From NCBI GenBank assembly GCA_031266345.1, contig JAISBD010000009.1, positions 3,510 to 67,509 on the forward strand: DNA of 64,000 nt, in the 5' to 3' direction. The translations under genes and the position numbers were made by a program. Positions 1 through 64,000 of this stretch are shown here, piece after piece (positions within the stretch are counted from its first letter, which is position 1; each line of letters starts with the position of its first letter). The DNA is from Puniceicoccales bacterium. GTDB lineage: Bacteria; Verrucomicrobiota; Verrucomicrobiia; Opitutales; JAIRKQ01. Below the pieces are notes generated by a model. That model was not told where the DNA came from. It was given only the letters and a program-made list of their open reading frames with translations, and made no database searches.

Positions 1-1880
1 TTATCTTTTGCCGTAAGTATTTTCGTTTGAACATTTTTACCCAAACCCCTAATTCCGCGCAAAAGTCTTCCCGTAACCTCTGGAGCACGATAAGCTATAA
101 ACATCGGTAAGGCATTGTCTTCTGCCGTAAATATTTTCGCTTGAGTATCTTTATCCAGATCATAGATTACATCCAAAAGTTCCTCAGTGGCCATCAGCTC
201 CTCGATAGTCCTCATTGGAGCATCATTAACCAAGATGAAATTGGCCATAAACATCGGAAGATTGGTCGGAAAGATGTTCTCAAGGTTATTTCCCCTGCCA
301 TTACTTTGTGCCATAAATATTTCTGATTGAACATCTTTATCAAATTTCCTGATTTCACATAAAAATTCCCAGATACCCCTTGAAGCATCATTAACCGAGG
401 CATAAACGGCCGCGGTCATCAGGAAGGTCTGCCCCGAAATATTCTTTATCGCAAGTATTTTTATTTGCTCATCTTTGGGCAAGCTCCTAACCATAGGAAA
501 AAGCCGTTGAGTAATCATGGGAAAAAAAACACCTTTTCGCACTAAGATATCAACCATATCCAGCAGCAGGGTATTGACATTAGTCATATCCATCAGTGAG
601 GGATTCCAATTGCCATAATTCTGCATCTTAAGTATCTCCGCTAGAGCACCTTTATCTATGCAATCGAGCATATCTAAAAACATTTCGATAGCATTTTTAT
701 CGTAGGTACCGAATACATGCCTCGCAAATCTCAATCTATCCCCATGCGTTGCGCATATTGCTTTAAAAGTCTTTTCATCCTGGCCTTTTATTATAGCCAA
801 AAGTCTTTGGGCAGCCTTTGGAGCATTTTCAAGCACAAACGTCGGAAAGGTCCCAAAGGTACCATAGGGAGGGGAACCTTTGGGAGGAGCGCCTCTCCCC
901 AGGGCACCCATCCCCAGGGTACCCTGGGTCATGAATATTTTCGCTTGCTCATCTTTAGGTAACCCCTCAATCACACCTAAGAACCTTCCAATATCTATCT
1001 TATTAGTCTTAAGGAACCGAGTGACAAGTATCGGGAAGGTCCGTTTGCAGCTCTCACTAGCTTCTGTTTGGATTTCTGCCGTGAACATTTCCACCTGAAC
1101 ATGTTTAGGCAATTCCTCAATTATATCCATTAAAAACCCGACGGCAACCCTTTCCCCTAGTCCAGCACAGCTGGCTATAAACATCGGCAAAGTCTCACCC
1201 GCATTATTTTTCATCGTTAATATTTCCTCCTGGACATTTTTAGGCAGACCCTTAATCATAGTGAGAAGCTTTTCAGTAGCCTTATTATTTTTTTTAGCGT
1301 GTTCAGCCACAAGCATGGAAAGAGTATCACCGCTATCATTTTTCATCGTAAGCATTTTCGCTTGCTCACCTTTAGGCAGGCCCCCAATTATATCCAGAAA
1401 TTCTCCAGTAATCTCTGTAACAGACGTGGTTACACAGATCAAGAGGGACGCTTGTGCTTCGCATACCGCTGCCTGTTCCCGCAGATTTAGCTTCTTCATG
1501 GAGTCAATCAGATGTCTCAAGTCCGGACCTACGGCTTGATTCCACCACTGGTCTATGGATTTCTGGGGAGACCTCTTAGGTATCCCGGGAAGACGTTGTA
1601 GAGTCTGTTGAACTTTCCGCAAAGTCTCTACCACCTCTTCCAGGATTTCTTTGTGTTCGATTTCGCTCCCGGTTAGCTCCAAACTCGGCGATTTGCCACT
1701 GATTGCATGGGCAATCCTCTCCGTCAGGGACTTAGCCATAGGTACGGCCCCAGGGATCGCCAATGTTGAAATAGCTGGCACAATCGAGCTTTGCTGCGTT
1801 GAAGTGTTGCTAGGTGTCACATCAAATGTTAGGGCATCATTCTTTGCTGCCGTAGGAGATATTGCTGTTAGAGAATCCAT
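1..1880 (-). CDS. hypothetical repeat protein, N-terminal 626 codons (C-terminus lies beyond window start); at least 8 copies of a roughly 45-aa helical repeat with an ankyrin-like G-x-T-L-x-M-x-x-A core
   Basis: My own reverse-strand translation starts at the ATG at 1880-1878 (MDSLTAISPTAAKNDALTFDVTPSNTSTQQ...) and reads without a stop down to position 1. It is missing from the ORF track, presumably because no stop codon lies inside the window. A peptide motif LPK(D/N)xQxx(I/M)(L/F)T(M/A)KNxxGxTLxMFxA recurs. The corresponding plus-strand DNA motif (ca[tc]cttta/ggc...) recurs near 32, 146, 332, 470, 950, 1100, 1235 and 1367. Confidence 0.75.
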   Translation of the reverse strand, partial: MDSLTAISPTAAKNDALTFDVTPSNTSTQQSSIVPAISTLAIPGAVPMAKSLTERIAHAISGKSPSLELTGSEIEHKEILEEVVETLRKVQQTLQRLPGIPKRSPQKSIDQWWNQAVGPDLRHLIDSMKKLNLREQAAVCEAQASLLICVTTSVTEITGEFLDIIGGLPKGEQAKMLTMKNDSGDTLSMLVAEHAKKNNKATEKLLTMIKGLPKNVQEEILTMKNNAGETLPMFIASCAGLGERVAVGFLMDIIEELPKHVQVEMFTAEIQTEASESCKRTFPILVTRFLKTNKIDIGRFLGVIEGLPKDEQAKIFMTQGTLGMGALGRGAPPKGSPPYGTFGTFPTFVLENAPKAAQRLLAIIKGQDEKTFKAICATHGDRLRFARHVFGTYDKNAIEMFLDMLDCIDKGALAEILKMQNYGNWNPSLMDMTNVNTLLLDMVDILVRKGVFFPMITQRLFPMVRSLPKDEQIKILAIKNISGQTFLMTAAVYASVNDASRGIWEFLCEIRKFDKDVQSEIFMAQSNGRGNNLENIFPTNLPMFMANFILVNDAPMRTIEELMATEELLDVIYDLDKDTQAKIFTAEDNALPMFIAYRAPEVTGRLLRGIRGLGKNVQTKILTAKD

Positions 1881-2352
1881 GGTTTTTACCAATCGAGTAT
1901 TTTCTTGAAAGGCAAGCAAAATATTTCATTTTTTTGCTATTTTCAATCAAAGTTTTGCTAATCAACCTCTTCCCCGTTCACAATCCACAGCAATCTTTTA
2001 TTTTTATGCTTAAAAAATTCTATCCCCTGATGTGATTCGGCACATTCTTTTTTTGAAAAAGCTTTGGCTTTTTTTATATTTTTCGCACTTTCTTTCCCTT
2101 CGCAGAAAGCTTAGTTTATACCCTACGCTAGGGTCAAATCCCATGAAAAGGCTAATAAAAGAAAAGCGCCTATTAATTGTTGAAAAATTTATGCAAGACA
2201 AGCACTTGCTAGAAAGTCAAAGCGGAATCGCAAATTGGCTTAGGGGTAACTGGAGCCGGACAAGATGGAATACTCCCATACCTTGGCGGGCATAAAATTG
2301 AAAAAACTTCACCCAATCACTGAAAAAGTGCACCCACATTGGGAAAAATTGC

Positions 2353-2380
2353 AAAAAAGAAAGTTTCTCTTAGAAACTTT
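2353..2380 (-). terminator. possible rho-independent terminator downstream of the 2582-3433 gene
   Basis: On the minus strand there is a 9-bp stem (aaagtttct / agaaacttt) with a 3-nt loop, followed by cTTTTTTgc. The stem is AT-rich and lies about 200 nt past the stop codon, so this is a weak call. Confidence 0.3.
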
Positions 2381-2581
2381 TGCCCGAAGATCCCGGAAGG
2401 TGAGGTTCCACCGCTGCTAATTCTCCACAAATGTTACCTTACCCACGCGCTCTTAGCTGCCGTTTAATCTCGATAATTTCAACATTTATAGACATTTGAA
2501 GGGACTGAACACTTCTCCTTCGGCCTCCCTGCCGCTATTGTTGAATTTCTTAGATAGTGGAGCGTGCCCTAAATCGGGAAG

Positions 2582-3433
2582 TTAGACAGCACTTAGCTCC
2601 GCTTCAACTTTTTTGCCCCCACTTTCATAGGCAGCAACCTCTCGATCCACCACATCTTCTAACATCGCAGAAACATCCATTTGCTTCCCCGTTTCGCCTT
2701 CCCCCTTCGCTGTTTTTAATCCCGCCGGGGGTGACAGGGGCGCGCCCCTCCGGCTTAGCTCTTCATAGGCTGCTTTGGTCAATTTATACTCTTCAGGTTT
2801 TGGCCGCTCATTCCTTAAAATTCGATTTGCCAACAATTTGGCTTCAATGTCATCGTCGCTTTCATCATCACCCTCCTCATCATCTTCTTCTTCAATGTCG
2901 TCGTCCTCGTCATCTTCGTCGTCATAGTCGTAGTCCTCCTGGGAACTCAACTGGATAAATGCGTATTTATCCTTCGCCTCCGCTACAGGCTCACCGGGCT
3001 CCTTTTCGCTCGACTGGGAAGAATTTTTAGAGGATTTCGTCCGTTCCCCACCGTCCACGGCGGGATCCGTACTAGCCTTGGCTTTGAAATATTGCAAACA
3101 ATCTATTTCATAGGGAGATTGCCCCTGTTTTTTTCCAAAATCCTCTGTGGGCATTACCTCCATTTTGTTCCACATAGAAGCTGTGTTTCTAAAAATCAAG
3201 TCCTTACCTAATAATATGCCCGCCGGGTGCGTAGAAAGAGTACTGAAACTTTCGCTTGAATCTTTTAAACCTGTGGGAGAAGCTGCATGAACCGGGTCCC
3301 CAAATGGCCTAGAAACTGGTCTAAGCCCGCTTTCACTAATCGTTCTCTGAAGTTTTCCCTTTCCTTCAACGCTCAACGCCGAAGTAGAAGTTTTTTCATC
3401 AGAACTAAAATTTAAAACTTTTCTTACGTCCAT
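2582..3433 (-). CDS. hypothetical protein with an extreme acidic patch (DYDYDDEDDEDDDIEEEDDEEGDDESDDDIE), low-complexity and probably disordered
   Basis: 283-aa ORF in the track. It has no recognisable catalytic motif, is S/T/K/E-rich, and carries a central run of about 30 D/E residues. Confidence 0.6.
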   Translation of the reverse strand: MDVRKVLNFSSDEKTSTSALSVEGKGKLQRTISESGLRPVSRPFGDPVHAASPTGLKDSSESFSTLSTHPAGILLGKDLIFRNTASMWNKMEVMPTEDFGKKQGQSPYEIDCLQYFKAKASTDPAVDGGERTKSSKNSSQSSEKEPGEPVAEAKDKYAFIQLSSQEDYDYDDEDDEDDDIEEEDDEEGDDESDDDIEAKLLANRILRNERPKPEEYKLTKAAYEELSRRGAPLSPPAGLKTAKGEGETGKQMDVSAMLEDVVDREVAAYESGGKKVEAELSAV

Positions 3434-3554
3434 GCAACTATGAAAATAAGTTTTTGCCCAAAGCGCAAGAAAAATTTTCTAAAACTTTTTCCTTTCTAGC
3501 GCAGCCACGCTGAAATTGTGGCACACATATTTTTTATCAAAATTTCGATAAAAA

Positions 3555-3582
3555 TTGACATGAAAATAAACTATGCTATAAT
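3555..3582 (+). promoter_or_regulatory. near-consensus sigma70 promoter (TTGACA, 16-nt spacer, TGcTATAAT extended -10) directly abutting the 3592 start codon
   Basis: ttgaca lies at 3555-3560 and tataat at 3577-3582, preceded by tgc. Only 9 nt separate the -10 hexamer from the ATG at 3592, and there is no Shine-Dalgarno sequence. Confidence 0.6.
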
Positions 3583-3591
3583 AGGTACACT

Positions 3592-4599
3592 ATGCACAAC
3601 CCAATTTTACCCACCGCACATAGGGAGAACAACGCAAGCATCGCCCCCTTGCCGCTGAAAAACAATAGCTCCATGCCAATCGGCACTAGAGTTAAGCAAA
3701 TCATATCCGGCTTGCTCAGCCGGGCAACGTCGATGTGGAGAGGTAGGGCAATGCGCCGAGAATTGGATAGGCGTGTGACAGAAAAAATAGGAATGGCCTC
3801 CTTCCCTGCCCTGCAAAATAGATTTCACCTGGGCTCCTCCGCCTGCGTAGAGCTGCAACGGGTGATCGATGGCCTGGCCAGCGCGGACCTCGAAAAATTT
3901 TCACAAAACCCTAGCAACTTAGCACGGGGTGACCTAAATGAGCTCAAATCCGTGGCAGTGGGTAAACTTAGTGCCCGAACTCGCCAAGAATTGAGCAAAA
4001 CAATCTCCAATCGCGAAGATCTTCAGGGTGTCTATGCCAACACTGCTTACATGAATCGACACGTGCGGCTCGCAGAAAACAACATTGCAGAAATTAGGGC
4101 CATGGTGGATGAAATGAACAATGCGGCGGATGGGATTGAAGGTCAAATTTCGTCAACTGCCAATGCCGCAAATAGGCGCTATTTAACGGAGACACTAGCC
4201 TCCCTGAAAGGATATGCCCAGGACCTCAGTGGGATGGCGGATAGCCTTGAGCGAGCCTTGAAAGAAGCACAAACATTCGACAATACTATCACGAAGTTTG
4301 ATTGGATTGAGGAAATACAAGGATGCTCCGCCTCCATAAGATACCATGCAAAGGGCACCAAAGACGCTGCTTTGGACATACCAAGTCTCCTCGATGATGG
4401 GGAGCGGGGAGAAGTAAATGACCATCTGGAAGATATTATCAAAAAATTGGTTTATGCAGATGGATGGTCGAAAAGGTGTGCAAATTGGGGCGAAAGGGCG
4501 AAACAAATGCACAAAGTGGAACGGCTGATGAAGGCGCTGGTGGACCTACCGGATAGCCCCGATGTTCAAGCAAATGAGATCGAGCTCGATGATTTGTAG
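3592..4599 (+). CDS. hypothetical protein, predicted helical or coiled-coil, no recognisable domain
   Basis: 335-aa ORF preceded by a strong promoter. Long heptad-like segments are present (e.g. NIAEIRAMVDEMNNAADGIEGQISS, LASLKGYAQDLSGMADSLERALKEAQ). Confidence 0.6.
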   Translation: MHNPILPTAHRENNASIAPLPLKNNSSMPIGTRVKQIISGLLSRATSMWRGRAMRRELDRRVTEKIGMASFPALQNRFHLGSSACVELQRVIDGLASADLEKFSQNPSNLARGDLNELKSVAVGKLSARTRQELSKTISNREDLQGVYANTAYMNRHVRLAENNIAEIRAMVDEMNNAADGIEGQISSTANAANRRYLTETLASLKGYAQDLSGMADSLERALKEAQTFDNTITKFDWIEEIQGCSASIRYHAKGTKDAALDIPSLLDDGERGEVNDHLEDIIKKLVYADGWSKRCANWGERAKQMHKVERLMKALVDLPDSPDVQANEIELDDL

Positions 4600-4653
4600 G
4601 GCTTACCACGCACAGTTATTAAAGTTTGCGTTTTGCCGCGGGATCCTTAGAGG

Positions 4654-5274
4654 GTGCAAAGTATGGATAAATTTATACGCAAAACACTCGCCGAGGAGGA
4701 AGCTGAATACGCTGAAAGTAGGCAGGGCTCCTGCAATTCGATGATGCAAAAACGCTTCCTCAAGGAGCGCAAAATTTTCCTGTGGGGCGAAGTCAGCGAC
4801 AAATCTGCCAAGGATATCACCGAGAAATTGTTCTACCTGGAAATAGTCGAACCAAACTCACCCATAGATTTTTTCATCAACACCCCGGGCGGCTCCATCA
4901 CAGCGGGGATGGCGGTCTACGATACGATGAAGCTCATAAAATCACCGATTCGCGTGGTCGTTACCGGACTCGCTGCCAGCATGGGATCGATCCTACTCTG
5001 CGGAGCAAGGAAGGGCAATAGGCTCCTCTATCCCAATGCCCGCGTCCTCATCCACCAGCCCCTAATAATGGGCCAAATTGCCGGGCCAGCCGTGGATATC
5101 AACATACAAGCCAATGAGATGGAAAAGACCCGCAACGAATTGAACAGGATTTTGGCGGAGTCATCCGGCCAGCCGCTGGAAAAAATCACCAAGGATACGG
5201 ACCGCGACTTTTACATGAATGCGCAAGAAGCCATAGAATACGGGCTTGCCGACCGAATCATTGCTGAAATTTAA
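4654..5274 (+). CDS. clpP: ATP-dependent Clp protease proteolytic subunit ClpP (atypical N-terminus)
   Basis: Aligns to E. coli ClpP from KERKIFLWG onward. The Ser-His-Asp triad contexts are GLAASMGS, LIHQP and DTDRDFYM. The exact start (M1 versus M4) is uncertain. Confidence 0.9.
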   Translation: MQSMDKFIRKTLAEEEAEYAESRQGSCNSMMQKRFLKERKIFLWGEVSDKSAKDITEKLFYLEIVEPNSPIDFFINTPGGSITAGMAVYDTMKLIKSPIRVVVTGLAASMGSILLCGARKGNRLLYPNARVLIHQPLIMGQIAGPAVDINIQANEMEKTRNELNRILAESSGQPLEKITKDTDRDFYMNAQEAIEYGLADRIIAEI

Positions 5275-6275
5275 TGGCCGTGGATGGTGGTGTCATAAAT
5301 ATAGTATTCTGCTGCGACGACAGATTTGCCGGTCCGCTGCAGGTGGCAGCGCTGTCCGCTGTCCTAAATACGCTTTCCAAAATCGCGATTTACGTCGTTG
5401 ACTGCGGCATCTCCCAGGAAAGCCAAAATGCCCTTTGTACACTGAAAGCGAAATATGGCAATGTGGTCGACGTTATCTTTCGAAAGCCTATCAGGGAAAA
5501 ATTTTTTGAGAAGTTCCCCATGCCTGCCCATTTTTCTTCGGCGGTGTTCTACCGCCTGGCGATAGCGAGAACATTCCCGGAACTGGAGCGCGCCATATAC
5601 ATGGATTGCGACGTCATCGTGGCGGACGACATAGGTTCACTCTGGCACGTCGACCTCGGCGAACATCCCTTTGGTGCAATGCACGATGAGGGAAATTTCT
5701 TTTCATCGGCGGATATGGCGCGGCGCAAAGCTAGGGTAGGGATCCCTCCAGAGTGCGCCTATGCAAGCTCCGGCGTGCTGCTAATCGACTGCAGACGCTT
5801 CGAACAGGCAAAAATATACGAGCGAGTCTTGCAGTTCATCGGCGAGCGAAGCGAGCCTCTCCCTTGCCCGGAGCAGGAGGCCATGATGCTGTGCTTGGCC
5901 CCAGACGAGCACTTGCCCATCGACCCAAAGTTCAATTTCACCCCCTTTTCGCCGCTCGCTCGCAGGTGTCTGAAAAAAATTAAAAGGCCCGTCATCATAC
6001 ATTATTCTTGCTACAAGCCCTGGGTTTTTAATAGGAAACTCGTGAATTGGTTATATGATTTTTGGCTATTCCGCTACAGTTTATGGTTCATCAGGGAGTA
6101 TTGGATGTACTCGGATCAGGTCGATAGGTTCGCCTTTTCGTCGGTCAGCACGAAGCCAACTTGGCACTTCGCATACAAGAGGATATTCGGTGGGATCGAA
6201 CATTTCATTGCCAAAAGAATCAGAAATGGGCTAGTTCGTCTCTGGAAAAATATGCGCAGGGGAAGTAGGAAATGA
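5274..6275 (+). CDS. family 8 glycosyltransferase (LPS-type, RfaJ/LgtC-like)
   Basis: Starts with INIVFCCDDRF, has a DxD context (YMDCDVIV) and SGVLLIDC, all typical of GT8. Its start overlaps the clpP stop (TAATG). Confidence 0.75.
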   Translation: MAVDGGVINIVFCCDDRFAGPLQVAALSAVLNTLSKIAIYVVDCGISQESQNALCTLKAKYGNVVDVIFRKPIREKFFEKFPMPAHFSSAVFYRLAIARTFPELERAIYMDCDVIVADDIGSLWHVDLGEHPFGAMHDEGNFFSSADMARRKARVGIPPECAYASSGVLLIDCRRFEQAKIYERVLQFIGERSEPLPCPEQEAMMLCLAPDEHLPIDPKFNFTPFSPLARRCLKKIKRPVIIHYSCYKPWVFNRKLVNWLYDFWLFRYSLWFIREYWMYSDQVDRFAFSSVSTKPTWHFAYKRIFGGIEHFIAKRIRNGLVRLWKNMRRGSRK

Positions 6276-7273
6276 GCGGCAAAAAAATAGTACTGACCGG
6301 CATGCAACCCACGGGAAAGTTGCACTTGGGGAACCTGTTGGGAGCAATAAATAATTGGCGGCGCATGCTCGATGGCTATGATTGCCTGTTTTTCCTAGCC
6401 GACCAGCATGCCATAACCATGCCCCACATCCCCGCCGAATTGAGGAAAAATACTGCCGACTGCGTCGCACAATACATCGCCTGCGGGCTTGATCCGGCGC
6501 GGTGCAAAATTTTCCTCCAATCCCAAGTCATCGGCCACACGGAATTGATGTGGATATTGAGCTGCCTGACGCCAATCGGCCAACTCGAGCGCATGACGCA
6601 ATTCAAAGATAAGTCTAAAAAAATTGGGGAATCCCTGTGCTCCGGCCTACTGTTCTATCCGGTCCTGATGGCGGCGGACATATTATTATACGGCGCCGAT
6701 TTTGTGCCGGTTGGGGAGGACCAAAAGCAACACTTGGAGGTCACTCGGGACATTGCTCAGAAGTTTAATAATACCTATTCGGAGACGTTTACTGTGCCCG
6801 AACCCCACATCGGGCAGGCCGGTGCGCGGGTAATGTCGCTGCAAAACCCACTGGCAAAGATGTCAAAATCCGAAAAAAACCAAAATGGTCTCATAGGCGT
6901 AGCGGACTCGGACGACCTGATTCGCAAAAAAATTGCCGCCGCTGTCACAGATTCCGGCGGCACCATAGAGTTCGATGAGGTGAACAAACCGGGGATTTCA
7001 AATCTGCTGAACATATACGCGGCCGTTGCGGAAGTGAGCGTGGGGGAGGCGGTGGAACAGTTTTCTTCCCTGGGAAATTACGCCCCATTTAAGCGAATCG
7101 TCGCCGATGCCATCGTCGCCAAAATTGCGCCCATACGGGAAAAGTACGGTGAAATCGCAGGGGACAGGGAATATCTGCTATCGGTGTTCCGCGCGGGGCG
7201 GGAGGATGCCCAGCGGCGGGCAAATAAAATGATGGCAAAAGTGTATCGCAAAGTAGGCTTTGTAATAGAGTAA
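6272..7273 (+). CDS. trpS: tryptophan--tRNA ligase
   Basis: Class I signatures are present: TGKLHLGN (HIGH-like) and KMSKS. The length is 333 aa and there is a 4-nt ATGA overlap with the upstream gene. Confidence 0.93.
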   Translation: MSGKKIVLTGMQPTGKLHLGNLLGAINNWRRMLDGYDCLFFLADQHAITMPHIPAELRKNTADCVAQYIACGLDPARCKIFLQSQVIGHTELMWILSCLTPIGQLERMTQFKDKSKKIGESLCSGLLFYPVLMAADILLYGADFVPVGEDQKQHLEVTRDIAQKFNNTYSETFTVPEPHIGQAGARVMSLQNPLAKMSKSEKNQNGLIGVADSDDLIRKKIAAAVTDSGGTIEFDEVNKPGISNLLNIYAAVAEVSVGEAVEQFSSLGNYAPFKRIVADAIVAKIAPIREKYGEIAGDREYLLSVFRAGREDAQRRANKMMAKVYRKVGFVIE

Positions 7274-7291
7274 CAGAACAATGGAGGTGCA

Positions 7292-9721
7292 GTGAAAAAG
7301 TTGGTGATTGCAGAAAAACCTAGTGTGGCAGCGGACTTGGCAAAGGTGCTTGGCAAGTTCCAAAAGACGGAAGTCTGCTACGAAAACGAGCAGTATGTCA
7401 TAAGCTGGGCAGTTGGGCACCTGGTCGAGTTGTTCATGCCGGAAGACATCGACCCGCAATTGAAGCGCTGGACGCTCCAAAGCTTGCCCATAATACCGAA
7501 AAAATTCGGCACAAAACCCATCGAAAAAACAAAAAAGCGGCTCAATGAACTGAAATCGCTCCTGAAGCGCAGCGATGTGGATGAGCTCGTAAATGCCTGC
7601 GATGCGGGGCGGGAAGGGGAGCTGATCTTTACCTACATTTACGAGTTGTGTAAGTGTAAAAAGCCATTCAAGCGCCTATGGCTGTCATCGATGACGCCCA
7701 CCGGCATCCAGGAGGCTTTCCAGCATTTGCGCCTGGGCGATGAGATGCAAAATTTACAGGATGCGGCGAAGTGTCGTTCGGAGGCGGATTGGCTAGTCGG
7801 AATCAACGGCACCCGTGCCATCACGAAGCGCATGTTCTCCGCACGCGCAAACCAAATGGCGACCGTCGGCCGCGTGCAAACGCCAACTTTGGCCATGATT
7901 GTGAATCGCGACTGCGAAATCGCCAACTTCAAAGCAAAGAAATATTGGCGTCTGATCGGGGAATTTGAAATCGGGGAGGGGAAGTATCGGGGAATTTTTC
8001 AAAAATCCGAAAAAATCAGTGAAAAAGATCCCCATGACCGCATCGATCGCCTGTGGACGCGGGAGGCCGCCGACCAAATTTTAGCGGCGATCCGCGGTCA
8101 CGGACGTGCGGCGGTCAGTGAAAAAAACAGGCGCGCACTCCAGGCTCCGCCCCGCCTCTATGACCTTACCGCGCTGCAGCAGGAAGCAAATTCGCGCCAT
8201 AGCATGCCGGCCGCTATGACCCTAAAAATTGCCCAGTCCCTCTACGAGCGCCACAAATGCTTGACCTATCCGCGCACGGATTCCAAAGCCCTGCCCGAGG
8301 ACTACGGCCCGACTTGCTACGAAATTTTGCACAGCATCGGCGGGGAATGTGGAATTTTCGCCAAGCGTGTCAGCGAGCAAAAATGGGTCAATAGCAGCAA
8401 CAAAAAGATTTTTAATAATAAGCAAGTTAGCGACCATTTCGCCATAATTCCAACGACCCATTCCCCAAAAAATCTCTCCGAAGAGGAGGCAAAGATTTAT
8501 GGCATGGTTCTTCGCCGCTTCATCGCCGTGTTTTTCCCCGATGCCGCCTACGACGTCACCACACGCATGAGTACGATTGGCGGAGAGTATGCCTTCAAAA
8601 CGGAGGGGAAAGTACTCATCAAAGCGGGCTGGCTAGAGGTTTATGGCAAGGCGGATGTGGAGCAGGAATGCGCACTGCCGAAGCTCAGCAAGGGGGATAA
8701 TTTCGAAGCACGCGTCGTTGAAGTGCGCGCCGAAGAGGAGGAGACGCGGCCGCCCGCCCGCTTCAATGAAGCCACCCTGCTAGCGGCCATGGAGAGCGCC
8801 GGTAAGTTGTTGGATGATAACGAGCTCGCCGAGGCCATGAAGGAACGTGGCCTGGGCACGCCGGCGACACGGGCGCAAATTATCGACCACCTGCTGAACT
8901 TGCACTACCTGGAGCGCAACAAGCGGGAGTTGCATTCCACTAGCAAAGCCGAGGATCTGCTAAATTTTTTGCATGAGCTCGATATCGAGACGCTCGTCAA
9001 TCCCGCGCTGACCGGCGAGTGGGAATATAAACTTAGGCAGATGGAGGCGGGCACGTTTTCGCGCCAGACATTCATGGGGGAGATCGCCGACCTCACGCAA
9101 AAGATCGTGGACAAGGTGCGCAATTACAATGAGGCCGATATCGCACTCCAAGAATCGGCAATCACCTGCCCCTTGGATGGCAAACCACTGCTCGAAAATT
9201 TTCGCAACTATCGCACCCAGGATGGCACCCTGTCCCTGCCAAAATCCCTCTGCGGACGTAAATTTTCACCGGAGGAAATTGTGCAGCTAATTGCCGAAAG
9301 AAAACTTGGCCCGCTGGACGGCTTCAAATCCAAGCGTGGCTTGGAATTTTCGGCGACGATCGCACTGAATGAGGAGGGTAAGATAACCTTTGAGTTCGAA
9401 TCGAACGGCGAGTCGGTGGTGCCGATTTCCGCCGAGGAGATCGCCACCTACAAAGAGCTTTGCCAATGCCCCGTTTGCGGTGCATCGGTCCTGCTAGCAC
9501 CGGATGCCTACATCTGCAAAGATTACTTCGGTAAAAAGTGCAGCTTTCGCGTATCCAAGCGCATGCTAGGACGGGAGATAGATGGCGAGCAGTTCCTAAA
9601 ATTGATCCAGGAAAAATCCACGGATATGCTGGAAAACTTCAAATCAAAGAAGACCGGCAAGGCGTTCAACGCGCGCCTAATATTAAAATCTGGGGGCAAA
9701 ATTGGTTTCGCATTCAAATGA
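7292..9721 (+). CDS. topB: type IA DNA topoisomerase, topoisomerase III-like, with C-terminal zinc-ribbon-like Cys pairs
   Basis: The N-terminus MKKLVIAEKPSVAADLAKVLG is the Toprim start typical of TopB. Length is 809 aa. CPVCG and CxxxxxxxC motifs lie near the C-terminus. The start is GTG, preceded by GGAGGTG. Confidence 0.85.
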   Translation: MKKLVIAEKPSVAADLAKVLGKFQKTEVCYENEQYVISWAVGHLVELFMPEDIDPQLKRWTLQSLPIIPKKFGTKPIEKTKKRLNELKSLLKRSDVDELVNACDAGREGELIFTYIYELCKCKKPFKRLWLSSMTPTGIQEAFQHLRLGDEMQNLQDAAKCRSEADWLVGINGTRAITKRMFSARANQMATVGRVQTPTLAMIVNRDCEIANFKAKKYWRLIGEFEIGEGKYRGIFQKSEKISEKDPHDRIDRLWTREAADQILAAIRGHGRAAVSEKNRRALQAPPRLYDLTALQQEANSRHSMPAAMTLKIAQSLYERHKCLTYPRTDSKALPEDYGPTCYEILHSIGGECGIFAKRVSEQKWVNSSNKKIFNNKQVSDHFAIIPTTHSPKNLSEEEAKIYGMVLRRFIAVFFPDAAYDVTTRMSTIGGEYAFKTEGKVLIKAGWLEVYGKADVEQECALPKLSKGDNFEARVVEVRAEEEETRPPARFNEATLLAAMESAGKLLDDNELAEAMKERGLGTPATRAQIIDHLLNLHYLERNKRELHSTSKAEDLLNFLHELDIETLVNPALTGEWEYKLRQMEAGTFSRQTFMGEIADLTQKIVDKVRNYNEADIALQESAITCPLDGKPLLENFRNYRTQDGTLSLPKSLCGRKFSPEEIVQLIAERKLGPLDGFKSKRGLEFSATIALNEEGKITFEFESNGESVVPISAEEIATYKELCQCPVCGASVLLAPDAYICKDYFGKKCSFRVSKRMLGREIDGEQFLKLIQEKSTDMLENFKSKKTGKAFNARLILKSGGKIGFAFK

Positions 9722-9763
9722 CGCAGCAAATTTTGCGGCAACGGCTAAGCTCAAAGTTCCTAA

Positions 9764-10801
9764 CTAGAACTTCAGAGCAAGTTCCCTCATTACCGAGATT
9801 TGGTCATCGTAGTGGCTCGCCGCCCTGCCAATGGCGTCCATGAGAGCCAGCTGGATGTCGAATAGGCGATGCAAGGGGTAGCGCTCCACGGCGCCTAGAA
9901 GCTTGCTCAAGTACCACGGATTTTGGGAAAAAACGTTGCACGAATTTTTTTCGGACGCGTCGACGTTGAACATCTTGGACAAGTTATCCAGCTGAATCTT
10001 TGACAGCGACCTGCCCCGCTGGATTTTGCCGCTGTCCATGAGGGCGCGCAGCTGGACCATCAAGCGCGTGCGATTTTGCAAGGCAGTGATGAGCGGCCGA
10101 GCCTCGCCTGCGAAATAAAAATACCTTTCTATGGCGTCCAGCTTTTCATTCACGTTGGGCGAGTAAAAATTTTCAATCTGCTGGAAAAATTCGCCGCCGT
10201 GAGCCGGGTCAACGAGCAGGCTAACATCGGCGTAGGTTATCACATTCCGATCCCCACAGAGGTAAGTGGCCAATTTTTCCACCTCCAGCTGCATCAGGCG
10301 GGTATCAGTGCCGAGAAGATTTTGCAGCAGAGCGGCGGCATCGCCCGTGATTTTAACACCGTTTTCGGCGCACACTGCCCCAATAAATTCGTCAAAATTT
10401 TTATCACTTATATCGGCAACATCATGGCATTCAGCTAGTTGCGAAAATTCCTTAAATAATTTTGTGCGCCTATCAACGGGGCAGGCTGATAGTAAAACAA
10501 CGCCCCCTCCAAGGGTCTTTATCCTGTCGCGAAGCAGGTTTACGCTCCCCCGTGCTTCCTCCGTCTCCCCACCGCCGAAAAAATTAACACCCCGTACCCA
10601 AATATTGTTCGTCGGGGTAAACATTGGAACGGTGCTCAGTGACTCGCACAACTCACTTATAAACAGACGGATGTCGGATTTTTGCTCCCACGTGAAAATT
10701 TCACCACCGTCGCAGTATTTGTCATACAAAAGGCGCGCGCGACGATTTACTAAAAAATCGTCGCTACCATAAACAAACAATAACTTGCAGTTTACAGACA
10801 T
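9764..10801 (-). CDS. holA: DNA polymerase III delta subunit (HolA)
   Basis: 345 aa with an N-terminal LLFVYGSDDFLV pattern and overall delta-subunit-like helical organisation. It sits immediately downstream of ybaB. Confidence 0.6.
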   Translation of the reverse strand: MSVNCKLLFVYGSDDFLVNRRARLLYDKYCDGGEIFTWEQKSDIRLFISELCESLSTVPMFTPTNNIWVRGVNFFGGGETEEARGSVNLLRDRIKTLGGGVVLLSACPVDRRTKLFKEFSQLAECHDVADISDKNFDEFIGAVCAENGVKITGDAAALLQNLLGTDTRLMQLEVEKLATYLCGDRNVITYADVSLLVDPAHGGEFFQQIENFYSPNVNEKLDAIERYFYFAGEARPLITALQNRTRLMVQLRALMDSGKIQRGRSLSKIQLDNLSKMFNVDASEKNSCNVFSQNPWYLSKLLGAVERYPLHRLFDIQLALMDAIGRAASHYDDQISVMRELALKF

Positions 10802-10802
10802 T

Positions 10803-11081
10803 TTATTGCTGCTCGCGCAATTCAGCAGGCGTGATGTCGTTCATCTTCTTTGTGATGAAGTCTTTCATGTTGGCATTTGCCTCGTTTATCGCCGCCTCAA
10901 TGGCACCTGCAGATGTTCCCGATGGGAAATTTAAATCGGAAATAACCCCATCCCCATGCACGGTGAGCTTAATGCCGCTTTTGTCATATTTCTCGGTGTG
11001 CTGGGGGAGCTCCTTCTGCAACTTCTCCATCTCATCTTTCATTTTAGTCATGTTTTGTAGTAATTTCTCCATGTCTTCCAT
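10803..11081 (-). CDS. ybaB: YbaB/EbfC family nucleoid-associated protein
   Basis: Small protein with an MxKMxxxMxKLQKEL N-terminal helix followed by a beta segment. I moved the start to M14 of the track ORF (11081), just after the upstream stop at 11083. Confidence 0.6.
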   Translation of the reverse strand: MEDMEKLLQNMTKMKDEMEKLQKELPQHTEKYDKSGIKLTVHGDGVISDLNFPSGTSAGAIEAAINEANANMKDFITKKMNDITPAELREQQ

Positions 11082-11082
11082 A

Positions 11083-11733
11083 TTAGTCTCCTTTTTTAGT
11101 GTTATAAGGCGGGACAACAATCCCTCCAGAAATTATCATTTTTATCCCATCCCCCACACTCATGTCAAGCTCGATAACATCCTCCTGCGGCACCATCAAT
11201 AAAAAACCGCTAGTTGGATTGGGGGTTGTCGGGACGAAAACGTTCACAACGTGTTGATCGGTTTTATGTTGCACTTCTCCAGCGGTATCGCCGGTCAAAA
11301 ACCCAACGGCGTAGGTATCCCTATTCGGATACTTGACGAGTACGGTTTTATTGAACGCGGACATCTTGTTTTCACCGAACGTCTTAACGATTTGTTTCAA
11401 GCTATTGTAAATTGTTCTGATCAGCGGCACGCGGTTTATCAAACTTTCAGTCAAGTTGAATAAAAATTTACCAAGAAAGTATCTGGAAAGCCAGCCTATG
11501 ACGGTAATTAAAATGAATACGAACAGGGTGGAGAGGATATTTATAACCACGCCGGTGATGGCGGTGTTGCGCACACTTATGTCCAACCAGTAGAACAATA
11601 TGCGACTCGCCGGTTCACCGATGTAGTCGAGCATGAAGTTCACCACCACAATGGTTATGCTGATCGGAAGCAGGATGATCAAACCCGCTAAAAATGAATT
11701 TTTAAGAGATTTTAACATAGCACCAGAATACAT
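11083..11733 (-). CDS. DUF502 family membrane protein
   Basis: FLAGLIILLPISITIVVVNFMLDYIG matches the characteristic DUF502 N-terminal TM/LLP motif, and a second TM segment follows. The start is taken at an internal Met (MYSGAMLK) to avoid overlap with moxR; the exact start is uncertain. Confidence 0.65.
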   Translation of the reverse strand: MYSGAMLKSLKNSFLAGLIILLPISITIVVVNFMLDYIGEPASRILFYWLDISVRNTAITGVVINILSTLFVFILITVIGWLSRYFLGKFLFNLTESLINRVPLIRTIYNSLKQIVKTFGENKMSAFNKTVLVKYPNRDTYAVGFLTGDTAGEVQHKTDQHVVNVFVPTTPNPTSGFLLMVPQEDVIELDMSVGDGIKMIISGGIVVPPYNTKKGD

Positions 11734-11773
11734 ACCGTAGAACTCCTCAGGATAAATGCAATATTTTTTGCAA

Positions 11774-12766
11774 TCATGGGATGCGCACACTGTTTAAAAT
11801 TCTTTTCGCGACCTCCTCGCTCGTGAAACCATCGGCAATGCCGCGGTACGTCGGGATGATTCTATGGCGGAGGACGTCGAGGCCGATATCCTTAACATCC
11901 TGGGGCGTGACATACCCGCGTCCCTGCAAAAATGCCCATGCTCGGCTACACTTACTCAGCGCCAAGGTTGCCCGCGGAGAAGCACCGTTTTCCACGATGC
12001 CGTCGAGGCCAAACCTGTGCTCAGGATTGCGGGTACTGTGCACAATGTCCACGATGTACTCCATAACCCTTTCGTCGATGTATATCCTATCCACAATTTT
12101 TCTAGACTCCAAGATTTGCTCCACTGTGATGATGGGCCTAATTGCCACCGCGCCCGTGATTGATTGGTGGGTATGCAGGACGCGCAATTCCTCCAATTTG
12201 CTGGGATATTGCACGCGTAATTTCATAATGAAGCGGTCCACTTGGGATTCGGGAAGCTCATAGACACCGTCGTGGTCAATGGGATTTTTAGTGGCGAGGA
12301 CCATGAACGGATTTGGCAATTGAAAGCTGGTATCGCCGATGGTAACTTGCCCCTCCCCCATGCTTTCGATTAGGGCGCTTTGCACGCGTGCGGATGCGCG
12401 ATTGATTTCGTCGGCGAGCACGATATTGGCGAATATTGGGCCCTTCTTTGTGGAAAATTCCAGAGTTTTTTGATTAAAGATGAGGGAGCCTAAAATGTCT
12501 GCTGGGAGCAGGTCGACGGTGAATTGTATCCTCTTAAATTCGGCCTGAATTGTTTTTGCGAGGGCATTGACGGTCAAAGTTTTCCCGATGCCCGGGACGC
12601 CCTCGATCAGGATATGCCCATTGGTCAAGAGGCCGACGATGAAGCGGTCAATCATGTATCTCTGGCCGATGACGGCACGCCCGATTTCATCGCGCAGCAG
12701 GGATATCCAGTAGGAATGTTCGCGTACGGCCGCATTTATATCCTGCAAATCATTTACCATGGTCAC
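11774..12766 (-). CDS. MoxR-family AAA+ ATPase
   Basis: VIGQRYMIDRFIVGLLTNGHILIEGVPGIGKT (Walker A), LADEINRA (Walker B), 330 aa. Confidence 0.9.
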   Translation of the reverse strand: MTMVNDLQDINAAVREHSYWISLLRDEIGRAVIGQRYMIDRFIVGLLTNGHILIEGVPGIGKTLTVNALAKTIQAEFKRIQFTVDLLPADILGSLIFNQKTLEFSTKKGPIFANIVLADEINRASARVQSALIESMGEGQVTIGDTSFQLPNPFMVLATKNPIDHDGVYELPESQVDRFIMKLRVQYPSKLEELRVLHTHQSITGAVAIRPIITVEQILESRKIVDRIYIDERVMEYIVDIVHSTRNPEHRFGLDGIVENGASPRATLALSKCSRAWAFLQGRGYVTPQDVKDIGLDVLRHRIIPTYRGIADGFTSEEVAKRILNSVRIP

Positions 12767-13065
12767 ATAATATGAAAATTAATCGCTTTTGCAAGCAAAA
12801 GATTCAATTGGGACATGAACACGCCCTAATTCTAAGGCCTCCAGGTGGGAATGGGAAAAAACTGCACAGAAAAAAGCTAAAAGGGAAGGAAAAATATGGG
12901 GCAAATGCCACATGGTCGCACTAGAACGATGGGAGCAATGTGGAGAAGCATGCAAATCTCGAAGATGCAAGAACGGTAAAGAAAACATGGAAGGGATGGC
13001 AAAAAAACACCCAACCCTCCGATCCTTTCCAGGTGAATTGGGTATTGCCTGCCAATTGCTTATTT

Positions 13066-13455
13066 TTATCCCTGTGAATTTTGTAAAAATTCTTCGGGCA
13101 AGGGATTTCCTGCTCGAAAGCGTGCACCGTGGAGATTGTCAGCGGCATTATAAACATGGCGGATTATTTTCATGACCCTCGGATCATCGGTTACGCTACC
13201 AATCATCTCCCCAGGAAAATCTCGAAGCTCCTTGGGCGGTAAATATTTATCTAATATTTCCCGATCTTGCATGGACTTCCCACGCAGGGGCACTAAGCCA
13301 CTGTTAAATAGCACGGGGCCCACTTCGCCTACCCGAGCTACAGCACGCTGTGGCCCTTCTTGAGTGGAAAACTCCAGTCCCAATTCAACGCCCGGTGTTT
13401 GACTATCAACCCAAACGTAGGTCGCACTTGTAATTTTCATCTCGCTCATTTGCAC
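13066..13455 (-). CDS. hypothetical 127-129-aa protein encoded 60 nt downstream of the giant gene
   Basis: ORF in the track. An AAGGTG lies upstream of the internal ATG at 13449, so the start is either GTG 13455 or ATG 13449. No recognisable motif. Confidence 0.55.
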   Translation of the reverse strand: MQMSEMKITSATYVWVDSQTPGVELGLEFSTQEGPQRAVARVGEVGPVLFNSGLVPLRGKSMQDREILDKYLPPKELRDFPGEMIGSVTDDPRVMKIIRHVYNAADNLHGARFRAGNPLPEEFLQNSQG

Positions 13456-13515
13456 CTTTTTTTAACCATTTTCACGTTTGCATAAATTTTATGCGTTGGC
13501 AATATTAATTTTAAC

Positions 13516-16500
13516 TCAGAGACTAACTCCAAGCTTTTCCGCTTCATGCCGCCTTTTCTCCAAAATACTTTGAAAGCGATCATGCGTTCGCGGATCTGCA
13601 AGTATTTCGCGCGCTCTCCCAATTGTACTGTGCCCCGGCTCACTCGGTCCATACTGCTGCTCCATTGCAGGCAAGACTTCATCCCGCAAGTACTCCTCCT
13701 CGTCGAAATTTTTATCAACGACGACTTCCATCTCTGAAAACGGAATAACTACGAGTTCCTTTTGCAAATCCGAACAAAATTCATTGGTCAATACCGATGT
13801 CAGTATCGCATAGGCTGGTATTTTCCCATAGAGTGCGGCCTCTCCGTAGGGATACTCGCCCCCCACTGGGCTGACTAGAGCCCACGATTCCACTGGTAAG
13901 GCACGGTTCACATCATAGGTAATAGTTTCCCTAGCCGGTGTTTTTTCCAGTGCACCATGTCGACTTATCCCGGTCAAGGCTTCTCGGCGCACCCTGCGAA
14001 CGGCGAGTACGGTCGGAGGGGGACCTTGGTCGTGCCCTGGGAACGTGGCATGGCGGAGGAGTAACTGCGTATAGGCGTAGTTCAAGGGAAGAAATTTTTT
14101 GGCAATATTTGCCTCTTTAATATACGCATCATCAACATAGTCCCCGGCATCGGGGAATGAGCCTACGTCAATCGGCTGATTCAATACGCCATCTATGACG
14201 GCTTTCCTAACAGGTACCATTTCAGCCGTGGCCATCCATTTCCTCCACACACGCCAATGAGCATTTTTGGGGCCTGAGCCTTTCCTTTCTAAGTCTCCTC
14301 CTATTTTCAGAAGAGGGCTAATCGGTTCATCCGCTATATTTGACCTAAGCTCATCTTTTCCATCTAACCAATCAAAGAATTTTTGCCCACTTTTTCCCAC
14401 AACAGTTCTGCTTGCAGCATCAAACAATTTGCCAGTCCTTACCATATCAAACGCTCCGAGCATAACCCCAGTTTCGGGTTGTATTCCTTGGCCTAGGGCA
14501 TCGAAATCTCTTTGGTCAAAAATATCCCCCAATTCCATTTGCATGCTCGCTGCGGCAACGGAATATATAAAACTATCCTTCCCTTTGCCTTTGAGCCATT
14601 GGCAATTATCCAAAATTCCAGCCAACATTTCCGGTGATTTTGCATGCAATTGTTCAATTAATCCACTTAGCTCCGCAACTTCTTCTGGAGTTTCACATAT
14701 TCCCAAAGCATCGAATGCGGCAGTGAATTCCAGCAGTAATTTCGGCTTGGGAGAAGGTGTAGAGGAGGGTAGGGGAGAGAGCGTAGGTGGTGGTGTTTCA
14801 CCGAGCAAACCGACGGTTTTCGCCTCATTCCGAAATTCATCATAGCCAGTGAGCTTGCCATAATCATCATCTGTATTTTCAATCAACTTCTTCGCTTGTT
14901 CGGCTAATTTCTCCAAAGCTTCATTTACTTGCCCTTCGCTCACACCTTCACGCAGTGTTAGGATCCGTTCCTTAGTGATACTATCTTCTTGATTGGCATC
15001 TAAAAAAGATGTTCCAAACCTAACCCGCCCTACTCTAAAAGAGTCAAGTCGCTGAATCTCCAAGCAATCCGCTTCATGCAGCAGGATGGCAATTGGATCC
15101 TTACCCGCAGCGGGAGAATCTTTGCGCTCAATTGCACTGGCGCAGCGCTTCGCTTGCTCCTGAGAAAGACCCAAATTGCCCAACTCTCTTTCAGCATTTT
15201 GGGCACTCAAGGCATCGAAGATATCAACCTCTTCTCCCTGCCTCCCAGAATCATGGAAAGTCGCTGCAGCTATGGCTAATGCGATGTCATCATCGGACAT
15301 GTCCTCGAATTCTTTAAATAGCGTGCGATACACCCTTGCCACCGCTTCTGTGACCAAAGCAACGCGCGTGCAGTGGTTTACCCCATGAACTGAGGGAAAT
15401 TTCCCAGGGTTTGCCCCAATCATTTCACCTATAACTCCGCCCATCCTAGCTTTGATCTTATCCTCAGGCATTTTTTGTTCATCCAATCTTTGAAACTCTT
15501 GATAGCGCCTTTCTACTTTCTCTGCCCAAGTGGCCCGTGCCCCCTCCCTAAGGAGCTTAAACTGCTGTTCAGTTGTCAACTTAACCCACTTGGTTTTATT
15601 TCCATTATAAATAACCTCGATGTCCTCATATTCCGGAAGAGTTTTCCCATAGTATCTCGCAGCAATACCGTCACAGAGCGACCCAACGTTTATTGGCTGC
15701 CTCGAGGCAGATGGGACTAAAGTTCCGTTTTCCTGTACCTGGTACATGCCGGGCAGACGTCCTGCGGGATCGATAACTTGGGCACCAGTTTCTAATTTTT
15801 TAAGTTGTGCTCCGCCTACCCGTACCTGATATGCGCCGGGTGGCTGCCCCGGAGGATTGGTAACTATAGCCCCAGTCCTTAGTTTTTCAAATCGCGTCCC
15901 ATTTTCCTGCACCTGGTATAGGCCGGGCGACCGTCCCACAGGATCGGCAACTAGAGCATCGGCTTCTAGCTTTTCAAATTTAAATTGCGCTCCGTCTTCC
16001 TGCACCTGATATACGCCGGGTGGCTGCCCCACGGGACAGGCAACTATAGCTCCGATCTCTACTTTTTCAAATTTAAATTGCGTTCTGTCTTCCCGTACCT
16101 CTTCCCGTACCTGGTATAGGCCGGGCAACCGTCCCACAGGATTGGCAACTAGAGCATCGGCTTTTAGTTGTTCAAATTTAAATTGTGTCCCGTTTGCCTG
16201 CACCTGATATACGCCGGGTGGCTGCTCCGGGGGATTGTCAATCACAGTCCCAATCTCTAGTTTTTTAAGTGGCGCTCCATCTCCCTGCACCTGATATACG
16301 CCGGGCGGCTGCCCCCTGGGATTAGCAACCACAACCCCAACCTCCAGTTTTTTAAGTGGCGCCGGCGCCCAACCTCCCTGTACCTGATACATGCCGGGCG
16401 GTTGCCCCGCAGGGTTAGCAATCACAGCTCCAAACTCTAATTTTTTAAGTGGCGCTCCATCTTCCTGCACCTGATACATACCGGATGGCTGCCCCGCAGG

Positions 16501-18090
16501 ACGGGCAACTATAGCCCCGATTTCTAGTTTTTTAAGTGGCACTCCATCTTCCTGCACCTGATATGCGCCGGGTGGCTGCCCCCTGGGATTAGCAACCACA
16601 GCTCCAACCTCTAGTTTTCTAAATGACATTCCGCTTGCCTGTACCAGATATACGCCAGGCAACTGCCCCGGAGGATTGGCAACCGCAGTTCCAGCCTTTA
16701 GTTTCTCAAATCCTGTTCCATCTTCCCGTACCCGATATACACCGGGTGGCTGCCCCACAGGACGGGCAACTATAGCCCCGATTTCTAGTTTTTCAAATGT
16801 AAATCCTGCCTCACCTCCCTGTAACCGATATACACCGGGTGGCTGCCCCGCAGGGTTGGTAACCATAGCTCCAGCCTCTAGTTTTTTAAGTGGCGCTCCA
16901 TCTTCCTGCACATGATATATACCAGATGGCTGCCCCGCAGGATTGACAATTAGAGCTCCAACTTCTAGTTTTCTAAGTGGCATTCCATCTCCCTGCGCCT
17001 GGTATGTACCGAGTGACTGCCCCACGGGGTTAGTAACCACAGCTCCAAACTCTAGTTTTTCAAGTTGCCCAGCACCACCTACCCGATACACCCCCGGTTC
17101 GTAAAGGCCATCTCTGTATCCCTTAGGGTTAACTATGCAGTTGCCAGCGTTTAATTTTTCTAATTTGCCGCCACCTCCCACTCGATAAACATCTTGGGGG
17201 AAATCGGCAAGCCCAGAAATGGTAGTTCCCTCCGATACTTCATACAAAATGGGCCCCTCTCCCTCATCCAGTAATATGCCAGGTTTTTCATTGTAAATGC
17301 CTACTCCTTCCACATCCTCCGAATTTTCTAAACCAATAATCTTTTCGGTGAAAATCGCACTATTGGTGCCCAGTTTTTCAAATGTGAACTCACCGTCTCT
17401 ATCTTTTACCTGGTAAATCCCTTTCGGGAAACCCACGGGATCGATGGCGCAATCCCCGACATTCATCTTTGCTATTCCACCAGCGCCAAGCACTCGGTAA
17501 ACACCCTTCTCGAGGCCAATGGGATTAGCGATGAAAGCATAGGATCCCAGTTTGTGCAATTGCCCGCCTTCCATTTTATATAGACCAGGGCTACTATAAC
17601 CGGAAGGATTCAAAATACCTCTACCCTCTGTGAGGCTTGGTTGGCGTGCCTGAACCCTTTCAGCTAAGCGTCCTTCCAGTGACTGCACTCCCGGTATGCT
17701 TGAAGCTATTTGTCTGGCTTTTTCAAAATTTCCGTGTTTCTCACACAATTCGATGCGGCGTTTGGTAGGCTCGCTTATTTGACCATATTCCGCCTCACCG
17801 ATTAATTCTTTGACACACACCCCTCTCTTTGCCAAAGACTCGCTTTCCGGCCTTAGTCCCAGAGCTATTTCCATGGCTTTAGCGAAATCTCCGTCTTTTT
17901 CAGAATTTTCAATGGAACGCTTGATAGATTCGCTTATTTGGCCATATTCCGCCTCACCAATTAGTGCCTTGACGGTTGTTTCTTCATTTCGTAAACTTAC
18001 GCTCATAATACTCTGCAGTGTAGCGTATGCCCATGAAGTGTCAATTGAATTTAACAAAACTTTTACATATTGGCCCGCAAAAGGGACCAT
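13516..18090 (-). CDS. giant multidomain protein: N-terminal ~52-aa duplication, ~22 x 29-aa repeats, HD-type phosphohydrolase motif region, Pro-rich linker, and a C-terminal domain with R/S/QxE motif spacing
   Basis: 1524-aa uninterrupted ORF. HD motifs: VNH(906)CTRV, AAATFH(946)D(947)SGR, LLH(1005)EAD(1008). Linker: GETPPPTLSPLPSSTPSPKPK (aa 1098-1117). C-terminal motifs: VLAVRR(1365-66), ES(1402)WAL, LQ(1443)KE(1445)LVVIP. The start is ambiguous (M1 at 18090 or M29 at 18006). Confidence 0.85.
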   Translation of the reverse strand: MVPFAGQYVKVLLNSIDTSWAYATLQSIMSVSLRNEETTVKALIGEAEYGQISESIKRSIENSEKDGDFAKAMEIALGLRPESESLAKRGVCVKELIGEAEYGQISEPTKRRIELCEKHGNFEKARQIASSIPGVQSLEGRLAERVQARQPSLTEGRGILNPSGYSSPGLYKMEGGQLHKLGSYAFIANPIGLEKGVYRVLGAGGIAKMNVGDCAIDPVGFPKGIYQVKDRDGEFTFEKLGTNSAIFTEKIIGLENSEDVEGVGIYNEKPGILLDEGEGPILYEVSEGTTISGLADFPQDVYRVGGGGKLEKLNAGNCIVNPKGYRDGLYEPGVYRVGGAGQLEKLEFGAVVTNPVGQSLGTYQAQGDGMPLRKLEVGALIVNPAGQPSGIYHVQEDGAPLKKLEAGAMVTNPAGQPPGVYRLQGGEAGFTFEKLEIGAIVARPVGQPPGVYRVREDGTGFEKLKAGTAVANPPGQLPGVYLVQASGMSFRKLEVGAVVANPRGQPPGAYQVQEDGVPLKKLEIGAIVARPAGQPSGMYQVQEDGAPLKKLEFGAVIANPAGQPPGMYQVQGGWAPAPLKKLEVGVVVANPRGQPPGVYQVQGDGAPLKKLEIGTVIDNPPEQPPGVYQVQANGTQFKFEQLKADALVANPVGRLPGLYQVREEVREDRTQFKFEKVEIGAIVACPVGQPPGVYQVQEDGAQFKFEKLEADALVADPVGRSPGLYQVQENGTRFEKLRTGAIVTNPPGQPPGAYQVRVGGAQLKKLETGAQVIDPAGRLPGMYQVQENGTLVPSASRQPINVGSLCDGIAARYYGKTLPEYEDIEVIYNGNKTKWVKLTTEQQFKLLREGARATWAEKVERRYQEFQRLDEQKMPEDKIKARMGGVIGEMIGANPGKFPSVHGVNHCTRVALVTEAVARVYRTLFKEFEDMSDDDIALAIAAATFHDSGRQGEEVDIFDALSAQNAERELGNLGLSQEQAKRCASAIERKDSPAAGKDPIAILLHEADCLEIQRLDSFRVGRVRFGTSFLDANQEDSITKERILTLREGVSEGQVNEALEKLAEQAKKLIENTDDDYGKLTGYDEFRNEAKTVGLLGETPPPTLSPLPSSTPSPKPKLLLEFTAAFDALGICETPEEVAELSGLIEQLHAKSPEMLAGILDNCQWLKGKGKDSFIYSVAAASMQMELGDIFDQRDFDALGQGIQPETGVMLGAFDMVRTGKLFDAASRTVVGKSGQKFFDWLDGKDELRSNIADEPISPLLKIGGDLERKGSGPKNAHWRVWRKWMATAEMVPVRKAVIDGVLNQPIDVGSFPDAGDYVDDAYIKEANIAKKFLPLNYAYTQLLLRHATFPGHDQGPPPTVLAVRRVRREALTGISRHGALEKTPARETITYDVNRALPVESWALVSPVGGEYPYGEAALYGKIPAYAILTSVLTNEFCSDLQKELVVIPFSEMEVVVDKNFDEEEYLRDEVLPAMEQQYGPSEPGHSTIGRAREILADPRTHDRFQSILEKRRHEAEKLGVSL
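15721..17628 (-). repeat. in-frame tandem coding repeats, 87-nt (29-aa) period with 31- and 35-aa variants, ~22 copies
   Basis: Consensus G(V/M)YQVQEDGAPLKKLE(I/V)GA(I/V)VANPAGQPP. The Y(Q/R)V anchors fall at aa 391, 420, 451, 480, 509, 538, 567, 598, 627, 658, 693, 724, 753 and 782, with more degenerate copies from aa ~160. Confidence 0.9.
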
Positions 18091-18183
18091 TGATTGGTGA
18101 TACTGTGGAGATGAAATGGCAAGGAGCGGGGAAGAAATGTGAACATTTGCTGGGAAAGGTAGCTGGAGACGGCAGCGAAAATT

Positions 18184-19026
18184 ATGGATTTTGGCGAAAA
18201 ATTTTCCATGTTTTACCCATTAAAAATGCATTTGAATAGGGTTGAAATAAAAAGCTCCGATTTTTCCATAGAGCAAATAGCAAATTCTGGCCAATGCTTC
18301 CGCATAAATAGGCTTGCCAATGGAAATATTTGGATAGCTGCGGCTCTGGGTAAGGTGTTGAAAATTCAGCGACTCAGTGAAAATGAACATATTTTTTTTT
18401 GTTCTCCGAAAGAATATCAAAATATTTGGATGGACTACTTCGATTTGAACAGGGATTATGGGGCGATTAGGGCATCCATTTTAGGGGCCGGTGATGCCTA
18501 CTTGGCCGAGGCGGTTAAGCATGGCTTTGGACTGAGGATTCTCAAGCAAGATATTTGGGAAGTTTTGCTAAGCTTTATAATTTCCCAGAGAAATAGCATT
18601 CCCCGGATCAAAAACACCGTAGAAAAGTTGTGCGCCCCCTATGGGAATTTATTCCCAACCCCCGAAATCCTGGCGAAATATGGGGAACAAGATTTTAGGG
18701 ATATGGGGCTCGGATATAGGGCCAAATATTTATTGGGCGCGGCCAGGGCCGTAGACGGTGGAAAATTTGACATTGGGCACTTGAAGACACTGGGCTGCGG
18801 GGAAGCGGTCAGCTATCTGAAAGGCCTCAGTGGGGTGGGAGAAAAAGTGGCGAACTGCGTGGCCCTCTACGGCCTGCATAAGCTCGAAGCATTCCCCGTG
18901 GATGTGTGGATGCGCCGCATCATCGCGGAACAGTACGGCGGAAAGTTGGACATTGAGCGCTTCCACGGCTATGCCGGCATTGCCCAGCAATACATGTTTT
19001 TTTACCAGAGGAGCTTGAAAAAGTGA
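18184..19026 (+). CDS. ogg: 8-oxoguanine DNA glycosylase / HhH-GPD family base-excision enzyme
   Basis: HhH-GPD signature LKGLSGVGEKVANCVALYGL....FPVDVWM; upstream SGQCFR motif; 280 aa. Confidence 0.8.
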   Translation: MDFGEKFSMFYPLKMHLNRVEIKSSDFSIEQIANSGQCFRINRLANGNIWIAAALGKVLKIQRLSENEHIFFCSPKEYQNIWMDYFDLNRDYGAIRASILGAGDAYLAEAVKHGFGLRILKQDIWEVLLSFIISQRNSIPRIKNTVEKLCAPYGNLFPTPEILAKYGEQDFRDMGLGYRAKYLLGAARAVDGGKFDIGHLKTLGCGEAVSYLKGLSGVGEKVANCVALYGLHKLEAFPVDVWMRRIIAEQYGGKLDIERFHGYAGIAQQYMFFYQRSLKK

Positions 19027-19095
19027 AGCGCACCCCTCGCTTTGCTAGGGCTCGAATACCCATGTTTCCTTTTTGGCAAGGATCCGCGGGGCGGA

Positions 19096-21522
19096 TTATT
19101 TGTCCTGAACATCGAGGATTTTGGAAATTCCGATGAGTTTATCCTCCTTTGAGAGCGTGATCAAGCGCACCCCCTGGGTAGTCCTACCAATCACCCGAAT
19201 GCCACTGATTGGTGAGCGTATCGCTTGCCCATCGCTGGTGACAAGCATAATTTCGTCGCTATCGCTGACAGTCAGGGCACCGGCTAACCTTACCCCCTTG
19301 TGCAGTCTCATCGCGATTACCCCCGAGCCCCCGCGCTTTTGCAGGCGGTATTCATCGAATCGCGAACGCTTGCCTTGGCCATCCTCGGCTGCTAGGAGAA
19401 AAGTAGAATTATCGTCAACTATGGTCATCGCGCAAACGGAATCCCCAGATTTTAGGGAAACCCCGCGGACCCCACGCGTTGAACGGCCTTGATCGCGCAA
19501 ATCTGCTTCGTGGAAGCGTATGGACATGCCGAGGGAGGTAATCATGACGAGCTCGTTGGCACCATTCGTCAGAACCGCCTCGATCAGAGAGTCGCCCCCA
19601 TCGATCTGTATGCCGACTATGCCGCCGCGCCGCACATTTTTATAGGCCTCGAGGCAGGTCTTCTTGACCACGCCATTGCGTGTGCAAATCGCGAGATATT
19701 TGTCCGGCGAAAACTCTTGAAAGCAAAGCATGGCGGCGATTTTTTCGTTTGGTTGCATGTCGATCAGATTTACGATCGCCCGTCCCTTGGATATGCGCGA
19801 GCCATCGGGAATTTCATAAGCCTTTTCCACGTACACCCGCCCGCTATCCATAACAAACATGATGTTATCGTGGGTATTGGCGGTAAAAAAGTGAGCGATG
19901 GAGTCTTCGTCGTGTTGGCCGGCACCGATCACCCCTTTCCCGCCGCGCCTCTGCGAACGGTACAGGCTCACGGGCGTGCGCTTGATGAAGCCTTTGCTTG
20001 TCACCGTCATGGCGCAGCACTCGTTGGCAATGACATCTTCGATTTTAAATTCACTGGAATCCTTCTCGATGCTGGTCATTCGAGGGGAAGCGTATTTTTC
20101 TCGCATGGCGGACAATTCCTCCTTCACAACGCCAAGGAGGAGCGTTTCATCTGCCAGGATGCCTCGATAATAGCCGATAATCTTGCACAGTTCAACATAT
20201 TCCGAGTCTATCTTGTCCCGCTCCATACCGGTCAATTGGTACAGTCGCAGCTCTAAAATTGCTATCACCTGCTGCTCGCTCAGAGGAAACTTCGCCATCA
20301 AGGCGATCTTCGCATCCTCCCGATTGTTCGCTGCGCGGATGATTCGCACAAATTCGTCCAAATTATCCAGAGCAACCTGAAATCCGGCGAGGATGTGTGC
20401 CCGCGCCTCGGCCTTATGCAGGCGATATTCCGTGCGGCGGGTAACCACCTCGCGCCGGTGCTCAATGTAGCACTCCAACAGTTCTTTAATGTTCATCTGC
20501 TTCGGGCGGCGCTGATGCAAGGCCAGCATGATTACGCCGAAGGACGATTCCAGTTGGGTATTTTTATAGAGCTTATTTATGGCGACGCGGGTGACAGCGT
20601 CGCGCTTAAGTTCGATGACAATGCGGGTATTTTCATCCGATTCGTCCCGCAGGTCACTGACTTCATCCAAAATTTTCTCATGGACAAGCTCGGCTATGCG
20701 CGTGACCAGCATCGCCCTATTTATGGCATAGGGAACCTGGGTTATGACAATTTGCTCCCTGCCCCCCGTCCCTTCTTCGATGGTAACAATGCCGCGTACT
20801 TTAATGATGCCCCGCCCCGTTGCTAGGTAGCGTTTGATGCTATCCGGGCCCACAACCACCCCTCCCGTGGGAAAATCCGGCCCCCCTATTATTTCGCAGA
20901 GCTCATCCAGGGAAATTTCGGGATTATCGATTATTTTACAGGTTGCATCGATTAGTTCACCGAGATTATGGGGCGGAATATTTGTGGTCATGCCAACGGC
21001 GATCCCCGTGGAACCGTTCATGAGTAAACTTGGCAAGGCTGCTGGCAGGACGCTCGGCTCCGTCGTACTCTCCTTGTAATTGGGAACAAAATCGACGGTA
21101 TTTTCGTCGATATCCCTCAGCAGGTCCTCCGAAACACTTTGCAACTTGCACTCGGTGTAGCGGTAAGCGGCGGCTGGGTCACCGTCGATGGAGCCAAAAT
21201 TACCCTGGGGAAATATGAGCGGATAGCGCATGACCCAATTTTGGGCGAGGCGAACCAAAGTATCGTACACCGACGCGTCGCCGTGGGGGTGGTAATTTTT
21301 CAAGACTTCCCCCACAACACCGGCGCACTTGTCGAAGGGGCGCGAATAGAGAAGACCCTCCCGCAGCATTGCATATAGGATCCTGCGCTGAACTGGTTTC
21401 AGGCCATCGCGCACATCGGGTAATGCCCGGCTAACTATGACGGACATGGAGTAATCGATGTAGGCCGACTTCATCACATCGGCGATGTTGCTAACCTCAG
21501 TTTTGTCATTATCGCTGTGCAT
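19096..21522 (-). CDS. gyrA: DNA gyrase subunit A
   Basis: YIDYSMSVIVSRALPDVRDGLKPVQRRILYAM, the active-site AAYRYTE context, 808 aa, directly downstream of gyrB. Confidence 0.97.
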   Translation of the reverse strand: MHSDNDKTEVSNIADVMKSAYIDYSMSVIVSRALPDVRDGLKPVQRRILYAMLREGLLYSRPFDKCAGVVGEVLKNYHPHGDASVYDTLVRLAQNWVMRYPLIFPQGNFGSIDGDPAAAYRYTECKLQSVSEDLLRDIDENTVDFVPNYKESTTEPSVLPAALPSLLMNGSTGIAVGMTTNIPPHNLGELIDATCKIIDNPEISLDELCEIIGGPDFPTGGVVVGPDSIKRYLATGRGIIKVRGIVTIEEGTGGREQIVITQVPYAINRAMLVTRIAELVHEKILDEVSDLRDESDENTRIVIELKRDAVTRVAINKLYKNTQLESSFGVIMLALHQRRPKQMNIKELLECYIEHRREVVTRRTEYRLHKAEARAHILAGFQVALDNLDEFVRIIRAANNREDAKIALMAKFPLSEQQVIAILELRLYQLTGMERDKIDSEYVELCKIIGYYRGILADETLLLGVVKEELSAMREKYASPRMTSIEKDSSEFKIEDVIANECCAMTVTSKGFIKRTPVSLYRSQRRGGKGVIGAGQHDEDSIAHFFTANTHDNIMFVMDSGRVYVEKAYEIPDGSRISKGRAIVNLIDMQPNEKIAAMLCFQEFSPDKYLAICTRNGVVKKTCLEAYKNVRRGGIVGIQIDGGDSLIEAVLTNGANELVMITSLGMSIRFHEADLRDQGRSTRGVRGVSLKSGDSVCAMTIVDDNSTFLLAAEDGQGKRSRFDEYRLQKRGGSGVIAMRLHKGVRLAGALTVSDSDEIMLVTSDGQAIRSPISGIRVIGRTTQGVRLITLSKEDKLIGISKILDVQDK

Positions 21523-21531
21523 CGTAAACCC

Positions 21532-24096
<2,565 letters not shown>

Positions 24097-24167
24097 TTAT
24101 TTTGCAAAAAAAGCCAATACAGCCCCTGGTTCCCAGAGCCGGAGGAAATTTATTTAGAAAACGCAAC

Positions 24168-26021
24168 CTATTCAGATTTTGTTTTCCGCCTCCTTGGAGT
24201 TTTTTTATTTTCAGCATTTTCTCCGGGGCTGGCCTTGGATTTTCTGGGCTTGCGCGTTTTTTTCGGGCTATTCTCTTTGGGTTTGCCTGCTTCTGCGGCT
24301 GCCTCTTCTGGACTAGCCTTGGACTTTCTAGACCTGCGCGTTTTTTTCGGGCCGGATTCCACATTTTCCTCCCCATCCGCGCCCGCGGGGAGCAATCCAA
24401 CATTTCCGCTCACAACGGCTTTTTCGGAATCAGCTTGCACTTCCTCCGCTTCGGATGTTTCTGCGGCTGCCTCTTCGGGACTAGCCTTGGACTTTCTAGA
24501 CCTGCGCGTTCTTTTCGGGCCGGATTTCACATTCTCCTCCCCATCCGCGCCCGCGGGGAGCAATCCAACATTTTCGCTCACAACGGCTTCTTTGAAATCA
24601 GCTTGCACTTCCCTCGCTTCGGATGTTTCTGCGGGGGCAGTTTCAACCCCTTTATTTGCGGCTATTCCCTTTGAGTTTGTTTCCAGCAAAAAATCCAAAA
24701 CTTTGCCGCGCAGCGTGCGCTTACGCAGGTCCAGGAGCTTATTTCCATCACTCCTAAGCTCACGCACGTACTGGCCGAGGTCCTTTCTTTGTAACGCCAC
24801 GTCTTGCAACAGCATTGCTTCGAGGTCTTTGTTGGAGGTTTCAAATTTTTCCACTTCGGCGATCTTATCCAATACCAGAGCAGCTTTGGCACGTATCTCT
24901 GCAGTCGGGAGCAAAGTTTGGGAAATTTCACCGATGCGGCCTTCGAACAGCTTAACGGGTATGCCATTTCGAGCCTGACTATTGATGAACATCTGAACAA
25001 GGCCCTGGACCTCTTTGGCTATTATGCTCTCTGGCAACTCGAATTTCGCCGAATTTGCCAAAAAGTGCACAATTTCATCGCGCTGCTTGAGCAAACCATC
25101 ACTGCGCTTGCGCTTGGTTAAATGCGTACCTATTTGCGCTTTCAGGTCTTCGAAGGAATCAACCCCATAGCGCTTAAAAAATGTCTCATTCAACTCCGGG
25201 TCGACGCGCTCACGCACATCCAAAATTTCGAAGGAATAGGTTGCCTTTTTGCCGGCCAATTGGGAAATAAAAAAGCCTTCTGGGAAAACTTCTTCCCCCT
25301 CACACTTGTCCCCAACTCTGTGGCCAATTACACCCTGTATCACCGCTTGCACGCCGGCAACATCGGCATTGCCAGCCTCCTCCCAAGTACTCGTCTGCTT
25401 GCCGTAAATCTTGTGCTGGGGAGCAGCGGCGGAAATTGGCAAGCCGTCCTCCAAGGTGCCTTCGTAGTTGACCTTGACGTAGTCGCCGGCCCGAGCTTCC
25501 CGATCCACGGAATTGTAGCTGGAATATTGTTTTTTCATTTGCTCAAGCTCGCCTTCCACCTCCGCTCCGCTAACTTCCTCCGAAAATGCCGTCAAAGCTA
25601 TGCTTTTATAGTCGGGTAATTCGACATTTGGCCGAAGGTCGAAAGCCAATTTGCATAGGAATCCATCCGCCAAATCCTCCGTTGAATAGTCGACGACGGT
25701 TAAAAGATTCAGCTCATTCGCCGATTTTTGGGCATCTTCGAAGGCCTTGTTCAGCAAAGCGGACTTTACGCGCGCATCGATATTTGGTGCGAATCGCGCC
25801 GCGACGATATTTTTCGGCACTTTCCCCTTCCTAAATCCGGGCAAAGTCGCACTTGCACAGAGCTCGCCGATTACGATATTTTTCTCGGAAATCACTTCTT
25901 CGGGGGAGAAGCAAAACGAGACCAGCGAACGGGTGTTACTTATTTGACTTATTTCTTTTTTCACGATTAGACTTAAAAATTGCGGTTTAAATATGGAACA
26001 TCGGCCAGCCCATGCCGGCAC
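24168..26021 (-). CDS. tig: trigger factor with ~159-aa basic repeat-containing C-terminal extension
   Basis: GFRKGKVPKNIV ribosome-binding signature, a central PPIase-like segment, and a C-terminal chaperone arm. The track N-terminus (MPAWAGRC...) may be over-extended. Confidence 0.85.
   Translation of the reverse strand: MPAWAGRCSIFKPQFLSLIVKKEISQISNTRSLVSFCFSPEEVISEKNIVIGELCASATLPGFRKGKVPKNIVAARFAPNIDARVKSALLNKAFEDAQKSANELNLLTVVDYSTEDLADGFLCKLAFDLRPNVELPDYKSIALTAFSEEVSGAEVEGELEQMKKQYSSYNSVDREARAGDYVKVNYEGTLEDGLPISAAAPQHKIYGKQTSTWEEAGNADVAGVQAVIQGVIGHRVGDKCEGEEVFPEGFFISQLAGKKATYSFEILDVRERVDPELNETFFKRYGVDSFEDLKAQIGTHLTKRKRSDGLLKQRDEIVHFLANSAKFELPESIIAKEVQGLVQMFINSQARNGIPVKLFEGRIGEISQTLLPTAEIRAKAALVLDKIAEVEKFETSNKDLEAMLLQDVALQRKDLGQYVRELRSDGNKLLDLRKRTLRGKVLDFLLETNSKGIAANKGVETAPAETSEAREVQADFKEAVVSENVGLLPAGADGEENVKSGPKRTRRSRKSKASPEEAAAETSEAEEVQADSEKAVVSGNVGLLPAGADGEENVESGPKKTRRSRKSKASPEEAAAEAGKPKENSPKKTRKPRKSKASPGENAENKKTPRRRKTKSE
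24200..24647 (-). repeat. 168-nt (56-aa) tandem repeat, two full copies plus a partial third, inside the tig 3' end
   Basis: ctgcggctgcctcttc(t/g)ggactagccttggactttctagacctgcgcgtt... begins at 24293 and again at 24461. A related partial copy lies at about 24200-24290. Confidence 0.9.
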
Positions 26022-26033
26022 GGACTAAAAATT

Positions 26034-27068
<1,035 letters not shown>

Positions 27069-27228
27069 TCAATTAAGTTGAGGTAAGTGAACAATTCCTC
27101 CGAAGATTTTCAAGAAAAATATAAATATTTGAAATTATTGCATTGGCGCAGTGAAATCTGCGCAAGTTTACACAAAAACACCTCTGCCCTCGGCAAAGGT
27201 GCAAATCCGTTGGAATTTGTAAAAAAAT

Positions 27229-28587
27229 TCAGTCAACGACCCTTTCAATGACTAATTTAAAGTTGAGCAGGTGCTTCACGCCGACGTTCTCACTGGTGGA
27301 ATTTCCGCCCCACGAGCCGCAACCAAGCGTCAATGAGGGCGTCATGTGGCTGTTGCACAGCCCGATGGCACCGTGGGTGGTGGGCATGTTGATGAGCAAC
27401 CGGCAGGTGGGAATTTTAGCGGCAAAATAGTCGATGCGCTGCTGATTTTTCGCGTCCGTGTGCAGCACGGAAGTATGCCCCAATCCGCCAATATTGACCA
27501 ATTTTAAAGCCACCTCCACCGCCTGCTCAAAATCTTCGGCCCCATATAGGGCGAGGATCGGAGATAGTTTTTCATGGGAGTAGGGGTTCGCAGCGTCCCA
27601 CGATGTTTCCTCGCTCACGAGGGCACGGGTGCTCTCCGGCACCGCGATACCGGCCAATTTTCCAATTTTATGGGCGCTCTGGCCAACGATCTCAGCGTTT
27701 AATCCCTTTTCAGTGATGATGATCTTCCCCAACTTCGCCGATTCTTCCCTGTCCAATATGTGGGCACCCCGGTGCAGTAGCTCCTCTTTTACGCCCTCGT
27801 AAACCGCCCCAACGGCAACTATGGACTGCTCCGATGCGCAAATCATGCCATTGTCGAATGTCTTACTCAGCAGAACCGCTTCCACCGCCGCTTTGACATC
27901 GGCCGTTTCATCGATGATCGCAGGGGTGTTGCCCGGACCAACCCCCAGTGCCGGTTTGCCGCTGGAGTAAGCCGCCTTCACCATCCCGGGCCCACCGGTG
28001 GCCAAAATGATATCGATACTCGGGTGACACATGAGGGCATTGGTCACCTCCAGGGTTGGCTCTTCGATGCAAATTATCATGTCGGCCGGTGCACCCGCTT
28101 TGGTCGCCGCATCCGCCACAATTTTCGTTGCCAAGGCGGTACATTTTTTCGCCCTGGGATGGGGAGAAATGACAATTCCATTGCGCGTTTTTAGAGCCAG
28201 TAAAGCTTTAAAAATGGCGGTCGACGTTGGATTCGTCGTGGGGATAACACCCGCTATGAGCCCGATGGGAGCAGCCACGGTTTTAATGCCCGTTGCCCTA
28301 TCCTCGGCGACGATGCCACATGTCTTCACCTCCGCGTATTTTTTATAAATATAGTCAGCGGCGAAATGGTTCTTAGTAATTTTGTCCTTCACCACGCCCA
28401 TGCCCGTTTCCGCCACCGCCATTTCGGCCAAATGTTCGCACTCCTTGTCCGCCGCTGCCGCCGCCGCTTTGAAAATTGAATCGACTTTCTCCTGGGAGAA
28501 TGTCGCGTAAATTTTCTGTGCCGCCCTAGCTTTACCTATGAGTGCGTCCAAGTCCGAGTTACCTATAGTTGATGTTTGGTCTGCCAT
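27229..28587 (-). CDS. CoA-acylating aldehyde dehydrogenase (stand-alone AdhE N-terminal-type domain)
   Basis: Collinear with the AdhE ALDH half: DLDALIGKARAAQKIYATFSQEKVDSIF, MAVAETGMGVVKDKITKNHFA, catalytic Cys context GMICASEQS. It ends at 452 aa with no alcohol dehydrogenase domain. Confidence 0.85.
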   Translation of the reverse strand: MADQTSTIGNSDLDALIGKARAAQKIYATFSQEKVDSIFKAAAAAADKECEHLAEMAVAETGMGVVKDKITKNHFAADYIYKKYAEVKTCGIVAEDRATGIKTVAAPIGLIAGVIPTTNPTSTAIFKALLALKTRNGIVISPHPRAKKCTALATKIVADAATKAGAPADMIICIEEPTLEVTNALMCHPSIDIILATGGPGMVKAAYSSGKPALGVGPGNTPAIIDETADVKAAVEAVLLSKTFDNGMICASEQSIVAVGAVYEGVKEELLHRGAHILDREESAKLGKIIITEKGLNAEIVGQSAHKIGKLAGIAVPESTRALVSEETSWDAANPYSHEKLSPILALYGAEDFEQAVEVALKLVNIGGLGHTSVLHTDAKNQQRIDYFAAKIPTCRLLINMPTTHGAIGLCNSHMTPSLTLGCGSWGGNSTSENVGVKHLLNFKLVIERVVD

Positions 28588-28635
28588 GTGTTCCTTTTCT
28601 AATCCTGTTTAAGTTTACTGAAAATTTTTATAAAA

Positions 28636-30057
28636 TCAAGGATGATTTTCTTTTTTATCTGCCAGGGAGGGGCCTTCGCCGCCGTATTTTTTCACCTGCC
28701 TCGCCGCGGCTGCCACGGGACAGCAGGCCAATCCACCGCCAACGCACCCCCCTTGGCAGGACATCACCTCCAATAGGGTGCCATCTTCGCATTCCCCTGC
28801 CTTGGCGAAGCGTTTTAAATCTTTCACCGCATCCCGGTCTATTCCGTTGATCGCCGCAAAGCGCACCTCCTCTCCACCGCTGCCCAATGCGCTTCGAACC
28901 GCTCGGGAGACCCCGCCATTCAGCGAAAATTCCCGCGCTTCCTTCGCCGAGTTGTATTCAAATTTTTCCCCATCGCACTCGCTCGGACTGATGGCAAGCG
29001 CTTCAAACAGCGCATCGACTTCTTCAAAATTCAACGCATAGTCGACCTTTTCATCGGCGAACACTTCCCCATATTTAGCCAAACAGGGACTGATAAAAAC
29101 TAAAACCCCGTCGCCATGCTCCTTTAAAACATGCTCCGCGGTGTAGAAGAGTGGCGTACCGGCGGTGGAAAGGAATGGCTTCATTTCGCCGATGTGTTTT
29201 TCCACGAGGGCGTTATAGGCGGCACAGCAGGACGTGGTCATAAATTTTTCCCCTCTTTTGAGGCGTTCTTCCAAATCCGCAGCTTCATGGAGCGACGTCG
29301 CTTCCGCGCCCATGGCAACTTCGTATGCTAAGGCGAAACCGATTTTTTTCATGGCGGTGTGCAATTGTTCAGCGGTGCAGCGGAATTGGCCCAGCATCGC
29401 CGGGGCTATCAGGGCGATGACTTTTTTTCCAGCCTTGATGGCACTGAGAACGTCGATGATCTGGCTTCTAACCTGAATGGCTTCAAAGGGACATGCCGCT
29501 ATGCATTTTCCGCAGTGTATGCACCTGTCAAAATCGATCACGGCACGCCCCTGCTCATTTTTGCCAATGGCAGCGACGGGGCAGACATGTTCGCAGGGGA
29601 CGATGGTCTCCAAGATTGCTCCGTATGGGCAGGCCCGCGAGCAAGCGGTGCACCGCTTGCAGCGTTCCCGATCGATCACTGTTTTCCCGCCGCCGCTGTG
29701 AATCGCATCGAAGTGGCAAGCAGCTATGCACGGTTTCACGGCGCAATTTTGACACAAATCCGTAACGTGGGTGTGGCTGGGTTCGCAGCCGCTGCATGCG
29801 CAATTGAGCACCGTCAATGGCGGCAAGTTTGGTTTTTCGCGTTCCAATGCTTGCCTGGCGGCCTCGGCGAGCGACATTTCTCCGCCGCTTTCCTCCAAGG
29901 ATAATCCCAGCGCACTCATCAGTAAAGCCCGGTAAGCGGAGATGTCCCTCTGGTCCGGGGTAATTTTGCCGGGGATGCGCTGCACATCCTCCACAAAATG
30001 CTCGCCGCGAAATGCGCGGATGAGATTGACTAATATTTCTTTCTTTTGCGGAGTCAT
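28636..30057 (-). CDS. [FeFe]-hydrogenase family protein with N-terminal multi-[4Fe-4S] ferredoxin-like region
   Basis: H-cluster-type motifs are TTSCCAAY (P1-like, aa 275-279), SPCLAKYGE (P2-like) and EVMSCQGGCVGGG (P3-like). Two CxxCxxCxxxCP motifs (CKRCTACSRACP, CIHCGKCIAACP) and extra Cys clusters are also present. Confidence 0.75.
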   Translation of the reverse strand: MTPQKKEILVNLIRAFRGEHFVEDVQRIPGKITPDQRDISAYRALLMSALGLSLEESGGEMSLAEAARQALEREKPNLPPLTVLNCACSGCEPSHTHVTDLCQNCAVKPCIAACHFDAIHSGGGKTVIDRERCKRCTACSRACPYGAILETIVPCEHVCPVAAIGKNEQGRAVIDFDRCIHCGKCIAACPFEAIQVRSQIIDVLSAIKAGKKVIALIAPAMLGQFRCTAEQLHTAMKKIGFALAYEVAMGAEATSLHEAADLEERLKRGEKFMTTSCCAAYNALVEKHIGEMKPFLSTAGTPLFYTAEHVLKEHGDGVLVFISPCLAKYGEVFADEKVDYALNFEEVDALFEALAISPSECDGEKFEYNSAKEAREFSLNGGVSRAVRSALGSGGEEVRFAAINGIDRDAVKDLKRFAKAGECEDGTLLEVMSCQGGCVGGGLACCPVAAAARQVKKYGGEGPSLADKKENHP

Positions 30058-30209
30058 GACCCTACCTATCTTCCCAACATTATAATTATGCGGAAAAAAT
30101 CAAAAATTTAAACAATTTTCGCAAAATTTTTGCCATGATTCTCCGCCCACCGCCAAACGTGCACAATTGTTCTTTATTTTTCCCCATCTGTCACTTTATA
30201 AGATGAGCA

Positions 30210-31550
30210 ATGGTCGCGTCTTTGCTGAGGAACATAAACGAGCTCGTTTGGGGAGTGCCGCTCATATTGCTGCTCATGGGGACGAGCCTATATTTTTCGT
30301 GGAAGCTGAAATTTTTGCAGGTGACCCACCTGGGACTGGCCTGGAAATATCTTCTACGTGCCCAAGATAATTCCGCCTCCGGTGATGTTTCCCCCTTCGG
30401 GTCCATCTGCACCGCCCTATCGGCAACTTTAGGAGTTGGGAACATAATTGGGGTGGCCCTTGCCATTTCGATGGGCGGGCCCGGAGCTCTATTTTGGATG
30501 TGGGTAGCGACATTTTTCGGAATGGCAGTTAAATACGCCGAGGGGGTTCTATCCATCCGCTACCGCCAGACGGGAAGCGATGGAAAGATATGCGGCGGCC
30601 CCATGTATTACATCGAATTTGGTTTGAAAAGCAAGTGGCTCGCCCGATTCTTCGCATTTTTCGGCATTGGCGTTGCGCTCGTCGGGATCGGCACCTGGAC
30701 CCAGACGAACTCGATTGCCGTGGCGATGGCCAAATCCTTTGCCATACCCATCTCCGCAACGGCAGCCATAGCTGGCTGTTTGGTCGCCATCATCACCATT
30801 GGCGGGATTCGCCGCATTGCTTCCGTTTCAGAAAAAGTGGTGCCACTGATGACCATATTTTACATTGGGGCGGCCATCCTGGTTTTGATTTTCAAGGCTC
30901 CCGCACTCCCGCGGGCCTTCGCTTCAATTTTCATGGGAGCTTTTTCACCCCAAGCCGTCCTCGGTGGCAGCACCGGTGTGAGTGTCATGGCGGTGATGCA
31001 GAGAGGGATTAGCCGGGGAATTTTCGCCCATGAGTCCGGACTAGGCAGTGCGGCCATCGCTTCCGCGGCGGCGAGAACAAACTCACCCTCTCAACAGGGA
31101 TTGGTGGCTATGGTGGGAGCCTTCCTTTCCATCATCGTCTGCACGATGACCGCCCTAGTCCTGCTCGTAACCCAACGGGAAACCGGCATTTTTAGCCGGA
31201 TGATGGACGAAACTTTGCTAACTTCGCAGGCCTTTGGAATTGGGCTTGGGGTTCCCGCATTGGGGGAATATGTGGTAAATTTGGGCATAATTTTTTTTGC
31301 CTTTACGACGGTCCTTGGCTGGAATTATTATGGGGAAAAATGTGTCCAATATTTATTTGGGACTCGGGCGATACTTGCCTACAAAATATTATTTTTATTT
31401 TTCGTCGTCATTGGGCCATTTTGGAAATTAGACCTAATTTTCACCGTTGCTGACATCGCCACGGGCCTGATGGCCATCCCAAACTTGATCGGCCTAATCG
31501 GCTTGCGCAAAGTCATATTCCAAGAAACCCACCTCTTTCAACGTGGATAG
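30210..31550 (+). CDS. alanine/glycine:cation symporter (AGCS family)
   Basis: LNELVWGVPLILLLMGTSLYFS and MGGPGALFWMWVATFFGMAVKYAEGVLSIRYR are typical AGCS motifs. The protein has multiple TM segments and is 446 aa. Confidence 0.9.
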   Translation: MVASLLRNINELVWGVPLILLLMGTSLYFSWKLKFLQVTHLGLAWKYLLRAQDNSASGDVSPFGSICTALSATLGVGNIIGVALAISMGGPGALFWMWVATFFGMAVKYAEGVLSIRYRQTGSDGKICGGPMYYIEFGLKSKWLARFFAFFGIGVALVGIGTWTQTNSIAVAMAKSFAIPISATAAIAGCLVAIITIGGIRRIASVSEKVVPLMTIFYIGAAILVLIFKAPALPRAFASIFMGAFSPQAVLGGSTGVSVMAVMQRGISRGIFAHESGLGSAAIASAAARTNSPSQQGLVAMVGAFLSIIVCTMTALVLLVTQRETGIFSRMMDETLLTSQAFGIGLGVPALGEYVVNLGIIFFAFTTVLGWNYYGEKCVQYLFGTRAILAYKILFLFFVVIGPFWKLDLIFTVADIATGLMAIPNLIGLIGLRKVIFQETHLFQRG

Positions 31551-31693
31551 CGCGGTGCCAATTTTTCGAAATTCCAGGTTCTGCGGCGCCGCTTGCAAAA
31601 TATTTCACCAAAAAAATTAGGTAATCAGGCTAAATTTTTCTTGCAAAATGGCTATGAAATCTTAGAGAAAGAAAATGTTTTCGTTCCTTGAAA

Positions 31694-32070
31694 GGGGGTG
31701 ACATGGCTTCGACCATTAACCGTAGGAGCATATGGCATGTCGAAGATGACGGTTGGCTTCGTTAAAATCCGTTAAAATCATAAATGACAAAAACATTATG
31801 AAACTGAACTTCAGAAATGAAGTTGCACTCGCTGCTTAGCATTAATGCAGTGACATTCGTCGCAGGATGCTTGGTAATGCGAACGGGTGTGATTAACCAA
31901 GCAGGCGCCATGGGGGTGTGCAGTGGGCATGGCGTTCTACAAACGCTGCACTAAGCAAATTTCAGCATGCTGACTTGCGGAAATTGCCGACAATTAGAAA
32001 TCAGCTAAACATGTAGAAGTATTCCCTGAAAGCTAGTGGGACGCGGGTTCGATCCCCGCCACCTCCACCA
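31694..32070 (+). ncRNA. ssrA: tmRNA (SsrA)
   Basis: The 5' GGGGGUG pairs with the 3' CACCUCC-ACCA to form a 7-bp acceptor stem that includes a G3:U wobble. A T-arm GGGUUCGAUCCCC is present. An internal tag frame ends ...N-E-V-A-L-A-A-stop (TAG at 31837-31839). Confidence 0.92.
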
Positions 32071-32677
32071 AGGAAAATTCCTCACTTGAAAATTATTGAG
32101 TTTTTTTAGGAAAAGGCGCTGGTTTGGGCGCTGGTTTTTTTTAGGAAAAACTTTGGGAGAATCAAAAAAAAGAAGAACTTGGGAAGTAAGGGGGACGCAA
32201 AGGGAAAGCGGGTTGATAGGGCTTAAAACAAACGGGAAAGTTTACAGCCTTTCGGCAAGGTTTCTTCCCCGACCTCGGAATTTCACACTTGGCGAGATGG
32301 AAAAGTTTTTTTGGTAAATTGAAAAATTGGCGCCGCATTGCCGCGCTATGCCAAATGTGCCCCGCTCCCCTTTTTTTGCAACCCTCCCCAATGCGGACGT
32401 ACCCCTTCAAAGGTTGTGCGAAATTTTTCTAATTTTACGCTTGGTAATTTTGCGAAACCCACCTTTCACGGCTGTGTAATTCGGTGAAATTTGACATATT
32501 TTCCCTTAAAAAGCATGGTAAATTTTGCCATCCTTTCATATTTTTTCAATTCTTTTTTACTTTTGCAGAAAATTCAATGGACGATACCTGTTTTTAACCC
32601 GAAAAAATGTTAAAAATAATCATTGACAGGCAATGTTGTCTAAGTTAATTAAACCCTAATTTTAACCAAGGAATTAT

Positions 32678-33088
32678 ATGAATAGTTTACAAAATGAGCA
32701 ATCCCAGGATATGGCAGTTAATTTTCCCAAACCGCAATTTTTGGCCATGGGGGACAATCCGCCGGTTGACCATCTCGATGGGATAATGCTCCAAGCACGC
32801 CTGAGCAATGGGCAAAATGCAGCCGTAAGTTTGAGGGCGCTATTGCGTTCCTGCACGGAAAAAATTGTGGATAAAATGCTAGAGGAGAGAGAGGTTAGTC
32901 AGGTTGTGGAAGAAGCAAAGAGCGGAAACCGCCCACTGGCAAACATGGCCGCAGATGCAAAAGAGCAGCTACTCAACTCGGCTCCAATCATAGGAAGGGC
33001 TAACTCGGTTGATCCGGTCGATCTTTATAAAGTATTCCTGGCAATGCCGGACGTCGCCGGAAAAGTTACCGAGGGAATGTATTCCTAG
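32678..33088 (+). CDS. hypothetical protein (136 aa)
   Basis: ORF in the track, preceded by aaggaattat before the ATG (weak SD). No recognisable motif. It lies in the otherwise non-coding region after ssrA. Confidence 0.45.
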   Translation: MNSLQNEQSQDMAVNFPKPQFLAMGDNPPVDHLDGIMLQARLSNGQNAAVSLRALLRSCTEKIVDKMLEEREVSQVVEEAKSGNRPLANMAADAKEQLLNSAPIIGRANSVDPVDLYKVFLAMPDVAGKVTEGMYS

Positions 33089-33166
33089 TTGAATCCATAG
33101 CTTACAAATCTCCGAACATATTTTTACCCTTTTGCCAAAAGGTAGCAAAAATTTAGGAAGCGATAG

Positions 33167-33196
33167 GAGTCGCCCGCCCCTCGGGGCGGGCGACTC
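33167..33196 (+). terminator. GC-rich perfect hairpin (13-bp stem, 4-nt loop) downstream of the 136-aa ORF; no U-tract
   Basis: gagtcgcccgccc-ctcg-gggcgggcgactc. It lies about 80 nt after the stop at 33088 and about 300 nt before the efflux operon. Confidence 0.45.
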
Positions 33197-33497
33197 ATGA
33201 ATCGGGAGAAGTGACGGTGGATGGCGCAGATACGCCTTGGAAACTTTACCCATATCTTTGTTTGTGAAGCATTTCGCCATAGAAAAATTGAATTCTTTTC
33301 CATTACCCTCTGAGGCGATTCATTCTTCCCACACTGCAAGGAGACATCGCATGCCGTGTCTCACCCATTGGCATTTCCATGAGCCAACTTGCAACCCAAC
33401 CTTTATCTTCCAGCGGGTACTTGGGCGTAAATTATTGTGTTTCATTTTTCTTGAAAAATGCTGAAGGGGACGATATAGAGGCCCAGTTGGTCGAGTT

Positions 33498-35045
33498 ATG
33501 AAATCCCTAGGGTTAAGTTTAGTGCTGCTATGTTTCGTAGCTTTGGGCGGTTGTGCAACGGGTAATCGCGGGGAAAGGGGCGAAATTTGTTCCGCAGATG
33601 GGAATCATTCACATGCGATTCATGGTAAGTCGCTTGAAAAAAATAAGTTTGGATTTGGCACGGAGGCTCTAATCGGGGTCGTCGATTTGGACCTGGCCAT
33701 GCTCGTCGACATTGCCCTTGAAAACAATCCCGCAACGAAGCGTAGTTGGCATTTGGCCCGCCTGGCGAGAGCACAGGTTGGACAGGCAAATAGCACTTTT
33801 TTTCCAACGGTCACCTTGGGAGGCCAGATAGCACGCAGCGAAAGCAATGCCGCTTCGAGTGGGGCCGCAAGGCAGGAAACGCTCGCCACTACCTTCCATC
33901 CGAGCCTGGAAATTCACTATTCTTTGTTTCAATTTGGAGCGGGCAAAGCCGTTGCTGAGGCAGCGAAGCAAGCCCTGTGCGCAGCCAATTGCCAATACGA
34001 TAGGACGATTCAAGGTGTCATCCACGGTGTGCAAAGGGCATATTTCGCCCTGTGCTCCGCGGAGTCGACGGTGGCTTCAAATGAGCACAATTTAAACGAT
34101 GCGGCAGCGGCCTACGAAGCTGCATTTATGAGGCATCAATCCGGGTTGGTAAGTATACAGGAGTACCTGCAAGCAAAGGCAAATAAATCCCAAGCCGAGT
34201 TCGAATTGGAGCAATCGTGTGCCGGGGTGGAAACGGCGCGTGCCGCCCTGGCAAAGGCCGTGGGGATAAAAGTGTCAAGAGCCATCCGCGTCCTACCACC
34301 GGCCATAGCGACAAACGCAGCGGATATGGACCGAGCCATGGACGGAATTATGGGAAATATTGCGCGGAAGTGCCCGGGTGCGGCGGCGGCTTATGCGAAC
34401 GTGTCGGCTACCCTGCGCATCTCCAACCCCGCGGAAGTGGCGGATATGGACCGGGCCATCGATGACTTCCTGGGGAAGATCGTTTGCCTGCGTCCGGACG
34501 TTGCAGCGGCGGGGGCAAACGTGCGCGCAAGGGAGCACCTATCCCGCAGTACGCGGGCAAAGATGCTGCCCGAATTTATCATTGGCGGGAGTGGCAATGT
34601 GAAAAAATACTCCCATAGAAGTGATTCTTTCAATAACTTTAACCTGTTCGCCGGCATCACTTGGAAGATTTTTGATGGCCTCAAAAATTTCTATGACATA
34701 GCGGAAGTGAGGGAAAATTTAGAAATCGCGAGGCAGGAATTGCGCGCTGCAAAATTGTCCGCACAAACGGAAATTTGGACAAATTATTTCGCTTTCAAGT
34801 CGGCGAATAAGCAATTGCAAGCGGCGCGAATACTCGAGCAGTCCGCCGGTGAGGCCTTTGAAGCTACGGGAATAGCTTTCGCGAATGGGCTGTGCAAGTT
34901 TACCGACCTGGTATCGGCGCAAACTTGCCTGGCTAATGCCCGCAGGCAGCGCGTAGTGTCAGAAAATAATTTACTCACAAGCTTGGCTGACTTGGCCTAT
35001 TCCGTCGGCGGCGTGGCAGATTTCGATTTAACCAAAAACAGATGA
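33498..35045 (+). CDS. outer-membrane efflux lipoprotein (TolC/NodT family)
   Basis: Lipoprotein signal with lipobox LGGC. Has the two-fold OMF pattern (ALENNP..., RPDVAAAGANV...). First gene of the MFP-RND operon. Confidence 0.85.
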   Translation: MKSLGLSLVLLCFVALGGCATGNRGERGEICSADGNHSHAIHGKSLEKNKFGFGTEALIGVVDLDLAMLVDIALENNPATKRSWHLARLARAQVGQANSTFFPTVTLGGQIARSESNAASSGAARQETLATTFHPSLEIHYSLFQFGAGKAVAEAAKQALCAANCQYDRTIQGVIHGVQRAYFALCSAESTVASNEHNLNDAAAAYEAAFMRHQSGLVSIQEYLQAKANKSQAEFELEQSCAGVETARAALAKAVGIKVSRAIRVLPPAIATNAADMDRAMDGIMGNIARKCPGAAAAYANVSATLRISNPAEVADMDRAIDDFLGKIVCLRPDVAAAGANVRAREHLSRSTRAKMLPEFIIGGSGNVKKYSHRSDSFNNFNLFAGITWKIFDGLKNFYDIAEVRENLEIARQELRAAKLSAQTEIWTNYFAFKSANKQLQAARILEQSAGEAFEATGIAFANGLCKFTDLVSAQTCLANARRQRVVSENNLLTSLADLAYSVGGVADFDLTKNR

Positions 35046-35054
35046 GAAGCTAAC

Positions 35055-36233
35055 ATGTGTAAAAATTTTTTCAAATGCATAGTACTATTCTCCGCGGTGC
35101 TCCTGGCGGGATGCGAGAAAAAAGCCGCCCCAGTGCAGCATCCCCCCATACCCATCGTCTCGGCAAAGGCCATTTTGCGGGATGTGCGGGAATACGTGGA
35201 TGCCGTGGGGGCCTGCCGTGCCTATGAGTCCGTCGACGTGGTGTCAAAAGTCCCCGGAACCCTGCTCACCGCTCACTTCAAGCAGGGCGACACGGTGCGC
35301 AAGGGTGCCCTATTATATAGCGTGGATGCGAGAACATATGAGGCGGCATTGAACCAGGCGAAAGCGGGACTGACACAGGCGGAAACGCAGCTAAAATTGG
35401 ATGCGCTTAAGCTGGAACGCACCCGTTCCCTGCTTGTGCAAAATTTTATTTCTCAGCAGGAATACGATACCTGCGAAGCTAAGGCTCTGCAGGACCAAGC
35501 GGCCGTTGAGGCTGCCGAAGCGGCGCTGGAACAGGCAAAAATTAACCTGGCGGACTGCTCCATAGGGGCGCCCATCAGCGGACTGGCGGGAAAATATTTA
35601 GTCGACGTGGGGAACACACTGTCCCAGGCATCGCTGCCATCTTCGCCCCTCGTAAATATCCAAAACATTGATAAATTGTACGTCGATTTCGCCGTTTCTG
35701 AGAACGTTTTCCCCGAATTGCGCAGCGCTTTTGATGAGTCCGCTGACGGATTGGACGTGGAAGTGCGGCTCATAGCAAACGACGATATGTGCACAGTGGC
35801 TAAATTGAAATTTATCGAAAACACCGTAAATAAGCGGTCCGGCTCCATAAACTTGCGCGCCGTCTTCGACAATAAAGACCACAAGTTTTGGCCGGGCGAA
35901 GCGGTCTCCGCTAAGGTGCTCCTAAGAATAAGCAAAAATTCCATACTTGTCCCCTATGAAAGCGTAAGGCTCGGCCAAGCGGGGCGCTACCTATTTGTCG
36001 TAAACGGAGATGGGAGCGCCGACTTGCGCATAGTATCCATTGGGCAGCGCTACGATGATCTCATTGTGATAAAAAGCGGGGTATCGGAGGGGGAGGCCGT
36101 TGTGAAGGCCGGCCAACTGATGCTTTCCCCGGGGGCAAAAGTGGTGGAATTGGCAGACCAGCGTAAAAATACTTTCAAGGCTGACCTGAAGTTCGACCGC
36201 GATATGGCCGAAAAAAATCCAACAACCAAGTGA
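35055..36233 (+). CDS. RND efflux periplasmic adaptor (membrane fusion protein)
   Basis: Lipobox LAGC, a coiled-coil hairpin region (AALNQAKAGLTQAETQLKLDALKLER...), and an AcrA/HlyD-like layout. Confidence 0.88.
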   Translation: MCKNFFKCIVLFSAVLLAGCEKKAAPVQHPPIPIVSAKAILRDVREYVDAVGACRAYESVDVVSKVPGTLLTAHFKQGDTVRKGALLYSVDARTYEAALNQAKAGLTQAETQLKLDALKLERTRSLLVQNFISQQEYDTCEAKALQDQAAVEAAEAALEQAKINLADCSIGAPISGLAGKYLVDVGNTLSQASLPSSPLVNIQNIDKLYVDFAVSENVFPELRSAFDESADGLDVEVRLIANDDMCTVAKLKFIENTVNKRSGSINLRAVFDNKDHKFWPGEAVSAKVLLRISKNSILVPYESVRLGQAGRYLFVVNGDGSADLRIVSIGQRYDDLIVIKSGVSEGEAVVKAGQLMLSPGAKVVELADQRKNTFKADLKFDRDMAEKNPTTK

Positions 36234-36236
36234 ACC

Positions 36237-39200
36237 ATGGCTAGCATTTCGGAACCATTCATACGCCGGCCAGTATTTACAATGCTGCTGACACTGTCGG
36301 CCATAATAGGGGGCATATTTTGCTATGCGCGGCTGCCCGTCAGCGACCTCCCCAACATCGACTATCCCGTCATACAGGTCTCCGCCACCTATCCCGGCAT
36401 GGATCCGGAAATGATGGCGGCTAATGTCGCTTCCCCATTGGAAAAGGAATTCATGAAGATCCAGGGGTTGGACATGGTGACGTCGAGGAGCTTGCAGGGA
36501 TCCACCTCCCTTGTTCTACAATTTGACCTAAATAAAAACATCGATGGGGCGGCCATGGACGTGCAAGCCGCTATAACGCGGGCATCGGCCCAACTGCCGG
36601 TGGGCATGCCGGCGCCACCGATTTTCAATAAAACCGACCCGAATAGTAAACCCATCTACTACCTCGCCCTGACCAGTGACACGCTCACACGCGGCGAGTT
36701 GTACGACTACGCCATCGATGAAATCGCCCAATCCATAAGCATACTGGATGGTGTGTCGAACGTCAATGTCTACGGAATTCCAAGGGCAGTCACCATCGAA
36801 GTTAACTCAAAGAAGCTCTACAATAGGGGTCTCACGCTGGATGACATCACCGGGGCAATTCAGGGCGGTACGGTTTCGCTGGCAGCGGGCAGGTTCAAAG
36901 GGGAGAACACTTCCCTCACCATAAAGCCATCCGGCCAGCTGAAGAATGCCAGTGACTATCTCAATCTTGTCATCGCAAATCGGGATGGCACACCGGTTTA
37001 TCTGAAAGATGTCGCCTCCTGCATGGAAAAATTGGAACTGACCACCCTGAGCAATCGCCTGTGGACGAAGAGTTCGGGCAGGTCCTACAAATCCAATGTT
37101 GTCGTCGCCGTTACGCGTGCGGCCGGCGCTAATTCGGTGGAGCTGTCGAAGCGCATCGATGAACTCATCCCCAAACTTGAGCAGCACATGCCGGGCTCGA
37201 TCAAAATGATGAAGATGTATGACCGCTCCGAAGTGATCATAGAGTCCATAAACGACGTGAAAATGACCCTGCTCATCGCCTTCGCACTGGTCATTTTGGT
37301 AATTTTCCTATTTTTGGGACGGATTCGGGAAACGGTCATCCCCCTCGTGGCCATGCCCCTATCGCTCCTCATAACGTTCATCGCCATGCGCATATTCGGG
37401 TTCAATTTGGACAACCTGTCCCTCATGGCGCTGACCCTGTCCATCGGATTTTTGGTCGACGATGCCATCGTGTTCCTGGAGAACATGATACGGCGAATGG
37501 AAGATTTCGGAGAATCGCCCCTAACCGCTTCGCTGAACGGCGCGAAGGAGATAAGTTTTTCCATATTATCAATGACCCTATCGCTGGCAGCGGTATTTAT
37601 TCCACTAATATTCATGTCCGGACAGCTTGGCCGCGTATTTCGAGAGTTTTCCGTGACAATCATAGTGGCGATATTGGCATCGGGCCTCGTGTCCTTGACG
37701 CTTACCCCAATGATGTGTGCCCGCCTGTTGAAGCCAATTAAAAAGAACGAGCGCACTAAATTTGAAATCGCCTCGCAAAAGCTCGAGGGAAAATTCCTAA
37801 AATTTTACGGCCGCTCATTGGATTGGTTTCTGGAGCACAAATTCCTATCCATGGTCATCTGGGGATGCTGCCTCGCGGGGACATACTTTGCATTTTCGGC
37901 CCTGCCGAAAACATTTTTGCCCGTTGGTGACAGCGGGGTTGTCACCGGAATTTTCGTTACCCAGGAGGGGACGTCTTCCGATGCCATGCGTACGTCGCAG
38001 GAGCTCATAGAAAATGCGCTAACGAAAAATCCCTACGTGGACCAGTTCATGTCCGTCATCGGCGTTCCCCTATTCCTAACGGATAATCAGGGCTTCGTTT
38101 TAGCGTTCCTCACGAAGGGCAAGCGACCTAATATTCAGGATGTTGTGCGGATGAGTGCGGGAGACCTGCATATGATTCCCGGGGTATTTACGGCGGTGCG
38201 CCCCGCTCCCAGCTTGGAAATTGGCAGCGGCACGGTGGGGTCGATGCAGGGGAAATACGCCTATATCCTCTCGAGCATGGACACGGAAATTCTCTACAAA
38301 ACCGCGGGTGAACTGGCAAAAATTTTGAGCAGTAACCCGGGATTTGCACGCGTTTCGACGGATATTTATGTGAATTCGCCCCAAGCATCGGTGGAATACT
38401 TACGCAGCCAGGCCTACGGCTACGGCGTTTCGCCCTATGCCATGGAAAATACATTTAAGCAGGCTTTTTCCGAAAATTTTTGCTACCAAATAAAGGACGG
38501 AACGCACCAGTATAAGGTCATAGTATCGCTTGCCAGTGGGGACAGGCAGAGGGTCGAAGATTTTAATGGCCTGTATTTTCGCGGCGCAATGGGCGAGCTC
38601 GTGCCATTCCCCTCCGTTGCGACCTATAGGGAAACTTTGGGGCCGCTATCCATCAATCACACGAATAATTTCCCTTCGGCAACCATATTTTTCGACTTGA
38701 AAGACGACTATCCCGTGGGTGAGGCGACAAAATTTTTAGAGCAGGCGGCGAAGAAAATGCTTCCATCAAACATCATGGCGAGTTTGGAGGGTGAGGCTAA
38801 GACATTTCAGGAATCCGTGCACAGCCTGGTCACGCTACTATTTGTGGCGGTGTTTGTCATGTACGTAATTTTGGGAATAATGTACGAAAGTTACATACAT
38901 CCGATAACGGTGCTATCTGCCCTACCCGTGGCGGTGGTGGGTGGCCTTCTGACGCTGCTCCTATTCCGCATGGAGCTATCTTTGTACGGGTACATCGGGC
39001 TATTCATGCTCATCGGCATTGTGAAAAAAAATGGCATCCTGGTGATCGACTTCGCCATAGCGCGGCAAAGGGAAGGCATGGACACCGTGAAGGCCATACG
39101 CACCGCTTGCATGGAGCGCTTTCGCCCCATAATCATGACCACGCTAGCGGCGCTCATGGGGCAACTTCCCATTGCGGTTGGCATCGGTGCGGACGGTGCT

Positions 39201-39356
39201 TCGAGGATGTCGCTGGGATTATCGATCATCGGCGGGCTAGTAGTCTCCCAAGTCATCACCCTATACATCACGCCGGTCATATATCTCTACCTTGAAGATT
39301 TTCAGGAAAAAGTTCTTGATAAAATTCCATTTTTTGCGAGAGAACTTAGGGAATAA
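36237..39356 (+). CDS. RND (HAE1/AcrB-type) inner-membrane efflux transporter
   Basis: 1039 aa. Starts IRRPVFTMLLTLSAII, with 12-TM organisation and two large periplasmic loops, plus a GFLVDDAIVFLEN motif. Confidence 0.93.
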   Translation: MASISEPFIRRPVFTMLLTLSAIIGGIFCYARLPVSDLPNIDYPVIQVSATYPGMDPEMMAANVASPLEKEFMKIQGLDMVTSRSLQGSTSLVLQFDLNKNIDGAAMDVQAAITRASAQLPVGMPAPPIFNKTDPNSKPIYYLALTSDTLTRGELYDYAIDEIAQSISILDGVSNVNVYGIPRAVTIEVNSKKLYNRGLTLDDITGAIQGGTVSLAAGRFKGENTSLTIKPSGQLKNASDYLNLVIANRDGTPVYLKDVASCMEKLELTTLSNRLWTKSSGRSYKSNVVVAVTRAAGANSVELSKRIDELIPKLEQHMPGSIKMMKMYDRSEVIIESINDVKMTLLIAFALVILVIFLFLGRIRETVIPLVAMPLSLLITFIAMRIFGFNLDNLSLMALTLSIGFLVDDAIVFLENMIRRMEDFGESPLTASLNGAKEISFSILSMTLSLAAVFIPLIFMSGQLGRVFREFSVTIIVAILASGLVSLTLTPMMCARLLKPIKKNERTKFEIASQKLEGKFLKFYGRSLDWFLEHKFLSMVIWGCCLAGTYFAFSALPKTFLPVGDSGVVTGIFVTQEGTSSDAMRTSQELIENALTKNPYVDQFMSVIGVPLFLTDNQGFVLAFLTKGKRPNIQDVVRMSAGDLHMIPGVFTAVRPAPSLEIGSGTVGSMQGKYAYILSSMDTEILYKTAGELAKILSSNPGFARVSTDIYVNSPQASVEYLRSQAYGYGVSPYAMENTFKQAFSENFCYQIKDGTHQYKVIVSLASGDRQRVEDFNGLYFRGAMGELVPFPSVATYRETLGPLSINHTNNFPSATIFFDLKDDYPVGEATKFLEQAAKKMLPSNIMASLEGEAKTFQESVHSLVTLLFVAVFVMYVILGIMYESYIHPITVLSALPVAVVGGLLTLLLFRMELSLYGYIGLFMLIGIVKKNGILVIDFAIARQREGMDTVKAIRTACMERFRPIIMTTLAALMGQLPIAVGIGADGASRMSLGLSIIGGLVVSQVITLYITPVIYLYLEDFQEKVLDKIPFFARELRE

Positions 39357-40535
39357 ATGTTACCCTGCATCCTTGTAGTCGACGACGAAAAAAATACGCG
39401 CGATACCCTGACTCAACTTTTTGACTCGGAGTATGAGTCTTTTAGTGCCGCTAATTTTGACGAAGCGGTAAATTTGCTGAAAAATGAGCGCTTCGACGTT
39501 GTTCTGACCGATTTGCGCATGCAGGGCAAGACCGGCATGCTGCTTTTAGATGAGATAAACAAGCTGCCGCGCAAGCCTGTTTGCATAATGATGAGTGCCT
39601 ACGGCAACATAGAAACGGCGGTGGATGCGTTGAAACATGGGGCCTTTGATTTCGTGACGAAGCCCATCGACTTCGAGCGGCTAAATGTCCTAGTGAGGCG
39701 TGCGATCAGCGCAAAAGTAACGGCAAAGGATGCAAAAAATTTAACCAAAAATAGGCCAACCGCCCCAGCCTCCATAGTTGGGTCTTCGGAAAGCTTGCGC
39801 CGCGCCCTAGAACTCATAAAAAAAATTGCACCGACCAGGGCGAATGTGCTATTCGAAGGCGAAACCGGCACGGGGAAGGAGCTTTTTGCCAGCGCAGTTC
39901 ACAGCAACAGCGACCGCCACAATGGCCCATTTGTGGCCATACATTGCGCAGCTCTACCTAAAAATTTGCTCGAAAGCGAATTATTTGGTCACGAGAAGGG
40001 GGCTTTCACGGGGGCGGATTCCAGGCATCTCGGCTTCTTCGAGCGCGCCAATGGGGGCACCGTTTTTCTCGATGAAATAGGCGAAATCGACCTGGATACG
40101 CAGGTGAAGCTGCTGCGCTTTTTGGAGACAAGAAAATTTCTCCGGATCGGGGGAACCGTCGAAGTAGCCGTGGACATCAGGATTGTGTGCGCCACAAATC
40201 GTGACCTCGCCCAATTAGTCAGCGAAGGAAAATTCCGCGAAGATTTATTCTACCGATTAAACGTCATAAAAATACGCATCCCTGCCCTGCGGGAGCGCAG
40301 AAGCGATATCCCCGAACTCCTGTCCTTCTATGTGCAGAAGTTCTGCGATGACAACAACTTGTCCGCTCCCAAACTATCCCCGGAGGTGATGCACATTTTG
40401 ATGGCCTACAGGTGGCCGGGCAATATTCGAGAGCTGCGCAATTTTTGCGAAAGTACCGTCATTTTGCACAGTGGTAGCGCAGTCACGGCCGGAGACATCG
40501 ACCAAAAATTTTTGCACGGCGACCTGAGTGAATAG
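39357..40535 (+). CDS. sigma54-dependent response regulator (REC + AAA+), no C-terminal HTH domain
   Basis: REC: ILVVDDEKNTRD...VVLTDLRMQG. AAA+: GETGTGKE, GHEKGAFTGA (GAFTGA), GGTVFLDEIGE, WPGNIRELRN. The protein ends about 35 aa after the last AAA+ motif. Its ATG directly follows the RND stop (TAAATG). Confidence 0.88.
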   Translation: MLPCILVVDDEKNTRDTLTQLFDSEYESFSAANFDEAVNLLKNERFDVVLTDLRMQGKTGMLLLDEINKLPRKPVCIMMSAYGNIETAVDALKHGAFDFVTKPIDFERLNVLVRRAISAKVTAKDAKNLTKNRPTAPASIVGSSESLRRALELIKKIAPTRANVLFEGETGTGKELFASAVHSNSDRHNGPFVAIHCAALPKNLLESELFGHEKGAFTGADSRHLGFFERANGGTVFLDEIGEIDLDTQVKLLRFLETRKFLRIGGTVEVAVDIRIVCATNRDLAQLVSEGKFREDLFYRLNVIKIRIPALRERRSDIPELLSFYVQKFCDDNNLSAPKLSPEVMHILMAYRWPGNIRELRNFCESTVILHSGSAVTAGDIDQKFLHGDLSE

Positions 40536-40538
40536 GCA

Positions 40539-42125
40539 TCAATGGGCAATGAGCGAAACCCCCGCCATTTCCTGCGGCTGTGGGAGGCCCATCATTTCCA
40601 GCAACGTGGGGGCGATATCGGCCAAGCAGCCGGTCTCTCGCAGCTTCAGGGAGCTAACTTTTGTCCCATAGAGCACCACTTCAACGGGATTCGCTGTGTG
40701 CTGCGTATGTGGCTGCCCACTATCTCCATCCACCATGCACTCCAGGTTCCCGTGGTCAGCGGTGACCAACGCGGAACCATTTACCCCATCCAGGCACAGG
40801 AGGATTTCCCCGATGCATCCATCGACGACCTCGGCTGCCCTGATCGCCGCCTGCAAATTCCCCGTATGTCCAACCATGTCCGGATTGGCAAAATTTGCGA
40901 CCACGAGGGAATATTTTTTACTCAAAATCGCCTCCTTGACGGCATCTCTCACCGCAAAAGCACTCATTTCCGGCTTCTCATCGTAGGTCTCAATGTCGCG
41001 TGGACTGGGAATAAGCAGCCGTTCTTCGCCAAAAAATGGCTCTTCCCGGTAATCATTGAAAAAAAATGTGACGTGGGCATACTTCTCCGTCTCCGCACAT
41101 CGGAATTGTTTCAAGCCGCGGGAACTGACGTACTCGCCCAAAATATTTTTCATCTTTGCTGGGCGCTGAAAGATGACATTTTTTACCAAACCTGCTTCAT
41201 ATTCAGTAAAAGTAGCGTAGTAGAGGGGGGAAATTTTTTCGCGGGTGAACTCGCTGAAATTTTCATCGACAAAGGCACGGGTCAGCTCCCGCGGGCGGTC
41301 CCCGCGAAAGTTGAAAAATATCACGCTATCCCCGCCCGCAATCTTCCCTTCAAATTCGCCCGCAGCTGAAATTATCCTAGTCGGCGGAATGAATTCATCG
41401 CCAATCATCGCCCCATCCGCGGGCGAATCGTAGTAGTTGCGGATGGCCAATTGCGGCGACACAGCTTCCCCACACTCCCCGATACCGGTCAGGCAATCAT
41501 AGGCTCGCTTGATTCTATTCCAGCGCTTATCCCGATCCATGGCAAAAAATCGCCCCATAGTGGTGCCGATCTTTCCAACGCCAATCTCGGCACACTTGCT
41601 TTCAATTTGGGATAAAAAATCGATGCCACTTTTCTGCGGCGTATCCCGCCCATCGGCAAAGAAATGGACATATACCTCCCCCAGGCCTGCATTTTTTGCG
41701 CAGCGGAGCAGGGCATAGATGTGCCTTAGCACCGAGTGCACCCCGCCATCGGAACACAGCCCGAGTAGGTGTAACTTCGAACGATGTCGCCGCACATTGG
41801 CAAAGGCATCAGCGATGACCCCATTCCTCTCAAATGAGCCATCGGCGATGGATTTATCGATCCGAACAATTTCCTGGTTAACGATGCGACCAGCGCCAAT
41901 ATTTTGATGTCCCACCTCACTGTTTCCCACCACCCCTTCCGGCAGCCCAACCGGCAGCCCGGAAGCGACGATTTCGGTGCGCGGATAATTTTTACTTAAA
42001 TTATTTGAGAAGTTCACATTGGCGAGCTTGAGGGCATTCACCCCATCCTGGGCGGGGTTGTGGTTTTCTCCCCAGCCATCGCGAATTATCAAAACAACGG
42101 GCTCAATAGCGCTATCCATGGCCAT
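40539..42125 (-). CDS. gpmI: 2,3-bisphosphoglycerate-independent phosphoglycerate mutase
   Basis: LIIRDGWGEN, SDGGVHS, ADHGN motifs. I moved the start to M33 of the track ORF (MAMDSAIEP...), which removes the overlap with the upstream permease. Confidence 0.92.
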   Translation of the reverse strand: MAMDSAIEPVVLIIRDGWGENHNPAQDGVNALKLANVNFSNNLSKNYPRTEIVASGLPVGLPEGVVGNSEVGHQNIGAGRIVNQEIVRIDKSIADGSFERNGVIADAFANVRRHRSKLHLLGLCSDGGVHSVLRHIYALLRCAKNAGLGEVYVHFFADGRDTPQKSGIDFLSQIESKCAEIGVGKIGTTMGRFFAMDRDKRWNRIKRAYDCLTGIGECGEAVSPQLAIRNYYDSPADGAMIGDEFIPPTRIISAAGEFEGKIAGGDSVIFFNFRGDRPRELTRAFVDENFSEFTREKISPLYYATFTEYEAGLVKNVIFQRPAKMKNILGEYVSSRGLKQFRCAETEKYAHVTFFFNDYREEPFFGEERLLIPSPRDIETYDEKPEMSAFAVRDAVKEAILSKKYSLVVANFANPDMVGHTGNLQAAIRAAEVVDGCIGEILLCLDGVNGSALVTADHGNLECMVDGDSGQPHTQHTANPVEVVLYGTKVSSLKLRETGCLADIAPTLLEMMGLPQPQEMAGVSLIAH

Positions 42126-42171
42126 AAATGTAATACTTCTTCGGCGAAACGGAAGAATTTTATTCCGAAAA

Positions 42172-43866
42172 TCATGCCCGGAAAATGGCACCAAAGTTTT
42201 TTCCCATAAAAATGGACGCACCTATGATCGTCGTAGCTAGGAACGCCATTGACCACACCCCCAGTGCGCAGGCCAAAAATGGGCCATCGCCGAATAAATT
42301 CATCAACTCATATATCGCCTTCGTTATGGGATAAAACTGTTGCTTCTGTGCCAAAATAAGCGAATCCGAAACCTCAAGCATGGTCTGCGAAAATACTAGG
42401 AGCCCGCCCGCCAATAGATTCGAAATAATTAGGGGAAAAGTTATGACGACGCTCGCCTTAAGCGGGGGACAGCCAAGATTTTGCGCGGCCTCCTCGTAGG
42501 TGTAGCTCATCTGCTGCAACCCAGCCACCGCTGAACGTACCATGAATGGGAGCTTTCTCACGGAATAGGAAAGCACCAGCAGTGTGGTCGGATTTTCGAC
42601 GGGGTTCAAAAATTCGAAGATGCGCCCTTTCTGGCTCATTGCAAGGTAGCCGAATGCCATGACTAGCCCCGGGACAGCGAGCGGCAGCATGGCAATCGTG
42701 TCCAGAAGATTGCGCCCCCAAACCTTGGACCGAACAATGACAAATGCTATGGCAATCCCCAGCATCATCGCAACCAAAGTGGCAAAACATGAATAAACTA
42801 AACTATTTTTTATGGCGGGGATGGTCAGTGGATGCCCCAGGGTAATTTTGTAATTGGTTAGCGTCCAAATATTTGGCAAGATCGAATTATACCAGTCACC
42901 GGCAAAAGATGTGATGGCGACGGATAGGTGGGGTAGCACCGCTATGAAAGTTATCCCAACGAATAGTAGGCAACAGAGAATTTTCCTGAAAATTCCAATC
43001 TTGTGCAGCGACGCACCGTGGGAAGCCTTCGCCATCATCGGATAATTCCGCCGGCCGGCCGCAATTTTTCCAATGAGGTAGAAGATGAGTGCCAGCGCCA
43101 GCACCACACTGACAAGTGCGTAGGGTACCGGCTGGTTCCCTATCTCTTTCAGGCCGTTATAGATCTGAACGGATACCACGCGGTTATAATCAAAAATCAG
43201 TGGGACGCCGAGCTCCGTAAATGCCCATATGAAAACGAGGGTCGAGCCGGCAAATACGCCGGAGCGAATCAGCGGAAATGTTATTTTAAAGTAGCGCCGC
43301 AGACCGTGGCAACCGAGATTCCCGGCAGCCTCCTCCATGGCGGGGTCGATGTTTGCCAAGGACGACAAGATGTTTAAATAGAGGATTGGGTAGAGGCTCA
43401 GCGCGTTTAATAGGCACATGCCCAAAAATTTGTAATCCCCTAGCCAGTCAATCAGGTGCGAGCCATCAATGACGCCGAATTTCAGCAAAATAAGATTGAT
43501 AACTCCCCTTGTGCCAAATATTTGCTGAATACCGATCGCCCCAACGAAGGGTGGCAACATGATGGGAAGCAGAACTATATTTGTAAAAATTTTCCTACCC
43601 GGAAATTGGTATCGGTCAGCGAAATAGGCCAGCGGCAAGGCAATGATCAGTGCCAAAGCCGTAGTGGCGATGCCGAGAAGAATGGAGTTAAGGATTCCGT
43701 GCAGATAGATGTGGCTATCGAAGACGGCGAGGATGTAAGCCAGCGTAAAATGGCCGTTGATGTCGACGAAACCACCTTTCAGCACTTGCCAAATCGGCCA
43801 GGCAAAAAACGCACTGAAAAATACAATGGTCAGAAAAAAAATCACATAGGCCAGGCGCTTGGTCAT
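42172..43866 (-). CDS. two-domain ABC transporter permease (iron(III)/thiamine FbpB/ThiP-like)
   Basis: 564 aa with about 12 TM segments and duplicated EAA-type loops (MEEAAGNLG..., YEEAAQNLG...). Confidence 0.8.
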   Translation of the reverse strand: MTKRLAYVIFFLTIVFFSAFFAWPIWQVLKGGFVDINGHFTLAYILAVFDSHIYLHGILNSILLGIATTALALIIALPLAYFADRYQFPGRKIFTNIVLLPIMLPPFVGAIGIQQIFGTRGVINLILLKFGVIDGSHLIDWLGDYKFLGMCLLNALSLYPILYLNILSSLANIDPAMEEAAGNLGCHGLRRYFKITFPLIRSGVFAGSTLVFIWAFTELGVPLIFDYNRVVSVQIYNGLKEIGNQPVPYALVSVVLALALIFYLIGKIAAGRRNYPMMAKASHGASLHKIGIFRKILCCLLFVGITFIAVLPHLSVAITSFAGDWYNSILPNIWTLTNYKITLGHPLTIPAIKNSLVYSCFATLVAMMLGIAIAFVIVRSKVWGRNLLDTIAMLPLAVPGLVMAFGYLAMSQKGRIFEFLNPVENPTTLLVLSYSVRKLPFMVRSAVAGLQQMSYTYEEAAQNLGCPPLKASVVITFPLIISNLLAGGLLVFSQTMLEVSDSLILAQKQQFYPITKAIYELMNLFGDGPFLACALGVWSMAFLATTIIGASIFMGKNFGAIFRA

Positions 43867-44333
43867 ACCGATCTATACAATAATCAAAACATAAATTTCC
43901 AGCTTTTTTTGCAATAAAACTTTGCCATAAACCAAGGCCGTCGGATTGCTCCAACGGCCCAATTATGTATGAACAATATCAGAATGTAATTAGGACATTT
44001 CCTATTTTCCTAAAAAATTAGGAACTTTTTATAAATTGAAAAATTTAATAGAATTCAAGCATAAACATCTTCCATGGGCAAAATAATTGTGCCGAATACA
44101 AAATGGGGTTGAAAAAAATAAAAAAGGAGGGAAGTAAAATAAAAACCCGCTACCATGGAACGGCGAACCATCTCCCATCTAATGCGATGGGAAATGGGAA
44201 ATTTTATGCCGCCCTTTGGATACTTTTGTCCCACGAAAAAATGTTCCATGGGATAAAAGCCGAAAATAGCCTTGTTTTGCCCGCGGAGAAGGGGAGCAAA
44301 AAATTTTTTAAAATTTGTGTAGACAGGGCGATT

Positions 44334-44380
44334 TTACTATATATGGTACAGTTTAGTTGAAATTTTACTACATATAGTTT
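44334..44380 (+). promoter_or_regulatory. two tandem NrdR boxes upstream of nrdD
   Basis: The boxes are ttaCTATATATGGtac (44334-44349) and ttaCTACATATAGttt (44365-44380). Both match the 16-bp palindromic NrdR-box consensus acaCwAtATaTwGtgt. Their starts are 31 nt apart, and the second ends 30 nt before the nrdD ATG. Confidence 0.75.
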
Positions 44381-44409
44381 TTTGACGCAAAATATTCGTT
44401 ATCATTTTT

Positions 44410-46566
44410 ATGGAGAATTTTATGAAAGAACCGTCACCCGATAAAAAGTCAGCGATGCAGCTGGCGCGCCTGCCCCACGAAGTTGTGTTGCATAGCCAAA
44501 TTTACCAAATGCTCTTTGAAGTCGGTAAAGCTACGAAGGAGTATGATTCCGATGTCGCCTGGCAGCTAGCCCGCGAAGTGATTTCTAAGACTTGGGAGCA
44601 GTGCCCGGATGGCAGTCCCACCATCGAGCAAATCGAGGATTTCATCGAGCAAGCATTGATGCTGTCGAAATACCACGCCACCGCCAGAACTTTTATCCTG
44701 GCACGCGACCGTAGAAATCGGTCACCGGAAATCGCTGCCAAAGCTGAAATTGCTCGGGTGAATCAGTATATTTCCCGGGCCGACTGGGAAGTGAAGGAGA
44801 ACAGCAACATGAGCTACTCCCTGCAGGGATTGAATCACTACTTATCCGGCGCACTGAGCCAGACATATTGGCTGAATAGCGTTTATCCGGTGCGGATCCG
44901 CAATGCCCATGAATCCGGCGATTTCCACATCCATGATTTGACGCAATTATCGGTGTACTGCGTCGGCTGGGATTTGGCCGACCTGCTGCGCGAAGGCTTT
45001 TGCGGCGTATCGGGGAAGATAGAGGCCCACCCACCCAAGCACCTGCGCACGGCATTGGGGCAGATTGTCAACTTTTTCTACACCCTGCAGGGGGAAGCGG
45101 CCGGAGCACAGGCATTTTCAAATTTCGATACCATACTGGCGCCTTTCATCAGGTTCGATGGGCTCTCCTTTAATCAGGTCAAGCAATCCCTCCAAGAGTT
45201 CATGTTCAACATAAATATTCCGACGCGGGTGGGCTTTCAAACGCCTTTTACTAATATTACCCTGGATCTGTTTTGTCCAAAGCACTTCGCCAACGAATCG
45301 GTCATAATAGGTGGCGAAATCATGAGGGATAAGTATGGCGATTTTCAGCGGGAGATGGATATTTTTAACCGGGCGCTGTTTGAGGTCATGACGGAGGGGG
45401 ATGCCCGCGGCAGGATAATGACGTTTCCCATCCCCACGATCAATCTCACAAAGGATTTCGACTGGGATAATCCCAACCTCGACGGCCTATGGGAGATGAC
45501 GGGCAAGTATGGGATCCCATATTTTTCAAACTTTATCAACTCCGACATGAGCCCGGAGGATGCCCGCTCCATGTGCTGCCGCCTGCGCATCGATAATACG
45601 CAGCTGAAAAAGCGCGGCGGCGGGCTATTCGGAGCAAACCCGCTGACGGGCAGCGTTGGCGTCGTAACCATTAATCTACCTAGAATTGGGTTTCTGGCGA
45701 AGTCGAAAAGCGAATTCTTGGCACGCCTGGCCGCATTGATGGAACTGGCAAGCGAGAGCCTCGAAATCAAGCGGGAACTCCTGGAAAAGCTCACCTCGTC
45801 GAACCTCTACCCCTACACCACCTTCTACTTAAAGGATACTAAGAGGCGCTTCGGAAAGTATTGGGAAAACCACTTTTCCACGATCGGACTCGTCGGCATG
45901 AATGAGGCCTGCTTGAACTTCCTGGGGAAGGACATAACGAGTGCCGAAGGGAAGGAGTTCGCTTTGGAAGTGCTCGATTTCATGCGCAGCAAAATCATGG
46001 ACTTCCAGACGGCTACCGGCAATCTGTATAACCTCGAAGCAACGCCGGCGGAAGGGACATCTTTCCGCTTGGCAAGGAAGGATAAGTCGCGGTTCAAGGA
46101 CTCAATCCTGGCAGCCAATGAGAAGGAACAGCGGAGCGAGGGCGATGTTCCATTCTACACAAATTCCATCCACGTGCCCGTCAATTATACGGAGGACCTA
46201 TTCGCCGTGCTCGACCACCAGGATGAATTACAAACTAAGTTTACCGGTGGAACGGTGGTGCATCTGTTCCTAGGTGAGCGCGTTTCGGATAGGAATGTGG
46301 TCAAGGCGCTTGTTAGGAAGATTGCGCAGGATTATAAGCTGCCCTACTATTCCCTGACGCCGACATTTTCGGTTTGCCCAGACCACGGCTATTTAGTGGG
46401 CGAGCAGGGAACTTGCCCCCATTGCGGCAAGCGCACGGAAATATATTCCCGCATCGTCGGCTACATCCGCCCGGTGCAACAGTGGAATGACGGCAAGCAA
46501 GCCGAGTTCAAGCTGCGCTCAAATCTGTGCTTCAATGGCACATGTCCCTGCGCTCAAGCAAGTTAA
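44410..46566 (+). CDS. nrdD: anaerobic ribonucleoside-triphosphate reductase (class III, NrdD)
   Basis: C-terminal Zn site CPDHGY...CPHCG followed by the glycyl-radical motif SRIVGYIRPV; 718 aa. GGAGA lies 5 nt before the second ATG (44422), so the true start may be 44422. Confidence 0.9.
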   Translation: MENFMKEPSPDKKSAMQLARLPHEVVLHSQIYQMLFEVGKATKEYDSDVAWQLAREVISKTWEQCPDGSPTIEQIEDFIEQALMLSKYHATARTFILARDRRNRSPEIAAKAEIARVNQYISRADWEVKENSNMSYSLQGLNHYLSGALSQTYWLNSVYPVRIRNAHESGDFHIHDLTQLSVYCVGWDLADLLREGFCGVSGKIEAHPPKHLRTALGQIVNFFYTLQGEAAGAQAFSNFDTILAPFIRFDGLSFNQVKQSLQEFMFNINIPTRVGFQTPFTNITLDLFCPKHFANESVIIGGEIMRDKYGDFQREMDIFNRALFEVMTEGDARGRIMTFPIPTINLTKDFDWDNPNLDGLWEMTGKYGIPYFSNFINSDMSPEDARSMCCRLRIDNTQLKKRGGGLFGANPLTGSVGVVTINLPRIGFLAKSKSEFLARLAALMELASESLEIKRELLEKLTSSNLYPYTTFYLKDTKRRFGKYWENHFSTIGLVGMNEACLNFLGKDITSAEGKEFALEVLDFMRSKIMDFQTATGNLYNLEATPAEGTSFRLARKDKSRFKDSILAANEKEQRSEGDVPFYTNSIHVPVNYTEDLFAVLDHQDELQTKFTGGTVVHLFLGERVSDRNVVKALVRKIAQDYKLPYYSLTPTFSVCPDHGYLVGEQGTCPHCGKRTEIYSRIVGYIRPVQQWNDGKQAEFKLRSNLCFNGTCPCAQAS

Positions 46567-46601
46567 AATGCATTGCATTGGAGACATTGCACTAAGATGT
46601 T

Positions 46602-46695
46602 GCAGCCCATGGTGCCGGGTAATATGGCACTGCGGGCTGCCCTAGGGAAGAGGCGCAACTTACTGGCCTGCAATAAATTGCCAGTAAGTTGCGCC
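46602..46695 (+). terminator. two consecutive strong hairpins in the nrdD to RNR-alpha-like intergenic region
   Basis: Hairpin 1 (46602-46640): gcagccc/gggctgc outer stem plus gtgcc/ggcac inner stem. Hairpin 2 (46652-46695): a perfect 16-bp stem ggcgcaacttactggc/gccagtaagttgcgcc with a 12-nt loop. Neither has an adjacent U-tract (gtgggggagggattttt follows). Confidence 0.45.
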
Positions 46696-46764
46696 GTGGG
46701 GGAGGGATTTTTAGCGGTAAATGTTGACTGGGAGCGGGGAGAAGTTTAATCAATTAGGATAATC

Positions 46765-49700
46765 ATGCACAGGAACCTACAACAAAATTTGGAACTCAAA
46801 AGACTGATCTCCACCCCCAATGAGGAAAAACCATACTTCCGCTGGGCAAGCGTCGTGGCACCGGTCGAGGCTCACAAAGATTGCAACGTGACGAAAATTG
46901 CCTGCGAACTCGGCGAAGCGTTGACCAATGTTTGCCTATCCCGCGGCGAAGCCGATATTTTTACGCAGGAAAATAAGAATCTGATCAATTTGCTGGTAAG
47001 CGATATCGCCGCGGAATCCCTGCGTTGCAAATCGGATTCGCTGAATAGGCACGGGCTCGAACTGCTCGTGGAGGAGGTTCTCGTTCGCAACAAAGCATTG
47101 GATATCGCCCGCGGCTACACCATGAAAAAACGCCTGGAGAGCGAATCCTTCAATGGCGCGCCTCACAGGCCTGAAATTAAGCTGATTAGGCGCAACAAAC
47201 AGGTCGTTCCGTGGAATGAAGCGAAGATAAAAAATGCCGTGATACAGGCTTTTTTGGCCGTGAAGCAGGACCCAACTCCGGCCACAGGGATTGCGGAGGC
47301 GGTGACAAAAGGTATCGTGAATTTTGGGCTATCCTTTGCCCACATCGAGGATGTGCAGGATTGCGTCCAGGAGGAGCTCATGGCGGGCGGGTTTTTCAAG
47401 GTCGCCGAGGCGTACATCCTATATCGGTCTAAGCATGCGCAATTGCGGGAAGGTGGGGCCATCGAAGACCAGGCCGCCGATGCCCCCTTCCAAGAATCGA
47501 TAGTTCTGATAAGGGGTAGCAATGGGAAAAGTTTTCTATGGGACGGCTCCGATTTGCAGGCGAGGATAGCATTTGCACACGAGGGCATAGATTCCCACCT
47601 AACCAGCGACGCCATCATCAGTGCGCTGCGCGACGGCATAGTAAACGAGATGGACCGGGGTGCCCTGCGGGAGCGGGTGGTGGAAAATGCGCGCAGTCTA
47701 ATCGAAAAAGATCCGGGATTCGCGATTTTCGCTGCCCGCATACAGCTTTCCTACCTCTACGAAGAAATTTTTAATTGGCACTGTTCCAGTGACGGGGTCG
47801 AGCAGCTGCGGAATATCCAAAAATCCGCCTTTGAGAGGTACGTCAAGCGTGCCGTTCAACTCGGTTTGCTGCACGGTGACATGCTGAAGTACGACCTCGG
47901 TGCCGTAGCCGCTGAGCTGGATATCCGTGCGGACCTCGAATTTGACGCCATTGCGCTGCAAAGTTTGGTGGAAAATTACCTCATGCGTGACGCTGAACAA
48001 ATAATTCTTGAGACGCCGCAGATGCTGTGGATGCGCGTTGCCATGGGAGTATTCATGGGGCGGGAGCAACCGGACAGAGACGCTATCGCGCTTTATAAGC
48101 TGTTCAGAGACAGGAAGTTTTGCCTATCCACGCCCGCCCTGTACTATGCCGGAACACCGCAGGCACAGATGATGGCGAGCTACGTTTACCACATCGAGGA
48201 TGACCTGGAAAGCATCATGGTACGCGGCATTGCGGATAACGCTTTCATAGCGAAGTGGGGCGGCGGGCTTGGCGGCTCCTGGACGAACGTACGCGGTCGG
48301 GGGACGAAGATCAGGGGCACGAGGGGTGATTCCCCCGGTCTCATCCCTTTTTTGCAGCTGCATCAGCACCAATTGGCCGTGGCGAATCAGGGGGCGGAGC
48401 GGAGGCGGGGCCGCGGGGTGGCCAGTTTGGAGATTTGGCACTGCGACGTGCAAGAATTCATCGATTACAAGAAAAAAGCCGGCCATTCAAGTGTGGGTGG
48501 CGAAGAGCTTGGCACGGTGCTATGGATTCCGGATTTATTCATGGAGCGGCTTAGGGAGGGTGCCGATTGGACGCTATTCAACCCCGAGGACGTTGAAGAT
48601 TTACATGATTTGTATGGGGAGGAGTTCGAGCGACTCTACGCTGAATTGGAGCGGCGGGCTGCCCATGGCGAGATTTTTTCAAAAAAGGTTTCAGTTTCCG
48701 ATCTTTGGCAAAAAATTATGCAGAGAATATTTGAGACCGGATACCCAAAAGTCGCATTCAAAGATACTTGCAATCGTGCCAATATGTGTAAAAATGGGGT
48801 GATCCATTCCCCAAACCTGTGCTTGGAACACATGCTGAACTCCTCCTATGGGGAGACCGCTGTGTGCGGCACGGGGTCGCTCGACATAGGCAAGCATCTG
48901 TGCGACGATGGCTCACTGGACGTAGCCAAGCTGCGCAATACGGTGCGAGTGGCAGTGGGTGCGCTCGATGCCATGATAGATGTGAATTATTTTCCCACGG
49001 AGGCATCGAAGATTTTCGCCCAAAAATACCGGGCAATCGGACTCGGCGTGATGGGGTTCCAAAACGCGCTGTACTACAAAAATGTGCCTTTCAGCAGCCC
49101 GGAAGCACTCAAATTCAGCGATGAGTGCTTCGAATTCATCGCCCATGAGACCATAGGGGAGTCCATCGAGCTCGCTAAAAAATTTGGACCCTGCCCCGTT
49201 TGCGAGTTGACCGAGTGGAAAAAAGGCGTCCTCCCCATGGACTTTTTCCCCAGGAGTGGAGAAACTAGGCTCGATTGGGACTCATTGCGCGGGGTGCTGA
49301 AGAAATTCGGCATCAGAAATGCGTACTTGAATGCCAATTCGCCCACGCGCAAGATTTCGCGGCTGATGAGTTGCTATCCAAGCTTGGCACCGGCAACTAG
49401 GAACGTGTTCACAAAGGAATTGAACAACAATCGTGAGATGATGGTCATTTCGCCGGAACTGGTCAAGACGCTGAAGCAGCACGGCTTCTGGAACAAGGAG
49501 ATACACAAGCAAATTCGCTACTTTGAGGGGGAGCTAGCCGCCATCGATGAGATTTCTGAGGAAATTAAAAACTTATATTGCACGGCATTCATGATCGACA
49601 GCCCGATCCTGCTTGAACACGCATCAATGTGCCAGCGTTGGATCGACCAATCCCAGGCGCTGCGCCTATTCTTAGCCGCCCCCAATTTGCACTCCCTGTC

Positions 49701-49869
49701 GAGCATGTTCATGGATGCGTGGAAGAAGGGGATCAAGGCGATCAACGATGTGAAGTCGGCTGGCTTTGCGCTGAATAAAAATCAGGAAATTTTCGATGAA
49801 GATGCGGATGGAACGAGTGCGATATTGAGTGCCCTTGACCGCTTTCACAGCTGCACCTCGCTGCCATGA
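46765..49869 (+). CDS. ribonucleotide reductase alpha-subunit homologue (class-I-like core) with non-canonical active-site and radical-transfer residues
   Basis: RNR core motifs: STPALYYAGTP, WGGGLGGSW, GLIPF, QGAERRRGRG...LEIWH, SPNLCLEH (N684/C686/E688), AVCGTGS. A degenerate ATP-cone-like segment is IKLIRRNKQVVPWNEAKIKNAV. See the finding for the missing residues. Confidence 0.8.
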   Translation: MHRNLQQNLELKRLISTPNEEKPYFRWASVVAPVEAHKDCNVTKIACELGEALTNVCLSRGEADIFTQENKNLINLLVSDIAAESLRCKSDSLNRHGLELLVEEVLVRNKALDIARGYTMKKRLESESFNGAPHRPEIKLIRRNKQVVPWNEAKIKNAVIQAFLAVKQDPTPATGIAEAVTKGIVNFGLSFAHIEDVQDCVQEELMAGGFFKVAEAYILYRSKHAQLREGGAIEDQAADAPFQESIVLIRGSNGKSFLWDGSDLQARIAFAHEGIDSHLTSDAIISALRDGIVNEMDRGALRERVVENARSLIEKDPGFAIFAARIQLSYLYEEIFNWHCSSDGVEQLRNIQKSAFERYVKRAVQLGLLHGDMLKYDLGAVAAELDIRADLEFDAIALQSLVENYLMRDAEQIILETPQMLWMRVAMGVFMGREQPDRDAIALYKLFRDRKFCLSTPALYYAGTPQAQMMASYVYHIEDDLESIMVRGIADNAFIAKWGGGLGGSWTNVRGRGTKIRGTRGDSPGLIPFLQLHQHQLAVANQGAERRRGRGVASLEIWHCDVQEFIDYKKKAGHSSVGGEELGTVLWIPDLFMERLREGADWTLFNPEDVEDLHDLYGEEFERLYAELERRAAHGEIFSKKVSVSDLWQKIMQRIFETGYPKVAFKDTCNRANMCKNGVIHSPNLCLEHMLNSSYGETAVCGTGSLDIGKHLCDDGSLDVAKLRNTVRVAVGALDAMIDVNYFPTEASKIFAQKYRAIGLGVMGFQNALYYKNVPFSSPEALKFSDECFEFIAHETIGESIELAKKFGPCPVCELTEWKKGVLPMDFFPRSGETRLDWDSLRGVLKKFGIRNAYLNANSPTRKISRLMSCYPSLAPATRNVFTKELNNNREMMVISPELVKTLKQHGFWNKEIHKQIRYFEGELAAIDEISEEIKNLYCTAFMIDSPILLEHASMCQRWIDQSQALRLFLAAPNLHSLSSMFMDAWKKGIKAINDVKSAGFALNKNQEIFDEDADGTSAILSALDRFHSCTSLP

Positions 49870-50033
49870 GGTGGGCTGAGGGTAATTTTATTTGAATTGT
49901 GGGCCCGCGAACTAGGTGAGCTCGCGCATAAGTACAATGTCCTGGGGCCAGTTTCAGTGGGCAAGCTATGTACCTGCACCGTGATAAACATCGCACGGCG
50001 CACGCGAGTGACCGATGTGGCGGGAGGGTAATC

Positions 50034-53000
50034 CTAGCGACCTACCGTCCCGACGAGACTGTCCACGTACCCCGGCGAGCTGGCGCGGATAATTTCGCCA
50101 TTGATTTCGTCGATTTTGCTTTGAACACGGGGATCAAAGCCATGGATTCCCATGAACGTGCGCAGGTATTTCTCACCTTTTTTCAGGTGTTCGACGTCCT
50201 GTGCCTGTTTGCTCCTCAGCCGTCCCAGATACCACTCGCTGCCGAGCACATTTTCCCGCCGGAATAGTGCCCTAAAATGCGGAGAATCGAGCGTCATGCC
50301 GCCGAATTCCCCGCGGTGCATGATGCCCAGAAGGGCCCGCAGCGGCGGAATGGCCCATTCGATATCGCTGCTGGACATGATAATCTCGGCGGCACGCCTG
50401 TGTGATTCGACGATATTTGCCATACTGTCGGCGAAAATGGCGAAGTCTTGCTCCTCGGGGCGCAGGATCTCGTCGCCAAAGAGCGAATCGGGGAACGATA
50501 GCACGCGGCCGGCGAATATTTTTATGAATTTTTTCGTTATGCGATACCCCATGCGGCTAAACTGCACAATTCTGCCCCCGCATTCGAAGTCCTTGCAGGG
50601 CTCGAGGTAGCCGTGTTCTATTAGGAAGCGTGGGTTGCGCTCGTGAACTTGCATGCGCGACCAGATCTCCGGCAGTAGGTAGGTGATGTCGTGGGCTACG
50701 TAGAACTTCGGTCCAACGTACCCCGCCGCCGATAAAAACCCGTGGTAACCGCACAATATGAAGGATAGTAGGGCACTATTAAGGTCGTAAACCGCATTCA
50801 GAGCGTTGAATGGACCCTTCGTCATTGCGCCCTCCAGGCCGGCCCCCGTCGTGGAAGGAGATTTCCCTGTCATGCTGGAGGCGTATTCCATGAATAACTC
50901 GGGCAAATCCATGTAGTGCAGGGGATTATACACACTCAATGCCCCTATTTTCCCATCCGGCGGATTGTTCCGTCTGCCGGTCAAAATGGAGTGGACGGGG
51001 AATTTTACATCGGCGATGTTTTTCGTTTGGCTATGCAGTTTCATGCACAGCTTCGAAACGTATACCTCTTCGTGGGCGTACATATCCCGGCGATTTTGCA
51101 GGTAGCGCTCATTTTTGCTCACCTCGCCGTCGGGCATCACTCTCAGCTCCGACGGGCACACCACGTACTTCGGCCCACTGGCGTCACTGAGGAAATTGGC
51201 GAGCAATTCCTTCATTGGCTGGCTATATTTTTCAAACTGAATGCGGTTGGCCACCATGGCACGCACATCGGTCTTTGTAAGTGGTTTATAGTTGCAGGTG
51301 AAGGTGTTAGGCCGCGAAATTTCGTACTCCGTTTCGTGGTCATAGCCCGGGGTAATCGCCTCGTCCGGGCGCTGATAAAGTCGATATTCGCAGTTATGGA
51401 CGAACTTTACGGACGGATTGTCATAGGCTGGGTTGAGCCCCCCAATGGCGTTCGCCGGGAGCGTGACGGAGGAAGTGATGTCATCGGCCAACTGGAGCTT
51501 GAAGGAGGGATAAAAGTCGCCGCGCAGGGAAAAATTTCGCCGAATTTTTTCACCGGTGAAGCCGACGCGGACATACTGATCAACAAGCTTTTCTTGGCGA
51601 TAGTACAGCTCATGGCCGCGCTGCCCATTGACGATGTCGACGGAAAATTTTGACCGCCAATCTGAACCCCAACTTCCTTTGTAAAAAGTCTTTATGGCGA
51701 GGATCAATTCCTTGATGTGGGCAGGGATTGTTTTCAGCCAGCTGTTGTACTCATCCGCATATTTCTCGTTAAAATTCAGGAGTTTTATCACCGAACCGAG
51801 TGTGCGGGCGCTGTCCAGGATGGGACGATCATCCCGGGTGTCTCTATCCCGAAATCTGCCGGAAAAATCCATTTTCAAGATTTTGTCAGCGAGGGCGAAG
51901 TCACCATCGTAGTCGGATAGGAGCATGGAACCGCGTATGATCGCATCCGACAGCGACTTGGCGATTTCAGACTTCCCGCCACCGGACACCGTTGCAGGCT
52001 TGTAGCAGAAGGTACCATTCGGCGACGTACCAATCATCTTCCAACGCTCACCCCCGTGGGAGGGCCGGACCAGGTGAATGCGATACCCATTCGGCAAAAC
52101 GTATATTTTATCCAGCTCGAGGCGCAAAGTCTTCTCCCCATCGCCAAATTTCCACCTTGCCTCCATCTTTGGGAGATTAAAAGTCGCGTTACCCGGGAGG
52201 TACACTAGGGCGGAATAGTTCCTGTCAACTGCATACCCATCGCCCTGCAGCGCCATATTTTCGCCGTTATTTTTCAATAGGTCTTCAAAGGGAAGTTTAC
52301 TTTTCAAAAACTCTTCGTAATTGAATTCGTCGCCGAGGTCATAGCGCGGGAACACCAGCGCGCCGCCGGAATGTTCCTCTTCGCAGAGGCCGTACATATT
52401 AGCGGCGTAGGATAGCTGCGTTTTTATCTCCTTTTTACCATAGCCGTTGTAGCTATCGCCGATGATGGAAACAATTACACCGGAATTTGAACGTGCAACG
52501 GCACGGAATGGGCGGCCGTCATGGTATAATTCGTCCCCCCGTTCCCAGCACATGCCATCCCGTTTTTGCCGCTCGGTAGCCGCGGAGACGTGGGGGAGGC
52601 CCAGCTCTTTCTTTGTGCACTTGCGCAGCTGCGGGGCAAAAACTATGCAGCCCGTGTGCCCGGACCAGGATTGGGGATCCATGGCAGCGTCATTTTCCGG
52701 CAAAAATGGCGAGCCGGCGTTGCCAAATATGCTCTCCGTGCAGTCCAGTACACTGACCATGCTTCCTGGCAAAAATAGGCGAATTTCCATGTTTTTCGGG
52801 GAAATATTTCCACCGACTTCTGGGCATATTATCGGCTTAAAATAGGCCGAAACAAATATCTTAGCCCCAAATTCTTGCTCCGACGAAAACGGCAGCAGAA
52901 GCATGTCTTCCGGCGGATTGAATGCTAATTTGAGCATGCTGGCGAAGGCTTGTTTGGGGATTTCTTTTTTATCGCTCGGCACTGGGAAACCACCTTCGGC

Positions 53001-53372
53001 GATGTGAAAAGTACCGGCGGTTGTTCGCTTATCCGTGGAAGGATTGTTCAGGATCCCCTGGTATATGCGGTAGCTATCGACGTACTCACAGTGAAACTCA
53101 TCCCTCCCTTCCGGCAGGGATAGTAGGCGCGAAACCCCGTGTCTGTCGCAGATGAAGGAAAATTTCGGCAGCCAGGAATGATCGGGAGCAGTGCCCAAAT
53201 ATTCATTCAAAAAAGTGTTTATTCTACCATCGACGGGGGCTTGCTCCCGAGGACTTGCGGCATCGCGGCTGAGCGCGGCCAATTGCTCCCTAATTGCGGC
53301 TATGTCCTCCGCAGCAATCCCAATATTATTTCCCCTATCATCGATCCCCAATGGGCGCTCCAACTTATTCAT
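50034..53372 (-). CDS. large (1112-aa) conserved-looking cytoplasmic protein of unassigned function; tentative candidate PPi-type PEP carboxykinase
   Basis: Long uninterrupted ORF with globular, non-repetitive composition and a P-loop-like CYKPATVSGGGKSEI (aa 463-468). The PPi-PEPCK suggestion rests only on size, cytoplasmic enzyme-like character and anaerobic context. It does not rest on a motif I can verify. Confidence 0.8.
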   Translation of the reverse strand: MNKLERPLGIDDRGNNIGIAAEDIAAIREQLAALSRDAASPREQAPVDGRINTFLNEYLGTAPDHSWLPKFSFICDRHGVSRLLSLPEGRDEFHCEYVDSYRIYQGILNNPSTDKRTTAGTFHIAEGGFPVPSDKKEIPKQAFASMLKLAFNPPEDMLLLPFSSEQEFGAKIFVSAYFKPIICPEVGGNISPKNMEIRLFLPGSMVSVLDCTESIFGNAGSPFLPENDAAMDPQSWSGHTGCIVFAPQLRKCTKKELGLPHVSAATERQKRDGMCWERGDELYHDGRPFRAVARSNSGVIVSIIGDSYNGYGKKEIKTQLSYAANMYGLCEEEHSGGALVFPRYDLGDEFNYEEFLKSKLPFEDLLKNNGENMALQGDGYAVDRNYSALVYLPGNATFNLPKMEARWKFGDGEKTLRLELDKIYVLPNGYRIHLVRPSHGGERWKMIGTSPNGTFCYKPATVSGGGKSEIAKSLSDAIIRGSMLLSDYDGDFALADKILKMDFSGRFRDRDTRDDRPILDSARTLGSVIKLLNFNEKYADEYNSWLKTIPAHIKELILAIKTFYKGSWGSDWRSKFSVDIVNGQRGHELYYRQEKLVDQYVRVGFTGEKIRRNFSLRGDFYPSFKLQLADDITSSVTLPANAIGGLNPAYDNPSVKFVHNCEYRLYQRPDEAITPGYDHETEYEISRPNTFTCNYKPLTKTDVRAMVANRIQFEKYSQPMKELLANFLSDASGPKYVVCPSELRVMPDGEVSKNERYLQNRRDMYAHEEVYVSKLCMKLHSQTKNIADVKFPVHSILTGRRNNPPDGKIGALSVYNPLHYMDLPELFMEYASSMTGKSPSTTGAGLEGAMTKGPFNALNAVYDLNSALLSFILCGYHGFLSAAGYVGPKFYVAHDITYLLPEIWSRMQVHERNPRFLIEHGYLEPCKDFECGGRIVQFSRMGYRITKKFIKIFAGRVLSFPDSLFGDEILRPEEQDFAIFADSMANIVESHRRAAEIIMSSSDIEWAIPPLRALLGIMHRGEFGGMTLDSPHFRALFRRENVLGSEWYLGRLRSKQAQDVEHLKKGEKYLRTFMGIHGFDPRVQSKIDEINGEIIRASSPGYVDSLVGTVGR

Positions 53373-53467
53373 GTTAAAATCGTATAAAAAAATTTTAAAA
53401 GAGCAAGTTTGAAATTAAAACATTAGTTTTGCGTTGAAAAGTTAGGGCACGGTTATTTGTTGGGTCT

Positions 53468-54697
53468 ATGAATTCCTGTCCGCCGAAAAATTTTGTACCC
53501 GAGCCCTTTGAATATCACAGCGAGGTAGAGTTGCGCATATCCGCAATTACGAACCTCGGCCTTGGTGTTGGCAGGGTGAACAATTGGGTAATCATGGTTC
53601 CATTTGTGTGCGTGGGCGAGCTGGTCAAGGCGCGGGTGTTCAGGAATCATAAACACTATTCCGAAGCGGACTTGGTCGAAGTTTTGGAGCCGGCTGCCGA
53701 ACGCGTCGAGCCCATTTGTCCGCTGTTTACCATGTGCGGCGGTTGCCAGTATCAGCACATTTCCCAGGCGGCTCAGCTCGAGATGAAGCGGGCGCATGTG
53801 CGGGAGGCGATGCTGCGCCTCGGGGGCATAGATAGGGCAGTCGAGCCCTGCATGCATTCCGGCCATAGCTACGGTTACCGTTCAAAAATTACCCCCCATT
53901 TTCAAAAATTTAAGGCGGAAAAATTCTTTCCAATCGGGTTTTTAGCCCGGGGATGTGGTGCGAAACTGGTGGACGTGGAACGCTGCCCCATCGCCACCGA
54001 AGGGATCAATTCCGAACTCACCGCTGTGCGAGAGCGCATAAGAATCCTGGCGAAGACTTTTAGGCGCGGCGGAACTATACTTCTGCGCGAAGCGAAGGGA
54101 GCTATCACCACGGATAGCAACGCCGTCGTCACGCAAAGCATTGGCGAGTTCACCTTTCGATTTCGAGCCGGCTCATTTTTTCAAAATAACCCCCACGCTT
54201 TGCCCATGATGGTGCAGTTTGTCGGAGAAGCCAGCCGGGGATGCACCTATCTGGTGGACGCCTACTGCGGCGTGGGGGTATTCGCCATCTGCTCGGCAAA
54301 ATATTTCTCCAAGGTCTGTGCCGTGGAGATCGATCCGGATGCAATTTCCATTGCCCGTGCGAACGCTGAAACCAACGGAATTTCCAACATTTCCTTCATC
54401 GCCGGCAATGCTGCAAAAATTTTTTGCCAAGTTTCATTCCCGGCGGAGCACACTTGCGTAATAATTGATCCGCCGCGCAGTGGCTGTGACGGTGATTTCA
54501 TGGAGCAAATCCTGGCCTTCGCCCCGCGCAAGATTATTTACGTTTCCTGCGCCCCCGATACCCAGGCGCGTGACCTCAAGTTGCTGGCGGCCAAGTACGG
54601 TGTTAGGACGTTGCAACCCATCGACATGTTCCCCCAGACACGCCACATCGAAAACATCGCCGTCCTGGAACTTGCAAAGGAGATGGATCCTGCGTAA
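53468..54697 (+). CDS. RumA/TrmA-family RNA (uracil-5-)-methyltransferase with TRAM domain and Fe-S Cys cluster
   Basis: TRAM-like N-terminus (GLGVGRV...VPFVCVGELVKARV), CPLFTMCGGCQYQH, the SAM motif DAYCGVG, and the catalytic region YVSCAP. Confidence 0.85.
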   Translation: MNSCPPKNFVPEPFEYHSEVELRISAITNLGLGVGRVNNWVIMVPFVCVGELVKARVFRNHKHYSEADLVEVLEPAAERVEPICPLFTMCGGCQYQHISQAAQLEMKRAHVREAMLRLGGIDRAVEPCMHSGHSYGYRSKITPHFQKFKAEKFFPIGFLARGCGAKLVDVERCPIATEGINSELTAVRERIRILAKTFRRGGTILLREAKGAITTDSNAVVTQSIGEFTFRFRAGSFFQNNPHALPMMVQFVGEASRGCTYLVDAYCGVGVFAICSAKYFSKVCAVEIDPDAISIARANAETNGISNISFIAGNAAKIFCQVSFPAEHTCVIIDPPRSGCDGDFMEQILAFAPRKIIYVSCAPDTQARDLKLLAAKYGVRTLQPIDMFPQTRHIENIAVLELAKEMDPA

Positions 54698-54730
54698 AAA
54701 ATCGAAAAAATTGTCAAAATTAAGGACATT

Positions 54731-55885
54731 TCACTGAGTTTTCGCAGGTCTTGCGGCGATGCGGTCGATCAGCTGCGCCAAAGCTCCATTGCCAAGGACA
54801 TTGGCCGATGTGCAAATCGGGTCCAGCAGAATGTACAGCGAAAAAATTAGCGAAGACATGGCCCCATTGAAGCCAAAGCAGTGCTCGATTATGGGTAGCA
54901 TCACCATGATGCCACCCCCAGGCACGGCGGCTACGGAGAATTTTGCAATCACAAATTGCAGGGTGAAAACCAAATAGAGCACGGGCGGAGGTTGGGGAAA
55001 TCCGTAGCTTTTGAGAATGGCGTAAATAAGGATCGGAATGGCTATGCAGTCTCCCATGAGATGCACATTCGTTGCCAGCGAAACAGTGGATTTGGCCAGC
55101 GACTTGTTGGCTGCATTTTTCTCCACAGCAACGATGGTGTAGGGCAATGCCGATGCACTGGACATGCTGCCAAAGGCACATATCACCGGTGGCACCATGT
55201 TTTTTAAACAGGATAGCGCCTTTCCAAATCGCATGCCGCTGGCAAAGAAAAAGAAGAGGAATAGATAGATCGCCATGGCGGCGATGATAGTCACCACGAT
55301 GGGGGCGTATTGCCGAATCAGCAATACCACCAGGCCGTCGTACCGTATCTTTAGGAGAAATCCGAAGAGAAATGGTGGAATTATCCAGGAAATGCCCCTG
55401 AGTAATTGGGAAACAAATAGGTCAACCGCACCGGACAACTTTGCAATGTGCTTCGGCATTATTTTCGGAATAAAAATTCCGCCCAAAATACCCAGCACCA
55501 TCGCCAGGGCATTGGGGATAATCTTCGGCAATTGGCAGTTGAAAAGCGGCAATAGCTCGCTCGCCGATGATATTTGCGTGAGGGATATTTCCATCGAGGA
55601 ATATACCGCTTTGCCGATAAAATGGCTGAGGTAGGTGGCGAAAAAGTTTGAACAGCAGAGCACGCTAAGCACGATTGCCACGATGCGTGATGCGTTTCCA
55701 CCAAGGCGATGGAAGGTGGAGAATAGCAGGCCACAAATGAGCAGAGGTAGGAGGAAAAGTATGACTGACTTCAGGGTAAGGCTGATTCCGAGGAACGCAC
55801 GCAGTAGCGGCACGGGCACTAAGCTGCCGCACGAAAATGCCGCAATAATCAGAATTAGGAGTATTATTGGTGTTTTTTTTAGCAT
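54731..55885 (-). CDS. dicarboxylate/amino acid:cation symporter (DAACS) family transporter
   Basis: 384 aa, polytopic. SMSSASALP and AAVPGGGIMVM motifs are typical of the sodium:dicarboxylate symporter fold. Confidence 0.75.
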   Translation of the reverse strand: MLKKTPIILLILIIAAFSCGSLVPVPLLRAFLGISLTLKSVILFLLPLLICGLLFSTFHRLGGNASRIVAIVLSVLCCSNFFATYLSHFIGKAVYSSMEISLTQISSASELLPLFNCQLPKIIPNALAMVLGILGGIFIPKIMPKHIAKLSGAVDLFVSQLLRGISWIIPPFLFGFLLKIRYDGLVVLLIRQYAPIVVTIIAAMAIYLFLFFFFASGMRFGKALSCLKNMVPPVICAFGSMSSASALPYTIVAVEKNAANKSLAKSTVSLATNVHLMGDCIAIPILIYAILKSYGFPQPPPVLYLVFTLQFVIAKFSVAAVPGGGIMVMLPIIEHCFGFNGAMSSLIFSLYILLDPICTSANVLGNGALAQLIDRIAARPAKTQ

Positions 55886-56089
55886 GGCCGAAACTCGCTG
55901 AATTTACTTGCAAAAAATTTGTTTGGAAATACAAAACTGTAGCCACTCACCGGCAGATTCGAAATCCCAAGCAATGCACCATAGTGCCTTCACTCAAGGA
56001 TTTGCTAATTTAATGTCAACAAATAAAAATTTCAACGCCTGAGAAAATTTTATTCGCCAAATGTCAAACATTGCTTAGGTAATGTGAAT

Positions 56090-57934
56090 ATGTGTGGTAT
56101 CATCGGCTACGTTGGTAATAAGAGCGCTGTGCAAATTTTACTTGATGGTTTAATTCGTTTGGAGTATCGGGGTTACGATTCAGCGGGTATTGCGACCCTA
56201 GCCGATTCGCAGTTCCACGTGCTGCGCAGGGTTGGTCGCGTGGAGAGCCTAATAAATGCCGCCGGCGAAGCTGATATGGCGGGCCATGTGGGGATCGGCC
56301 ATACCCGGTGGGCGACCCACGGCGTAGTATCGGAGAAGAATGCGCATCCCCATCAAAGCTTCCACGGTTTATTTAGCATTACCCACAATGGGGTGGTCGA
56401 AAACTATGAGAGCATAAAAGAGTTCCTCCTAGCGCGGGGGTTCACCTTTGAATCCGAGACGGATTCGGAGATTTTGGCCAACCTCATCGAATATCACTTT
56501 AATAAGGAAACGGATTCGGAGAATAGATTTCTAAAAAGCGTGCAGAAAGCCCTGTTTCACGTGCGGGGGACCTATGGTCTTGCCATTTTATGCAGGGATT
56601 GCGCCGATGAGATGGTGGTGGCGCGAAAAAGCTCGCCCCTGCTGATTGGGGTCGGCGAGGGGGAGATGTTTGTCGCGAGCGACGTTTCCGCCATTGCTCG
56701 ATATACGCACGATATCGTGTACCTCAACGACGGGGAAATCGCGCGTCTGACGCCAGCAGATTTCTCCATAACAACCCTGCGCAATGAAAGTGTGGATGTT
56801 GTGAAATGCGAGCTGGACTGGCAAATCGAGGACGCGGACAGGAGCGGCTATGAGCACTATATGCTGAAGGAAATTTTTGAGCAGCCGCGAGCCTTGGAAA
56901 ATGCCATGCGCGGGCGATTTTCGGACGACCTCAGCACGGCCAGATTCGGTGGACTGAGGATGACCATTCGCGAGCTCAGACAGGTCGATAGGATACTATT
57001 TTGCGCCTGCGGGACGGCGTGGATAGCCTGCTTGGTGGCCGAATACTTGATAGAGAAGTACGCCCGAATCCCCGTGGAGGTTGAGTACGCTTCGGAGTTC
57101 AGGTACAAGAATTCGCCCCTGGATAAAAACACACTGGTTTTTGTGATCAGCCAGTCCGGCGAGACCCTCGACACCATGGCAGCGCTGCAGGAGGCTAAGC
57201 GCAAGGGATTTCGCACATTGGCCATCACCAACGTTGTGGGCTCAACCATAGCACGGGAATCGGATGGCGGGATTTATCAGCATTCCGGGCCGGAAATCGG
57301 CGTGGCGTCAACCAAGGCATTCACCGCACAAATCTGCGTCGCGGCGATGTTGGCGCTCTACCTCGGGCGCATACGGGACATGTCCTTTGAAGAGGGGGTT
57401 CTCTTCGTGCAAGCTCTCCACGACTTGCCAAATGTTGTTGAGCGCGTTCTAGCGCAAAAAGATAGCATCGAAAAGATTGCCGAAAAATACGCTCACCACA
57501 ACGACATGCTTTTTCTCGGCCGCCAGGAGATGTTTCCCATAGCTCTGGAGGGTGCTCTCAAATTGAAGGAGATTTCCTACATGCATTCCGAGGGCTATCC
57601 TGCGGCGGAAATGAAGCACGGCCCCATCGCACTCGTATCGGAGAAGTGCCCCTGCTTTTTTTTGGCCCCTCAGAGGAGTATTTTGCAAAAAAACATCGCC
57701 AACATACAGGAGGTGCGTTCGCGCCGTGCAAAAGTTATTGCGGTTGCAACGGTTGGCAGTGAATTGGGTGAAAAGTTTGTCGATGACCTGATCCCCATCC
57801 CCGAGGTGCACCCCGCTCTGCAGCCCATCGTCGCAACTATCCCCGTTCAATTATTCGCCTATTACGTTGCCAAATTCCGCGGCTGCGACATCGATAAGCC
57901 CAGAAACTTAGCAAAATCCGTCACCGTAGAATGA
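56090..57934 (+). CDS. glmS: glutamine--fructose-6-phosphate aminotransferase
   Basis: MCGIIGYVG N-terminal nucleophile Cys, two SIS domains, and a C-terminal ...PRNLAKSVTVE. The track start (GTG at 56084, MNMCG) is rejected because Cys must be residue 2. Confidence 0.96.
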   Translation: MCGIIGYVGNKSAVQILLDGLIRLEYRGYDSAGIATLADSQFHVLRRVGRVESLINAAGEADMAGHVGIGHTRWATHGVVSEKNAHPHQSFHGLFSITHNGVVENYESIKEFLLARGFTFESETDSEILANLIEYHFNKETDSENRFLKSVQKALFHVRGTYGLAILCRDCADEMVVARKSSPLLIGVGEGEMFVASDVSAIARYTHDIVYLNDGEIARLTPADFSITTLRNESVDVVKCELDWQIEDADRSGYEHYMLKEIFEQPRALENAMRGRFSDDLSTARFGGLRMTIRELRQVDRILFCACGTAWIACLVAEYLIEKYARIPVEVEYASEFRYKNSPLDKNTLVFVISQSGETLDTMAALQEAKRKGFRTLAITNVVGSTIARESDGGIYQHSGPEIGVASTKAFTAQICVAAMLALYLGRIRDMSFEEGVLFVQALHDLPNVVERVLAQKDSIEKIAEKYAHHNDMLFLGRQEMFPIALEGALKLKEISYMHSEGYPAAEMKHGPIALVSEKCPCFFLAPQRSILQKNIANIQEVRSRRAKVIAVATVGSELGEKFVDDLIPIPEVHPALQPIVATIPVQLFAYYVAKFRGCDIDKPRNLAKSVTVE

Positions 57935-57937
57935 TGC

Positions 57938-60385
57938 GTGAAAGCATTGCTGCAAATTTGTCTAATGTTTTCGGCCGCAACATGTTTATTGGGCGCATTG
58001 GTGGATGATCCGATGTTTAAATATCGCTGCGCGGAGGATGCCTTTCGGAAAGCTGATTACGCTGTCGCGCAAAAATTTTATGAAGAAATTGCCACCGATT
58101 CCCCATCGCTGCAACTAGCAGCGGTGCGTGGGATTATCGACTCCATGCTTTGCCTGGGGCAGTGGGTTAGCGCCGAGCAGTGCGTGGACAGGATTGATTT
58201 TAGCCAGTTCGAAGGGCTTGCCGGCTACGATGATTTGCTGCTGCGGGTATGCTTTATTTTAGTCAAAAATCGGCGCTTTATCAGCGCTGAAAATATCCTC
58301 GCGCGGGTCGATTTTGCTCATCTCCGCAGCGATATGCTTGCCTGGTATCACCTGCTAAATGCTTTAATTTTGCACGATAAGCGAAAATTTGCGGAGTCCG
58401 ATGCCGCACTGGAATTGGCTTACGCCCACGCCCACAGCGATGAGCAGGTGCAGATGATAAATATTTTTACTTTGCAGAACATCGTATCCGAGATCGGTCC
58501 AAACGTGGCCGTCAATGCCCTTGAAAGCCGCCTAAATAGCCAAATTTTGGCATCTAAGAGCGGCGAGCATAGGCTTGCTTTCACAAAGCTTTACGCCCTA
58601 TTTTTGAACGGCTTGGGGAGGCGGGGCGAAGCTTCAGATGCCCTAGAAAAATGTTTGCAACAAATTAACTGCCAAGAAGATATGTGCGCAATAAAAATAT
58701 ATGCGGCCATAGTTTCCCCCGTGCTTTCGCATAGGGGATTGGCGAATGTGAAGCACATCCTGCTCAGCCATTGCAATATCGACACTAAGCTATTAGCATT
58801 CAAGCTATTAATCGGCTCCGTAAAGACGGAAAACGATGCCGCATTGGTGGCTGAATTTTTAGATTCCCTACTTTCTGCGTCGGATTCTGACTTGCTTAAA
58901 CGCTGTGTTTTGCTGGCTAAAATCGCCATTTTTCTGAATGTTGAGCGCCTCGATTTATGCTCAACGGCGGCTTCCGCGTACATTAACCTATTCCCGCCGG
59001 ACAAGTTTTTCGGAGACATTTATGAACTTTTGGCCTACGCTGCATTGGATGGGAAAACCCTGGAGTATCGCAATTCTGCACACTATTTGGGCAAATTGCG
59101 CACCTCTTTGGCGGACAGCAATGTACGGGCCGCCATCACGTTGAAAATTGCGGACGCGTTTTTTTACAATCATGATTTCAAATTGGCCTCCGACATGTAC
59201 GGGGAAGTGTTGAAATTTAACTCGGTCGGAAAATGCGGCCATGCTCTTGTGAATCAGGTACTTAGCGACGTAGCTCTCAATAATTATGAGGAAGCAGCCC
59301 TGCACATCAAATCTGCGAATGGTGGGATCTGTGAAAAATTGGATGGGATTGTCGCATATCTCGAAGCGTTAAAAAATCGTAAAATGTTTAGCGAAGCTCT
59401 GAAATACCTTGATTCTTTGCGGCTAGAAAATGCACCAAACTTGACCAAATATACCCTAGCCGTGCTTAGGGCGGAGATCCTGTTTAAAAAAGGGCAATGT
59501 GCGCAAGCCCTGGCTTCGCTGTCTAAAATTTGCGCCGAATTATCCCGTAAAATCAATGCAAAAGAGTATGGCAGCATATATTGCAAATCCCTGTTTTTCA
59601 AGGGGTGTGCGGCATATAAGCTAAGGGACTGCAAAGCGGCCGGTGAGGCATTTGAAACTTTGCGCGCCAATTTCCCCAATACAAAATATTTCTCCCTGTC
59701 TCTTTTTAGGGAAGCTAAATTTCTCCACAAATCAGGCGACACGGCGAAAGCTATCTCCGCCTTGGAAGCGTGCGTGGATGAAAAGTATCTTCCCCATGCC
59801 ACTTACAGAGTCGCTCTGCTCAAGTTTCATTCCGGATTGATTGAGGAATCGAACGGGTTGCTGGAGAAGATAATTCGCGACTATCCGGAGCAGGACATTG
59901 CGACGGCGGCGCGCATCGCCCAGGGAGATATCCTGCGAGCGATGGGCGACTTTGCCAACGCTCAACTCATCTATGAACACGGGGCGAATTTTGTCTCTAA
60001 CATGCGTGATATAAATTACTTATCCCTCGCACAGGCAAAATGTTTAATTGCCCAAAAAAATCGCAGCAGCCAGCACTTGGATAAAGCCATAGGCATACTT
60101 GAAAACCTGTATGCCAATCCGAGCCAAAGCGTCAGCTTTCGTTTGGAGTGTGCGGCGGAATATTGCCTAGCATTGAAGTTGCAGGGGAGCTGGGAAAAAT
60201 TAAAGAATTTTGCCTTGGACATCCTGGCGAATGTGGATGATTCCGGGGTTCAATTGACAAAAAAAGCTCGCCATTGGCTATTTCAAATTTTATCTATTTT
60301 GCATGACTCGGTGCAAAATTTTCAGGGTGATGGGGAGGTCATTGAAGCAATTTTTAGGAAACAAAACATGGGGGCCGATGATTAG
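57938..60385 (+). CDS. TPR-repeat protein with N-terminal signal-like sequence
   Basis: 815 aa. N-terminus MKALLQICLMFSAATCLLGA. Repeated A-x-x-x-Y/F...A...G 34-aa helical patterns run throughout. Confidence 0.7.
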   Translation: MKALLQICLMFSAATCLLGALVDDPMFKYRCAEDAFRKADYAVAQKFYEEIATDSPSLQLAAVRGIIDSMLCLGQWVSAEQCVDRIDFSQFEGLAGYDDLLLRVCFILVKNRRFISAENILARVDFAHLRSDMLAWYHLLNALILHDKRKFAESDAALELAYAHAHSDEQVQMINIFTLQNIVSEIGPNVAVNALESRLNSQILASKSGEHRLAFTKLYALFLNGLGRRGEASDALEKCLQQINCQEDMCAIKIYAAIVSPVLSHRGLANVKHILLSHCNIDTKLLAFKLLIGSVKTENDAALVAEFLDSLLSASDSDLLKRCVLLAKIAIFLNVERLDLCSTAASAYINLFPPDKFFGDIYELLAYAALDGKTLEYRNSAHYLGKLRTSLADSNVRAAITLKIADAFFYNHDFKLASDMYGEVLKFNSVGKCGHALVNQVLSDVALNNYEEAALHIKSANGGICEKLDGIVAYLEALKNRKMFSEALKYLDSLRLENAPNLTKYTLAVLRAEILFKKGQCAQALASLSKICAELSRKINAKEYGSIYCKSLFFKGCAAYKLRDCKAAGEAFETLRANFPNTKYFSLSLFREAKFLHKSGDTAKAISALEACVDEKYLPHATYRVALLKFHSGLIEESNGLLEKIIRDYPEQDIATAARIAQGDILRAMGDFANAQLIYEHGANFVSNMRDINYLSLAQAKCLIAQKNRSSQHLDKAIGILENLYANPSQSVSFRLECAAEYCLALKLQGSWEKLKNFALDILANVDDSGVQLTKKARHWLFQILSILHDSVQNFQGDGEVIEAIFRKQNMGADD

Positions 60386-61292
60386 AAAAATATTAATTTT
60401 TCTCATTTGCCTCAATTGCTCAACTCTTTGGGCGGCAGAGAATTCTGCTCGGAATTTCGAGCAAAAATGCGACTACACAACCGCCATCGTGCTCGGGGTC
60501 ACGCAGGGCGTAACGGAGTTTTTACCCATATCCTCCACGGGGCACATGATTCTGGCCAACGAAGTTCTCAGTAAAAAAAATAACGGCACCGATTCCGCCG
60601 ATTATCGGCGGGCGATTAATTCCTACTTTGCCATCATTCAGTGCGGGTCGATCTTGGCGGTAGCTCTGATATTTCGCAGGCGCATCTTGAGCATGTTTTT
60701 TGCCATTTGTGGCCGCAGTGCGGAGGGGGGGCATTTGGTCAAAAATTTGCTAATATCGCTGTGCCCCGCGGCCTTGGCCGGCCTATTTTTGGATGGAATT
60801 CTGCAAAAACTACTGTACAACCCGACCAGCATTGCCTGTGCGCTGATTTTTGGCGCAGGGTTAATTTTTATGGCGGAACGCAAGTATTCCCATGGGCGTA
60901 ATTCATTGAACCTTAGCGAGTTACAAGCACTACCTTGCCTCAAAATTGGACTGTGGCAGTGCCTGGCGCTGGTGCCGGGCATGAGCCGCTCCATGGTGAC
61001 CATCCTCGGCGGCTACTATTGCAAACTAAAACGAAAGGAGGCCGCAGAGTACAGTTTTTTGCTGGGGTTTGCCATGCTATCTTCGGCAACGATATTCAAG
61101 CTGATTAGGGACCGCGGGGTTATATTTGAGTGCCTCGCGGTGCCGACGTTTCTCCTTGGAATTTTTGTGGCATTTATTTTTTCCATTTTATCCATAAAAA
61201 TATTTCTTAACTTCATAAGTACCAAAGGAATGGGCCTATTTGCCTGGTACAGAATTGTGCTCGGATTTTTAATTTTTATCCTATTAAAATAG
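60378..61292 (+). CDS. uppP: undecaprenyl-diphosphate phosphatase (UppP/BacA)
   Basis: GVTQGVTEFLPISSTGHMIL and PGMSRSMVTILGG motifs. The start is taken at ATG 60378 (MIRKILIFL...), which overlaps the TPR gene stop by 8 nt. A signal-like extension of about 30 aa precedes the first conserved motif. Confidence 0.88.
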   Translation: MIRKILIFLICLNCSTLWAAENSARNFEQKCDYTTAIVLGVTQGVTEFLPISSTGHMILANEVLSKKNNGTDSADYRRAINSYFAIIQCGSILAVALIFRRRILSMFFAICGRSAEGGHLVKNLLISLCPAALAGLFLDGILQKLLYNPTSIACALIFGAGLIFMAERKYSHGRNSLNLSELQALPCLKIGLWQCLALVPGMSRSMVTILGGYYCKLKRKEAAEYSFLLGFAMLSSATIFKLIRDRGVIFECLAVPTFLLGIFVAFIFSILSIKIFLNFISTKGMGLFAWYRIVLGFLIFILLK

Positions 61293-62183
61293 GGTGCGCT
61301 GGCTATTAGCACGGAAGTCACGCAAAATTGAATGAAACTCAAGTGCACCCAATAATCCTTCAACTTCACTCGAATTTGGCCGGATCTCGGCGCAGGGCAA
61401 TGAAAAATTGGCAATGTCCTGCAGCTTGATTAGGCGCTGGTTCCGCAACAAAATTTCCCTATTTTCAAGTAAAATTTTTTGAAAGCGTTCCGGTTGAATT
61501 TTCGCAACATTGCCGTAAATATTTTCGATTGAACCGAAGCGGGAAAGCCACTTGACCGCCGTTTTAGGCCCAACTCCAGCGAGCCCATCTATATTGTCGG
61601 CACCATCCCCAACGAGGGAGAGGTAGTCGACAATTTGATGATTTTGCACGCCGAATTTTTCGTAAACACCCGCTTCGTCGAGGAGCTGCCAATCGGAGGG
61701 CTTGCCCGCACCGGCCGGCGGCAGCAATTGAAAAATATTTTCCGATATGCACTGGGCAAAATCTTTGTCCGAGCTCGCAATGTAAGCGCACTCATTATTT
61801 GCGGAAATCTTTCTCGCGCAACTACCTATCAAATCATCGGCCTCGATTCCGCTGCTTGCTTCAACGTAGTAGCCAAGGGCCAGGGCTAATTTTGCCATCC
61901 AGTCCAGTTGAGCAGCCAGTTCGTCGGGCATTTTTTTTCGATTGGCTTTGTATGTGGACAAAATTTCTTTGCGCACAGCGGACCCACCCGTGTCAAAAAA
62001 CACGCAGATGGCATCGGGAGCGTGGCAGGATTCGAGGCGCATTAGCGTGCGCACATAGCCAAAAATCGCATTGGTGTGGAGCCCATCGGAGCGTGTCATT
62101 GTGGGAACGCCGTAAAAACAGCGAAACGCCAGGTTATGCCCATCAACCAATATCCATTTTTTTTTAGTGTTCGTCGCTCTCAT
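61284..62183 (-). CDS. 5'-3' exonuclease (Pol I N-terminal / FEN-like, stand-alone)
   Basis: KKKWILVDGHNLAFRCFYG, a SSDKDFAQC acidic cluster, and the H3TH region GDGADNIDGLAGVGPKTAVKWL. The start is taken at M37 of the track ORF. Confidence 0.85.
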   Translation of the reverse strand: MRATNTKKKWILVDGHNLAFRCFYGVPTMTRSDGLHTNAIFGYVRTLMRLESCHAPDAICVFFDTGGSAVRKEILSTYKANRKKMPDELAAQLDWMAKLALALGYYVEASSGIEADDLIGSCARKISANNECAYIASSDKDFAQCISENIFQLLPPAGAGKPSDWQLLDEAGVYEKFGVQNHQIVDYLSLVGDGADNIDGLAGVGPKTAVKWLSRFGSIENIYGNVAKIQPERFQKILLENREILLRNQRLIKLQDIANFSLPCAEIRPNSSEVEGLLGALEFHSILRDFRANSQRTLF

Positions 62184-62664
62184 TTTTAAATGGAATTTGC
62201 GTTTCGCCACCATAGAATTTTTGCCCCAAGTAATCCGTTTCAGCGCCTCGCTCAACGTCTGCGGTGAAAAATTGCTTCTCCGCTTTCCCATTGCTTTTGG
62301 GCCGCAAATTCAGGCTGGATACGACCCAATATTCCGATTCGGAAAAATTCTTCAAAAACACATTAAAAATTTTTATCTTGTCCAATTCGGAAAAAATTGG
62401 CTTGCTTCGATACCTATCCATCTCGTCGAAGTTTGGCTTAGGGAAGTGATGCTTAGCGCCATATTTCGTTGGGATGAAGAACGCGTCCGTCGCCCGATGC
62501 TGCGATGTCAGGTTGTCGCCCACCACCTTGGTGAAGTGGTTTTCCGCCCCAGCTTTCAGTGCTACCGGCTGCAGGTCAATTTTCACCAAATATCCGATAA
62601 GCAAAAGAGTTGCACACAGCAGAGCGCTTGCAATGAGAAATCTTGAATGAGCATGGGGGGACAT
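62164..62664 (-). CDS. hypothetical membrane-anchored protein (166 aa)
   Basis: N-terminal hydrophobic segment FLIASALLCATLLLIGYLV. No recognisable domain. Confidence 0.5.
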   Translation of the reverse strand: MSPHAHSRFLIASALLCATLLLIGYLVKIDLQPVALKAGAENHFTKVVGDNLTSQHRATDAFFIPTKYGAKHHFPKPNFDEMDRYRSKPIFSELDKIKIFNVFLKNFSESEYWVVSSLNLRPKSNGKAEKQFFTADVERGAETDYLGQKFYGGETQIPFKNESDEH

Positions 62665-62770
62665 ATTTCTAATTCCGGCTGATTTTTTACGAGCCTGCTA
62701 GACTTGATGATTTTATCCCGCCGATGTCAATCGTTTTCAGATCAGGCTCGACAAAATTGGGATGCGGTGA

Positions 62771-64000
62771 ATGAATACTGCCATGCCGTTTCTGCGAAAA
62801 ATTTTCATCAAAACCTATGGTTGCCAAATGAACGCCCACGACTCCGAGCGCCTCGCCGCTATGTTGCGGACTTTTGGCCACGAAATTGTTGATTGTGAAG
62901 ATGATGCCGACGTTTATATTCTGAACACCTGCAGCGTGCGGGAACGGGCCGAAATTAAAGCCGTTGGCAAGTCTAGGTATCTATCTCGCAAAAAATTGCG
63001 CAAAAATAATGCCCTACTTGGCATCGTTGGGTGCATGGCGGAAAACTTGGCGGAAAATTTATTTAAGCTAAATCCGGGCATCGATTTCATCATTGGGCCG
63101 CGCCGTATCAGCGAATTGCCGGCCATCCTGGCAGGTGAAAATGTTGGCCGCGTTGCCCTGCTTGGGGAAGCGCATTCGGAGGACGCTGGGGAATCGGCAC
63201 GCGACTTTTCCTCCGCCAAGATTTGCGCATCCGTGTCGATCATGCAGGGATGCAACATGCGGTGCAGCTATTGCATCGTGCCCAAAACGCGTGGACCAGA
63301 GAGCTATAGGCCGATGGACAGTATCATCGCCGAGTGCGAAACCTTGGTGCAAAATGGCACCAAAGAAATCACATTGCTCGGACAAATCGTAAATAATTAT
63401 GGGCAGGGCGTGCTGGAATATGGGAGCGGGAAAAGCCCATTTGTACAGCTCCTCGAACGCATCGATGACATCGCTGGCCTCGAACGCATAAGGTACATGT
63501 CGCCGCACCCGAAGGGGTTTCGGGAGGATTTGATCGAGGCGCACTCCAGTCTAAGCAAGCTCTGCCCATCCGTGCATCTGCCCATCCAAAGCGGCTCTGA
63601 CCGTGTTTTACGGGCGATGAGGCGGCCATATACGCGTGCCCGCATCCTTTCCATAGTTGAGTCGCTGCGCGCAGCCGTGCCGAACATTGCCCTAACAACG
63701 GACGTAATTGTGGGTTACCCCGGCGAAAGGGAGGAGGATTTTTCGATGACTGTCGATTTGCTCAACGCCGTGAAATTCAACATGGCTTTTGTCTTTAAAT
63801 ACAGCCCGCGGGCGGGGACGCTTTCCGCAAGCTTGCCCGATGATGTGGGTGCCGATGAAAAGGATCGCCGCAATAAAATCTTGCTGGATATGGTGCAAAA
63901 ATGCTCAATTGGACACAATGAAACGATGATTGGGCACGGCGTTGAAGTTTTAGTTGAGGGGCATGCAAAGCGCGGCGAAAACAAGCTTTGCGGGCGAACG
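62771..64000 (+). CDS. miaB: tRNA-2-methylthio-N6-dimethylallyladenosine synthase MiaB (N-terminal 410 codons; continues beyond window end)
   Basis: My own translation gives IKTYGCQMNAHDSERLAAML, ILNTCSVRERAE, the radical-SAM motif GCNMRCSYCIVP, and HLPIQSGSDRVLRAMRR. It is not in the ORF track because no stop codon lies inside the window. Confidence 0.93.
   Translation, partial: MNTAMPFLRKIFIKTYGCQMNAHDSERLAAMLRTFGHEIVDCEDDADVYILNTCSVRERAEIKAVGKSRYLSRKKLRKNNALLGIVGCMAENLAENLFKLNPGIDFIIGPRRISELPAILAGENVGRVALLGEAHSEDAGESARDFSSAKICASVSIMQGCNMRCSYCIVPKTRGPESYRPMDSIIAECETLVQNGTKEITLLGQIVNNYGQGVLEYGSGKSPFVQLLERIDDIAGLERIRYMSPHPKGFREDLIEAHSSLSKLCPSVHLPIQSGSDRVLRAMRRPYTRARILSIVESLRAAVPNIALTTDVIVGYPGEREEDFSMTVDLLNAVKFNMAFVFKYSPRAGTLSASLPDDVGADEKDRRNKILLDMVQKCSIGHNETMIGHGVEVLVEGHAKRGENKLCGRT

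What the first reader, a model, noticed from the sequence alone, without database searches (positions are those of the whole stretch)
13711..15408. HD-type phosphohydrolase motifs and an ADP-ribosyltransferase-like R/S/QxE triad in one giant protein
Three elements lie downstream of the repeat array.
- An HD-domain signature: VNH(906)C...AAATFH(946)D(947)SGR...LLH(1005)EAD(1008).
- A Pro-rich linker at aa 1098-1117.
- A C-terminal module ending with VLAVRR(1365/66), then ES(1402)WALV 37 aa later, then LQ(1443)KE(1445)LVVIP 41 aa later.

The spacing and local context fit the three-region mono-ADP-ribosyltransferase fold: a beta-strand followed by Arg, then a Ser-containing strand, then Q/E-x-E followed by hydrophobic residues and Pro. 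C3-type toxins, for example, have QxE followed by LLP.

A phosphohydrolase or phosphodiesterase module preceding a mART module is the order seen in Legionella SidE-family phosphoribosyl-ubiquitin ligases. The combination could therefore be a two-step NAD-dependent modification enzyme fused to a binding array. I cannot tell whether the HD region is homologous to the SidE PDE, and the ART assignment is motif-level only.
Basis: partly seen in the sequence, partly recalled or inferred. Interest (0 to 1): 0.8.

Follow-up and report, generated by a model that had tools for sequence, protein, structure and literature searches.

The report
HD phosphohydrolase plus divergent ADP-ribosyltransferase-like toxin
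The C-terminal half of a giant protein from a termite-gut-type verrucomicrobium joins a metal-type HD phosphohydrolase, whose nearest known relatives are Legionella SidE/lpg1496 phosphodiesterases, to a previously unannotated 400-residue domain that is probably a very divergent ADP-ribosyltransferase and always travels with a small partner gene, like a toxin with its antidote.

Summary
In detail: every residue named sits where stated in a 1,524-aa ORF (13516-18090, minus strand), and all are conserved in homologues.

**HD module (aa 804-1095).** It has an intact H..HD..H..D site. Its nearest relatives by profile and by predicted fold are Legionella lpg1496 and the SidE phosphodiesterase. It misses the Pfam thresholds and, unlike lpg1496, keeps the classical metal site.

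**C-terminal module (aa 1121-1524).**
- It is one compact domain, not 170 aa. It belongs to a rare family of 35 representatives, and those with a source name are all Puniceicoccales.
- The triad is conserved: R1365 and S1402 in 25/25 sequences, E1445 in 22/23.
- No Pfam family and no solved ART structure matches it.
- Its predicted fold matches two Bacillus phage proteins with textbook R-S-ExE motifs, whose relatives nearly reach the Pfam DRAT threshold.
- Profile comparison aligns the triads in register (P = 0.008; 0 of 200 shuffles).
- ART-like is therefore probable (about 0.6), not proven.

**New finding.** A conserved 119-136-aa gene lies immediately downstream of this module in 6 of 8 loci, which looks like an immunity protein or chaperone.

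**SidE analogy.** The HD and ART-like modules shuffle independently, so a coupled SidE-type two-step reaction is possible but unlikely (about 0.15).

The parts
13516..18090 (-). Giant ORF of 1,524 aa. It is identical from M29 onward to NCBI MDR1255551.1, 'hypothetical protein LBJ94_01305', from a Puniceicoccales MAG.
17701..17979 (-). Duplicated N-terminal element of about 40 aa (aa 38-76 and 92-130, 'LIGEAEYGQISE...'). It resembles the N-terminus of P0002, another carrier of the C-terminal module. It may be a shared leader.
   Evidence: BLASTP E=0.002; weak
15691..17583 (-). Repeat array (aa ~170-800) of 29-35-aa units of the form GAxVxNPxGQPPGVYQVQEDGxxLKKLE. Function untested.
   Evidence: tandem periods 87/93/105 nt
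14806..15681 (-). HD-superfamily phosphohydrolase module (aa 804-1095). A small N-terminal alpha/beta part is followed by an all-helical HD core. The core carries H902, H906, R909, H946-D947, D956, H1005 and D1008.
14740..14799 (-). Pro/Ser/Thr-rich linker (aa 1098-1117).
14050..14730 (-). Helical lobe of the C-terminal module (aa 1121-1347). It includes the conserved NCxWL, MEL and YAYTQ motifs.
13711..14019 (-). Beta-rich putative catalytic core (aa 1358-1460). R1365 is encoded at nt 13996-13998, E1401-S1402 at 13885-13890, and Q1443-x-E1445 at 13756-13764. Each lies on a predicted beta-strand.
13519..13710 (-). C-terminal helices of the module (aa 1461-1524), including the conserved 'QYG' motif.
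13066..13455 (-). Small partner ORF of 129 aa as listed; the real start is probably M3 or M6. It lies about 60 nt downstream on the same strand. Homologues of 119-136 aa follow the C-terminal module in 6 of 8 loci examined. No known family matches it.

Best explanation
The gene encodes a modular secreted-toxin or effector-type protein. It comes from a Puniceicoccales (Verrucomicrobiota) bacterium of the termite-gut kind. An N-terminal leader and a long repeat array carry two enzymatic cassettes that are shuffled independently.

**Cassette 1 (aa 804-1095).** This is an HD-superfamily, presumably metal-dependent phosphohydrolase or phosphodiesterase. It sits on the branch of the HD fold that also holds Legionella lpg1496 and the SidE/DupA phosphodiesterases. 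The metal site and the fold are shown; the substrate is unknown.

**Cassette 2 (aa 1121-1524).** This is a 400-aa helical-lobe plus beta-core domain. It is most likely a very divergent R-S-(Q/E)xE ADP-ribosyltransferase or NAD-consuming enzyme, with these inferred roles:
- R1365 binds the NAD phosphates.
- S1402 holds the ribose.
- E1445 is the catalytic residue.

**Partner gene.** A small protein encoded immediately downstream is its dedicated partner. It is most simply an immunity protein that blocks the enzyme in the producer, or alternatively a secretion chaperone.

**Relation between the cassettes.** In this protein the two cassettes most likely act as two separate activities delivered together. 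An obligatory two-step machine is less likely.

**Shown:** motif conservation, the module boundaries, the fold of the HD module, the gene linkage, and the rarity and lineage restriction of the family.
**Inferred:** NAD use, toxicity, delivery, and the target.
For: **HD module**
- Pfam HD aligns over profile positions 3-113 of 116.
- The H..HD..H..D residues are invariant in 8 homologues.
- AlphaFold2 model: pLDDT 87, pTM 0.86.
- Foldseek top hits are lpg1496 5t8c (E 3.3e-3) and SidE 5zq2/5zq5/5zq6. HD hydrolases 2pq7 and YpgQ follow, all at probability 1.00 or close to it.
- The module profile hits lpg1496 at E 0.011.

**C-terminal module**
- The family has only 35 representatives among 1.84 billion proteins. 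Every member with a source name is from Puniceicoccales.
- R1365 and S1402 are invariant; E1445 is E in 22/23.
- The model is confident (pLDDT 88, pTM 0.91). R, S and E each lie on a beta-strand, and the R strand is followed by a helix.
- Foldseek against BFVD gives probability 1.00 hits at E about 4e-4 to Bacillus phage SP-15 gp258 and to a 532-aa protein that matches HSE3 gp023.
- Both phage proteins carry LFRG / SSFS / ExE-VVLLGG motifs.
- Their homologues P0050 and P0051 hit Pfam DRAT at E 1.9e-5 and 6e-5, scoring 24.5 and 22.8 bits against a cutoff of 25.
- hhalign of the two families puts R on R, S on S and E on E, and YAYTQLL on MYxxTQExL. With six phage-family sequences P = 0.039, with 2 of 200 shuffles reaching the score.
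- Adding a seventh member raises this to P = 0.0081, with 0 of 200 shuffles reaching the score.
- P0051 has 'ALESWSID', like the query family's 'AESWS'.

**Partner gene**
- Homologous small ORFs lie 3-60 nt downstream on the same strand in the window, L087, L088, L090, L091 and L093. Pairwise E values reach 1e-40.
- The upstream proteins in these loci share only the C-terminal module.

**Effector or toxin milieu**
- An IpgD-family gene lies next to P0017.
- A WHH/Colicin-DNase toxin with a SUKH immunity gene lies near P0031.
Against: - Foldseek of the C-terminal model against 350,542 PDB chains found nothing. The best E was 2.4 with TM about 0.12. No ART and no SidE mART chain appeared among the 50 matches listed, of 66 with E <= 10.
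- No Pfam or PHROG family hits any of the 29 family members.
- The link to ARTs is transitive, and each step is weak:
  - the BFVD matches have TM only 0.26-0.38;
  - the DRAT hits are just below the curated cutoff and occur in 2 of 6 sequences;
  - the hhalign P values are 0.04 and 0.008, after about six profile comparisons in all.
- S1402 starts its predicted strand and no helix follows it. As I recall them, classical ARTs have S-T-S at a strand end leading into a helix.
- No signal peptide or recognised secretion domain was found in the Pfam and NCBIfam scans. No secretion-system gene was found among the 20 window ORFs scanned.
- Two family members (P0013, P0017) lack the partner gene.
Confidence: 0.55

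Rival explanations
1. SidE-like coupled chemistry. The C-terminal module ADP-ribosylates a target with NAD. The upstream HD/PDE module then cleaves the ADP-ribose pyrophosphate. This leaves a phosphoribosyl mark or cross-links the target to a second protein.
For: - The order is phosphodiesterase-like module, then linker, then ART-like module, on one polypeptide. That is the order reported for SidE ligases.
- The HD module's nearest sequence and fold neighbours are lpg1496 and the SidE PDE.
- SidE PDEs are themselves described as HD-like (PMC6941232).
- The same two-module fusion recurs in P0001.
Against: - Of 35 family representatives, the only one seen to carry the HD module is the query's own database copy, P0009. 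P0001 carries it too. The 16 other sequences read and P0002/P0003 have different N-terminal regions.
- The HD module is also fused to unrelated partners (P0004, P0005/6, P0007).
- The HD module keeps the metal ligands H946/D947, where lpg1496 has S-V. Where lpg1496 has 'GRE', the query has Q951 in place of the Glu; that this Glu corresponds to SdeA E340 is my inference.
- The motif is QxE, not ExE.
- The C-terminal model does not match the SidE chains, which as I understand contain the mART domain.
- The module has its own immunity-like partner gene.
Confidence: 0.15
2. The C-terminal module is not an ADP-ribosyltransferase. It is a toxin or effector domain of a so far unsolved fold. R1365, E1401-S1402 and E1445 would then serve another chemistry or structural role, and the match to the phage R-S-ExE proteins would reflect mainly the shared helical lobe.
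For: - No solved structure resembles the confident model.
- No ART family is detected directly.
- The BFVD matches have low TM scores (0.26-0.38) and high rmsd, and the tool does not report which residues were aligned.
- The phage family's own ART status rests on sub-threshold DRAT hits and on motifs. Its profile finds no ART in the PDB.
Against: - hhalign aligns the beta-core itself, 114 columns with the three motifs in register. The score rises when a further phage member is added, and it beats all 200 column shuffles.
- The triad has ART-typical order and spacing (37 and 43 residues) and is near-invariant.
Confidence: 0.3
3. On role rather than chemistry: the protein is an effector aimed at a eukaryotic host cell, such as a termite-gut flagellate, and the small downstream protein is a secretion chaperone. 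This contrasts with an interbacterial toxin paired with an immunity protein.
For: - The closest genomes are termite-gut Puniceicoccales MAGs.
- Termite-gut verrucomicrobia include intranuclear symbionts of flagellates (PMC8204192).
- A family member sits next to an IpgD-type gene. From memory, IpgD/SopB are phosphoinositide-phosphatase effectors of eukaryote-infecting bacteria.
- The HD module's relatives lpg1496 and SidE are Legionella effectors.
- P0007 joins the HD module to a region that looks like a PI-kinase, judged by eye only.
Against: - A tightly linked gene that co-varies with the C-terminal domain is the signature of polymorphic toxin-immunity cassettes. One family member lies beside a WHH/SUKH toxin-immunity pair.
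- No secretion-system genes were found among the 20 window ORFs scanned.
- The lifestyle of the source organism is unknown.
Confidence: 0.35

Closest known systems
Legionella lpg1496 and the SidE/SdeA/DupA phosphodiesterase (PDE) domain (Pfam PF12252; PDB 5t8c, 5bu1, 5zq2-5zq6)
   Same: - Both are all-helical HD-like folds, and these are the top sequence-profile and fold matches.
- They share an HGxxHxxR motif at the first helix, and a conserved His at the position of LLH(1005)EAD.
- In SidE the domain is placed N-terminal to an ART domain.
   Different: - Scores are far below family thresholds: 13-18 bits in homologues against a cutoff of 25, and no hit for the query itself.
- The query keeps the classical metal-binding H946-D947, where lpg1496 has S-V.
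- Where lpg1496 has 'GRE', the query has Q951 in place of the Glu, while P0005/6/42 have E. That this Glu corresponds to SdeA E340 is my inference.
- The source organism is a verrucomicrobium, not Legionella.
Classical HD phosphohydrolases (Pfam PF01966; for example PDB 2pq7, B. subtilis YpgQ 5dqw)
   Same: - The full H..HD..H..D ligand set is present.
- The Pfam alignment covers nearly the whole profile.
- Foldseek gives probability 1.00.
   Different: - The score is below the Pfam gathering threshold (14.9 bits against 22).
- There is an extra conserved N-terminal subdomain of about 100 aa ('YGKTLPEYEDIEV...').
- The module occurs only in a handful of effector-like multidomain proteins.
Phage R-S-ExE proteins of the SP-15 gp258 / HSE3 gp023 family, and DraT-type ARTs (Pfam DRAT PF07357)
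   Same: - Both have a helical lobe followed by a beta-core.
- The motifs correspond: Y-x-x-TQ-x-x-L helix, then strand-R, then S-[WF]-S, then xE-hydrophobic strand.
- Foldseek E is about 4e-4; hhalign P = 0.008 with the triads in register.
   Different: - Sequence identity is only about 16%.
- The query family has QxE rather than ExE, ES-W rather than SS-F, and 'VR-x-V' rather than 'FRG'.
- It is encoded in bacterial chromosomes with a partner gene, not in phage genomes.
- The phage family itself is unannotated, and its ART status is inferred.
Polymorphic toxin / immunity cassettes with C-terminal ART toxin domains (as surveyed in PMC3482391; listed but not read here, so the comparison is from memory)
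   Same: - The C-terminal enzymatic domain is attached to varied N-terminal regions.
- A small cognate gene lies immediately downstream and co-varies with the domain.
   Different: - No recognised trafficking domain such as RHS, PAAR, LXG or haemagglutinin repeats was hit in the Pfam or NCBIfam scans, and no signal peptide was seen by eye.
- The partner matches no Pfam family or PDB sequence.
- Toxicity is untested.

Membership tests
HD superfamily (PF01966) | Conserved H...HD...D metal-ligand motif | tested here: met
   H906, H946-D947, H1005 and D1008 are present. They are invariant in 8 homologues.
HD superfamily (PF01966) | Score above the Pfam gathering threshold | tested here: not met
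   The query scores 14.9 bits against a cutoff of 22 (E 0.032). The best homologue, P0004, scores 21.0 bits. The alignment nevertheless spans profile positions 3-113 of 116.
HD superfamily (PF01966) | All-helical HD fold | tested here: met
   The AF2 model has pLDDT 87. Foldseek gives probability 1.00 or close to it for 2pq7, YpgQ, Ddi2, lpg1496 and SidE PDE.
SidE-type PDE (PF12252) | Profile match above the gathering threshold | tested here: not met
   The query has no hit at E <= 1. Homologues P0007, P0004 and P0006 score 18.0, 14.8 and 13.6 bits against a cutoff of 25.
SidE-type PDE (PF12252) | Closest structural neighbours are SidE/lpg1496 PDE domains | tested here: met
   The top five Foldseek PDB hits are 5t8c, 5zq2, 5zq5 (two chains) and 5zq6, at E 0.003-0.04 and TMq 0.41-0.47. 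The margin over generic HD proteins is small.
SidE-type PDE (PF12252) | Catalytic His-Glu-His triad (SdeA H277, E340, H407; PMC6941232) | tested here: inconclusive
   Judged through the lpg1496 alignment. Candidate His residues are H902/H906 and H1005. Where lpg1496 has 'GRE', the query has Q951 in place of the Glu, and P0005/6/42 have E. That this Glu corresponds to SdeA E340 is my inference. No direct residue alignment to SdeA was available.
SidE family phosphoribosyl-ubiquitin ligases | PDE domain followed by an mART domain with R-S-ExE in one polypeptide | tested here: inconclusive
   The order, HD/PDE-like then ART-like, is met. The motif is QxE rather than ExE. The C-terminal model does not match the SidE chains 5zq2-5zq6, which I understand to include the mART. 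No DUB domain was found.
SidE family phosphoribosyl-ubiquitin ligases | ADP-ribosylation of ubiquitin Arg42 and phosphoribosyl transfer to substrate Ser | not testable with these tools
   Biochemical assays are required.
R-S-E ADP-ribosyltransferases (ADP-ribosyl clan) | Arg, Ser and [QE]xE on successive strands, in that order, with 30-60-residue spacing, conserved across the family | tested here: met
   R1365 25/25, S1402 25/25, E1445 22/23. Spacings are 37 and 43 residues. Each lies on a predicted strand.
R-S-E ADP-ribosyltransferases (ADP-ribosyl clan) | Significant profile match to a curated ART family | tested here: inconclusive
   No direct match. An indirect chain exists: hhalign to the SP-15 gp258 family at P 0.039, improving to 0.0081, and members of that family hit DRAT at 24.5 and 22.8 bits against a cutoff of 25.
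R-S-E ADP-ribosyltransferases (ADP-ribosyl clan) | ART fold shown by similarity to solved ART structures | tested here: not met
   Foldseek against the PDB: best E 2.4, and no ART among the 50 matches listed, of 66 with E <= 10. The only confident fold matches are uncharacterised phage models.
R-S-E ADP-ribosyltransferases (ADP-ribosyl clan) | NAD binding and ADP-ribosyl transfer or NAD hydrolysis | not testable with these tools
   Biochemical assays are required.
Polymorphic toxin - immunity cassette | The same C-terminal domain on different N-terminal regions, with a small co-directional gene immediately downstream that co-varies with it | tested here: met
   Architectures. Partner ORF present in 6 of 8 loci, with gaps of 3-60 nt and pairwise tblastn E values from 3e-6 to 1e-40; window against L091 gave no pairwise hit.
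Polymorphic toxin - immunity cassette | Recognisable secretion or trafficking domain or signal | tested here: not met
   No Pfam or NCBIfam trafficking domain was found. No signal peptide is evident by eye in the N-terminus. There is only a weakly shared 40-aa N-terminal element.

The most novel reading that the evidence does not exclude
A SidE-type two-step NAD-dependent modification system has arisen, or been assembled, outside Legionella, in a verrucomicrobial associate of termite-gut protists. In this reading a divergent QxE ADP-ribosyltransferase marks a target. The adjacent metal-type HD/PDE module then converts the ADP-ribose into a phosphoribosyl mark or cross-link. A dedicated 125-aa inhibitor keeps the enzyme silent in the producer.
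Probability: 0.12. Interest if true: 0.85.

Novelty: new variant of a known kind. Interest (0 to 1): 0.55.

Why it matters
**What is new**
- If the C-terminal module is an ART, it defines a new and very divergent branch of the ADP-ribosyltransferase superfamily. The branch has QxE, ES-W and a large helical lobe. No Pfam model covers it and no solved relative was found. It is linked to unannotated phage proteins, one of whose homologues (P0049) carries an InPase domain that I recall from phage polyvalent proteins.
- It also comes with a new small partner, an immunity or chaperone protein.

**Why the HD fusion is of interest**
- Its fusion to an HD phosphodiesterase, whose nearest relatives are the Legionella SidE/lpg1496 PDEs, is to my knowledge the only arrangement outside Legionella that resembles the phosphoribosyl-ubiquitination machinery. 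I did not search the literature for other cases.
- That makes a cheap experiment worthwhile: measure the adduct mass with and without the HD site.

**Why it matters either way**
- The family is a marker of an unexplored effector or toxin repertoire in termite-gut Puniceicoccales. The same repertoire includes IpgD-like genes and HD fusions to a module that looks like a PI-kinase by eye.

Tried and rejected
**Searches on the C-terminal family that found nothing**
- Direct PDB sequence searches with the whole protein and with the family profile returned only noise.
- Foldseek of the C-terminal model against the PDB gave nothing. The recurring Rad6/UBC and PII hits at E 4-9 with TM about 0.2 were judged to be noise.
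- Pfam and PHROG scans of all 29 family members found no recurrent family.
- tblastn of the module against 50,697 phage records gave no match.
- Scans of the metagenome collection (two) and the viral collection (one) for more loci found no confirmed relatives.

**Follow-up of the phage hits**
- I located SP-15 gp258 by reading four 50-kb stretches covering the first 200 kb of the 222-kb genome.
- The protein itself has no Pfam, PHROG or PDB match.
- hhalign of the family against the single sequence was uninformative.
- The link only emerged from the phage protein's homologues.

**Idea tested and not supported**
- I thought the other partners of the HD module might be classical ARTs related to this module. 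These were the P0004 C-terminus ('KVQRG..SSTSLG..NEREF') and the P0005/6 N-terminus.
- hhalign gave P 0.33-0.67, and PDB searches were empty. This remains an eye-level impression only.

**Other checks**
- A MuF (phage head morphogenesis) domain identity was considered. This was prompted by the name of one BFVD hit; no test was made. PMC9503650 notes that Alt/VIP2-type ARTs are often fused to MuF.
- A literature search for 'HD-CE' (Pfam PF24391) found nothing relevant.
- Synteny: the giant gene is absent next to gyrA-OGG in the closest relatives.
Full report
**1. Observation**

The finding lies in one ORF, window 13516-18090 on the minus strand, encoding 1,524 aa. The coordinates 13711-15408 correspond to aa 895-1460.
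- H906 in SVHGVNHCTR, H946-D947 in AAATFHDSGR, and H1005 and D1008 in LLHEADCLE.
- The Pro-rich stretch at aa 1098-1117.
- R1365/R1366 in TVLAVRRV, S1402 in VESWALV, and Q1443 and E1445 in LQKELVVIP.

The protein is already in public databases from M29 onward. It is NCBI MDR1255551.1, 'hypothetical protein LBJ94_01305 [Puniceicoccales bacterium]'.

The surrounding genes are housekeeping genes: topA, a MoxR ATPase, DUF502, OGG, gyrA, gyrB, trigger factor and GAPDH. GyrA is 90% identical to termite-gut Puniceicoccales MAGs. In those close relatives the block TF-gyrB-gyrA-OGG is syntenic, but the giant gene is absent. It is therefore an accessory gene.

**2. The HD module (aa 804-1095)**

*Sequence evidence.*
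- Pfam HD aligns to aa 905-1010 over profile positions 3-113 of 116. The score is below threshold: E 0.032, 14.9 bits against a cutoff of 22.
- The database search found only eight relatives of the C-terminal 664 aa, and a later profile search added two more HD-module sequences. In total seven homologues carry the HD module.
- These relatives show that the module is a mobile cassette:
  - with the same C-terminal module in P0001;
  - with a different C-terminal region in P0004;
  - at the C-terminus of P0005 and P0006;
  - behind a transmembrane segment and ahead of another region in P0007.
- In these homologues, H902, H906, R909, H946, D947, S948, G949, R950, D956, H1005, E1006, D1008, E1011 and R1014 are invariant.
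- The homologues give weak hits both to Pfam HD (best E 4e-4) and to SidE_PDE (E 0.002-0.05).
- A profile of the module finds Legionella lpg1496 first among all PDB sequences, at E 0.011. The next hit is a generic HD hydrolase at E 0.6.

*Structural evidence.*
- The AlphaFold2 model has pLDDT 87 and pTM 0.86.
- By Foldseek it is closest to lpg1496 (5t8c, E 3.3e-3, TM 0.41).
- Four SidE chains follow (E 0.02-0.04, TMq 0.41-0.47).
- Classical HD proteins such as 2pq7 and YpgQ come next.

*Interpretation.*
- The literature describes the SidE PDE as HD-like, with catalytic residues H277, E340 and H407 (PMC6941232).
- In the lpg1496 alignment the shared motif is HGxxHxxR. lpg1496 has S-V where the query has H946-D947.
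- Where lpg1496 has 'GRE', the query has Q951 in place of the Glu; that this Glu corresponds to SdeA E340 is my inference.
- My conclusion is that this is a real HD-superfamily phosphohydrolase with an intact metal site, sitting nearest the lpg1496/SidE-PDE branch.
- It is not a member of that family.

**3. The C-terminal module (aa 1121-1524)**

*Family and conservation.*
- An exhaustive profile search of 1.84 billion representative proteins found only 35 relatives.
- Every relative that carries a source name is from Puniceicoccales.
- In a 29-sequence alignment, conservation is as follows: R1365 25/25, E1401 24/25, S1402 25/25, W1403 22/25, Y1427 25/26, Q1443 20/23, E1445 22/23.

*Predicted structure.*
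- AlphaFold2 predicts one compact domain with pLDDT 88 and pTM 0.91.
- It has a helical lobe (module residues 1-227), a seven-strand region (240-339) and three final helices.
- R1365, S1402 and E1445 each lie on a strand, and a helix follows the R strand.

*Negative results.*
- Foldseek against the PDB found nothing. The best E was 2.4, with no ART and no SidE mART chain among the 50 matches listed, of 66 with E <= 10.
- Neither Pfam nor PHROGs recognises any family member.

*The phage connection.*
- Foldseek against predicted viral structures gave probability 1.00 matches. The top two were a Bacillus phage SP-15 protein of 469 aa (E 4.1e-4) and a 532-aa protein (E 4.3e-4).
- Weaker matches went to large multidomain phage proteins.
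- I located the SP-15 protein as gp258 (KT624200, 191139-192548).
- The 532-aa protein matches the length and family of vB_BceM-HSE3 gp023.
- Both have textbook R-S-ExE motifs: LYLFRG / QPMSSFS / DEAEVVLLGG, and HLFRGM / QPISSFS / DEEEFTIIGG.
- Homologues of gp258 include P0050 and P0051.
  - P0050 aligns to gp258 at E 2e-26 across the motif region.
  - P0050 and P0051 hit Pfam DRAT, the dinitrogenase reductase ADP-ribosyltransferase family, at E 1.9e-5 and 6e-5, just under the curated cutoff.
  - A further homologue, P0049, carries an InPase domain, which I recall as typical of phage 'polyvalent' injected proteins.
  - ARTs are a hub domain in such proteins (PMC5512222).

*Profile-profile comparison.*
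- hhalign of the query family against this phage family aligns 113-114 columns.
- The register puts R1365 on the RG arginine, S1402 on the SSFS serine and E1445 on the second Glu of ExE. It also puts YAYTQLL on MYxxTQExL and IPAYAILTS on VPRERVLST.
- With six phage-family sequences the score is 22.3 and P = 0.039. Two of 200 column shuffles reach it.
- With HSE3 gp023 added the score is 26.8 and P = 0.0081. None of 200 shuffles reaches it; the shuffle maximum is 21.9.
- Plain HMM searches against about 2,000 decoy ORFs rank members of the other family among the first non-self hits in both directions, but at non-significant E values.

*Assessment.*
- I read this as probable, not proven, membership of the R-S-E ART superfamily, at about 0.6.
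- The link is transitive, and each step is weak on its own.
- The PDB fold search is a real negative.

**4. A partner gene**

A small ORF at 13066-13455 lies about 60 nt downstream on the same strand. Homologous ORFs of 119-136 aa lie 3-33 nt downstream of the gene carrying this module in five other loci:
- L087 (P0003), L088 (P0015) and L093 (P0011), at 45-52% identity.
- L090 (P0030) and L091 (P0031), the most divergent members, at 24-32% identity and E 1e-8 to 1e-16.

The upstream proteins in these loci share nothing but the C-terminal module. Two loci, P0013 and P0017, form a subclade that lacks the partner. In P0017 the catalytic-position Glu is Asp.

The partner matches no Pfam family and no PDB sequence of substance. 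The HD module does not bring this partner with it, as the P0004 and P0007 loci show.

A domain-linked, co-varying downstream gene is the classic signature of a toxin domain with its immunity protein. A secretion chaperone is the main alternative.

Context hints point in both directions:
- A WHH/Colicin-DNase toxin with a SUKH immunity gene lies near P0031.
- An IpgD-family gene lies next to P0017; from memory, IpgD/SopB are phosphoinositide-phosphatase effectors of eukaryote-infecting bacteria.
- Termite-gut verrucomicrobia include intranuclear symbionts of flagellates (PMC8204192).

**5. Mechanism**

The best reading is a multidomain delivered protein. A leader and a repeat array carry two independent enzymatic cassettes: an HD phosphohydrolase and an ART-like, NAD-using toxin or effector domain. 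The small partner keeps the latter in check.

The SidE-like coupled reading, ADP-ribosylation followed by phosphodiester cleavage, remains possible.
- For: the module order and the HD module's nearest relatives fit.
- Against: the fusion is the exception, seen only in the query and P0001. Each cassette occurs with other partners. The HD site is of the metal type. The motif is QxE. The ART-like model does not resemble the SidE mART.
- I put the coupled reading at about 0.15.

**6. Novelty and verdict**

What is new:
- an unannotated, lineage-restricted domain family that is probably a very divergent ART, related to unannotated phage proteins;
- its conserved partner gene;
- its fusion to an HD module from the lpg1496/SidE-PDE neighbourhood.

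This is a new variant of known kinds, namely ART toxin with immunity and HD phosphohydrolase, rather than something categorically new. Interest is moderate, and would be high if the coupled chemistry proved real.

Noticed in passing
window 13066-13455 (-): A small ORF immediately downstream of the giant gene has homologues directly downstream of the same C-terminal module in five other loci. It matches no known family. It is probably an immunity protein or a chaperone.
   Followed up: yes
window 17701-17979 (-), aa 38-130 of the giant protein: A 40-aa N-terminal element ('LIGEAEYGQISE...') is duplicated. It resembles the N-terminus of P0002, another carrier of the C-terminal module (BLASTP E 0.002). 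It may be a shared leader or targeting element.
   Followed up: partly
window 15691-17583 (-): A long array of 29-35-aa repeats (GAxVxNPxGQPPGVYQVQEDGxxLKKLE) gave only insignificant Pfam, NCBIfam or PDB sequence matches (E 0.086-0.7). Its fold and function are unknown.
   Followed up: no
window 31694-32070 (+): A tmRNA gene with tag peptide DKNIMKLNFRNEVALAA.
   Followed up: no
window 50034-53372 (-): An 1,112-aa ORF has no Pfam hit at E <= 1e-5, in a stretch of otherwise ordinary metabolic genes.
   Followed up: no
L092 756-2756 (Puniceicoccales MAG JAITBQ010000070.1): The gene directly upstream of family member P0017 hits Pfam IpgD (PF05925). From memory, IpgD/SopB are phosphoinositide-phosphatase effectors that act on eukaryotic cells. 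This hints at a host-directed effector repertoire.
   Followed up: no
L091 1-653 and 1041-1885: A WHH/Colicin-DNase toxin fragment, a SUKH-family immunity gene and an IS630-type transposase lie 1-3 kb upstream of family member P0031.
   Followed up: no
P0007 (L082 10001-12301): The HD module is also fused, behind a transmembrane segment, to a C-terminal region containing 'DRHSGN...IDQDISF'. This looks like a PI3/4-kinase catalytic motif by eye. Pfam did not confirm it.
   Followed up: no
L001, L002, L005 (closest relatives, GyrA 90% identical): TF-gyrB-gyrA-OGG is syntenic with the window. The giant gene, its partner and the MoxR/DUF502 block are absent downstream of OGG. The gene is therefore strain- or species-specific.
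   Followed up: partly
L086 41139-42548 and L094 3026-4624 (Bacillus phages SP-15 and vB_BceM-HSE3): Two phage 'hypothetical proteins' carry clear R-S-ExE motifs. They belong to an unannotated family whose bacterial and metagenomic relatives include fusions to topoisomerase IB and InPase. This is probably an undescribed family of phage ADP-ribosyltransferases.
   Followed up: partly

Follow-up and report, generated by a model that had tools for sequence, protein, structure and literature searches.

A conserved class I-like ribonucleotide reductase alpha homologue of Puniceicoccales without the NrdB radical route or the dithiol shuttle, possibly a nucleotide-sensing R1 paralogue

De novo synthesis of DNA precursors runs solely through ribonucleotide reductase (RNR). 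The three classes of this enzyme are distinguished by their source of the thiyl radical and by their means of re-reducing the active site. In class I, the oxygen-dependent class, the hydrogen-atom donor to C2' is Cys225 (E. coli numbering); Mao et al. in 1992 reportedly found the E. coli R1 mutant C225S to be suicidal, and Kasrayan et al. in 2002 are said to have found Asn437 essential in class I. The closest described systems are the class Ia alpha proteins, e.g. P. aeruginosa NrdA (structure 5im3) and Coraliomargarita akajimensis NrdA, which have the same fold and domain order as the RNR-like protein studied here, including the N-terminal helical domain, ATP-cone, effector site, loop 2, finger-loop Cys and Glu, and Cys462; canonical Opitutae NrdA are 43-44% identical to it. 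Unlike these, the RNR-like protein has Ser for Cys225, Asp/Glu for Tyr731, PTRK for PTAT and Lys for the aromatic residue 413, no C-terminal CxxC, no adjacent nrdB and a sub-cut-off score with the model NF005544. Class II NrdJ belongs to the same barrel superfamily, works without a beta subunit and likewise has no Tyr-Tyr dyad, but it retains the Cys225 equivalent and a C-terminal dithiol (PMC4390871). Formate-type class III NrdD (E. coli, T4), found in anaerobes, have two active-site cysteines only and no C-terminal redox pair (PMC4390871), a pattern seen also here, whereas the RNR-like protein has no NRDD/Gly_radical domain, Zn ribbon or recognisable glycyl-radical loop and keeps Glu441. Finally, the betaherpesvirus R1 homologues HCMV UL45, MCMV M45 and HHV-6B R1 are inactive and repurposed (PMC5469499, PMC11772975); as in the present case the R1 fold is kept, catalytic residues are lost, a working R2 partner is absent and the protein is retained, but those proteins are virus-encoded and target signalling proteins of the host while ours is cellular and bacterial and keeps the ATP-cone, effector site and thiyl cysteine.

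The 64-kb window (the whole stretch of DNA analysed, 64,000 nucleotides) carries the RNR-like gene as an open reading frame from ATG at 46765 to TGA at 49867-49869. The predicted domain order is N-terminal helical domain, ATP-cone, degenerate cone, all-alpha domain and barrel, with Pfam matches to ATP-cone (139-225), Ribonuc_red_lgN (392-466) and Ribonuc_red_lgC (472-993; E 1e-140).

46765..49869, + strand: complete ORF, class-I-like RNR alpha homologue, 1034 aa plus stop
46765..47154, + strand: N-terminal all-helical domain (residues 1-130), common to canonical Opitutae NrdA, no Pfam family
47179..47439, + strand: ATP-cone (residues 139-225), Pfam 71 bits
47938..48162, + strand: Ribonuc_red_lgN all-alpha domain (residues 392-466), Pfam
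48178..49743, + strand: ten-stranded barrel domain (residues 472-993), Pfam and structure prediction

With 500 bits, the protein exceeds the cut-off of 341 set for the NCBIfam model TIGR02506 (NrdE_NrdA), and the best specific model, equivalog NF005544, gave 712 bits, below its cut-off of 965; the NrdJ model TIGR02504 reached 294 bits against a cut-off of 400 and all NrdJ NF models stayed far below theirs. The structure 5im3 was matched at E 1e-162 using HMMER, and Foldseek comparison with class I R1 structures gave TM values of 0.77-0.89. Class I models and structures score best, and the protein derives from class I and not class II, as had been proposed from the sequence alone. The best explanation is that the gene descends from an Opitutae-type class I NrdA of the multi-ATP-cone type, like that of P. 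aeruginosa.

We found 41 distinct homologues (54-83% identity), all in Puniceicoccales/Opitutales MAGs and mostly from termite gut, with full-length copies in more than 40 independent assemblies. The dN/dS is about 0.03-0.06 (pN 0.10 versus pS 0.69-0.74), and 249 alignment columns are invariant across both clade and canonical sequences; about one third of the columns are invariant within the clade, and the invariance of a single residue is therefore weak evidence either way. The ATP-cone is the best-conserved domain between clade and canonical NrdA (57% identity versus 46% for the barrel), while canonical NrdA pairs of similar overall divergence show the reverse (40% for the ATP-cone, 65% for the barrel); constraint has thus moved from the barrel to the ATP-cone. 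Judged by these comparisons, the clade is a distinct conserved subclass under strong purifying selection. Literature searches for the clade, or for any class I alpha without Cys225 and without beta, returned nothing relevant.

Residue equivalences were derived from a HMMER alignment to 5im3 and a MAFFT alignment including E. coli NrdA.

48178..48180, + strand: AGC codon of Ser472, aligned with Cys225; the clade has Ser in 41/41, the canonical sequences have Cys in 10/10
48748..48750, + strand: Lys662, aligned with Tyr413 of E. coli and with a Trp of canonical Opitutae NrdA
48814..48831, + strand: finger loop N684-L-C686-L-E688-H689, by alignment
48865..48867, + strand: Cys701, the Cys462 equivalent, invariant in the clade
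49342..49356, + strand: substrate phosphate-binding loop P-T-R-K-I (canonical P-T-A-T-I), by alignment
49744..49749, + strand: Asn994-Asp995 at the Tyr730-Tyr731 positions, by alignment
49753..49767, + strand: K-S-A-G-F just past the last barrel strand (canonical R-T-L-G-A), conserved in the clade
49807..49851, + strand: amphipathic C-terminal segment D-x-T-x-A-[MIV]-x-x-x-L-x-x-F, conserved, replacing the CxxC tail

Asn437, Cys439 and Glu441 correspond to N684, C686 (TGC, 48820-48822) and E688. Both alignments bear out what the sequence-only reading had stated, i.e. that Ser472 occupies the Cys225 position and that N684, C686, E688 and Cys701 are retained. The finger-loop Cys and Glu are invariant throughout the clade (41/41), as are loop 2 (Q542, R547) and Thr209; the ATP-cone and effector-site residues are intact, His689 is a clade-specific invariant and the Asn437 position holds Asn in 19 members and Gly in 22. 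The statement that Tyr730/Tyr731 are Asn-Asp is correct for the window protein, but as a general pattern it is subclade-specific: clade members have Tyr (26), Asn (7), His (7) or Ser (1) at position 730, with Tyr replaced in 15 of the 41, followed by Asp (33) or Glu (8) at 731. All 41 members lack Cys225, Tyr731 and the C-terminal Cys pair, and since the same substitutions occur in every distinct sequence and in 0/10 canonical Opitutae NrdA they are more than chance; homologues sharing them, raised as a question earlier, thus do exist. The Tyr-Tyr route from NrdB and the Cys225/C-terminal dithiol shuttle cannot be used by the RNR-like protein, and the lost residues support the earlier view that standard radical input and disulfide-based reduction are both unavailable.

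Other changes are gains or fixed replacements. Two basic residues (Arg862, Lys863) have entered the phosphate loop in 41/41. Ser at 225, His at 442 and these two residues (Arg-Lys, 623-624) are fixed, and there are five new invariant cysteines (340, 675, 788, 810, 870). Clade-specific invariant polar residues (K662, C675, K676, H689, D/E995, K997) cluster near the finger loop and the place where the Tyr stack used to be; the Lys662 site presumably adjoins that stack, as in E. coli R1, and Lys662 is likely a salt-bridge partner of Asp995.

The tail of the window protein has, as noted before, a single Cys (C1030) and no shuttle pair; C1030 is not conserved among relatives, and the pair is present in 0/41 clade members, with CxxC in 9/10 canonical sequences. 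K-S-A-G-F at residues 997-1001, 34 residues before the C-terminal end, was compared with the glycyl-radical fingerprint R-[IVT]-[CSA]-G-[YF], and reading it as such a site is unsupported: Pfam gave no NRDD or Gly_radical match at E <= 0.01, canonical RTLGA occupies the same columns, and in the model the segment ends the last barrel strand and is not an inserted loop.

Using tblastn, neither NrdB nor NrdG was found across the 64-kb window, which confirms the earlier observation that no nrdB or nrdF is adjacent. An nrdB gene was present in 0/26 clade loci (the window and 25 others; flanks of up to 10 kb per side, less on short contigs) compared with 78/81 canonical Opitutae-type loci, the latter being canonical Opitutae NrdA loci returned by the metagenome scan with a clade-only alignment and generic patterns.

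The genomic context differs between the two subclades, here termed A (which includes the window) and B.

44336..44378, + strand: two NrdR-box-like palindromes ahead of nrdD, ACTATATATGGT and ACTACATATAGT, 31 bp apart
44410..46566, + strand: nrdD, class III anaerobic RNR with the glycyl-radical motif RIVGY (681-685), preceding the RNR-like gene only in subclade A
46724..46752, + strand: promoter-like element of the RNR-like gene (TTGACT ... TTTAATCA), from the spacer alignment

The position after nrdD had been considered suggestive, a view that the comparison of loci, the spacer and the NrdR boxes weaken. Linkage holds in 7/7 loci of the closer subclade A but is absent in subclade B, where a Na+/H+ antiporter gene precedes the RNR-like gene. 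TTGAC and TTAAT are unchanged in 7/7 subclade-A spacers, suggesting that the RNR-like gene has its own conserved promoter within the spacer. The palindromes, which we take to be NrdR boxes by the published consensus, lie upstream of nrdD only: none was found before the RNR-like gene in the window or in front of the 17 copies scanned from subclade B. An NrdG2 activase gene (TIGR02495, 204 bits) lies three genes upstream in just 6 closely related loci of subclade B, and may simply serve NrdD. A Fe/Mn SOD gene follows directly downstream in several relatives; neighbours differ between the subclades and co-conserved pathway genes are absent.

More degenerate relatives exist. P0121 and P0123, from termite-gut Puniceicoccales MAGs, carry the derived LHQHQL and C-terminal motifs of the clade and are placed as its sister group in a NJ tree, a placement open to long-branch attraction. 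At Cys439 they have Gly or nothing, loop 2 is degenerate and the PTRK loop is absent, while the ORFs are still full-length with ATP-cone and effector-site residues D232/R262/I268. Like the clade, these two, P0128, P0129 and other metagenome NrdA-like proteins, several of them named as Verrucomicrobiota, are full-length, stand-alone gene products with ATP-cone, lgN and lgC; unlike in the clade, Cys439 and/or Cys462 are missing too, together with loop 2 and the PTRK loop. All catalytic cysteines are absent from many further full-length NrdA-like proteins that rank among the nearest database representatives, some of which are named as Verrucomicrobiota, and dead R1 homologues are thus recurrent. 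The studied clade is the least degenerate of this series. The catalytic site is eroding stepwise: some clade members have Gly for Asn437, the others lack Tyr730, and the sisters have lost Cys439.

Our preferred reading, to which we give a probability of roughly 45%, is that the RNR-like protein may be a catalytically disabled, nucleotide-sensing R1 paralogue and not a working reductase. Because the nucleotide-sensing parts are kept while three enzyme requirements are lost, repurposing as a nucleotide-binding protein is probable, and a new type of reductase is the less likely alternative. This reading draws on the loss of three independently essential elements in 41/41 members, the continuing erosion at Asn437, Tyr730 and, in the sisters, Cys439, the shift of constraint to the regulatory domain, the difference in nrdB linkage, the maintenance of the gene (dN/dS, invariant columns), the recurrence of NrdA-like proteins without catalytic cysteines and the betaherpesvirus precedent. 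In anaerobic gut Puniceicoccales/Opitutales, a NrdA descendant would have lost its NrdB partner and redox chemistry but would still dimerise, with ATP/dATP bound at the cone and dNTPs bound at the effector site in the dimer interface, and the old catalytic pocket, with Arg862 and Lys863 gained, probably binds a phosphate-rich nucleotide. The Lys662-Asp/Glu995 pair, replacing the aromatic stack, would close the radical-entry channel. Nucleotide binding could then serve to sense or buffer nucleotide pools, possibly to regulate NrdD-dependent dNTP supply or replication. Against this stand the invariant Cys439, Glu441, Cys462, loop 2 and Thr209 (41/41) and the fixed phosphate-loop basic residues, which make the pocket look still in use, possibly catalytically; Ser225 and Asp/Glu731 are fixed rather than drifting, the reading does not explain the five new cysteines and His689, neither a partner nor an output that would fit a sensor emerged, and the placement of P0121/P0123 carries the caveat given above.

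Less likely, as the main rival, is an active RNR of a new subclass, in which Cys686 would form the thiyl radical without NrdB and Cys701 would act with a small reductant, e.g. formate. The radical could come from a cofactor bound to alpha at the remodelled entry site (Lys662, Cys675, Lys676, His689, Asp/Glu995), from AdoCbl as in class II, or from a protein radical installed by NrdG; base-on AdoCbl binding has no known sequence motif, and the NrdJ model score is below cut-off. Such an enzyme is favoured by the invariance of Cys439, Glu441 and Cys462, by an intact loop 2, effector site and ATP-cone, which a four-substrate reductase needs, by a PTRK loop that could fit a triphosphate substrate, by the grouped invariant polar residues, by nrdD adjoining in subclade A and NrdG2 in one subclade-B lineage, and by the SOD gene downstream in several relatives, a hint that the protein may act under conditions where NrdD is inactivated by oxygen. 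It would, however, need two innovations at once, radical source and reductant, and the retained bottom-face cysteine is the Cys462 and not the Cys225 equivalent kept in formate-type class III, and is not the C2' hydrogen-atom donor of class I. Moreover, Asn437 is Gly in 22/41 members, Tyr730 varies, the sisters have lost Cys439, a Gly_radical/NRDD match is absent, KSAGF is no nearer the RVxG[YF] fingerprint than canonical RTLGA, and no NrdR box or riboswitch was found before the gene. Two active-site cysteines without a C-terminal pair do recall formate-using class III (PMC4390871); the fuller proposal, a self-sufficient RNR evolved from class I alpha in anaerobes with single-cysteine reduction by formate or another small reductant, is somewhat more doubtful still.

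An enzyme acting on nucleotides by another reaction than 2'-reduction, perhaps non-radical through Cys686/Glu688/His689/Cys701 and with the allosteric sites kept for regulation, would explain why the replacements at 225, 442 and 623-624 are fixed and not drifting, the new invariant cysteines and the strong purifying selection; to our knowledge non-reductase chemistry in the class I/II barrel has no precedent, Asn437 and Tyr730 vary inside the clade and no pathway genes are co-conserved, and we consider it improbable. Even less credible is a conventional class I alpha with an unusual radical path and NrdB encoded elsewhere. The MAGs are incomplete, and a canonical NrdB, P0382, occurs in at least one termite-gut Puniceicoccales MAG (the one such NrdB from a search dominated by near-identical marine sequences), but its accession lies well away from the accessions of the eight proteins compared from clade-bearing MAGs (a heuristic, n=1), Tyr731 is Asp/Glu in 41/41, the neighbouring aromatic residue (Trp/Tyr413) is Lys, Cys225 and the tail cysteines are gone, and nrdB adjoins 0/26 clade loci, against 78/81 canonical ones. 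A decaying pseudogene or assembly artefact, which the loss of several catalytic residues could suggest and which had been named as a possible refutation, is for practical purposes refuted by the intact 1034 codons, the number of full-length homologues, the low pN relative to pS and the conserved promoter. Of the alternatives in the sequence-only reading (reprogrammed enzyme, regulatory pseudoenzyme, new subclass), a distinct conserved subclass stands, and site erosion and constraint shift lean towards a pseudoenzyme or sensor.

We describe a conserved bacterial R1 lineage in which the NrdB route and the dithiol shuttle are gone and the thiyl cysteine and all the allosteric machinery remain. 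If inactive, it would apparently be the first cellular equivalent of the inactive R1 proteins of viruses, and a natural RNR turned nucleotide sensor; if active, it is a new RNR class and, if self-sufficient, a fourth way of initiating ribonucleotide reduction. The current annotation, 'ribonucleoside-diphosphate reductase subunit alpha', would mislead metabolic reconstructions of termite-gut Verrucomicrobia, e.g. with regard to aerobic dNTP synthesis.

Two long hairpins in the nrdD/RNR-like spacer are not conserved, and Rfam gave only noise for a riboswitch or other RNA element there or in the flanks. The amphipathic C-terminal segment is predicted, with low confidence, to be a helix, and its comparison with the C. 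akajimensis NrdB tail gave no convincing match. In the all-alpha domain, Tyr460-Tyr461 is clade-specific and replaces Phe-Asn.

The RNR-like ORF at 46765-49869 (+) is real and encodes a protein of 1034 residues with the following Pfam domains:

Residues 139-225: ATP-cone
Residues 392-466: Ribonuc_red_lgN
Residues 472-993: Ribonuc_red_lgC (E 1e-140)

The protein passes the cut-off of TIGR02506 (NrdE_NrdA; 500 bits, cut-off 341) and stays under those of the NrdJ model TIGR02504 (294 bits, cut-off 400) and of its closest equivalog, NF005544 (712 bits, cut-off 965); judged by these profile scores, NCBIfam places it with the class I alpha subunits. The closest solved structure is P. aeruginosa NrdA (5im3, E 1e-162), and class I R1 structures are the best matches of the AlphaFold2 model (mean pLDDT 77.5; TM 0.77-0.89, normalised to the target). 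Residue equivalences were taken from a MAFFT alignment that included E. coli NrdA:

Cys225: Ser472 (AGC, 48178-48180)
Asn437: N684 (48814-48816)
Cys439: C686 (TGC, 48820-48822)
Glu441: E688 (48826-48828)
Cys462: C701 (48865-48867)
Tyr730/731: N994/D995 (49744-49749)

The 5im3 alignment agrees, pairing QMMASYVY with QLSSCYLT of P. aeruginosa NrdA in the Cys225 region, HSPNLCLEH with HSSNLCTEI in the finger loop, ETAVCGTGS with EIAVCNLGS around Cys462 and GIKAIND with GLKTTYY in the Tyr-Tyr region, while the tail holds one Cys, C1030. Domains, family scores, 5im3 match, residue equivalences and AlphaFold2 match therefore confirm the sequence-only reading, which had described a class I-like alpha homologue that keeps the thiyl-radical Cys, its Asn and Glu and the Cys462 equivalent, and has Ser for Cys225, Asn-Asp for the Tyr pair and a single tail Cys for the shuttle pair.

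Homologues with the same losses do exist. A search of 5.8 billion proteins gave 27 clusters at 54-82% identity to the RNR-like protein, nine of them named 'MAG: Puniceicoccales bacterium'; below 54% the identity falls sharply to 44%, the level of canonical Opitutae NrdA, including those of Coraliomargarita akajimensis and Puniceicoccus vermicola. A further 22 loci came from a scan of GTDB species genomes; they belong without exception to Puniceicoccales/Opitutales MAGs, mostly with termite-gut bin names. The genomes behind the clade are MAGs and not complete genomes. The 41 distinct clade sequences were compared with 10 canonical ones.

Residues in the clade and in canonical Opitutae NrdA (E. 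coli NrdA numbering)
Position 225: clade Ser 41/41; canonical Cys 10/10
Positions 439, 441, 462: clade Cys, Glu, Cys 41/41; canonical identical
Position 731: clade Asp 33, Glu 8; canonical Tyr
Position 730: clade Tyr 26, Asn 7, His 7, Ser 1; canonical Tyr
Position 437: clade Asn 19, Gly 22; canonical Asn
Phosphate loop: clade PTRKI 41/41; canonical PTATI
Effector site D232, R262, I268 and loop 2 Q294, R298: kept in both
C-terminal tail: clade without Cys pair; canonical CxxC 9/10

In 72 columns one residue is fixed in the clade and another in canonical NrdA, the clade-specific ones including Lys662 (E. coli Tyr413), His689 (Ile442) and Tyr460-Tyr461. Also among them are five new Cys, invariant or nearly so, given here with their codons in the window:

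47782-47784: Cys340 (41/41; canonical Ile)
48787-48789: Cys675 (41/41; canonical Asp)
49126-49128: Cys788 (41/41; canonical Phe)
49192-49194: Cys810 (40/41; canonical Tyr)
49372-49374: Cys870 (41/41; canonical Thr/Ser)

Past the last strand the C-terminus runs from a fixed KSAGF through a variable linker to a conserved D-x-T-x-A-M-x-x-x-L-x-x-F. A literature search for such a clade found nothing, and the databases name its proteins as ordinary NrdA.

The clade divides into subclades A (at least 67% identity) and B (54-58%). These are 56% identical to each other overall and two canonical groups 54%, so that domains could be compared at matched divergence. The ATP-cone is 60% identical between A and B versus 40% between the canonical groups, and the barrel 63% versus 65%. 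Between clade and canonical NrdA, conservation is higher in the ATP-cone (57%) than in the barrel (46%), the opposite of the canonical pattern.

The window comes from the chromosome of an anaerobe and has genes for an Fe-only hydrogenase, gyrase, GAPDH and NrdD among others:

13516-18090 (-): 1524-aa ORF, no Pfam family at E <= 1e-5
44336-44347 and 44367-44378: NrdR-box-like palindromes ACTATATATGGT and ACTACATATAGT, 31 bp apart, directly upstream of nrdD
44410-46566: nrdD, standard class III enzyme (NF006126, 1006 bits; RIVGY glycyl motif)
46602-46640 and 46652-46695: pair of long hairpins with perfect or near-perfect pairing, in the spacer between nrdD and the RNR-like gene; stem of the second 16 bp
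50034-53372 (-): 1112-aa ORF downstream of the RNR-like gene, no Pfam match, conserved in subclade A

The two boxes look like a tandem NrdR operator; no such boxes were seen ahead of the RNR-like gene or of the 17 subclade-B copies scanned. In the spacer a promoter-like TTGAC...TTAAT is invariant in 7/7 subclade-A loci, and the hairpins, which have no Rfam match, are not conserved in the six spacers of relatives. The suggested linkage to nrdD holds for subclade A, where all seven loci with upstream sequence have the order nrdD, RNR-like gene, PEPCK (minus strand) and TrmA, and fails in subclade B, where a Na+/H+ antiporter gene lies upstream and Mur-ligase-like and SufBD-like genes follow. One subclade-B locus has nrdD 9 kb off on the opposite strand, and one subclade-B lineage an NrdG2 activase (TIGR02495, 204 bits) three genes upstream. 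The homologue of the 1112-aa ORF in the relative's locus L001 (67% identical) carries PF26300 (PPi-dependent PEPCK lobe 2). In five subclade-A relatives the RNR-like gene is followed immediately by an Fe/Mn SOD gene in the same orientation:

L001 13153-13797
L007 5477-6109
L023 13115-13747
L004 7526-8141 (split across two frames)
L006 3132-3644 (just 39% identical)

The window lacks this SOD gene, and its RNR-like gene is only 165 bp from the next ORF. The remark that no nrdB is adjacent was borne out at the window locus and at all other clade loci (0/26, at the loci only); NrdB is present at 78/81 canonical Opitutae-type and 38/46 Patescibacteria loci. A contig of a termite-gut Puniceicoccales MAG (L159, 6001-7092) carries a canonical nrdB whose identity to that of C. 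akajimensis is 82%; some gut Puniceicoccales have therefore kept class I RNR.

When 1.84 billion cluster representatives were scanned with HMMER, the clade was reduced to a single one, P0026, a subclade-B orthologue that retains Asn437 and Tyr730. Of the 149 representatives that come next, 29 depart from the canonical residues at 225 or 730/731, and several of full length lack Cys439 and/or Cys462 as well. Two of these proteins, P0123 and P0121, come from termite-gut Puniceicoccales MAGs (42% and 41% identical to the window protein) and have its derived motifs, LHQHQL and those at the C-terminus, in common with it. Position 225 is Thr or Asp in these two and the Cys439 position Gly (GPGHS aligning with NLCLE in P0121); loop 2 is degenerate and the PTRK loop absent, and both the ATP-cone and the residues of the effector site are still present. 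A distance-based NJ tree places them as sisters to the clade, where long-branch attraction is possible. Twelve full-length ATP-cone NrdA-like proteins (P0121, P0123, P0125, P0126, P0128, P0129, P0132, P0143, P0152, P0160, P0168 and P0171) lack both Cys225 and the Tyr-Tyr dyad; in most of them Cys439 and/or Cys462 is missing too, and one group reads SLFGES where others have NLC.E. A source is named for few of the proteins and is then Verrucomicrobiota, and at loci L155-L158 such genes stand alone with no nrdB beside them. Judged by these proteins, dead R1 homologues seem recurrent in bacteria.

To our knowledge, every known class I enzyme needs Tyr731/Tyr730, which convey the radical from NrdB, Cys225, the hydrogen donor and disulfide partner, and the C-terminal pair for re-reduction. 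This biochemistry was reportedly established by Ekberg 1996, Mao 1992 and Kasrayan 2002. The requirements are reviewed in PMC4390871. All three are gone in every clade member, other conserved catalytic residues are lost in differing sublineages and the nucleotide-sensing parts persist; from this we infer, as the most economical reading, that the clade protein may be a catalytically disabled R1 without reductase function, retained to bind nucleotides as a sensor or regulator (probability roughly 0.45). The inactive R1 homologues of betaherpesviruses would then be its analogues (PMC5469499, PMC11772975). Function is here judged from sequence patterns only.

The main rival, an active reductase whose radical source is new and whose reduction is of the single-cysteine or formate type, would suit the invariant Cys439, Glu441, Cys462 and loop 2, the Arg-Lys gain in the phosphate loop, the fixed polar residues round the old radical-entry site and the loose linkage to nrdD, nrdG and sod, but it demands two innovations at once, fits poorly with the members that have Gly at 437 and with the sisters that lack Cys439, and appears unlikely to us. 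The window NrdD has two neighbouring Cys in its finger loop (SMCCRL; residues 389-390, 45571-45576), which we take to be characteristic of NrdD2 enzymes, which use thioredoxin, and not of the formate type; if so, the formate link for the locus is weakened. Only as an active enzyme would the RNR-like protein be categorically new. A different chemistry on nucleotides is improbable, and the use of a distant NrdB would be quite surprising. Least credible is a pseudogene, which is in practice excluded: against L004 and L005 the gene has pN ~0.10, pS 0.69-0.74 and dN/dS 0.03-0.06 (NrdD, same species pair, 0.02), and the elevated dN/dS of a decaying gene is not seen.

A TLC nucleotide translocase encoded on the P0123 contig suggests that its host bacterium lives inside cells. 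Contigs of relatives encode:

L156 6582-8105: TLC ATP/ADP translocase
L024 7689-8207: CesT-type type III secretion chaperone
L003 1087-1650: T3SS needle-like protein

By their predicted products, these genes point to host-cell-associated or intracellular Puniceicoccales.
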